Source of the DNA: Lachnospiraceae bacterium
Lineage (GTDB): Bacteria > Bacillota > Clostridia > Lachnospirales > Lachnospiraceae
Length of the DNA: 30,018 nucleotides
NCBI GenBank assembly: GCA_045595385.1
Contig: JAZOAJ010000245.1
Span: forward strand, 1 to 30,018
Direction of reading: 5' to 3'
Shown here piece after piece: positions 1 to 30,018 of this stretch. Position 1 is the stretch's first letter. Each line of letters opens with the position of its first letter. The translations under genes and the position numbers were made by a program. The notes beneath the pieces were generated by a model. It saw only the letters and a list, made by a program, of their open reading frames with translations. It ran no database searches and had not been told where the DNA came from.

Positions 1-384
1 ACAAGATATTTCGGCGGTGTGCTGCTGGGTACAGGCGGACTTGTAAGGGCTTATACTGATTCTTCCATGGCAGCTGTCAACGCACTGCGCGGGAAAGAGG
101 GCGAAGGCAGGCTCCTTCCCGTCCTGAACGGACATGCCATAACATTCCGCTGCAGTTACAGTGACATCAGCCGGTTTGAGAGCCTCCAGGCCAAGCATGA
201 GATGCTCACCGTCTCAAAGGAATACCTTGATACCGCAGTCTATAACCTGATCATCGAGGATTCTAGACTGGAAGGATTTTTAAGCGATGCACGCAATGCT
301 ACCCGCGGCTCATTTGCCCTGGACGGGGATGAATCTGTGTCGTACTGTCCTGACGGGACCGGCGCACTGATATATAACTGGTGA
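1..384 (+). CDS. yigZ: YigZ/IMPACT family protein, C-terminal part (5' end outside window)
   Basis: Frame 1 is open from base 1 and reads TRYFGGVLLGTGGLVRAY, the YigZ signature. A DUF1949-like ferredoxin-fold C-terminal region follows. Confidence 0.85.
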   Translation, partial: TRYFGGVLLGTGGLVRAYTDSSMAAVNALRGKEGEGRLLPVLNGHAITFRCSYSDISRFESLQAKHEMLTVSKEYLDTAVYNLIIEDSRLEGFLSDARNATRGSFALDGDESVSYCPDGTGALIYNW

Positions 385-397
385 TCATTTATCCTAA

Positions 398-429
398 TAA
401 AAAACGAATGTGAACACGTTCACAGGCGT
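398..429 (-). terminator. Probable intrinsic terminator of the minus-strand operon
   Basis: Hairpin TGTGAA-cacg-TTCACA (409-424) with a possible ACG/CGT extension. An A-tract at 398-404 gives a U-tract on the minus strand, just past the stop at 448. Confidence 0.45.
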
Positions 430-447
430 CTTTATCGTTATTTCTCA

Positions 448-1815
448 TCAGCTTGTAATACCGTTGATTATCTGCTGTGCAACCTCTATATCCCAAAAAT
501 CGGGATATTTTTCAACAAGCTCCTGAAGATATGGAAGTGCATTCCTTGTATCGTCCAGATAGTCATATGACCTTCCAAGAAAATACAACAGATTGTCTGT
601 CACATAACCTTTGTCGTACAGATCCTGCAGCTGATTCTTTGCTTCCTCATATGACTCCGCACCATAGAGCTCGATCGCGGCATAGAGCTGGTCGGAATAT
701 TTCCTGTCAAGAGCTCCCTGTTTGAGCTGGTTATAGAACTCCTTCTGTTCAGGCTCAAGAACTTCCTCATTTACACCTTCAAGAGCTTCCAGCGCTCCAT
801 CAAAGTCTTCCTTGGAAAAAGCGATCTGGGCAGAAATAAGCTTTGAGAAACTGACATCTTCCTTATTTACGATCTCTTCGGTCTCGCCTTCCTCTGTCGT
901 CTCAGGGATCTCTTTCTGGAGCTGCTCTATCTTTGCGTTAAGATCTGATATCTGCGCCTGGTATTCGTTCCTGACAGTCTTGGTCTTGGCAGGAGTTACG
1001 ATAAAGAATATCAGCGCGGCACCGATTATCACTCCGATGATGATCTGGAGGACAGTCATGGTGGCGGGATTATACTCGCGGTAAGACGATTTGGGAATTA
1101 TGACATCATCTCCGCTTAAAGGTGAATGTTCCTCTGCTTCCGCCTTCTCCTGAAGACGTTTATTGCGCAGTTCAGTAGGTGAGAGTTCAGACTCGGCTTC
1201 CTTGATCTGCTCTTCCACAGCATTGGTATACGCTATGGTCGTGGTATTGCCCTGATCGATCATCCTTGCCTTGAACAGGACGTTCCTTGCCTCCGCGAAT
1301 TTCTTCTTTTTCATGAGGAGAAGTGCAAGGAGCTGATATCCCTTGACCATGTGGGTATTCTCATTGACGAGCTTCTTTAACTGTATCTCCGCAAGATCAT
1401 AGTTTTCCTGCTGAACATAGCTGAGCGCCTTGTTGTACTTGCGCACGGCATAATTGATCACATGCAGATACTGGCGGGAATTCTGGAGCTTATCCAGGAA
1501 ATGATCCGCCATGTTGTTCTCGCTCTGCTGGCTCTTACTTATGACCCACTGGGCAAGTCCCATCGCATATTCACCGATCTCGACATAGATCAGGCCGAGA
1601 AGATTTCGGGCGTTTATATTTGCCTTGTACATCTTCAGGCTGACCTTAAGACACTCGATCGCTCCGGTCATGTTGTGGTCCCTTGCCATTTCGAGTCCGC
1701 GGTTATACAGCTCGTTTGATTTTTTTACGATGCGTTTATATGTTGAAACGTCAGCTCCGCATTCAACGCAGTAGTCATTTTCATATAGAAAACTGCCGCA
1801 TTTATAACATTTCAT
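448..1815 (-). CDS. Membrane-anchored TPR protein with N-terminal zinc ribbon
   Basis: CYKC-x11-CVEC zinc ribbon, several TPR-like helical repeats, one hydrophobic helix (TVLQIIIGVIIGAALIFFIVTP), a coiled coil (YQAQISDLNAKIEQLQKE) and C-terminal TPRs (YFLGRSY..A..Y...LVEKYP). SD-like AGAGGG lies upstream. Confidence 0.8.
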   Translation of the reverse strand: MKCYKCGSFLYENDYCVECGADVSTYKRIVKKSNELYNRGLEMARDHNMTGAIECLKVSLKMYKANINARNLLGLIYVEIGEYAMGLAQWVISKSQQSENNMADHFLDKLQNSRQYLHVINYAVRKYNKALSYVQQENYDLAEIQLKKLVNENTHMVKGYQLLALLLMKKKKFAEARNVLFKARMIDQGNTTTIAYTNAVEEQIKEAESELSPTELRNKRLQEKAEAEEHSPLSGDDVIIPKSSYREYNPATMTVLQIIIGVIIGAALIFFIVTPAKTKTVRNEYQAQISDLNAKIEQLQKEIPETTEEGETEEIVNKEDVSFSKLISAQIAFSKEDFDGALEALEGVNEEVLEPEQKEFYNQLKQGALDRKYSDQLYAAIELYGAESYEEAKNQLQDLYDKGYVTDNLLYFLGRSYDYLDDTRNALPYLQELVEKYPDFWDIEVAQQIINGITS

Positions 1816-1826
1816 CGGCTGGCCCT

Positions 1827-1973
1827 CTATTTATCCTTCTTTTTTCCGTACAATACTTCCAGCATCAGATCGGTAAGATCCTCAACCGCATTCTCCGCCT
1901 TGGCGACCTTTTCCACATCGTCTATCTCAAGGCTCGGATGGAAATTTTTAATCTCTTCATCAAAATTGATCAT
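1827..1973 (-). CDS. 48-aa small acidic protein, absent from the ORF track
   Basis: Manual translation: MINFDEEIKNFHPSLEIDDVEKVAKAENAVEDLTDLMLEVLYGKKKDK*. The ATG is 2 nt after the valS stop, with SD GGAG upstream. It fills the valS-TPR gap and its stop leads into the SD of the TPR gene. Confidence 0.75.
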   Translation of the reverse strand: MINFDEEIKNFHPSLEIDDVEKVAKAENAVEDLTDLMLEVLYGKKKDK

Positions 1974-1975
1974 TA

Positions 1976-4642
1976 TTATTCTCCCGTACGCTCAAGCTTT
2001 TCCAGCTGAGAGAGCACCTGCTCCATCATCTTGGTGTACTTTTCTTTCTTTTCCTTTTCTTCAGCTATCTTTGCTTCAGGAGCCTTGCTTATGAATCTCT
2101 CATTTCCGAGCATTCCGTTTACCCTTGCGAGCTCGGCTTCAAGTTTCTTCTTTTCTCCCTGAAGTCTTTCGATCTCTTTGGAGATATCGACCAGTTCCTC
2201 AAGAGGAATGTATATTGTAACATCTGCCAATGAAACTGACAAGGCATCATCCTTAAGGCCGCTCCTGCTGTCCTGGATGGTGACATCTGTTGCCTTGGCC
2301 AGTGTCGCAAAGAACAGCTTGCCTTTTTCAAATATCGATCTTATGTGCTCTGACCCTGAGACCACATAAACTGCTGCCTTCTTAGCCAGAGGGACTCCCA
2401 GATTGGTACGTCCGTTCCTTATGCCTCTCACTGCTTCCTTGATGAGCTCGATCTCTTCCTCGGAATCAGCCTGGTCCCATTCGGGCTTGTATTCAGGCCA
2501 TGCGGAGATCATGATCGACTCTTCCGGATACTCTGCGCTCATCAGGGGCTGCATTGTGGTATAGATCTCTTCCGTTACGAAAGGCATGTACGGATGCAGG
2601 AGTTTGAGTGCGGTCACGAGTACAGTCTGGAGTGTCCAGAGGGCTGCATGCTTATCTGCTGCCTCCCGGGAATACAGACGCGGCTTGACCATCTCGATAT
2701 ACCAGTCACAGAACTCTTCCCAGATGAACTCATAGAGTTTGTCGGCTGCAAGACCGATCTCATATTTGTCCATGTTGGATGTGACTGCCTGCACGAGCTT
2801 GTTTGCCTTGGAAAGGATCCATTTGTCAGCATCTGTAAGCTCGGAAATGTCTACCGTGCCCACTCCCTCTTCAGGCATGTTCATCATGATGAACCTTGAA
2901 GCGTTCCAGATCTTGTTGGCGAAGTTCCTGCTCGCTTCCACTCTCTCATAATAGAAACGCATGTCATTTCCGGGAGTGTTGCCGGTCGCGAGTGTAAACC
3001 TGAGCGCGTCAGCGCCGTACTTGGCGATGACCTCGAGGGGATCGATGCCGTTTCCTAATGATTTGCTCATCTTCCTTCCGAGTTCATCCCTGACCAGACC
3101 GGTGAACAGTACAGCCTTGAACGGCTTCTCTCCCATCTGCTCATATCCTGAGAAGATCATCCTTATGACCCAGAAGAATATGATGTCATATCCGGTGATC
3201 AGAAGGTCTGTCGGATAGAAGTATCTGACATCCTCGTTGTCTTTCGGCCATCCGAGTGTGCTGAACGGCCAGAGCGCAGACGAGAACCAGGTATCAAGGC
3301 AGTCCTCATCCTGCGTAAAATGTGTGCATCCGCAGTCCGGGCATGCTTCGGGCATCTGCTTGGCCACGATCATCTTCCCGCACTTATCGCAGTAATATGC
3401 AGGGATCCTGTGTCCCCACCACAGCTGCCTTGAAATGCACCAGTCACGGATGTTGTCGGTCCAGTTATGATAGAGCTTTTCCATCCTCTTGGGGATCAGC
3501 TGGATCTCACCCTCGTCAACAGCCTTGATGGCAGGCTTGATCAGTTCGCTCATTGCCACGAACCACTGCTGCTTGATCATGGGTTCGATGATGGTAGAGC
3601 ATCTGTCATGATATCCAACAGCATGCTCATGGTCCACTACCTTAACAAGAAGGCCAAGCGCTTCAAGATCTTCCACGATCTTCTTTCTCGCATCCATGGT
3701 GGACATGCCGGCATATGCGCCGCCGAGCTCGTTTATGTAACCGTCATCGGTGAACACACAGATCTCTTCAAGGCCGTGCTTCTTGCCGAGTTCGAAGTCG
3801 TTGGGGTCATGGGCGGGCGTGACTTTCATCGCGCCGGTTCCCACCTCAAGATCGATATATTCATCAGCTATTATAGGCATCTCCCTGTTCATGAGCGGAA
3901 GTATGCATGTCTTGCCGATGAGATGCTGGTATCTGGGATCGTCCGGATGGACAACCACTGCTGTATCGCCAAGCATGGTCTCGGGCCTTGTTGTGGCGAT
4001 CTCGATCATCTCATCAGAATCCTTGATCGGATAATTGATATGCCAGAACTTGCCGGCGGTATCCTTGTGCTCTACTTCAGCGTCTGAAACTGAAGTCTGG
4101 CAGAACGGGCACCAGTTGATTATCTTGGTTCCCTTGTAAATGAGCCCTTTTTCATAGAGTTTTATGAACACTTCGAGCACTGCATCCGAGCAGCCCTCGT
4201 CCATTGTGAAACGCTCTCTGTCCCAGTCAGCTGAAGAGCCGAGTGTCTTAAGCTGGTTCACGATGCGTCCGCCGTATTCTTCCTTCCAGGCCCATGCTCT
4301 TTCAAGAAATTTCTCACGTCCCAGGTCTGCCTTGTCTATGCCCTCCTTCTTAAGGGCTTCGATTATCTTAACCTCAGTCGCTATTGATGCATGGTCACAT
4401 CCCGGCTGCCAGAGAGCCTCGTAGCCCTGCATCCTTTTCTGCCTGATGACAATGTCCTGAAGGGTATTGTTAAGAGCGTGTCCCATGTGAAGCTGTCCCG
4501 TGATATTCGGAGGCGGCATAACGATGGTAAACGGTTTCTTGTCAGGATTCGGTTCGGCATGGAAGTATTTCTTTTCCAGCCAGTTGTCGTAGATCTTCTG
4601 TTCAATCTCCTTCGGATCGTATGTCTTGGCTAATTCTTTCAT
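1976..4642 (-). CDS. valS: Valine--tRNA ligase
   Basis: PPPNITGQLHMGH (HIGH) and KMSKS motifs, ATTRPETMLGD editing region, RDWCISRQLWWGH, C-terminal coiled coil, SD AAGGAG. Confidence 0.98.
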   Translation of the reverse strand: MKELAKTYDPKEIEQKIYDNWLEKKYFHAEPNPDKKPFTIVMPPPNITGQLHMGHALNNTLQDIVIRQKRMQGYEALWQPGCDHASIATEVKIIEALKKEGIDKADLGREKFLERAWAWKEEYGGRIVNQLKTLGSSADWDRERFTMDEGCSDAVLEVFIKLYEKGLIYKGTKIINWCPFCQTSVSDAEVEHKDTAGKFWHINYPIKDSDEMIEIATTRPETMLGDTAVVVHPDDPRYQHLIGKTCILPLMNREMPIIADEYIDLEVGTGAMKVTPAHDPNDFELGKKHGLEEICVFTDDGYINELGGAYAGMSTMDARKKIVEDLEALGLLVKVVDHEHAVGYHDRCSTIIEPMIKQQWFVAMSELIKPAIKAVDEGEIQLIPKRMEKLYHNWTDNIRDWCISRQLWWGHRIPAYYCDKCGKMIVAKQMPEACPDCGCTHFTQDEDCLDTWFSSALWPFSTLGWPKDNEDVRYFYPTDLLITGYDIIFFWVIRMIFSGYEQMGEKPFKAVLFTGLVRDELGRKMSKSLGNGIDPLEVIAKYGADALRFTLATGNTPGNDMRFYYERVEASRNFANKIWNASRFIMMNMPEEGVGTVDISELTDADKWILSKANKLVQAVTSNMDKYEIGLAADKLYEFIWEEFCDWYIEMVKPRLYSREAADKHAALWTLQTVLVTALKLLHPYMPFVTEEIYTTMQPLMSAEYPEESIMISAWPEYKPEWDQADSEEEIELIKEAVRGIRNGRTNLGVPLAKKAAVYVVSGSEHIRSIFEKGKLFFATLAKATDVTIQDSRSGLKDDALSVSLADVTIYIPLEELVDISKEIERLQGEKKKLEAELARVNGMLGNERFISKAPEAKIAEEKEKKEKYTKMMEQVLSQLEKLERTGE

Positions 4643-4683
4643 TACAATATTGTCTCCTTATAAGTCCGGCTTTTTAAAGAAGC

Positions 4684-5487
4684 CTAACTTAACATAGTAT
4701 AATACTCATTCTTCCATTTGGCTATCTGTTTTTCAGGTCCGTCCTCTTCGTCCAGAGAGCTTTCAAATGCCAGGTATTCACTGCTGCTCTCTATCTGCGA
4801 ACGGGCCTTCTCGATATGCTCTTTTATAACGGCGAGAGCTTCGTCTGAAACCTTGTACTTAATGATGTTCCTGAGCAGCTCTTCCTCATCATTATTGATG
4901 ATGCTCATGTATACGCTTGCCTTGGCATACACCGGATCCTGGTACAGGTCATAGGCCATGCTGAAATACGTATTCGCGTTCCGGCACTTGAACATCTTCG
5001 CGTATACAACGCCTGCCGAAAAAGCTATGCGCGCGTAGAACATGTCGTTGGACGTATTTTCCGGATCTCTTGTGCTCAGTATGTCAAGATATATATGGAG
5101 CGCAGTGCCGTACCGCTTCTGCTTCATCATCGCACCCGCTTCGATCTGCATTCTCTCGTTTCTGGACAGGTTATTGATGTTCATCAGCAGATCTGCAACA
5201 GCGGCCAGATCGTCAGCTGAATAATAGCTGCTTGCCTTAAGGACATACATGATCATGTCCCTGCCGGAAGCATCATTCCGGTCAAGCATCCTAAGGCCCT
5301 GCGCCACCTGTTCCTCTCCCAGTTCTTTTTCAATGTAATCAAAGAGGCTGTCACAGAAGAACTCCCTGTATACCAGGTTCATGTGGTTATAGAGAAAATA
5401 GCTGATCTCCTCAAGGCTGTAAACATTTACGTCAACAGCCGCGATCCTGTAAGGTTTATCCGATTGTCTGGTGCACACCTGAAGCAT
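4684..5487 (-). CDS. Hypothetical helical/TPR-like protein
   Basis: 267-aa ORF whose ATG overlaps the upstream stop (TAATG). The central part is TPR-like (YGTALHIY...AFSAGVVYAKMFKCRNANTYFSMAY). Confidence 0.65.
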   Translation of the reverse strand: MLQVCTRQSDKPYRIAAVDVNVYSLEEISYFLYNHMNLVYREFFCDSLFDYIEKELGEEQVAQGLRMLDRNDASGRDMIMYVLKASSYYSADDLAAVADLLMNINNLSRNERMQIEAGAMMKQKRYGTALHIYLDILSTRDPENTSNDMFYARIAFSAGVVYAKMFKCRNANTYFSMAYDLYQDPVYAKASVYMSIINNDEEELLRNIIKYKVSDEALAVIKEHIEKARSQIESSSEYLAFESSLDEEDGPEKQIAKWKNEYYTMLS

Positions 5488-6761
5488 TAGATATATCCCT
5501 CCAGATCCAGCCGCCTGCTCACTTCTTTGCCGCTTCCTTCGAAGAAGCCTCCAAAGCCTTTATCCCTTATTATGAGGTCGCACTGGGAATCATTGACATA
5601 CCTGACCTCGACCTCCACTCTGGTGGCTTTGTCCTTTCTTGCAGGGAATGAAGATAGGTCCATTACAACCTCCGTCCTCTCCCTGCTTATGAGCGAGGTG
5701 ATGATGAATGTTACTTTAGGGTCATTTGTCACTATAAAATCAGTTACGCTGCCGGCATCATACCAGTCGCATGTTGCCCTTGACAGCTCTATCTCCCCGG
5801 GGACTCCGTTATCCAGAGCTTTAACGGCTATTGAAGCTTTGGTCCTGCCCTTGCATACGATCGGGTATTCCCTTCCGCCTTTAAATGCTCTTATGTAACC
5901 CGCAAGGCAGGCTCCCTTAACATACAGGTTATTGCCCTTGAATACCCTGAAGCTGCGGGAAATGTTCTGGAGCGTGTCCTCGAACCACAGTTCGGAGAAA
6001 CCTGTTCCTGTAAAGAAAACACTGCAGTTCTTTCCGTCGAACCTGATCTCTTCATAGATCTGGGAAAGCCTTTTGTCCAGCTGTCTTCTCAGCATCGCGC
6101 TTGCCAGATCCTTTATGAAGAATTCCATGGAATAAGTGCGCTCGTTAATGTATATGAGCGGTCTCTTAACTCCGCCGGTGAATGACATCTGCTTAGTGAA
6201 GAAACCGTCGGTATCAAAATCAAACAGGAGCGCGCCGTCCTTCCACAGGCTCTCGTCCTCGTTCAGCACAAAATAGGCAAAACTTTCGGCATAGCTTAAT
6301 ATCCTTACCTTTGAAGGGTCGACGCTTAAGATGTCGAAGACTCCTTCCATCCGCTCCTTGATCTCCATGTTCACCTTGCGCATGGTGATGGTTACATTTT
6401 CAACTGCCATGAGACCGGAGTGGATCTGTATCAGTTCAAGGAGCTTGCCCATGTATACCGCAAGCAGCATGTCGTATGTATAGCGTTTTCCGTCAACTAC
6501 GCATTCAGCTCCAACAAAGATGTTGTTATAAAGGTCTTTATAAAGGGTCACTCCTGTCTGCTCGGCATAGAGCATCGCCTCTTCGCCTATAAGCCATGTA
6601 TCGCTCTCTTTGTTGTAGCAAAGAGCTGCAGGTATCAGATAGCGCATGACTGAGCCCCCCGTCATCACTGATTCCGGGCGGCCATGGTGCAGGTTATAAT
6701 AACATGCCTGGCAGTATTCATTTGTAAGGTCAATGCCTATGATCAGCGGCTGTTTATCCAT
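5487..6761 (-). CDS. DUF5716-like protein with a divergent Hsp70/actin-like fold
   Basis: IIGIDL, IPAALCY..WLIGEEA, VTIT, LLFDFD, VFFTGTG and NLYVKGAC occur in the same order as the corresponding DnaK segments. The C-terminus resembles the DnaK substrate-binding beta domain. The DUF label is from recall. Confidence 0.7.
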   Translation of the reverse strand: MDKQPLIIGIDLTNEYCQACYYNLHHGRPESVMTGGSVMRYLIPAALCYNKESDTWLIGEEAMLYAEQTGVTLYKDLYNNIFVGAECVVDGKRYTYDMLLAVYMGKLLELIQIHSGLMAVENVTITMRKVNMEIKERMEGVFDILSVDPSKVRILSYAESFAYFVLNEDESLWKDGALLFDFDTDGFFTKQMSFTGGVKRPLIYINERTYSMEFFIKDLASAMLRRQLDKRLSQIYEEIRFDGKNCSVFFTGTGFSELWFEDTLQNISRSFRVFKGNNLYVKGACLAGYIRAFKGGREYPIVCKGRTKASIAVKALDNGVPGEIELSRATCDWYDAGSVTDFIVTNDPKVTFIITSLISRERTEVVMDLSSFPARKDKATRVEVEVRYVNDSQCDLIIRDKGFGGFFEGSGKEVSRRLDLEGYI

Positions 6762-6773
6762 TCCTGTGCCATC

Positions 6774-9700
6774 CTAAAAGAGCCTGTCCATGAGCATGGA
6801 TTCTTTCTGGTAATCCCTGATCTGTTCCTTCAGCTGTGCTTCATCAGTTCCGTGAAGCTTTCTTATCATGGCATCCAGCTGTGAAAATCTGGAGCCGTCG
6901 TCTATCGTATGCAGGTCGTTGTAAGTAATGATGCAGCTTTTTCCTTTATCAATGGAATATTCCACGCTCTCTGCAAAGAACAGTGTGAAATTCCTGGTAT
7001 ATATCCCGGGGACGATCTCCTTCATTGCTTCCTGTCCCCTGACAGAACCGCTCCTCTGCTTCAGTTCAAATGTTATGACTGGAGCCGGTCTGAACATGGT
7101 GCTCTTTGTCAGCTGTTCATTTCCGTTACCGTCCTGTGTACTGCCTATCTTTTCAGCGACATAAGTATTTGCCAATGAAGCAGGGATCTCAAAATACTTC
7201 CTGTATTCCTTGAACTCCTCAAGCATTATCCCCCTTCTGACAAGATCGTTGATCAGTTCTCCTGCGATCTTTATGCTCCTCTTATCAGGGGCACTCTTTA
7301 GACGCAGATACATGAGATACGCGACCGATACCGTGTCATTAAACTTCTCTCCTGAGGCGAAAGCGCTTTCAGCATATTTAAAGATATATTCTGTCTTTTT
7401 GTCTGTGCCGAAAAGATGCTCCGCTGCAGCTGCTGATATGAAATCCTTCTTAAGGTCTGCGTCGGAGCCGTTTGCGAAATAATCCGCAAATATCCCCTCA
7501 GTCTCCTTCGGGAATTCACTGAGGGCAGCAGATTTCCTGATCACCCTTTCAGCGACCGTAATGTCATCAACGCCGTTAGCCTTGGCGGCTATGTACATGA
7601 GGATCAGGACGTCAAGCCTGTCATCATAGCGCCTGCACATGTATTTGAATATAACGGGATCAAAAGCGCAGTTCAGGAATGCCCTACATGAAAGCGCTTC
7701 CAGTACCCCATCCTCTTCATAATCGGTTATCTGGGCAAGAAAATGGGCGAGCGATGCGGCATGCTCATCAGAGATGTCCTCAGACCCGTTCTTTTTTATC
7801 TCCTCGTAGGCTTCTTTGTACATCATCTTGTCGATCATGACTTCAGTAAGCCTTGCCCTTGTACTCTCTTCAAGGTTGTAATCCAGGAACTTGAGCAGAA
7901 GATCATCAACAGTCCTGTCATCACGTGTTTTGCTGTACTGGACTATCAGACGCCTTAAAATGTCCTGCTCATAGCTTCCCCTCAGCCTTCCCTTGCCGAG
8001 GTATGCCTGGAAATATCTCAGTATGTCTGCAGGGTCTTTATCATCATGCACGATCTCAAGATTGTCTCCCACGAGCATGTATCTGGTTAGTGAAGACATG
8101 TCAATGCATTTAGAGGCATATTCCTTCCGTGGCATGAACCGTTTGGAGTAATGGTCGATATTGCTGTACAGATTTCCTGTTATGTCCTTGAACAGAATGA
8201 CTGCATCGCCGGTAAATATCCTGACGAGGGCTTTCCCTTCCTTCAGCTCTGTTTCCTGGTATTCGCTGAACTCCCTGTGAAATACAAGTACGCTCGAGAT
8301 CAGGGGATTATCAGTAGATATCTCCCTCGTATGGAGGATCTCAAGCATACGGGCATACCTGTCTTTTGCGAGCTGGTCGCTGTCCATCAGTTCTCTGTAT
8401 ATAACAGCGAGTGATGTGCTCACATTTCCCTTGTCGAGTGCTTCATATGCGGACCTGATCATGTTGTTCAGGGCAATGTCATAGTACTTCTTGTATTCAT
8501 CTTTTCTTTTTACGATGCAGGCAAAATAGTAATCCCTGCTGCAGCCAAGCTCATACTCCCTGCCGGCAAAGAACTCAAGCACGGTTTCAGGTATCTCTAT
8601 GAATTTTTCCGTGCCTGCCGAATAGATGAAATAGTCATACAGGCCTTTAATGTCAAGGAACCCGTTTACTGCCTCTTTGTAATATGAGTGATATTCCGGA
8701 CCTTTCTTTTCGGCACAGATCAGTACTTTGCACAGGGATTTCAGGATTATGCTGCTCTTAAACTTGTCGTATGCATCTTTCAGGATCTTTATGCACGCAT
8801 CAAGATTGGAATACTGCAGCACGCGGTTGTCGGTATGCCAGATGACCTCGGCAAACTTTGCCGCCACGCTTATGCTGAGGAAGTCCTCCCTGGCTGCAAA
8901 ATACAGGGTATGTATCACAAATTTGGAAGGTTCGGTAATGAGCTCGGGATCGTCTTTAAAGGCTTCCATCGCCTCGTAATACATGACCGGGCTGTTGCAT
9001 CCCCTGATCAGGAACTCCCCTTCGATCATCTCGGCAATGTCTTTCGGCGAGCCTGACAGCTTTTCGTCCAAATAAAGCAGCACCCAGAGTATTTTCCATC
9101 CCGGGTGCATCTCATAGATGGTCCTGACCCGGCCTGCCATGTCCCTGGTCACTTCATCATCCATCTCATATAGACTTCCGATATAGTAGTAATAAGCAAG
9201 AAGGTCCCAGTTGCGCTCATTGAGCTTTCTCATCTGGGCGGATACAAATTCCATGAGGCTTTCCGCCTCTTCATACCGTTCGCACGATATGAGGACATTT
9301 GCTTTATAGAGCATGAGGAACATGTCGGCGACATTTCCCCCGTTAACTTCATTAAGTATGGTAAGCGTTTTATCCTGCCATTCCGTCTGGAAAAGGTTTC
9401 CGAGGCGGAGGTCTATGTAGGACCTCTCAAGCAGGGCTATCTTCCTTCGGCTGCTGGTCTGGGCAAATCCCACACGCAGGCTGTTGTCAACTATGACGTT
9501 CACGCTGGAGCTGCATACAGGATTCCTGAAGGTTATGCGCGCATAATTCTTTCCGTTGTGGAGTTTTTCAGCGATCACGTTGAAGGAGAACTCAAGCACC
9601 GAGTCTTTGAATTCTTCCGTGGTCACGACTTTTTTGTCAAAGCTGATCGCAGGATCTTCAGAATATGCCTCGATCTCGGCATATCCGGGAGCAGTGATCT

Positions 9701-9869
9701 TAAGATGGATGATACCGGTAGTATCATTCACCACATCAGAGAATCTTATGTTCTTTTCCTGTGCCTCAAACCGGACCTGTTCCTTGTCGCCGATCGCAGT
9801 GAGGTATTCCTCCCTGGCAACCTTTTTGTTCCGTCCGAGCATCAGGGCATCATAGATAAGATCGTTCAC
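6774..9869 (-). CDS. DUF5717-like large protein (N-terminal beta/Ig-like region, then long helical/TPR-like repeats)
   Basis: 1031-aa ORF. The GTG start overlaps the rarA TGA (GTGA), with SD AGGA upstream. Beta-rich first ~130 aa, then Tyr/Leu-rich helical repeats. Family assignment is from recall and from adjacency to the DUF5716-like gene. Confidence 0.6.
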   Translation of the reverse strand: MNDLIYDALMLGRNKKVAREEYLTAIGDKEQVRFEAQEKNIRFSDVVNDTTGIIHLKITAPGYAEIEAYSEDPAISFDKKVVTTEEFKDSVLEFSFNVIAEKLHNGKNYARITFRNPVCSSSVNVIVDNSLRVGFAQTSSRRKIALLERSYIDLRLGNLFQTEWQDKTLTILNEVNGGNVADMFLMLYKANVLISCERYEEAESLMEFVSAQMRKLNERNWDLLAYYYYIGSLYEMDDEVTRDMAGRVRTIYEMHPGWKILWVLLYLDEKLSGSPKDIAEMIEGEFLIRGCNSPVMYYEAMEAFKDDPELITEPSKFVIHTLYFAAREDFLSISVAAKFAEVIWHTDNRVLQYSNLDACIKILKDAYDKFKSSIILKSLCKVLICAEKKGPEYHSYYKEAVNGFLDIKGLYDYFIYSAGTEKFIEIPETVLEFFAGREYELGCSRDYYFACIVKRKDEYKKYYDIALNNMIRSAYEALDKGNVSTSLAVIYRELMDSDQLAKDRYARMLEILHTREISTDNPLISSVLVFHREFSEYQETELKEGKALVRIFTGDAVILFKDITGNLYSNIDHYSKRFMPRKEYASKCIDMSSLTRYMLVGDNLEIVHDDKDPADILRYFQAYLGKGRLRGSYEQDILRRLIVQYSKTRDDRTVDDLLLKFLDYNLEESTRARLTEVMIDKMMYKEAYEEIKKNGSEDISDEHAASLAHFLAQITDYEEDGVLEALSCRAFLNCAFDPVIFKYMCRRYDDRLDVLILMYIAAKANGVDDITVAERVIRKSAALSEFPKETEGIFADYFANGSDADLKKDFISAAAAEHLFGTDKKTEYIFKYAESAFASGEKFNDTVSVAYLMYLRLKSAPDKRSIKIAGELINDLVRRGIMLEEFKEYRKYFEIPASLANTYVAEKIGSTQDGNGNEQLTKSTMFRPAPVITFELKQRSGSVRGQEAMKEIVPGIYTRNFTLFFAESVEYSIDKGKSCIITYNDLHTIDDGSRFSQLDAMIRKLHGTDEAQLKEQIRDYQKESMLMDRLF

Positions 9870-11194
9870 TCTTTTTTCCTGTTTCTCAGCCGTTCCAGGC
9901 GTTCCTTCATCGTCTTTTCATAGCCCAGGTCTCCGGGTTCATAGAACTTCCTTCCTACCAGTTCATCCGGAAGGTACTGCTGTTCCACGTAATGTTCCGG
10001 GAAGAGATGGGCATATTTATAACCTACTCCGCGGCCGAGCGCTTCATGCCCGCTGTAATGGGCGTCCTGCAGATGCGCCGGCACACTCTTTATGTCTACT
10101 GTCTTTACTGCTTCAAGCGCTTCATCGATGGCATTTATCGCTGCATTGCTCTTAGGGGCGCACGCTATATATATAGCGGCCTGGGCCAAAGGTATGCGCG
10201 CCTCGGGAAGGCCAAGCACATGCACTGCCTGCTGTGCGGCAACCGCCACCTGCAGCGCCCTGGGGTCCGCATTTCCAACGTCCTCCGCCGCACAGATCAT
10301 TATCCTTCTCGCGATGAAGTTGACATCTTCTCCCGCATAGATCATGCGTGCGAGATAATAAACAGCGGCATCCGGATCGGATCCCCTCATGCTCTTTATG
10401 AAAGCGGAGATCACATCGTAGTGGTTATCTCCGTCCTTGTCATATCTGACGTTCTTTTTCTGGATACACTGAGAGATGATCTCGGTCGTCAGATGTATCT
10501 TTCCGTCCTTTGACGGAGCCGTTGTAAGAACTGCCAGCTCGATCGCGTTCAGCGCGACTCTGGCATCTCCGCCGGCGAAATCCGCAAGGAACTCCAACGC
10601 GTCCGGATCTATCTCCGCTTTGAAGGCGCCCATGCCCCTCTCCCTGTCGTTCAGGGCGGTTATGATGATGTCCTTTATGTCCTCCCTGTCAAGAGGATGG
10701 AGCTCATAGATCAGCGATCTGGAGATAAGAGCCCTGTTCACTTCAAAGTAAGGATTCTCAGTCGTGGCTCCTATAAGGATTATGGTCCCGTCCTCGACAA
10801 ACGGCAGCAGATAGTCCTGCTGTGCCTTGTTGAACCGATGTATCTCGTCAATGAACAGTATGGTCTTGCGCCCGTATGCGCCGGAGATCATCTTTGCATT
10901 CTCAACGACCTCGACCATGTCCTTTTTACCGGCGACTGTCGCGTTCAGCTGCTTGAATTCAGCTGATGTAGTATTGGCTATAACGCGGGCGAGCGTCGTC
11001 TTGCCTGTTCCCGACGGTCCGAAGAATATTACTGAAGAAAGCCTGTCTGCCCGGATCGACCTGTACAACTGGCTCCCTTCGGCCAGTATATGTTTCTGGC
11101 CTTTGATCTCGTCCAGTGTGCGCGGCCTGATCCGGTATGCCAGAGGGGCCTCCTGCTTTAATTTATTGTTGTGCGCATATTCAAAAAGATCCAT
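9866..11194 (-). CDS. rarA: Replication-associated recombination protein A (AAA+ ATPase)
   Basis: PLAYRIRP, Walker A GPSGTGKT, Walker B LFIDEIHRFNKAQQD, GATTENP, SAFIKSMRGSDPDAA, AAEDVGNADP. Confidence 0.96.
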   Translation of the reverse strand: MDLFEYAHNNKLKQEAPLAYRIRPRTLDEIKGQKHILAEGSQLYRSIRADRLSSVIFFGPSGTGKTTLARVIANTTSAEFKQLNATVAGKKDMVEVVENAKMISGAYGRKTILFIDEIHRFNKAQQDYLLPFVEDGTIILIGATTENPYFEVNRALISRSLIYELHPLDREDIKDIIITALNDRERGMGAFKAEIDPDALEFLADFAGGDARVALNAIELAVLTTAPSKDGKIHLTTEIISQCIQKKNVRYDKDGDNHYDVISAFIKSMRGSDPDAAVYYLARMIYAGEDVNFIARRIMICAAEDVGNADPRALQVAVAAQQAVHVLGLPEARIPLAQAAIYIACAPKSNAAINAIDEALEAVKTVDIKSVPAHLQDAHYSGHEALGRGVGYKYAHLFPEHYVEQQYLPDELVGRKFYEPGDLGYEKTMKERLERLRNRKKE

Positions 11195-12571
11195 TTATCT
11201 CTTCTTGATCGGTACGTAAACAGCGTGCCTTACCACGTTCTTGTATGCAGGTCTTATGAGTTTGGTGCCTGTTGTGATCTCTTCAAGTCTGTGGGCTCCC
11301 CAGCCTGCCATCCTGGAGACAGCAAATATCGGTGTGAACAGCTCATGGGGAAGTCCGAGCAGCCTGTATACAAATCCGGAATAGAAGTCGACGTTAGCGC
11401 ATATGTTCGCCCTGTTCATCTTCTTCTTTGTCGCAATTACGTCAGTACCTATCTGCTCAACCTTTTTGTAGAACTCATACTCTTCCAGGCATCCTTTTTC
11501 CGCGGCCAGTTTCTCAACAAACTGGCTGAGTATGACTGCCCTCGGATCGGATATCGTATATACTGCATGTCCCATTCCATAAATGAGTCCGCTCCTGTCA
11601 AAACTCTTTCCGGCGATTATCCTCTCCAGCTGTTTCCTGATCTCATTTTCATCATCCCAGTGTCTGATCTTTGACTTAAGGAATGCCATCATTTCATCAA
11701 CTTTGATGTTGGCTCCGCCGTGACGGGGTCCCTTAAGGGATGCTAAGGCTGCTGCCGTTGTGGAGTATGTATCTGTCATTGTCGAAGTAACAACTCTTGT
11801 AGTAAATGCAGAATTATTACCGCCGCCGTGATCGGCATGGAGGACAAGGCACAGATCCAGTATCCTGGCCTCGGTCTTTGTATAGGCGCTATCGGGTCTT
11901 AGCAGATGAAGTATCGTCTCCGCGGTTGAAAGTCCGCTCTTGGGCTGGTGGATGAACAGGGACTGTCCCTCCTTGTAGTGCTCAAATGCCTGGTATCCGT
12001 AAACGGCAAGCATGGGCATGACGGCATAGAGGGCGAGACACTGTCTGAGTACGTTCTCAACCGCTGTGCTGTCAGGATTGTCATCATATGCATAGAGTGT
12101 GAGCACACTCCTCATGAGAGTGTTCATCATGTCTTTGCTTGGGGCTTTCATGATGATGTCCCTTACAAAATTCGTAGGGAGCTGTCTGTATGATTCAACT
12201 GTCTCGTCGAATTTCTTAAGTTCATCCTTATTCGGAAGTTTTCCGAACATGAGAAGATATGTCGTCTCCTCGAAACCGAACCGTTTCTCCTTTGAAAAAC
12301 CTTTTACGAGGTCTTCAATGTTGTATCCCCTGTAATAAAGCTTGCCGGGGCACGGCACCATCTCGTCGTCATCTATGGTGTATGACTTTACTTCTGCTAT
12401 TTCTGTAAGTCCTGTGAGAACACCTTTTCCGTTCTCATCACGAAGACCTCTCTTAACATTGTACCTGTAATAGAGAGAAGGATCTATGACATCGTTTTCT
12501 TTGCAGATCCTTGCAAGTTCTTCTATTTCCGGTGTGTTCTCTGAAAATGGATTTACGCTCTTGTTACTCAT
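11195..12571 (-). CDS. gltA: Citrate synthase
   Basis: Catalytic motifs LHADHGGGNNSAF, GPRHGGAN, GMGHAVY..SDPR and NVDFYSG, plus GKLYYRGY. Confidence 0.93.
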   Translation of the reverse strand: MSNKSVNPFSENTPEIEELARICKENDVIDPSLYYRYNVKRGLRDENGKGVLTGLTEIAEVKSYTIDDDEMVPCPGKLYYRGYNIEDLVKGFSKEKRFGFEETTYLLMFGKLPNKDELKKFDETVESYRQLPTNFVRDIIMKAPSKDMMNTLMRSVLTLYAYDDNPDSTAVENVLRQCLALYAVMPMLAVYGYQAFEHYKEGQSLFIHQPKSGLSTAETILHLLRPDSAYTKTEARILDLCLVLHADHGGGNNSAFTTRVVTSTMTDTYSTTAAALASLKGPRHGGANIKVDEMMAFLKSKIRHWDDENEIRKQLERIIAGKSFDRSGLIYGMGHAVYTISDPRAVILSQFVEKLAAEKGCLEEYEFYKKVEQIGTDVIATKKKMNRANICANVDFYSGFVYRLLGLPHELFTPIFAVSRMAGWGAHRLEEITTGTKLIRPAYKNVVRHAVYVPIKKR

Positions 12572-12617
12572 ATGTTCCCCTTTTTGTGTATACTGCGCCT
12601 AGCATAATTAATTGTTA

Positions 12618-12646
12618 ATTATAGCACCAATAAAAAACCCCCGCAA
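12618..12646 (-). promoter_or_regulatory. Sigma-A promoter of the citrate synthase operon
   Basis: TTGCGG (12646-12641), 17-nt spacer, then TGc-TATAAT (12623-12618), an extended -10. Confidence 0.75.
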
Positions 12647-12659
12647 TAAAATCATAATC

Positions 12660-12688
12660 TTGAATAATGATTTGGCTTAAGATAAAAT
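12660..12688 (+). promoter_or_regulatory. Sigma-A promoter of the divergent membrane-protein gene
   Basis: TTGAAT (12660-12665), 17 nt, TAAAAT (12683-12688). The predicted +1 falls at about the ATG at 12695. Confidence 0.6.
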
Positions 12689-12694
12689 GTCCTC

Positions 12695-13087
12695 ATGATG
12701 TTCAGGAACACTTTAAAGAATATATTCAGCATTCTGCTGCTGATCTCAGGGATCGTGAGCGGCGCAATGATCTTTTTTGTTACCAGATCGCGCCTTTCGG
12801 CCGTGGCAAATTCCCATAAGATGATGCTCGCGGCAGATGTCCTGATGTTTATATATGCGCTTATCTATATAGTTTGCGGCCTTCTTGCCCTTTCAAGGAG
12901 CATACCGCGCAAGGTAGTGCGCGTAAGACCGTTTGTGCAGGTCGGGGTTTTTCTGGCAATAGCCTCTCTGATAATATCACTTGCCAACGGGATCTTAGTA
13001 AGTCACATCATCATCCTTGCGGTATGCGGTATCCTGATACCCCAGATCTTTTTCTTTATCATAGGTGCGATAATGGCGAGAAAATGA
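12695..13087 (+). CDS. Small integral membrane protein (about 4 TM helices), function unknown
   Basis: 130 aa with four hydrophobic segments separated by basic loops. It fills the gap between two minus-strand operons. Confidence 0.7.
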   Translation: MMFRNTLKNIFSILLLISGIVSGAMIFFVTRSRLSAVANSHKMMLAADVLMFIYALIYIVCGLLALSRSIPRKVVRVRPFVQVGVFLAIASLIISLANGILVSHIIILAVCGILIPQIFFFIIGAIMARK

Positions 13088-13104
13088 TTCCCGCCATTTT
13101 ATTT

Positions 13105-14406
13105 TCATTTATTCTGCTTTAACCTTTCAAGTTCTTCGAAGAATTGCGGATATGTCCGTTCAACGGCATCGGCCTGCTCCAGGATCACCCCTTTCCGGCA
13201 CATGCCTGCGGCCATTGTTCCCATCATGGCGAGCCGGTAATCACTGTGAGTTCCTACCCGTCCGCCGAAAAGCAGTTTTCCTCCGCTGCCGTCGATCAGG
13301 AGTCCGTCAGGCACCTCCGTTATCTGGGCTCCGAGTTCAGTCATCACCGCCGTAAGGGCCCTGACTCTGTCAGCGTCCATTCCGATACTGACAGGGTTTT
13401 TGATTATGCTCACTCCCTCCGCAGCGCTTGCCAGCAGCACAACGTGTGTCAGCAGGTCAGGGATGTCGGAAGCATCGATGTTCGTTCCCTTGAGATTTCC
13501 TCCGCTTACGGTTATGTCAGACCAGAATACAGGTTCTCCTTCTTCCCATGTATCAGTCTGCTCATGTTTTTTCTCTTCGGTTTTTGCGCCGAACAGTTCG
13601 AGTATCCTGAGGATCCGCCTGTCGCCCTGATGCGATGCTGTGTTCAGATCAGTGCATGTGACCGTACCGCCGCTGACAGCCGCTCCGGTCAGCCAGTACG
13701 CTGCCAGTTCCCAGTCGCCTTCTGTCGCAGGGATTTCCTTCATGTCGTACCGCTGGCCTCCGGGTATCCTGTAAACCCTGGCCAGGCCGTTCTGGTCCTT
13801 GAGCACCTCAATGCTGATGCCTGCCCTGCGCATCATGCTGATCGTCATGTCAACATACATCTCGGACTGGGGTTTCTTTTCCACCATGACAGCACTCTTC
13901 TCCTTGAGGAGCGGAAGGGCCATCAATAGTCCTGAAAGCGCCTGCCCGTCTGATACTCCCGGGAATATGTATGTTCCTGCGGTCAGCTGCCCCGTAACTT
14001 TAACAAGATCAGGCCTGATCTCATCCCTTTTGATCCCGTGAGTACGCAGAACACGGTAAAACTGGTCCATCGATGTAAATACCAGATTGCCCCTCAGGGC
14101 ATAGATGCAGGTTTTTCCGAACGCGCCTGCTATCGGGAGCATGAACTTGTATGTTGTATCACTTTCCCCGCATTCAAGCCTGTATACGAAATTCTCGTCC
14201 GAAACAGTTTCTTCTCCAAGCCCCAGAACACCCAGGCAGTTCCTGGTCACCTTGATGTCCTTTGAATCGTTTTTAAATTCAAATGCGGCCTCATTTCCTG
14301 AAAGGGCGCTGCATATCAGATATCTGTGAAGGAGCGATCCTGCCTGAGGGACTTTGATCGTTCCGTTTATGGGTTCATTTGATATTATCCTGGTGATCAG
14401 TCCCAC
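13105..14406 (-). CDS. AroA (EPSP synthase)-fold protein with a degenerate active site
   Basis: AroA scaffold motifs are present in order (CGES.TT, EGDW..AAYWL, QGD, DIPDL, DxR.AM, V.rTYP.FF), but many catalytic residues are substituted. GTG start with SD GAGGT. Confidence 0.8.
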   Translation of the reverse strand: MGLITRIISNEPINGTIKVPQAGSLLHRYLICSALSGNEAAFEFKNDSKDIKVTRNCLGVLGLGEETVSDENFVYRLECGESDTTYKFMLPIAGAFGKTCIYALRGNLVFTSMDQFYRVLRTHGIKRDEIRPDLVKVTGQLTAGTYIFPGVSDGQALSGLLMALPLLKEKSAVMVEKKPQSEMYVDMTISMMRRAGISIEVLKDQNGLARVYRIPGGQRYDMKEIPATEGDWELAAYWLTGAAVSGGTVTCTDLNTASHQGDRRILRILELFGAKTEEKKHEQTDTWEEGEPVFWSDITVSGGNLKGTNIDASDIPDLLTHVVLLASAAEGVSIIKNPVSIGMDADRVRALTAVMTELGAQITEVPDGLLIDGSGGKLLFGGRVGTHSDYRLAMMGTMAAGMCRKGVILEQADAVERTYPQFFEELERLKQNK

Positions 14407-14410
14407 GCTA

Positions 14411-14977
14411 TTACCTCTCCTTGCCCCAGCGTTTGTATCCTGTATAGTCTATGCCGAACTGATCGGATATCTTCCCGATCAGGAAATCGGTCATTTCAGA
14501 AGCTGTCTCCTGTCCGCTGTAAAATGTCATTACTGGCGGGATCACAACTGCGCCGCACTCTGCCAGCGTCAGCATGTTCCTCAGATGGATCCTGCTGAGC
14601 GGAGCTTCCCTCGGCACCACGACCAGCTTCCTGCACTCTTTTATGGTCACATCGGCTGCCCGCAGGAGAAGGTTTTCCGAAAAACCGTTAGCCACGCCGG
14701 CGAGAGTTTTCATGCTGCAGGGTATGATCACCATGCCGTCTGTCCTGAACGATCCGCTGGATATATCGGCAGCCATGTCATAAATATCATAATTTATGTC
14801 CGCCAATGCCCGGATCTCATCCGGATCCATGCCTGTTTCCTGTTCCATTGTAATAAGAGCGTTATCAGAAATAACCAGATGTGTTTCCACATCCGGTATC
14901 TCTTTGTATGCCGCAAGCAGATCTGCTCCAAGCCTGACCCCGCTGGCACCGCTTATTCCGACAATGATCTTTTTCAT
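14411..14977 (-). CDS. ubiX: Flavin prenyltransferase UbiX
   Basis: KIIVGISGASG, ETHLVIS, ISSGSF, PCSMKTL, RAADVTIKE, PREAP, PP.MTFY, RWG. Start placed at the ATG at 14977 (SD GGAG). Confidence 0.93.
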   Translation of the reverse strand: MKKIIVGISGASGVRLGADLLAAYKEIPDVETHLVISDNALITMEQETGMDPDEIRALADINYDIYDMAADISSGSFRTDGMVIIPCSMKTLAGVANGFSENLLLRAADVTIKECRKLVVVPREAPLSRIHLRNMLTLAECGAVVIPPVMTFYSGQETASEMTDFLIGKISDQFGIDYTGYKRWGKER

Positions 14978-14995
14978 GTCTTTCTCCGTCAATCC

Positions 14996-16300
14996 TCAGA
15001 TATCCTGAGCGGCAATATCCTCATACGTTTCTCTCCTTACAGCTACGTAGGAACTTCCTTCCTTGAGCATCACCACCGCAGGTCTCGGTATCCTGTTATA
15101 GTTTGAAGACATCGAATAGTTATATGCTCCTGTGGTACATACAGCTATGATGTCACCCTTTGCTGTAGAGGATGGCATTGGAACACCCAGCTGGATCAGG
15201 TCGCCGCTCTCACAGCAGCGTCCTCCGATGGTCACCTCCATGTCAGCCTCCTCATTCATCCTTGATGCATTATAACAGGAATATGAAGACTTATACAGTG
15301 CATATCTGGGATTATCTGTCATTCCGCCATCTATTGATACATAGTTTTTGTATCCTGGGATCCTTTTTACAGATCCGGCAGTATAAAGTGTCATTCCGGC
15401 ATCAGCAACTATGCTCCTTCCGGGCTCCATGTATATGACCGGAACAGGGATGTTAAGGCTTTGGCATTTTTCCTTTATCGCCCCGGCCACAGAGCCGATC
15501 TTTTCTGCTATGTCAAGGTAGGGGTCTGAATCAACATATCTGACTCCGTAGCCTCCTCCAAGGTTCAGACAGCCTGCCGGATATCCGAACTTTGTGTTCA
15601 TGTCCGCAATAAACTCCAGCATGACGTCTGAAGCTCTTTCAAAAACATCTTCTGCAAAGACCTGTGATCCGACATGGCAGTGGAACCCGGCAAGTTCAAT
15701 GTGCTCCTGCCTGAGGGCAAGGGCAGTTACCGCCTCCGCCTGTCCGGTGGCTATCGCCTGGCCGAACTTGGAATCCACTTTTCCGGTGCTGACAGCTTCA
15801 TATGTATGAGGGTCGATGCCGGGAGTTATCCTCAGCAGGATCTTCTGGATGATCCCTCTTGAAGCTGCCTCAGCCTCGATCGCAAGGATCTCCTCTTCGT
15901 TGTCGGCTACAAAGTATCCGACTCCTCTGTCCATTGCAAACTTTATGTCGGCATCTGTCTTGTTATTCCCGTGGAAGAATGCCTTCCCCATGTCCATGCC
16001 TGCCTCACTTGCAGTGTATACCTCTCCCGGAGATACGACGTCGCATCCCATGTTTTCAGAACTGATGATCCGGTATATCTGTTTGAAGCAGCATGCCTTT
16101 CCGGCGAACAGCGGCATCGAACCTTCAGGAAAATGCTCCCTGAAAGCATTTACATACGTCCGGCAGTTATGGCGTATCCTGTCCTCATCCATGAGATAAA
16201 GCGGTGTGCCGTACTGTCTTGCCAGGTCTTCCGTACTCTGGCCGGCAAATGTAAGATTGCCTTTTTCATTTACTGAGATATTTTCACAAACAAAGCTCAT
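14996..16300 (-). CDS. lysA: Diaminopimelate decarboxylase
   Basis: YGTPLYLMDE, AGKA (PLP lysine), HCHVGSQ, LNLGGG, EPGRS, CCESGD, GAYNYSMSSNYN. Confidence 0.96.
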   Translation of the reverse strand: MSFVCENISVNEKGNLTFAGQSTEDLARQYGTPLYLMDEDRIRHNCRTYVNAFREHFPEGSMPLFAGKACCFKQIYRIISSENMGCDVVSPGEVYTASEAGMDMGKAFFHGNNKTDADIKFAMDRGVGYFVADNEEEILAIEAEAASRGIIQKILLRITPGIDPHTYEAVSTGKVDSKFGQAIATGQAEAVTALALRQEHIELAGFHCHVGSQVFAEDVFERASDVMLEFIADMNTKFGYPAGCLNLGGGYGVRYVDSDPYLDIAEKIGSVAGAIKEKCQSLNIPVPVIYMEPGRSIVADAGMTLYTAGSVKRIPGYKNYVSIDGGMTDNPRYALYKSSYSCYNASRMNEEADMEVTIGGRCCESGDLIQLGVPMPSSTAKGDIIAVCTTGAYNYSMSSNYNRIPRPAVVMLKEGSSYVAVRRETYEDIAAQDI

Positions 16301-16318
16301 CTGTTTTTCCTCATTGTA

Positions 16319-17296
16319 TTACAGCATGTGTGCCCTGAGTTCCTCTGCGCTCAGTGCTGAAAGATCTGCAGGCGCGATATCGAACATTGTCTTGCATCCG
16401 GTGATGCCTCTTGAGTTCATCTTATATGCTGCTCTTGCAAGAGAAACGAGCACTCCCGAGGTGAACTCCGGATTTGAATCCAGAGTGAGCCTGTATTCTA
16501 TGGTATGGGAATGTTCATTGTTCAGACCGGTCTTTCCTGTACATATGACTACTCCGCCGTGAGGGAGCTCGCTGTGCTCTGCCTTCATCTCCTCAGCGGT
16601 AATGAATGTGACTGTTGTGTCATAGTCCGCGAAGTAGTTCGGCATTGTCTTGATGGCTTCCTCGATGGCAGCCTTGTCTGCGCCTTCTTCGGCAACAACA
16701 TAGCATTCACGCAGATGCATCTGCCTTGCGGTCAGGCCGCCTGCCTCTCCTTTGCGGGCAAGCTCCACAGCTTCCTGAATGGGAACTGTATACTGTCTTG
16801 CGTCAAGGACTCCCGGTATCCTTCTGATGGCATCTGAATGGCCCTGGCTCACTCCCCTGCCCCAGAATGTCGCAAATGATCCTTGAGGAAGTATGCATGA
16901 CGCATAGATCCTGCTTATTGAGAACATTCCCGGATCCCAGCCGCCTGAAATTACCGCGACGTGTCCGTTCTCTGAAGCGCTCCTGTCAACATTTGCGAAA
17001 TGCTCAGGGATGCGTGCATGTGTGTCAAAGCTGTCCACAACATTGAATATCCTTGCAAGCTCCGGTGTGAGGACCGGAAGATCTGTTGCCGATCCGCCCG
17101 CGATGATCATCACGTCAATGTCGTCCTTGAACTCAGCCACATCTGAAGCACTGTAAACCGGTACTCCTGTGCGTGTCTTTACTGAAGCGGGGTCACGACG
17201 TGTAAATACCGCGACCAGTTCTATGTCGGGGTTCTGTGTGACTGCAGCCTCAACGCCGCGTCCGATGTTCCCGTATCCGAATAATCCTAATCTCAT
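16319..17296 (-). CDS. ddh: meso-Diaminopimelate D-dehydrogenase
   Basis: GYGNIGR, VDSFDTHA, GWDPG, WGRGVSQGHSDAIR, SNPEFT. Confidence 0.95.
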   Translation of the reverse strand: MRLGLFGYGNIGRGVEAAVTQNPDIELVAVFTRRDPASVKTRTGVPVYSASDVAEFKDDIDVMIIAGGSATDLPVLTPELARIFNVVDSFDTHARIPEHFANVDRSASENGHVAVISGGWDPGMFSISRIYASCILPQGSFATFWGRGVSQGHSDAIRRIPGVLDARQYTVPIQEAVELARKGEAGGLTARQMHLRECYVVAEEGADKAAIEEAIKTMPNYFADYDTTVTFITAEEMKAEHSELPHGGVVICTGKTGLNNEHSHTIEYRLTLDSNPEFTSGVLVSLARAAYKMNSRGITGCKTMFDIAPADLSALSAEELRAHML

Positions 17297-17322
17297 TATA
17301 TATTTTCCTTTCCTAAATGGCG

Positions 17323-18072
17323 TCAGTCAGCGACGAGGCATTTCATGTCATAGAGGCCCGGTCCCTTATCCTGAAGGAAAGCCGCTGCTGACAGCGCGCC
17401 TTCCGCAAACAGGGCTCTGCTGTGTGCTTCGTGCTTAAGTGTGATCGTCTGGTTTGCAGTGCCTATCATGACCTCATGCATGCCGACTATGTTTCCCATC
17501 CTTATGCTCTGGATGCCTATCTCGTTCGGAAGACGTTTTCCGTGTCCTGTCCTTCCCGTAGTGATCTCGGCATCTGTCCTTACGCTCTTTATCTCTTCAG
17601 CAAGGGTAAGGGCTGTTCCGCTCGGTGCGTCGATCTTGCGGTTATGATGTGCTTCGATGATCTCGATCTCCGCATCAGGCATTGCAGCAGCAGCTTTTTT
17701 AGCCAGTTCAACGAGCAGCGCTACTCCCAGTGAGTAGTTGGACGCAAAGAATACCGGTATGGTCTTCGCTGCGTCAGATATCATCTGTTTTTCCTCATCC
17801 GTCTGGCCTGTGGTAGCTATTATCAGAGGGATCTTATGCGATACCGCAAATGCTGTCAGTTCGGCTGTTGCGGCATGATGGGAAAAGTCTATGATGCAGT
17901 CAGCATCTGCCTGGACATCTGCAAATGACGTAACAACAGGAACGTCAAAGCCGTCATCTGCCGCATTCACGTCAACTCCGCCTGCAAGGACTGCGCCCCT
18001 CATTCCGGCTCTCACGAGTTTTTCAACTTCGCGGCCCATGGCGCCAAGTATTCCGCTTATTAAAACTCTCAT
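17323..18072 (-). CDS. dapB: 4-hydroxy-tetrahydrodipicolinate reductase
   Basis: G..GAMG, IDFS, ATTG, SNYSLG, IEAHHNRKIDAPSGTA, FAEGA. Start placed at 18072 behind SD GGAGGGG. Confidence 0.96.
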   Translation of the reverse strand: MRVLISGILGAMGREVEKLVRAGMRGAVLAGGVDVNAADDGFDVPVVTSFADVQADADCIIDFSHHAATAELTAFAVSHKIPLIIATTGQTDEEKQMISDAAKTIPVFFASNYSLGVALLVELAKKAAAAMPDAEIEIIEAHHNRKIDAPSGTALTLAEEIKSVRTDAEITTGRTGHGKRLPNEIGIQSIRMGNIVGMHEVMIGTANQTITLKHEAHSRALFAEGALSAAAFLQDKGPGLYDMKCLVAD

Positions 18073-18086
18073 TTTCCCCTCCGGCA

Positions 18087-18977
18087 TTATTTGATCAGGT
18101 TCCATTTGCGCATCTCGGCGAAGAGCTTCTCCTGATGTTCGGGCTCCATCTCTGTGAGCGGCAGACGCAGGAAGTTCTCACACCATCCCATTGCTGCCAT
18201 TGCTGCTTTAACAGGGATCGGATTGACTTCGCAGAACAGAGCCTTGATGATCGGCATGAAATCAGCCTGCATCTTAGCTGCTCCGGCAATGTCTCCGGCG
18301 AAGAACTTGTCGCAGAGTTCGACGGTCTGTTTCGGCATGATATTTGAAAGAACTGAGATTATCCCGAGTCCGCCCATTGACATGATCGGAACTATCTGGT
18401 CATCATTTCCGGAATAGATATCCAGTTTGTCGCCGACAAGTGATACTGTCTCAACGATCTTTGAGATATTGCTGTTGGCTTCCTTGATGGCACGGATGTT
18501 GCCATGGTCTGCAAGCTTTGCGTATGTGGCAGGTTCAATGCTAACGCCTGTTCTTGAAGGGACGTTGTAAACAACAACCGGTATGGTGATGGCGTCAGCT
18601 ATGGAGCTGTACATTTTTACGAGTCCGTTCTGGGTTGCCTTGTTGTAGTAAGGTGTTACCACGAGGACTCCGTCAGCACCTGCTGAGCAGGCGAATCTTG
18701 AAAGCTCAAGAGCATAGTCGGTCTCGTTTGATCCGGTTCCTGCTATGCACGGTACTCTTCCGTTTATGCATTCAACTGCATAGGCTATGACTTTCTTATG
18801 CTCGGCATCGGTAAGTGTTGAGCTCTCACCTGTGGTCCCGCAGATGACGAGGCCGTTGATACCTTCATCGATCTGCCAGTCGATAAGACGGCGGAGTTTG
18901 TCATAATCCACGCCTGTTGAATTTGTAGGTGTGATGAGTGCTGTTGCTGCTCCCTTGAAGATAGGATTGTCTGTCAT
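18087..18977 (-). CDS. dapA: 4-hydroxy-tetrahydrodipicolinate synthase
   Basis: GTTGESSTL, AGTGSN, PYYNK, YNVPSRTG, IKEA, YSGND, NPIPVK. Start placed at 18977 behind SD GGAGG. Confidence 0.97.
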   Translation of the reverse strand: MTDNPIFKGAATALITPTNSTGVDYDKLRRLIDWQIDEGINGLVICGTTGESSTLTDAEHKKVIAYAVECINGRVPCIAGTGSNETDYALELSRFACSAGADGVLVVTPYYNKATQNGLVKMYSSIADAITIPVVVYNVPSRTGVSIEPATYAKLADHGNIRAIKEANSNISKIVETVSLVGDKLDIYSGNDDQIVPIMSMGGLGIISVLSNIMPKQTVELCDKFFAGDIAGAAKMQADFMPIIKALFCEVNPIPVKAAMAAMGWCENFLRLPLTEMEPEHQEKLFAEMRKWNLIK

Positions 18978-19029
18978 TGTTTGTTTTCCTCCTGAAATCA
19001 GATTATTTTTCATCTATTGCAATCGGGAA

Positions 19030-19068
19030 AATAAAAACACAGCGTTTTGCATCTGCTAACGCTGTGTT
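19030..19068 (-). terminator. Terminator of the lysine riboswitch expression platform
   Basis: AACACAGCGTT-11 nt-AACGCTGTGTT hairpin followed by TTTATTTT on the minus strand, upstream of dapA. Confidence 0.85.
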
Positions 19069-19116
19069 CAATCGGACTAATGAGTATTATGACTGTGTCA
19101 TAAAATTCCAATCAAT

Positions 19117-19278
19117 ACATAGCTCTCCGCAAAATGCGACAGTCACGCGGATCTTATCCGCATGCCCAGGAAAAGCCTGCAATCTCTTTTCCTTCGGCGG
19201 CGGCCCCTTTCCTATCAGCAACGGCCCTGCCCGGCCTCTTGCACTGGTGCTACTAATGGCAACCGCATCCTCTATCCT
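19117..19278 (-). ncRNA. Lysine riboswitch (L-box)
   Basis: Minus strand reads ATAGAGGATGCGG...GAAAGGGG..CGCCGAAG...CTGGGCATGCGGATAAGATCCGCGTGACTGTC...GGAGAGCTAT, the L-box consensus blocks in order, directly upstream of dapA. Confidence 0.92.
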
Positions 19279-19340
19279 TTAATTGCAATATTTGATTTTG
19301 TATACTATACACCTATGTCAGGTGAACAATCAAGCCTTTT

Positions 19341-20024
19341 TTAAATGATCTTCTGCCATACGAGCACAATGAGTACGAGCGAAGCAAATACAACTATTGA
19401 AGCAATGATCACAGGGACCGTTATGTTCCGCCCCTTTGCAGCCCCTGAGCTGCTGCTCTGGGGTAAAAGCCTTGCCTTTCTCAGCGCTGTCACTATAGGC
19501 TTATAAAGAAGTACCGTAAGCGCTGCGTTCATGCCTCCCTTGATCAGGTTGAACGGCAGGAATACCGGTATCAGCAGCCCAACGACCACTTCCCTGGGAG
19601 TACCCATGTATAACGGGGTGATCAGCCAGTTCCAGAGTATCATGATCGCTGTCATGCACAGAACGCCCGTAATGAGGCCTATAAGGGCGCCGGAGAACTT
19701 TTTCCTTGTCTTGTAGATGACTGCCGCCGGAACCACAAATGCGCAGGTGGACAGCACGTTCATCAGGAATCCTATCCATGCGGTACTGCTTATGGTTATC
19801 ATCTCAATAAATGATACTATTACAGATACTATGACTGCCGGGAGCGGGCCGAACATGAAGCCGCATATGGCGATCACTACATCCTTGAAGTCAAAGCTCA
19901 AAAAGCCCATGACATTTACAGGTATGAGCTTTGACAATGCCATTACCGCATAGCTGATCGCGCAGAACATGCCGATCATTACTATCTCTCTTACACCGAA
20001 TCTCTGTTTTGTTGTTGTTTCCAT
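19341..20024 (-). CDS. ribU: ECF transporter S component, probably riboflavin-specific (RibU)
   Basis: Multi-TM protein with FLSFDFKDV...GFMFGP, N..ITPLYMG and PFNLIKG motifs, lying under an FMN riboswitch. Start at 20024 (SD AAAGGA). Confidence 0.85.
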   Translation of the reverse strand: METTTKQRFGVREIVMIGMFCAISYAVMALSKLIPVNVMGFLSFDFKDVVIAICGFMFGPLPAVIVSVIVSFIEMITISSTAWIGFLMNVLSTCAFVVPAAVIYKTRKKFSGALIGLITGVLCMTAIMILWNWLITPLYMGTPREVVVGLLIPVFLPFNLIKGGMNAALTVLLYKPIVTALRKARLLPQSSSSGAAKGRNITVPVIIASIVVFASLVLIVLVWQKII

Positions 20025-20081
20025 GATGTTCTTTCCTTTCAAATGTTTTATTTAATCTGTTTGGAAAGACATGCTTTAATG

Positions 20082-20108
20082 AAAAAAGCCCTGACGATAT
20101 GTCAGGGC
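20082..20108 (-). terminator. FMN riboswitch attenuator terminator
   Basis: GCCCTGAC-5 nt-GTCAGGGC hairpin followed by TTTTTT on the minus strand. Confidence 0.85.
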
Positions 20109-20131
20109 ATGCATTTAAAGAAAAGCCATTC

Positions 20132-20243
20132 TTGTCTCTCTCATCCGGACTATGACCGTCGGTTCAGGAATCTCACCTGATCAACCCCTTAGGGCTCGCA
20201 GACTTTACTGCCGGTGGGGAATCTCACCCCGCCCCGAAACAGA
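20132..20243 (-). ncRNA. FMN riboswitch (RFN element)
   Basis: Minus strand reads TTCGGGGCGGGGTGAGATTCCCCACCGGCAGTAAAGTCTGCGAGCC...GATCAGGTGAGATTCCTGAACCGACGGTCATAGTCCGGATGAGAGAGA. Confidence 0.96.
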
Positions 20244-20258
20244 TTATATATTGATGGT

Positions 20259-20287
20259 ATTGTACAACCGGTAAATGCATATGTAAA
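20259..20287 (-). promoter_or_regulatory. Sigma-A promoter of the FMN riboswitch-ribU unit
   Basis: TTTACA (20287-20282), 17 nt, TACAAT (20264-20259), just upstream of the aptamer. Confidence 0.65.
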
Positions 20288-20308
20288 GCAGATAATCCTT
20301 TTCCCATG

Positions 20309-20339
20309 AAAAAAGCTGCCGCGCAAAACGCGCGGCAGC
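20309..20339 (-). terminator. Intrinsic terminator after rpoC
   Basis: Perfect 10-bp stem GCTGCCGCGC/GCGCGGCAGC with a U6 tail on the minus strand. Confidence 0.9.
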
Positions 20340-20364
20340 GATCATAAGTTTTTGAGCAGCCTGA

Positions 20365-23300
20365 TCACTCTTCTGTTTCAGTTACTTCCTCTACAGCTTC
20401 AGTGATCTCATCACCTGCTTCTTCGGCGATCTCTTCGGTTTCAGTCTCTTCAGCTGCAATGGTTTCTTCCTCAACAGCTGCGAGGATGGCATTTTCCTCT
20501 TCTTTCTTCTTCGCGATCATCTCATCTGTGTTGAGTCTGACACCGCGGTAGAGTTTCATTCCTGTACCTGCAGGTATGAGCTTACCTATGATGACGTTCT
20601 CCTTAAGTCCGATGAGCGGATCGACCTTGCCGTTGATGGCAGCTTCGGTAAGAACCTTTGTGGTCTCCTGGAATGATGCTGCTGACATGAATGACTCGGT
20701 TGCAAGAGAAGCCTTTGTGATACCCATAACGATCCTCTTGCCGACAGCCGGCTCCTTGCCTTCCGCAATGAGTTTCTTGTTCACGCGCTCAAATTCGAAT
20801 ACGTTCTCAACGGTACCCGGAAGGAACTGTGAATCGCCTGCCTCTTCGATACGGATCTTTCTGAGCATCTGGCGGATAATGACCTCGATGTGCTTATCGT
20901 TGATCTCAACACCCTGCAGTCTGTAAGGGATCTGGACTTCCTTCATGATGTAATCCTGGCATGCATTTACATCAAGTATCCTGATGATGTCATGAGGATT
21001 GATATTTCCTTCGGTTATCCTCTCGCCGCGCTCAATATGGACTGTCTGGCCCTCGTCATTTGCGACCATGATCTTCTTGGCGATCTTTGATCCGTAAGGG
21101 ATGAGGTATGCTTTCTCCTTGCCTTCGCCGTCTACAACAACTACTTCTGTCTTGTTCTTTGACTCGCGTACTTCAGCCTCACCGTCAAATTCGGAGATTA
21201 TTGCAACACCCTTAGGCTTTCTTGCTTCGAAAAGCTCTTCTACACGGGGAAGACCCTGTGTGATGTCTCCGCCGGCAACACCACCGGTGTGGAATGTTCT
21301 CATTGTAAGCTGTGTACCGGGCTCACCGATGGACTGTGCAGCTATGATACCGACTGCCTCACCGATCTGAACAGGCTGTCCTGTAGCCATGTTCGCACCA
21401 TAGCATCTTGAGCAGATACCGTTCTCGCTCCTGCATGTAAGGATCGTACGGATCCTGACTCTCTCGATCCCTGCTGCAACGATCGCTTCAGCTCTTGAAG
21501 GAGTGATCATGCAGTTCTTTCTTACTATGACATTGCCGTTCTCATCAGCGATGTCCTCGGCAGCGTATCTGCCGACGATCCTCTCCTCAAGGCTCTCGAT
21601 GACTTCCTTGTCTTCATTGAAAGCATGTACTTCCATGTACGGGATCTCATCACTGTCACTGGTATCCATGCAGTCAACCTGGTTGATGATGAGCTCCTGG
21701 CTGACGTCAACAAGCCTACGGGTAAGGTATCCCGAGTCAGCTGTACGAAGAGCTGTATCGGACAGACCCTTACGTGCGCCGTGAGCTGAAATGAAGTATT
21801 CCAGAACGTCAAGACCTTCACGGAAGTTTGACTTGATCGGAAGTTCGATCGCTCGTCCTGTTGTATCCGCCATCAGACCACGCATGCCTGCGAGCTGCTT
21901 GATCTGCTGCTCGGAACCACGGGCACCGGAGTCAGCCATCATGTAAATGTTGTTGTATTTGTCAAGTGAAGACATAAGCTCTTCAGCTATCTTCTTATCG
22001 GCTGCGTCCCAGATATTGATGATCTGTCTGTAACGCTCATCCTCGGTTGCAAGACCCATACGGTATGCGCTCTGGATAGTCTCAACATCTTCCTCGGCCT
22101 GCTTGATGATCTCCTGCTTTTTCTCAGGAACTGTCATGTCTGAGATGGATACTGTAAACGCTGCTTTGGTCGAATATTTGTAACCCATGCTCTTAATGTT
22201 GTCAAGAACCTCTGACGTAACTGTAGCGCCGTGGATGTTGATGACTTTCTCAAGGATCTTCTTGAGGTCTTTCTTCTTAACAAGTTTGTCGACTTCCAGC
22301 TTGAGATAGTCTTCATCCTTCTCCCTCTTTACAAATCCGAGATCCTGAGGGATCACTTCGTTAAAGAGTACGCGTCCGAGTGAAGTATCGATAACACCCC
22401 TTACAGTCCTGCCGTCGGGGAGAGTTCTCTCCATACGGACCTTGATCTTGCTGTGAAGAGTGATGATGTTGCTGTCATAAGCAAATATTGCTTCGTTTAC
22501 ATCCTTGAAAGCCTTGCCTTCGCCGGGCTCGCCGTCTCTCTGCTGTGTCAGATAATAGATACCAAGTACCATGTCCTGTGAAGGAACGGCAACAGGTGCT
22601 CCGTCTGACGGCTTGAGCAGGTTGTTCGGTGACAGGAGCATGAACCTGCACTCAGCCTGGGCCTCTACGCTCAGAGGAAGGTGTGCAGCCATCTGGTCAC
22701 CGTCAAAGTCGGCATTGAATGCTGTACATACAAGAGGATGGAGCTTGATCGCACGTCCCTCGACCAGTACCGGCTCGAATGCCTGGATACCAAGTCTGTG
22801 AAGAGTAGGTGCACGGTTGAGCATTACAGGATGCTCCTTGATAACCTCCTCAAGTACGTCCCAGACCTCGGTCTGGAGTTTCTCAACCATCTTCTTGGCG
22901 GCTTTGATGTTGTTTGCCTTTTCATAATCGACCAGTTTCTTCATGACGAACGGTTTGAAGAGCTCAACGGCCATCTCTTTGGGAAGACCGCACTGGTAGA
23001 TCTTAAGTTCGGGACCGACAACTATAACTGAACGTCCTGAATAGTCAACACGCTTTCCGAGGAGGTTCTGTCTGAAACGTCCCTGCTTGCCTTTGAGCAT
23101 GTCTGAAAGAGATTTGAGGGATCTTCCTGCAGGTCCTGTTACCGGACGTCCGCGGCGGCCGTTGTCGATAAGGGCATCGACAGCCTCCTGGAGCATTCTC
23201 TTCTCGTTTCTGACGATTATCTCAGGCGCGCCCATTTCAAGAAGACGGGCAAGTCTGTTATTTCTGTTTATGATCCTTCTGTAAAGGTCATTAAGGTCGG

Positions 23301-24090
23301 ATGTGGCAAATCTGCCGCCATCCAGCTGAACCATCGGTCTGAGATCGGGCGGAATGACAGGGATGACCTTAAGGATCATCCATTCAGGCTTGTTTCCGCT
23401 GTTCCTGAAAGCTTCAACAACTTCCAGTCTCTTGACGATCTTTGCCCTCTTCTGTCCTGTGGAACCTGCAAGTCCTTCCCTGAGTTCAGCAGCGAGCTGA
23501 TCCAGGTCGATAGATGAAAGCAGTTCATCTATTGCCTCTGCACCCATTCCGACACGGAGAGTAGAGATCACGCCTTCATTTCTTTCCTTTGCCTCACCAT
23601 ATTCCTTCTCTGTGAGAACCTGCTTGTATTCAAGATCGGTCTCGCCGGGATCAAGGACTATGTAGCTTGCAAAATACAGGACTTTCTCAAGTGTCTTGGG
23701 TGACAGATCGAGGATCAGACCCATTCTTGAAGGTATGCCTTTAAAATACCAGATGTGTGATACGGGAGCGGCAAGCTCGATGCTTCCCATCCTCTCACGG
23801 CGGACTGAAGCCTTTGTAACTTCAACTCCGCATCTATCGCAGATGATGCCCTTATATCTGATCTTTTTATATTTGCCGCAGTGACATTCCCAGTCCTTGC
23901 TCGGTCCGAAGATCCTTTCGCAGAAAAGGCCGTCCTTTTCAGGCTTGAGGGTTCTGTAGTTAATCGTTTCCGGCTTTGTAACTTCACCGTATGACCATTC
24001 CCTGATAGTCTCGGGGCTTGCAAGTCCGATCCTGATCTTGTCAAATGTCATAGGCTCATAGTTTTCATTTACCACGCTGCGCTGTGCCAT
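20365..24090 (-). CDS. rpoC: RNA polymerase beta' subunit
   Basis: CECGK-type N-terminal Zn cysteines (CHCGK..CDRC), NADFDGD catalytic loop, [18 protein letters not shown]. The start could be 24096 or 24090. Confidence 0.99.
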
Positions 24091-24107
24091 AACCATTCTC
24101 CCTCCTT

Positions 24108-27100
24108 TTAAAACTCATCATCGAAATCGTCGGTGAACATCTTGTCTGATGTGTAATCATCATCAATATAATCATCGTCTTTTTCGTCATCTACATACTC
24201 AAGCTCGCCGCCCGCGAATTCCTGTACCGAGAATCCATGCGCAGCATAGTTCTCCTTCTCCCTCGGATGGCTGTTATGAGCAAGCATTGCATTAAAGTTA
24301 GTCTCGCCGTAGTCAACTGACTCAAGAAGTTTAACCTCCGTATTGTCCTCGCTCAGCACTCTGATGTCCAGAGCAAGTGACTGGAGTTCCTTGACGAGCA
24401 CCTTGAATGACTCGGGTGTTCCTGCCTCAGGAATGTTCTCGCCCTTGATGATAGCCTCGTAAGTCTTAACACGTCCTACGACATCATCAGACTTGACTGT
24501 GAGCACTTCCTGAAGTGTGTAGGAAGCGCCGTAGGCCTCAAGAGCCCAGACTTCCATCTCTCCGAATCTCTGTCCGCCGAACTGGGCTTTTCCTCCCAGA
24601 GGCTGCTGTGTGACCAGAGAGTAAGGACCTGTTGAACGTGCATGGATCTTGTCATCAACAAGATGATGCAGCTTCAGGTAATGCATGAATCCGATCGTTA
24701 CAGGAGAGTCGAAGAATTCTCCTGTACGGCCGTCTCTGAGCTGTACACGTCCGTCAGCATTGAAAGGAACGCCTTTCCACTCTGCCCTGTGATCAAGATG
24801 ATCTTCAAGATACTGCATGATGTCAGGGTTGAGCGTCTTCTTATATTTAGCTTTGAAATCATCCCATTCACCGTTGACGTAATCATTTGCCATGGCAAGA
24901 TTGTCGACGATGTCTTTCTCGTTTGCTCCTCCGAATACCGGTGTTGAGATGTTGAATCCCAGCGCAGTAGCCGCCAGAGACAGATGTGTCTCAAGTACCT
25001 GTCCGATATTCATACGTGAAGGAACGCCGAGCGGGTTAAGCACGATGTCGAGCGGACGTCCGTTAGGAAGATAAGGCATGTCTTCCACAGGAAGGACTCT
25101 CGATACAACACCCTTGTTTCCATGACGTCCTGCCATCTTGTCACCAACAGAGAGTTTTCTCTTCTGGGCGATGTATACGCGTACTGTCTGGTTAACGCCG
25201 GGGCTCAGCTCGTCGCCTTCTTCTCTTAAGAAGACCTTTGTGTCAACAACTATTCCGTATGCTCCGTGAGGGACTCTGAGTGAAGTATCCCTTACTTCCC
25301 TTGCCTTCTCACCGAAGATCGCACGAAGGAGCCTCTCTTCAGGAGTAAGCTCTGTCTCTCCCTTAGGTGTGACTTTTCCTACCAGGATGTCACCTGCACG
25401 GACCTCAGCGCCGATGCGGATGATACCGCGCTCGTCAAGATCCTTGAGGGCTTCGTCGCCGACGCCCGGTACGTCTCTGGTGATCTCTTCCGGTCCGAGC
25501 TTGGTGTCACGGGACTCGGTCTCATATCTCTCAATGTGGATCGATGTATATACATCATCCATGACGAGGCGCTCGCTGATAAGGACAGCATCCTCGTAGT
25601 TGTAGCCTTCCCAGGTCATGAATCCGATGAGCGGATTCTTGCCGAGAGCGAGCTCTCCGTTATTAGTAGAAGCGCCGTCAGCTATTACCTGTCCTGCTTC
25701 AACTCTCTCGCCTTTTTCAACTATCGGTCGCTGGTTGTAGCAGTTGCTCTGGTTAGACCTTGCGAATTTAGCGATCTTATATGTCTCATATATGCCGGCG
25801 TCATTTCTGATGCCGATCTCTGTAGCAGTTACTCTCTCAACAATACCGCCGGTCTTGGCAAGTACGCAGACGCCTGAGTCCTTTGCAGCCTTTTCTTCCA
25901 TTCCGGTACCGATGACAGGAGCCTCGGTTGTAAGGAGCGGAACTGCCTGACGCTGCATGTTGGATCCCATGAGGGCACGGTTCGCGTCGTCGTTCTCAAG
26001 GAACGGGATCATTCCTGTCGCTGCAGAGAATACCATCATAGGTGAAACGTCCATGAGATCGATCTCTGTCTTGTCGTACTCGGATGTGTCATCTTTGTAA
26101 CGGCCTGCAACCGTGTTCCTGATGAAATGTCCTTCTTCGTCAAGGAGTGAGTTTGCCTGCGCGACTTTGTAGTTATCTTCCACATCAGCTGTAATGTAAA
26201 CGACCTGGTCGGTAACGCGCGGGTTCTCAGGATCACTCTTGTCAACAACCCTGTAAGGAGCCTCGATAAATCCGTACTTGTTCACACGGGCATATGAAGC
26301 CAGTGAGTTGATAAGACCGATGTTGGGACCTTCAGGTGTCTCAACAGGACACATTCTTCCGTAATGAGTATAGTGAACGTCTCGGACCTCAAATCCTGCA
26401 CGGTCTCTTGACAGACCGCCGGGTCCAAGTGCTGAAAGACGTCTCTTATGTGTAAGCTCGCTGAGCGGGGTGCACTGGTCCATGAACTGTGACAGCTGTG
26501 AAGATCCGAAGAACTCACGGACAGCAGCGGTCACGGGTTTGATGTTGATCAGGGACTGGGGAGTGATGCTCTCAATGTCCTGTGTCTGCATTCTCTCATG
26601 GACAACTCTTTCCATCCTGGAAAGTCCGACTCTGTACTGATTCTGGAGAAGTTCTCCGACGCTTCTGATACGGCGGTTTCCGAGGTGGTCGATATCGTCG
26701 AAGTTTCCGAGGCCTGAATCAAGGTTCAGTCCGTATGAAATGCTCGCGAAAATGTCTTCCTTGGTTATGTGCTTAGGAACGAGTTCGTGAATGTTCTTTT
26801 TGATCGCTTCGATCCTGTCAGTTTTCTTGCTGTAGTCCTCAAGGATCGGTTTGAGCGCAGGCCAGTAGACCTCATCCTCGATGATGCCGAACTCCTTCTT
26901 TTCCTCATCCTTCAGTTTGATGAACTCATCAATATTTACCATAAGGTTGGAAAGGACCTTCACGCCCCTGCCTTCTTTTGCGATGAGTACATACGGAGCC
27001 GCACCGTTCTGGATCTTCTCGCAGAGTTCTGCGGTAACCTCAGTTCCTGCGGGAGCGATGAGTTCTCCTGATGTCTGGTCGATAACGTCCTCGGCAAGAG

Positions 27101-27977
27101 TCTCGCCGATGATCCTGTTGCTGTATGCAAGCTTCTTGTTGAATTTGTAACGGCCTACTCTTGCAAGATCATATCTCTTGCTGTCAAAGAACATTGATGT
27201 GATCAGGTTCTCGGCATTCTCAACCTGAAGAGGCTCGCCCGGACGGAGTTTCTTGTACAGTTCAAGAAGTCCTTCCTTATAATTCTTGGACGGATCCTTC
27301 TCAAAGCATGCTAGAAGCTTCGGCTCTTCGCCGAACATCTCGATTATCTCCTCATTGGTGCCTACTCCGAGTGCACGGATGAGTACTGTAACAGGAACTT
27401 TCCTTGCCTTGTCAGCGTGAACATAGTAGACATCGTTCGAATCTGTCTCATATTCAAACCATGCGCCCCTGTTCGGGATTACATTGCATGCGTACAGTTC
27501 TTTACCGAACTTATCATGGCTGAGAGTGAAGTAGATACCGGGTGATCTTACGAGCTGGGAAACGATTACACGCTCAGCTCCGTTGATCACGAAAGTACCT
27601 GTTTCAGTCATCAGGGGCAGGTCGCCCATGAAGATCTCATGCTCGCTTATCTCTCCGGTTTCCTTATTATTAAGACGTACGGTGACCTTAAGGGGAGTTG
27701 CGTATGTGGCGTCCCTCTCCTTACATTCATCAATAGTGTACTTAATGTCTTCGTAAGCAACCTTGTAATCGACAAATTCAAGGCTGAGATTTCCATCATA
27801 GTCTTCGATGGGGGAAATATCATTGAAGACCTCCCTGAGGCCGTCTGTGATAAACCAATCATACGAGGCTTTCTGGATTTCGATCAGATTCGGCATTTCC
27901 AGGACGTTTTCCTGCGTGGAAAAACTCATTCTGGTGTTCTTGCCGCTCTTCACAGGATGCATTCTGTTTATCTCCAT
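24108..27977 (-). CDS. rpoB: RNA polymerase beta subunit
   Basis: [40 protein letters not shown]. Start placed at the ATG at 27977 behind SD AAGGAG. Confidence 0.99.
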
Positions 27978-28166
27978 TAAAGTCACTCCTTATGCTGTAT
28001 TTTATCTGCAGAAAAAACAACCGTCTCTCAGTTTATCCAAATGTTGCAGATTTCCGGTGACGGTTTTTTTCCTTTCAAATAATTATGGATTTTTGTGAAA
28101 AAACATGATAAACTATCCACGCAATTCGAAAGTTAGTGCATATTTTTCCACAGTAAAGCACATTAC

Positions 28167-28195
28167 ATTTTACAGAAATGTCAAGGTGGTGTCAA
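28167..28195 (-). promoter_or_regulatory. Sigma-A promoter of rpoBC
   Basis: TTGACA (28195-28190), 17 nt, TAAAAT (28172-28167), with an A-rich upstream tract. It lies downstream of the rplL terminator. Confidence 0.75.
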
Positions 28196-28244
28196 CCACT
28201 ATTTTTTTATTTTGGGAGTTTTTTTTCTTATCCCCAATAACAGC

Positions 28245-28279
28245 AAAAAGGCTGGTGCTTTATGCACCAGCCTTTTTTT
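28245..28279. terminator. Bidirectional-type terminator after rplL
   Basis: AAAAAGGCTGGTGC-tttat-GCACCAGCCTTTTT. Confidence 0.88.
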
Positions 28280-28295
28280 ACGGATTGATGTCTGA

Positions 28296-28670
28296 TTATT
28301 TGATAGTACCCTTAGCATCAACCTCAGCGAGCTGCTTAACAAGGTCTTCAGCCTCAGCCTTAGAGATACCTTCCTTGATTACCTTCGGAGCGCTGTCAAC
28401 GAGTTCCTTAGCTTCCTTAAGTCCAAGACCGGTGTTGTCACGGACGATCTTGATGACCTTAACTTTGTTAGGTCCGATCTCTGTAAGCTCTACATCGAAC
28501 TCAGTCTTCTCTTCCTCTACTGCTGCTGCCTCAGCCGGTCCTGCAACTACAACACCTGCTGCTGCTGATACTCCAAACTCTTCTTCGCAAGCCTTAACAA
28601 GCTCGTTAAGCTCTAATACTGACATTTCCTTGATCGCTGCGATCAGTTCTTCAGCTGTAATCTTAGCCAT
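28296..28670 (-). CDS. rplL: 50S ribosomal protein L7/L12
   Basis: [26 protein letters not shown]...EEKTEFDV...[11 protein letters not shown]. Start at 28670 behind SD GGAGG; the ORF-track N-terminal extension is probably not translated. Confidence 0.98.
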
Positions 28671-28797
28671 TATTTTTTCCTCCATTATAATGATTGTGTT
28701 TTCGGCGCTTCTTCGCACCTCGGATTAATTCAAAACTGTCTGCCGCTTTTGCGGCGGTTTTTTCCGGGGTTCCCGGAACTGGTTTACTTATGCAGGT

Positions 28798-29313
28798 TTA
28801 CTCTGCGGGAGCTGCTTCTTCAGCAGGTGCTCCATCCTTCTCTGCGATCTGTTTAAGAACGCGTGCGAAGTTAGCAATAGGTGACTGCATGCTTCCGAGA
28901 AGTCTTCCGATGAGAACATCTCTTCCGGGGATATCAGCAATTGCCTTGATCCCGTTGGCGTCATAGAATGCGCCTTCAACAATTCCGCCCTTAACTTCAA
29001 GTGCAGGAGCCTCTGCAGCGAACTTCTTGATGATCCTTGCGGGTGCAGTTGCGTCTTCCTTTGCGACTGCGATGGCTGTAGGACCTTCCAGAGTAACTGA
29101 AAGCGGCTCAAATACAGTATCCTTGATAGCGAAGTTGATCATTGTGTTCTTGTAGACTTTGTAGACAATGCCTGCCTCACGGAAAGTCTTACGGAGCTTT
29201 GTATCCTGCTCAACGGTAAGTCCGCGGTAATCCACAACAACAGCAGACTGAGCATCTTTAAGAGTCTCAGCGATCTCCTGGACTATGGGCTGTTTCAATT
29301 CAACTTTTGCCAT
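28798..29313 (-). CDS. rplJ: 50S ribosomal protein L10
   Basis: VVDYRGLTVEQDT.LR, VYKNTM, LEGPTAIA, LLGSMQSP. Confidence 0.98.
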   Translation of the reverse strand: MAKVELKQPIVQEIAETLKDAQSAVVVDYRGLTVEQDTKLRKTFREAGIVYKVYKNTMINFAIKDTVFEPLSVTLEGPTAIAVAKEDATAPARIIKKFAAEAPALEVKGGIVEGAFYDANGIKAIADIPGRDVLIGRLLGSMQSPIANFARVLKQIAEKDGAPAEEAAPAE

Positions 29314-29357
29314 GTCTCTCCTCCTTTGTAGTATTTATTTTCTGCCGCATGAGGATT

Positions 29358-29461
29358 AAAAAACCCTCCCGCCAAAAGACGGGAGGGTCCTGTTGAACTC
29401 TCTTGAATCTCCTCGGTAGGTTGTTATACGTTACGCCCTGGGGCACCTACTGTCTTCGGCA
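29358..29461 (-). ncRNA. L10 leader (ribosomal protein autoregulatory element) with attenuator
   Basis: GCCGAAGACAGTAGGT...ACCTACCGAGG core, then terminator ACCCTCCCG-tcttttgg-CGGGAGGGT-TTTTT, upstream of rplJ. Confidence 0.85.
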
Positions 29462-29509
29462 AATGAAAATCTAACATATTAAGTTGTCAATGTCAACCTT
29501 GTATTAAGA

Positions 29510-30018
29510 TCAGCCGTTCATGATCTTCTGGGCGTTCAGCTTGACGCCGGGGCCCATTGTAGATGCAAGTGTGATGCTCTTAAGGTATGTTCCCTTTACA
29601 GCTGCGGGCTTAGCCTTAACGATGGCATCGAGCAGAGCCTTAAGGTTCTCTTTGAGCTGATCTTCCGTGAAAGCTGCTTTTCCGATCGGGCAGTGTACGA
29701 TGTTTGCCTTGTCAAGCCTGTACTCGATCTTACCTGCTTTAAGTTCTTTAACAGCTTTTGCAACATCCATTGTAACTGTGCCTGCCTTGGGGTTAGGCAT
29801 GAGGCCTTTAGGTCCGAGGATCTTACCGAGACGTCCTACAACACCCATCATGTCAGGTGTGGCAACGATAACGTCATACTCAAACCAGTTTTCATGCTGG
29901 ATCTTCGGAATGAGTTCCTCTGCTCCTACGAAATCAGCGCCGGCTTCCTGAGCTTCCTTTTCCTTATCGCCCTTAGCGAATACCAGGACACTGACTTCCT
30001 TTCCTGTTCCGTTGGGAA
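29510..30018 (-). CDS. rplA: 50S ribosomal protein L1, partial (5' end outside window)
   Basis: [39 protein letters not shown]. Confidence 0.97.

Follow-up and report, generated by a model that had tools for sequence, protein, structure and literature searches.

Among ATP-driven chaperones, the Hsp70s are the most thoroughly studied. Subdomain IIB of their NBD provides half of the nucleotide cleft as well as the docking site for GrpE. Dead Hsp70s with a structural role have been described mainly in eukaryotes, Ssz1 being an example. Ssz1, from the yeast ribosome-associated complex (5mb9, 6sr6, 4gni, and 7x3k), combines an NBD with an SBD that is truncated and has no functional lid; it forms a stable subunit and does not cycle as a chaperone. 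As the title of 6sr6 states, a segment of its partner is bound by the SBD as a pseudo-substrate; this partner is a ribosome-associated J-domain protein. Ssz1 also binds ATP-Mg (title of 4gni) and keeps subdomain IIB. Hsp110/Sse1 (2qxl, 3c7n, and 3d2e) is another non-cycling, permanently docked relative; besides binding ATP, it carries a long lid and insertions with which it promotes nucleotide exchange on Hsp70. In Firmicutes and Actinobacteria, GTPase-centered conflict clusters contain Hsp70, GrpE, an extra Hsp70 without a peptide-binding domain, and repeat proteins fused to TPR or DnaJ (Kaur, Burroughs, Iyer, and Aravind 2020, PMC7159879).

Here, we describe a DUF5716 gene in a window of 30,018 nucleotides, the whole stretch of DNA that was analyzed, from a Lachnospiraceae genome. 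No relevant paper on DUF5716, DUF5717, or the Pfam accessions was found in the literature searched. The NBD, linker, and SBD-beta of the protein are collinear with those of DnaK, whose nucleotide motifs, subdomain IIB, lid, and tail are missing. In contrast to Ssz1, DUF5716 lacks the phosphate loops and IIB, is encoded beside a TPR partner in which no J domain was detected, and originated independently, from paralogue B of a bacterial gene cluster; it appears to lack the ATP binding, long lid, and insertions of Hsp110. Unlike the extra Hsp70 of the conflict clusters, it keeps SBD-beta. Those clusters have a GAP1-N2 GTPase core and a patchy distribution, whereas DUF5716 is distributed like a core gene, and none of the four proteins matches any anti-phage defense model in PADLOC. 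We considered whether the operon is such a GTPase-centered HSP70/GrpE conflict system and rejected this identity because its distribution is core-gene-like and no GTPase was found at the DUF5716 locus or in the sister clusters examined.

Results

The DUF5716 gene (P0001) occupies positions 5487 to 6761 on the minus strand, and its open reading frame is intact, with ATG at 6761 and TAA at 5487 to 5489. The product of 424 amino acids matches Pfam DUF5716 (PF18980) over residues 123 to 419 with 241.4 bits (E 1.4e-71; gathering cutoff, 34.7 bits), while an NCBIfam search matched nothing. Based on the reading frame, the Pfam match, the AF2 model, and comparisons by VIA-align and hhalign, we describe it as a lidless pseudo-Hsp70 without subdomain IIB. 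The gene is also found intact in independent sheep-gut metagenome contigs. RNA-labeled runs yielded only sparse short contigs for the locus, and these runs may contain DNA.

The relationship to Hsp70 escapes direct sequence searches. Pfam HSP70 (PF00012) does not match P0001 even at E<10, P0001 is not among the matches of a whole-genome PF00012 scan, phmmer of P0001 against the PDB returned nothing, and the family HMM of DUF5716 reaches DnaK in the PDB only at E 1.1. Since these searches fail, the link requires profile-profile or structural comparison. Aligned by hhalign, a profile of 209 DUF5716 sequences matches one of 29 DnaK sequences with a probability of 96.9% (E 1.3e-10), collinearly from P0001 residues 7 to 406 and DnaK residues 4 to 474, and the match extends through TRVEVEVRY...DKGFG of SBD-beta. 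An initial annotation of this DNA had proposed the Hsp70 kinship from eight peptide strings paired with DnaK motifs. All eight strings are present in the P0001 translation and all eight pairs lie inside the hhalign span; seven pair as named, but the register of VRILSYAES against VKRIINEPT shifts by 1 to 4 residues depending on the method.

The kinship itself was confirmed by structure and phylogeny as well. The AF2 model of P0001 (pLDDT 91, pTM 0.87) has only Hsp70s among its best 50 Foldseek matches (E 1e-20 to 1e-15), and the structural comparison with DnaK NBD and SBD-beta suggested in the initial annotation gave a strong match, with Z 22 to 23. Specifically, VIA-align places model residues 4 to 303 on the DnaK NBD (7rax) with Z 22.9 and residues 5 to 420 on DnaK residues 2 to 503 with Z 22.6; Ssz1 (Z 21 to 22.7) and Hsp110/Sse1 (Z 21 to 22.6) are also among the top matches. 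The best superposition of the model is with docked-state DnaK (7kru; rmsd 6.5 Å over 387 residues), against an rmsd of 18 to 20 Å for undocked ADP-state DnaK entries. In a tree rooted on DnaK, DUF5716 forms one clade (support 100), sister to paralogue B of the cluster described below (100), and the pair joins paralogue C (100), with all three falling among the Hsp70s of the cluster; the DUF5716 stem branch is long, at 1.8 changes per site. P0001 is thus an Hsp70 superfamily member by descent, with an actin-like NBD, a linker, and SBD-beta collinear with DnaK. A canonical DnaK is also encoded in the same genome.

Two parts of the Hsp70 architecture are reduced or missing, as the initial annotation had surmised. 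The NBD remnant, residues 1 to 303 (positions 5853 to 6761, minus strand), comprises IA, IB, and IIA, with IIB represented by a helical hairpin only, as delineated by VIA-align, the 209-sequence residue map, and motif spacing. Between the phosphate-2 and adenosine motifs there are 70 to 74 residues, compared with 143 in DnaK, a deletion in IIB of about 72 residues. VIA-align, hhalign, and conservation define the remainder (positions 5490 to 5852, minus strand) as a hydrophobic linker, Y299-P-I-V-C303, followed by a lidless Hsp70-type SBD-beta sandwich, residues 304 to 424, aligned to DnaK residues 394 to 503. Because only 17 to 22 residues follow the last SBD-beta loop (L6,7), compared with 123 in DnaK, there is no lid, and lid helices are likewise absent from the DSSP assignment of the model. 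Within SBD-beta, R375, R381, and the loop D400-x-G-F-G404 are invariant. We also considered the C-terminal tail LEGYI, which is present in close relatives, as an EEVD-style TPR-docking peptide and dropped the idea because the tail is not conserved across the 209 sequences.

The replacement of the phosphate-1 GTT, the catalytic E171, and the phosphate-2 GGGT, noted earlier for this one protein, is real and holds across the 209 sequences, and K70 is lost too. In P0001, D11-L-T-N-E-Y stands for DLGTTN, Y78 for K70, L155 for E171, D181-F-D-T-D-G for DLGGGT, and G252-T-G254 for GGS; from the canonical set (DxGTTxS, K70, E171, DxGGGTxD, and GG..R), only D11, D181, and G252/G254 survive. Every alignment register of VRILSYAES leaves E171 without an opposing Glu. 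Across the family, GTTN has become variable T/D/E/Y, K70 is L/I/Y/V, E171 is Q/L/I, GGGT is S/x/D-E/G, D201 is F/K/Y, and the adenine-stacking Arg is variable; the substitutes at K70, E171, GTT, and GGGT are mostly acidic or hydrophobic. Because phosphate and catalytic residues are lost family-wide, DUF5716 very probably has no ATPase activity, and from these substitutions it presumably does not bind ATP. The region of the old active site nevertheless retains conserved features: the acidic pair D11 (D/E in 208 of the 209 sequences) and D181 (186 of 209), the family-specific Glu E159 (183 of 209), and G252-x-G254 around the former site.

The neighborhood of the gene is conserved. Upstream by 12 nt lies the gene for the DUF5717 scaffold (P0229; 1,031 amino acids; positions 6774 to 9869, minus strand), identified by PF18984 (E 2.9e-147) and PF18983 (E 1.3e-39). 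Downstream, positions 4684 to 5487 (minus strand) encode a TPR-like partner of 267 amino acids (P0228), assigned from fusion homology, synteny, and TPR clusters in Atlas; its start overlaps the DUF5716 stop (TAATG) and has a GGAGGG Shine-Dalgarno sequence, which points to translational coupling. In all 13 loci compared, from distant genera, DUF5717 immediately precedes DUF5716, and the 267-aa TPR gene follows DUF5716 in 12; in the 13th, L051, a TPR homologue was not detected. This synteny is retained at 22 to 30% identity. In some species the two proteins are naturally fused: members of 703 to 727 amino acids carry a C-terminal extension homologous to P0228 (E 6e-25 and 2e-17). The kept gene order, the TAATG overlap, and these fusions bear out the proposed dedication of DUF5716 to its neighbors. 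We infer that DUF5716 and P0228 form a physical complex; from gene order, DUF5717 may interact with them.

Other searches of the neighborhood returned less. Possible accessory genes after valS (positions 448 to 1973, minus strand; TPR matches) are a 48-aa open reading frame at 1827 to 1973 and a gene for a 455-aa TPR protein at 448 to 1815; both recur after valS in loci L040 and L045. Pfam detected no DnaJ domain in the 267-aa, 1,031-aa, or 455-aa neighbors, and the DUF5716 operon has no GrpE or DnaJ gene. Neither P0228 nor P0229 matched anything in the PDB by phmmer, and when the C-terminal half of a fused protein, P0104, was used as the query of a word-index search, only P0104 itself matched. 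A promoter and terminator scan of positions 1 to 13200 does not delimit the operon, because site counts were no higher than in shuffled sequence.

Within Lachnospiraceae, DUF5716 occurs in 198 of the 201 genera sampled, in one copy each, and it was found in none of 397 genomes of the same phylum outside the family. Its nearest relative is paralogue B ("DUF5716/Hsp70," about 523 amino acids) of a multi-Hsp70 cluster in sister families within the same order; it scores 155 to 196 bits against the DUF5716 HMM, groups with DUF5716 at a clade support of 100, and still matches PF00012 (1.8e-14). Paralogue B already lacks K70, E171, GGGT, and the lid and has the shifted Glu in common with DUF5716 (RECI versus AESF), while keeping G10, a GGGF motif, and a full-length IIB (126 to 152 residues between the motifs). 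Like DUF5716, it has DUF5717 upstream and a TPR gene and valS downstream, but it lies between a gene for a GrpE-domain protein and genes for two or three Hsp70s with complete motifs, of which one is fused to vWA. As the neighboring paralogues A, C, and D of the sister families retain every motif, the motif loss is specific to the DUF5716/B lineage. This degenerate paralogue, a member of a multi-Hsp70/GrpE/vWA cluster, gave rise to DUF5716, whose lidlessness and motif loss predate the gene itself and were inherited from that larger cluster. The Lachnospiraceae retained B and lost its active partners A, C, and D, so that the role of B is independent of these three; the Lachnospiraceae operon also lacks the ancestral GrpE-domain gene.

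The N terminus of the TPR partner is a candidate ligand for the SBD-beta groove, the floor positions of which remain hydrophobic in DUF5716. At this N terminus, 12 genera share the motif M(G)xLILC with basic residues after it, and the motif is also conserved in the sister-family TPR protein. In P0228, the corresponding heptad MLQVCTR (positions 5467 to 5487, minus strand), a candidate pseudo-substrate strand by motif conservation and the fusion model, is less hydrophobic in its LQVC than the LILC consensus. The evidence for a clamp consists of one AF2 model of a homologous natural fusion (pLDDT 92.9, pTM 0.84) and the first and last residues aligned by VIA-align. In this model, RLIL at 435 to 438 is a beta strand, and the aligned range grows from residues 5 to 420 on DnaK 2 to 503 for P0001 alone to residues 7 to 438 on DnaK 2 to 550, the extension falling on the C terminus of three DnaK::NR-peptide chains (7kru, 7krv, and 7kzu). 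By design, the NRLLLTG fused in DnaK609::NR occupies the SBD site (PMC7968864). Judging from their entry titles, the truncated chains of these three entries presumably share this design, which would place residues near 550 in the peptide. The apparent overlap, in the model, between the partner's hydrophobic N terminus and the substrate peptide tethered in DnaK structures is new here. It suggests a pseudo-substrate clamp resembling that of Ssz1 and Zuo1 and lends indirect support to the substrate-holder role proposed in the initial annotation.

Discussion

Our data point to a role for DUF5716 as a structural protein. What remains of the Hsp70 is the actin-like core of the NBD, joined through the hydrophobic linker to the substrate-binding beta sandwich, while IIB, the helical lid, and all residues that contact ATP phosphates or catalyze hydrolysis are gone; the protein most likely does not cycle. 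We consider it probable that DUF5716 is a non-cycling, docked Hsp70 shell, a fixed structural subunit that would hold the N-terminal strand of its TPR partner and work with the DUF5717 scaffold. In such a scheme, SBD-beta would permanently grip the hydrophobic N-terminal strand of the downstream-encoded TPR protein, as dead Ssz1 grips Zuo1, and the pair would cooperate with the upstream-encoded scaffold of 1,031 amino acids.

The residues conserved around the old active site allow another reading, namely, that DUF5716 is an unusual cycling Hsp70 with a rebuilt, working nucleotide- or metal-dependent switch in which D11, D181, and E159 bind metal and G252-x-G254 binds a ligand. These positions are among the best conserved in the 209 sequences, and E159, being shared with paralogue B, is under long-term selection. 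However, both phosphate loops have lost their glycines and contain Asp or Glu in places that vary, a hydrophobic residue stands at K70, the adenine-side Arg is variable, IIB is deleted, and the GrpE-domain gene is missing from the Lachnospiraceae operon; we regard such a switch as unlikely. Slightly less credible still is a regulator of the housekeeping DnaK of Hsp110 or Ssz1 type, a nucleotide-exchange factor or cochaperone rather than a purely structural protein. In its favor, structural comparison ranks Sse1/Hsp110 and Ssz1 near the top, a canonical DnaK is encoded in the genome, and paralogue B of the sister families is accompanied by three active Hsp70s and a GrpE-domain protein. Exchange by Hsp110, however, depends on ATP binding and on intact surfaces of IIB and the lid, and DUF5716 has lost the ATP-binding residues, IIB, and the lid; moreover, the Lachnospiraceae kept B without its active partners.

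An actin-like filament former of the MreB/ParM/FtsA type that is no Hsp70 derivative would account for the actin-fold core and for the secondary MreB_Mbl Pfam matches of paralogues in the sister clusters, but it is very hard to reconcile with the SBD-beta at residues 304 to 424, the exclusively Hsp70 top 50 structural matches, and the nested position in the Hsp70 tree. That DUF5716 is a decaying, functionless relic, as the long stem branch and the loss of all catalytic motifs might suggest, is barely conceivable for a protein found as an intact single copy in 198 of 201 genera, with 29 positions conserved at 85% or more in the 209-sequence set, synteny kept despite the low identity, and intact genes in the sheep-gut contigs.

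Beyond the structural-subunit role that we favor, we tentatively propose a wider model, which we hold to be slightly more apt to fail than to stand. In this model, the Lachnospiraceae would possess a bacterial counterpart of Ssz1-Zuo1, in which a dead, lidless, IIB-less Hsp70 permanently clamps the LILC-type strand of a TPR adaptor and forms, with the giant DUF5717 scaffold, a family-specific core machine derived from an eight-gene multi-Hsp70/GrpE/vWA system stripped to its nonenzymatic parts.

In conclusion, an Hsp70 of one bacterial lineage has shed its lid, its IIB, and all of its nucleotide machinery, yet kept SBD-beta and the docked architecture, and sister families still display intermediate steps of this reduction. 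If the clamp is real, it would show how the substrate groove of an Hsp70 becomes a permanent protein-protein joint. The Lachnospiraceae are among the dominant families of the human and ruminant gut microbiota, and DUF5716 is a single-copy, near-universal marker of the family with a housekeeping-like distribution; study of the putative complex would also open a conserved piece of gut-bacterial cell biology.

Results

From sequence comparison and structural modeling, we conclude that the DUF5716 (PF18980) gene at window positions 5487-6761 on the minus strand most probably encodes an Hsp70-derived pseudo-enzyme, here called P0001. The gene is a single open reading frame of 424 aa, with its ATG at 6761 and its TAA stop at 5487-5489; the plus-strand translation of this interval contains many stops, and the gene occurs without indels in independent sheep-gut metagenome contigs. 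Twelve nucleotides separate the end of the upstream gene, which encodes a DUF5717 protein, from the DUF5716 ATG, while the DUF5716 stop overlaps the start of a gene for a 267-aa TPR-like protein (TAATG; 4684-5487, minus strand), which is preceded by a Shine-Dalgarno sequence, GGAGGG, 9 nt 5' of its start. RNA-labeled sequencing runs yielded only sparse contigs, possibly including DNA.

Pfam assigned residues 123-419 of P0001 to DUF5716_C (E 1.4e-71) and gave no match to HSP70 even at E<10, a phmmer search of the PDB with P0001 returned no match, and the family HMM reached DnaK in the PDB at an E value of 1.1 only. Ordinary searches thus miss the Hsp70 resemblance of this protein. A profile of 34 homologues matched the genome's own DnaK with 81% probability over P0001 residues 5-171, and hhalign comparison of 209 DUF5716 with 29 DnaK sequences gave 96.9% (E 1.3e-10), with residues 7-406 collinear with DnaK 4-474. 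The eight DnaK-like peptide strings on which the initial annotation had based its proposal are all present in the P0001 translation. Seven of the eight motif pairs coincide in the profile alignment; the eighth, near E171, did not hold its register, which shifts by 1 to 4 residues depending on the method, and no method places a Glu opposite E171 in any register.

The AF2 model of P0001 (pLDDT 91, pTM 0.87) agrees with the predicted Hsp70-like fold. The best 50 Foldseek matches in the PDB were Hsp70s only (DnaK, BiP, Hsc70, Ssb, and Sse1; E 1e-20 to 1e-15). VIA-align placed model residues 4-303 on the DnaK nucleotide-binding domain (Z 22.9) and residues 5-420 on DnaK 2-503, covering that domain, the linker, and the beta substrate domain (SBD-beta; Z 22.6). 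The model lies 6.5 Å rmsd from the docked state (7kru) but 18-20 Å from undocked ADP states.

Mapping functional DnaK residues onto the 209-sequence family showed that the phosphate-contacting and catalytic positions are lost family-wide and in part exchanged for acids, so the replacement of phosphate-1 GTT, E171, and phosphate-2 GGGT first noticed in one protein holds throughout. D8 corresponds to D11 (D in 192, E in 16) and D194 to D181 (D in 162, E in 24). G10-T11-T12-N13 is variable (T/S/G, D/N/E, E/D/K, Y), K70 is hydrophobic (L/I/Y/V), E171 is Q/L/I, G196-G197-G198-T199 has become S/D/T, a variable residue, D/E, and G, and D201 is F/K/Y. The adenosine-side GG is represented by G252 (209/209), a variable position, and G254 (185/209), and the adenine-side Arg varies. 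Separately, E159 (window approximately 6285-6287), located 2-4 residues past the site where the catalytic E171 has been lost, is Glu in 183 of the 209 members and also in a paralogue of sister families, B.

Between the phosphate-2 and adenosine motifs lie 70-74 residues, versus 143 in DnaK, a deficit that roughly amounts to subdomain IIB. After the last SBD-beta loop there remain only 17-22 residues, compared with 123 in DnaK, leaving no lid. Both the shortened IIB and the missing helical lid suspected initially are therefore borne out.

Clustering at 50% identity divides the DUF5716 family into 859 groups. PF18980 matched 198 of the 201 genomes representing genera of the window's own taxonomic family, which the names of homologues identify as Lachnospiraceae, mostly once each, and 0 of 397 genomes of other families in a phylum sample; PADLOC models gave no match. 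Such a distribution is typical of a lineage-specific core gene, not of a mobile or defense gene. In 13 loci from other genera (22-30% identity), DUF5717 directly precedes DUF5716 in all 13, in 12 DUF5716 is followed by a homologue of the 267-aa protein, and valS lies downstream in 6. DUF5716 and the 267-aa protein are naturally fused in five database members (703-727 aa) and in a 709-aa genomic ORF (L048), and the 267-aa protein matches the fusion extension (E 6e-25 and 2e-17). These fusions are strong sequence evidence that the two proteins would act together; with the conserved gene order, they support the suggested dedication of P0001 to its TPR neighbor.

Several other features of these loci are worth recording. 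A DUF5716 copy of 636 aa (L047 in genome G533, 8559-10466, minus strand) carries an extra C-terminal extension of ~200 aa, and a TPR gene of 278 aa still follows it separately. This is a third architecture, distinct from both the split and the fused genes. After valS, loci L040 and L045 contain a 48-aa ORF and a 455-aa TPR protein in the same order as window 448-1973 (minus strand); these could also belong to the system, with valS in between. The window's DUF5717 (6774-9869, minus strand, 1031 aa), whose GTG start overlaps the rarA stop, matches the DUF5717_N profile from position 163 only; most Lachnospiraceae copies, at ~1200 aa, align to it from position 1-2. In this lineage DUF5717 lacks the first domain, of ~160 aa. 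Citrate synthase and rarA/mgsA (9866-12571, minus strand) meet the DUF5717 start without a gap, through a GTGA stop/start overlap; rarA was not found upstream in the 13 other-genus loci, so this junction is lineage specific. For DUF5717, phmmer found no relative in the PDB and the ESM Atlas contains no model, and our search of a literature library found no paper mentioning DUF5716 or DUF5717. Elsewhere in the window's genome, the end of a contig (G000:C243:3-155) cuts off a second Hsp70 of canonical appearance after its first 50 residues (E 1e-21); this protein may be a DnaK duplicate or another paralogue.

Discussion

The origin of DUF5716 can be traced to a gene cluster of sister families. 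Across many sister families within the order, DUF5717_N is found as split ORFs of ~400 and ~900 aa, and eight of nine examined loci carry a cluster (noted for sister-family loci L063-L069 and L071-L073) that appears to be undescribed: DUF5717a, DUF5717b, Hsp70-A (~559 aa), a ~630-aa protein with a C-terminal GrpE domain, B (~523 aa), Hsp70-C (~545 aa), Hsp70-D fused to vWA, and a TPR protein with an N-terminal half similar to the window's 267-aa protein (E 3e-9). In one genome (G731), valS follows directly 3'. B matches both PF18980 (2e-33) and PF00012 (1.8e-14), and its type is present in the ESM Atlas as a cluster named 'DUF5716/Hsp70'. Every ATPase motif is kept in A, C, and D; in B, K70, E171, and GGGT are already missing, and the shifted Glu seen in DUF5716 is present. 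All four are lidless, and only DUF5716 lacks IIB. A maximum-likelihood tree rooted on DnaK gave (D, A, (C, (B, DUF5716))); support reached 100 at the key nodes, and the stem leading to DUF5716 is long. The tree, the shared motif loss, and the shared neighbors show that DUF5716 is the more reduced Lachnospiraceae orthologue of B; the Lachnospiraceae operon has lost the active Hsp70s along with the gene for the GrpE-domain protein.

The L048 fusion, folded with an alignment spanning both halves (AF2; pLDDT 92.9, pTM 0.84), shows short strands after SBD-beta (435-438, 448-450, and 455-457) and then a repeat domain made up entirely of helices. When the L048 model is used, the best structural alignments lengthen from 5-420/2-503 to 7-438/2-550, the extended ones being on 7kru, 7krv, and 7kzu, truncated DnaK chains with a C-terminally fused substrate peptide. 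Judging from their entry titles, these chains presumably follow the DnaK609::NR design. In that related construct, the fused NRLLLTG was designed to sit in the SBD site (PMC7968864). Fusion residues 435-438 read RLIL, and free 267-aa homologues of 12 genera open with M(G)xLILC and then basic residues; the corresponding start in the window's protein is MLQVCTR. DnaK classically binds peptides in which basic residues flank a hydrophobic core. Groove-floor positions aligned to DnaK I401, V436, and I438 remain hydrophobic.

Based on the RLIL strand, the extended alignment, the conserved LILC-type start, and the hydrophobic groove, we propose that the probably ATPase-dead Hsp70 would keep the N terminus of its TPR partner as a permanent pseudo-substrate. 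Ssz1 has such a hold on its partner in the yeast ribosome-associated complex (RAC), and RAC entries 5mb9 and 6sr6 are among the top structural matches of P0001. What is new here is a residue-level map of the family, a measurement of the IIB deletion, a paralogue tree, a shared valS synteny, and the prediction that a pseudo-substrate may tie P0001 to its TPR partner.

Follow-up and report, generated by a model that had tools for sequence, protein, structure and literature searches.

An EPSP-synthase-like protein with an eroded active site, encoded in a lysine operon of ruminant-gut Lachnospiraceae

EPSP synthase (EC 2.5.1.19), the target of glyphosate, is among the best-studied enzymes. It is a monomer, and structures of the E. 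coli protein assign K22, R27, R124, S169, S170, Q171, D313, K340, E341, R344, R386 and K411 to substrate binding or catalysis. To our knowledge, the enzyme is treated as strictly monofunctional. No dead, noncatalytic, or neofunctional EPSP synthase paralogue was found described in the full-text literature collection that we searched. A parallel is offered by catalytically dead paralogues that regulate, or stand in for, active enzymes, such as the trypanosome AdoMetDC prozyme (PMC5201418), which is reported to activate its active paralogue via a heterodimer.

Here we describe AroA', a full-length, 433-residue protein with the EPSP synthase fold. It is encoded in a 30,018-nucleotide stretch of DNA (the window) from a rumen bacterium of the Lachnospiraceae. 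AroA' resembles the prozyme in that it appears to be an inactive version of a metabolic enzyme that selection maintains next to a working one. However, nothing suggests a complex between AroA' and the active aroA product, and the type of active partner varies by clade (A2 versus T3).

Fold and active site of AroA'

An earlier note on this DNA, made by reading the sequence, had described an open reading frame free of frameshifts and stops and preceded by a proper Shine-Dalgarno sequence. Both descriptions were accurate, as an intact frame of 433 codons is present on the minus strand and starts 4 nt past the ubiX stop codon (TAA, 14411-14413).

13105..14406, minus strand, AroA' coding sequence (protein P0001), with a GTG start at 14404-14406, from the open reading frame and its translation
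14414..14420, minus strand, Shine-Dalgarno sequence GGAGAGG, 7 nt before the AroA' GTG, read from the sequence

The full-length enolpyruvyl-transferase fold is present in AroA', with a PF00275 match (1.5e-50) that covers residues 11 to 426 and profile positions 5 to 417 of 417. The TIGR01356 score, in contrast, was 207.9 bits, below the equivalog cutoff of 287.25 bits. Thus, the family comparison proposed in the earlier note gave a retained fold and a missed cutoff, although the canonical aroA of the source genome also fell slightly under this cutoff (275 bits), yet has every key residue. MurA (UDP-GlcNAc enolpyruvyl transferase) belongs to the same fold superfamily, but the TIGR01072 score of AroA' (35.7 bits) was far under the cutoff of 392.7 bits.

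An AF2 model of AroA' (pLDDT, 89.6; pTM, 0.90) matched solved EPSP synthases (8UMN and 1G6S-type chains) in Foldseek with TM scores of 0.81 to 0.84 at 24 to 26% identity, and all of the top 50 matches were EPSP synthases except for one designed hydrolase. A protein-atlas feature search returned generic EPSP synthase clusters only. The model had a TM score of 0.84 to liganded EPSP synthase as opposed to 0.52 to 0.59 for open forms. AroA' was modeled alone, and this closed look was not taken as evidence of a permanently closed protein.

Residues were numbered by MAFFT alignment to E. coli AroA from NC_000913. The altered and retained motifs of the cleft were as follows.

14335..14349, minus strand, PQAGS in place of the PGSKS loop (K22 to G), with R27 kept six residues further on
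14146..14169, minus strand, GESDTTYK in place of the G-N/E-x-G-T-x-x-R helix cap (G96 to D; R100 to K, the latter clade-invariant)
14068..14079, minus strand, FTSM in place of KERP (R124 to T), clade-variable (T/V/S/D/N)
13942..13950, minus strand, DGQ in place of SSQ of the S3P phosphate site (S169 to D, S170 to G), from the alignment
13855..13866, minus strand, SEMY, where the S3P-site residues S197 and Y200 are kept and invariant
13522..13578, minus strand, clade-specific acidic beta-hairpin insertion EEKKHEQTDTWEEGEPVFW, 19 residues (277-295)
13366..13386, minus strand, IGMDADR in place of R-x-K-E-S/T-D-R (K340 deleted, E341 to D), highly clade-variable
13234..13245, minus strand, SDYR in place of NDHR (H385 to Y), from the alignment
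13147..13161, minus strand, ERTYP in place of xKS/TFP (K411 to R), a clade-variable position

AroA' shares with EPSP synthase (E. coli 1G6S, plant 8UMN) the two-domain inside-out alpha/beta-barrel over its whole length and retains R27, Q171, S197, Y200, D242, D313, and D384. It differs in the 19-residue hairpin insertion, in its location in a lysine rather than a shikimate operon, and in the absence of K22, G96, R124, S169, S170, K340, E341, H385, and K411. Seven of the 12 substrate-binding or catalytic residues named above are changed (K22G, R124T, S169D, S170G, E341D, K411R, and the deletion of K340), and G96D, R100K, and H385Y are additional alterations. Every change listed in the earlier note (at K22, G96, R100, R124, S169/S170, K340, E341, H385, and K411) was reproduced in the MAFFT alignments. 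The residues that it had called kept (R27, Q171, D313, R344, D384, and R386) were all present, and the acidic insertion that it had pointed out was located at residues 277 to 295 and is confined to the AroA' clade.

Such changes are rare elsewhere in the family. About 100 diverse AroA homologues had zero or one change over the 12 core residues, and all 13 core residues were intact in 146 of the 148 nearest 50%-cluster database representatives, as opposed to 7 to 8 changes in AroA', where 8 of the 13 are altered. The residue loss is far beyond chance. A tally from the alignment put the net charge at the core positions of the cleft at about +1, down from about +6.

The lysine operon and its neighbors

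AroA' is the last gene of a six-gene operon, dapA-dapB-ddh-lysA-ubiX-AroA', headed by a lysine riboswitch, and no convincing terminator was seen between the operon genes.

19112..19282, minus strand, lysine riboswitch (Rfam RF00168, 82.6 bits, E 2.1e-20)
18087-19013, minus strand, dapA, lysine biosynthesis
17323-18105, minus strand, dapB, lysine biosynthesis
16319-17296, minus strand, ddh, lysine biosynthesis
14996-16300, minus strand, lysA, lysine biosynthesis
14411..14992, minus strand, ubiX, flavin prenyltransferase, directly upstream of AroA' (NF004685, 238.6 bits versus a cutoff of 188)
12695..13087, plus strand, convergent 130-residue predicted membrane open reading frame without a family match

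The gene order lysA-(ubiX)-AroA' was repeated in eight related contigs, and the neighbors of the degenerate genes varied by clade (clade B genes lie near gltA and clade D genes near clpB/rarA). The 130-residue membrane open reading frame is a conserved neighbor of canonical and degenerate aroA alike at this locus. A functional link to it or to the rarA-DUF5717-DUF5716 cluster was considered and rejected, since both canonical and degenerate copies are flanked in this way, which reflects synteny rather than a specific link. Sequencing runs from the ruminant gut were found; two of them are labeled RNA-Seq but are probably DNA, with patchy coverage of the operon.

The position of AroA' behind ubiX raised the question of whether the protein is an accessory of the UbiX/UbiD prenyl-FMN decarboxylase system. 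The two genes are adjacent (a gap of 3 to 5 nt or an overlap) in G000 (the source genome), G170, L012, P0015, and G197, an arrangement that spans about 50% AroA' divergence, and UbiD was not found in the source genome, which is 86.5% complete. However, UbiD is encoded at other loci in five of the six genomes of the genus that carry ubiX, with three copies in the nearest relative, G170. AroA' has been lost from genome G154, which retains lysA-ubiX and three UbiD genes, whereas G159 has lysA-AroA' with neither ubiX nor ubiD. An orphan UbiX working with AroA' was largely refuted by the genus-wide searches and these reciprocal losses. Consistent co-occurrence of AroA' with ubiX and ubiD was not found across genomes, and UbiD neighborhoods in the genus contained LysR, esterase, and amidohydrolase genes, with no AroA-like gene found in them. 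An accessory role in this system is therefore very unlikely.

Origin, retention and selection

The source genome carries a second, canonical aroA on contig C117, in an aroB-aroC-aroE/K-aroA-aroG operon, as well as murA on contig C274 (563 bits). The C117 gene (L001:1468-2700) was canonical at all 23 positions checked. This answered a search suggested in the earlier note and removed one of its grounds for doubt, that AroA' might be the only aroA of its genome. AroA' is neither the sole aroA nor embedded in the shikimate pathway; it lies in the dap/lys operon, with the canonical copy elsewhere.

AroA' is the resident aroA of a genus of ruminant-gut Lachnospiraceae, and by both position and phylogeny its gene descends from a canonical aroA. 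Clade A, to which AroA' belongs, nests in a 100%-supported clade of gltA/rarA-locus aroA genes that includes canonical members. The nearest relatives of AroA' are canonical sisters at this locus (G164, G168, and G195; e.g., P0123 and P0016), with 40 to 45% identity; over all canonical locus copies, the identity was 36 to 45%. The G164 copy lies at L025:1474-2739, minus strand. These sisters occupy the same site by the 130-residue membrane open reading frame, gltA, and rarA and, unlike AroA', keep all 23 key residues; they are usually the only aroA in the genome. Other degenerate offshoots comprise clade B (G152/G153/G163/G166/G192), clade D (P0017/P0140; G158/G160), P0125, P0127, and P0129. 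They resemble AroA' in locus, ancestor, eroded site, intact frames, and the presence of a second canonical aroA but differ in their independent origins, substitution sets, and insertions.

Erosion arose independently at least four times. Parsimony on the tree gave four transitions from canonical to degenerate, and one shared origin of all degenerate forms was rejected by the AU test (P = 0.0012), for which the groups were named after inspection of the tree. For clades A and D, a shared origin was not rejected when fewer taxa were used (P = 0.76); once further taxa were included, the two clades landed in different subclades.

The presence of degenerate copies went along with that of a second enzyme. 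A second canonical aroA was found in 11 of the 12 genomes of the genus with a degenerate copy, the twelfth genome being 78% complete. Where the locus copy is canonical, it is the sole aroA in six of seven genomes, the exception being G157, which has a canonical locus gene and a second aroA. Six genomes have only the second aroA type, and in G154 there is a clean absence of AroA' between ubiX and the membrane open reading frame.

AroA' is not decaying. Between the source genome and G170, dN/dS was 0.048 for AroA', compared with 0.053 for lysA, 0.063 for ubiX, and 0.061 for aroA2, and values of 0.014 to 0.11 were obtained for clades B and D where measured (all pairwise Nei-Gojobori estimates, with dS of 0.3 to 1.6, rather than values from codon likelihood models). 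Purifying selection on AroA' is thus on par with that on real enzymes, and not the value near 1 that the earlier note had named as a sign of decay. R100, R124, S169/S170, and K340 are likewise lost in homologues at 49 to 94% identity, and frames are intact in at least 13 members, down to about 50% identity, so that the gene is not a solitary oddity either.

A highly diverged EPSP synthase that still works, or a pseudogene in the course of being lost, would fit the entirely kept fold, the EPSP synthase annotation given to P0014 in public sources, and the outright loss of the gene in some relatives. For a working enzyme, however, K22, R124, S169/S170, K340, E341, and K411, which are invariant in bacteria, archaea, and fusion proteins, would have to be dispensable, and the genome also has a canonical aroA within a complete aro operon. 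A pseudogene is contradicted by the intact frames and by a dN/dS close to that of the neighboring real enzymes. We consider both extremely unlikely. AroA' is a clear EPSP synthase homologue that lacks family-invariant residues and is under purifying selection, as expected of a pseudoenzyme. The view in the earlier note that it is probably not a working EPSP synthase is supported by the loss of key residues, the missed cutoff, the second aroA, and the dN/dS. Since the canonical aroA does the real job and dead copies have been retained at least four times, a nonenzymatic or new role is indicated.

One such role would be that of a pure scaffold or protein-binding pseudoenzyme, in which the cleft is irrelevant and an interface is selected, possibly the hairpin at 277 to 295. 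This may have been a moonlighting role of the ancestral EPSP synthase at this locus that persists wherever catalysis turns redundant. The at least four independent dead copies all come from the same aroA lineage, with none from other lineages among the 148 nearest representatives; such repeated retention from one lineage is predicted by subfunctionalization of a bifunctional ancestor. Clade-specific surface positions are invariant, including W295 and D297 in the insertion region (H281 and D285 are nearly so), and each degenerate clade carries a distinct insertion at this hairpin. However, these insertions are nonhomologous between clades and absent from the canonical sisters G164, G168, and G195, a pattern that speaks against a single interface inherited there from a common ancestor. 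The neighbors also differ between clades, and no partner was identified; a complex prediction for UbiX and AroA' scored 0.00, which counts neither for nor against the idea. A pure scaffold is, on balance, improbable.

Conservation of the cleft and possible roles

Across 13 clade members, with identities to AroA' down to about 50%, R27, D169, Q171, S197, Y200, D242, and D384 were invariant. Within the DGQ motif, D153 and Q155 (AroA' numbering) did not vary and the residue G154 was present in 92% of members, and, at SEMY, the basic residue neighboring S197 and Y200 had become an invariant Glu. In contrast, positions 22 (G/S/D/A/K), 96, 124, 341 (D/G/S/E), 344 (R/V/L/Q), 386 (R/H/K/N), and 411 (R/K/S/N/I) varied. 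By this pattern, the altered S3P half-site is held nearly constant, whereas the PEP side drifts.

A neofunctionalized enzyme would carry out another reaction in the remodeled cleft. Its substrate might be, for example, an amino acid from lysine biosynthesis or a nonphosphorylated acid resembling shikimate, chorismate, or hydroxybenzoate. Strong purifying selection and predicted cotranscription with metabolic genes in the riboswitch operon are in line with such an enzyme. The earliest-branching member (P0014/G197) keeps K22, D313, E341, R344, H385, R386, and K411 and is altered only at R100, R124, S169/S170, and K340, which are mainly the two phosphate sites; clade B independently altered positions 100, 124, 170, and 340, which looks directional rather than random. 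However, enzymes normally fix their catalytic and second-substrate residues, and the candidates for these (22, 341, 344, 386, and 411) are unfixed in clade A. In addition, the lysine pathway has no missing step to fill, as dapA, dapB, ddh, and lysA are all there. We regard a new catalytic activity as unlikely. The earlier note had left the choice between a pseudoenzyme and a new enolpyruvyl transferase; the noncatalytic, ligand-binding side of this choice is favored and the new-transferase side less so, because the PEP-side residues vary even within the clade.

With moderate confidence, we favor AroA' being a selected pseudoenzyme that acts noncatalytically through a remodeled S3P half-site, and it is probably a ligand binder. 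With a second and only distantly related aroA in place in a compact aro operon, the resident ancestral EPSP synthase gene would have become enzymatically redundant. Both phosphate-binding subsites would then have been lost, followed by most PEP-side and catalytic residues, while the folded protein was kept. Enolpyruvyl transfer would be gone, and we infer that AroA' acts through what remains of the S3P site, with R27 for a carboxylate, Q171, S197, and Y200 kept, and Asp-Gly where the parent enzyme binds phosphate through Ser-Ser. Such a half-site would bind a single ligand with a carboxylate and without a phosphate, and the signal might be relayed by domain closure or by the new conserved hairpin (277-295). 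The protein would be made under lysine scarcity.

The ligand-binding proposal draws on the conservation pattern, and the invariant D169/S197/Y200/R27 cluster could instead have a purely structural role, such as that of a salt bridge keeping the domains closed on each other. Two further observations speak against the favored reading: AroA' is dispensable in some relatives (G154 and the six genomes with the second type only), and the genomic context yields no partner, its neighbors being clade dependent.

A broader and less probable proposal is that the aroA lineage of this locus has a second, noncatalytic function, in metabolite sensing or protein interaction, that is kept when catalysis becomes redundant, with the remodeled S3P half-site as its form in clade A. 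If true, it would explain at least four "dead but conserved" derivatives in one genus. The clade A half-site would then suit a carboxylate ligand with a cationic or neutral group rather than a phosphate, and lysine or diaminopimelate is conceivable, given the lysine-riboswitch operon. EPSP synthase would then moonlight and would have given rise to a new family of small-molecule sensors.

Within one genus, the genomes form a natural series, from a canonical locus copy alone, through a canonical copy with a second aroA (G157) and dead-but-selected copies of at least four origins, to loss. This series makes both the birth of a pseudoenzyme and moonlighting by its parent enzyme directly testable. 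Pathway reconstructions, as well as sequence-based predictions of glyphosate sensitivity for gut and rumen microbiomes, would miscount dead copies annotated as EPSP synthase. P0014, for one, is listed in public sources as 3-phosphoshikimate 1-carboxyvinyltransferase.

Fold and active site of AroA'

Three features in the window define the gene of the EPSP synthase-like protein AroA' (P0001):
13105-14406, minus strand: AroA' ORF, 433 codons, GTG start at 14404-14406
14414-14420, minus strand: Shine-Dalgarno sequence GGAGAGG, 7 nt upstream of the GTG
13522-13578, minus strand: acidic insertion of 19 residues (277-295), a confidently modelled beta-hairpin

AroA' starts 4 nt past the stop of the preceding gene. 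The EPSP synthase fold is wholly kept, since the Pfam EPSP_synthase family covers the protein end to end (1.5e-50), AlphaFold2 gave a confident model from 13 family members (pLDDT 89.6, pTM 0.90), and the nearest structures are nearly all EPSP synthases (TM 0.81-0.84, 24-26% identity). On the NCBIfam aroA equivalog model, AroA' scored 207.9 bits, below the cut-off of 287.25; the murA model gave 35.7 bits.

We aligned AroA' and its relatives with E. coli AroA (NC_000913), whose numbering is used for the active-site residues. AroA' carries K22G, G96D, R100K, R124T, S169D, S170G, E341D, H385Y and K411R, and K340 is deleted; R27, Q171, S197, Y200, D242, D313, R344, D384 and R386 are unchanged. The alignment recovered every substitution that an earlier note had listed from sequence alone and, with the full-length fold, confirmed its description of an AroA-fold protein with a rewritten active site. 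Judged by sequence comparison, these changes exceed ordinary divergence. About 100 other homologues from a word-index search, archaeal and fusion proteins among them, had zero or one change at 12 core positions, and when 1.84 billion proteins were searched with a profile, 146 of the 148 top-ranking representatives had all 13 core residues. By a tally from the alignment, the core cleft positions of AroA' have a net charge of about +1 instead of about +6, which is ill-suited to two polyanionic substrates.

AroA' shares fold and descent with EPSP synthase but departs from it in three defining features, namely its equivalog score, its changes at invariant residues and its pathway context, and is therefore not classed as one. 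Operationally, it appears to be a pseudoenzyme, a neofunctionalised enzyme being less likely. The same pair of readings, pseudo-enzyme or new activity, had been offered in the earlier note and is supported by the residue pattern, the below-cut-off score and the conserved relatives. A literature search found no published non-catalytic EPSPS derivative.

A second aroA and the history of the locus

The window's own genome (G000) is a 2.23-Mb MAG, 86.5% complete, with three genes of EPSP synthase fold: murA on contig C274, AroA', and a third gene on contig C117. The third, just 26% identical to AroA', is canonical at 23 of 23 positions checked and neighbors aroB, aroC, a fused aroE/aroK and a DAHP synthase gene. 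A second canonical aroA, which the earlier note had suggested seeking, is therefore present and, by its residues, would be the working copy. Every key residue is canonical, yet it scores 275 bits on TIGR01356, slightly below the cut-off of 287, so this curated cut-off misses its clade. The genes form a compact operon, aroB-aroC-aroE/aroK(fused)-aroA-DAHP synthase, at about 12200-17700 of C117 (locus L001, 13943-18112).

AroA' and its close relatives form a tight group, clade A (49-94% identity), all of which falls into one cluster of a 50%-clustered protein library. Of the public sequencing runs with the AroA' sequence, most were gut metagenomes from sheep and bovine hosts. A search of 150 other genera in the family turned up canonical aroA only, at 30-40% identity, and nothing resembling clade A.

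We surveyed the 34 species genomes of the GTDB genus to which the window belongs. Its aroA-like genes fall into several groups, including a locus-type clade (SH-aLRT support 100%) that adjoins a 130-aa membrane ORF, gltA and rarA, the related type T3, which occurs within aroC-aroA-aroB operons, and the distant type A2. Canonical locus-type genes occur in G164, G168 and G195, and also, with alanine at the G96 position, in G157, G162, G169 and G173 (loci L028, L032-L034); according to the title of PDB entry 1MI4, G96A renders E. coli EPSP synthase insensitive to glyphosate. Nested among the canonical genes, and sharing one syntenic locus with them, are the degenerate groups: clade A; clade B (G152, G153, G163, G166, G192); clade D (P0017/P0140, G158, G160) together with P0127 and P0129; and P0125. 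An AU test rejected a single clade for all degenerate genes (p = 0.0012, with groups named after the tree was seen), and parsimony on a larger tree required four canonical-to-degenerate changes.

Twelve genomes of the genus carry a degenerate copy, and 11 of them also have a canonical A2 or T3 gene; the exception (G161) is 78% complete. The canonical locus-type gene is the sole aroA in six of the seven genomes carrying one, and A2 occurs alone in six more. In the simplest history, a second aroA would render the resident locus copy redundant, and that copy would then be lost or persist in a catalytically eroded form. G157 (L032/L053 and L068), with a canonical locus-type aroA that carries G96A and a long-branched, residue-canonical A2, may represent a redundant stage preceding erosion. 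In a sister species, G154 (L082, G154:C144:2219-5764), the convergent membrane ORF and gltA come directly after ddh-lysA-ubiX, and AroA' is cleanly absent, in effect a natural knock-out.

The proteins of clade D (L077, L078, L010), P0127 (L091), P0129 (L093) and P0125 (L090) are aroA-derived; in them 6-11 core residues are substituted, and they contain large insertions (up to 497 aa). In related Lachnospiraceae, their genes are flanked by clpB on one side and rarA-DUF5717-DUF5716 on the other.

Selection and a proposed remodelled pocket

Pairwise Nei-Gojobori dN/dS for AroA' between G000 and G170 was 0.048 (dS 0.79); in the same pair, the values were 0.053 for lysA, 0.063 for ubiX, 0.061 for the true aroA and 0.017 for gltA. 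Elsewhere, clades B and D gave 0.014-0.11 (clade D about 0.07) and canonical aroA pairs 0.06-0.22. At least 13 clade A members, down to about 50% identity, have intact frames. Conserved homologues with dN/dS below 1, proposed as a check in the earlier note, were found in clade A. By these measures AroA' is not decaying. A decaying gene or a still-active EPSPS is a most improbable description of it.

Invariant across clade A are R27, D169, Q171, S197, Y200, D242, D384 and K100 on the old S3P side, some of them altered, and G170 is almost so; the old PEP-side and catalytic positions (22, 94, 96, 124, 336, 341, 344, 386, 411) vary. From this pattern, with the S3P side fixed and the PEP side drifting, we infer that two-substrate chemistry was lost and a remodelled single-ligand pocket kept, fit for a phosphate-free carboxylate. 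In the deepest-branching member (P0014, genome G197), changes are limited to R100, R124, S169/S170 and K340, which, from published E. coli complexes, we take to be chiefly the two phosphate sites. Positions 100, 124, 170 and 340 changed independently in clade B.

The new invariant residues specific to clade A include acidic E176 and E182 beside the old phosphate site, as well as surface positions. The acidic hairpin is restricted to clade A, with W295 and D297 invariant. Our favoured, likely reading is that AroA' descends from the resident aroA, has lost catalysis but is kept by selection, and is co-expressed with the lysine operon. It would probably act at a new interface or via a remodelled half-site for a ligand. 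A role purely as a scaffold or moonlighting interface, to which the invariant surface positions would be relevant and the fixed S3P side less so, seems unlikely. New enzymatic activity, set against the varying catalytic positions, is similarly doubtful.

Operon and neighbourhood

19112-19282, minus strand: lysine riboswitch (82.6 bits), heading dapA-dapB-ddh-lysA-ubiX-AroA'
14411-14992, minus strand: ubiX (flavin prenyltransferase), inside this riboswitch-controlled dap/lys operon
12695-13087, plus strand: very hydrophobic 130-aa ORF with no family match, converging on the AroA' 3' end (17-nt gap)
20129-20245, minus strand: FMN riboswitch (108 bits), directly upstream of the next feature
19341-20042, minus strand: S component of an ECF transporter, a probable riboflavin importer; the lysine-riboswitch operon with its FMN-using ubiX comes next
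29349-29477, minus strand: leader of ribosomal protein L10 (76.5 bits); the rpoB/rpoC region (ORFs 20365-27986) lies downstream

Intergenic gaps from dapA to AroA' are -19 to 26 nt, with no convincing terminator between the genes. The order lysA-(ubiX)-AroA' is repeated through clade A, the deep member P0015 included. This adjacency raises the idea that AroA' is an accessory of an orphan UbiX, which is very improbable, since the genes occur without each other: G154 has ubiX and ubiD without AroA', and G159 has AroA' without either. Moreover, ubiD lies elsewhere in five of the six ubiX-carrying genus genomes, and the nearest relative has three of them. In G000 (86.5% complete), neither ubiD nor, with ubiX as the sole PF02441 match, a CoaC/Dfp-type flavoprotein was found.

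Why prenyl-FMN supply should track lysine is not obvious; the UbiD clients of ubiX lie at other loci in related genomes. In one such region, L101 (G197:C5:3500-17000), genes for a UbiD-family decarboxylase, a LysR regulator and a putative esterase are grouped, and an Amidohydro_2 protein is encoded close by; the arrangement resembles a locus for decarboxylating plant phenolic acids that relies on a distant ubiX. The 130-aa membrane ORF is kept next to aroA, canonical or degenerate, in many relatives (31-93% identity); in G164 its 3' end overlaps aroA.
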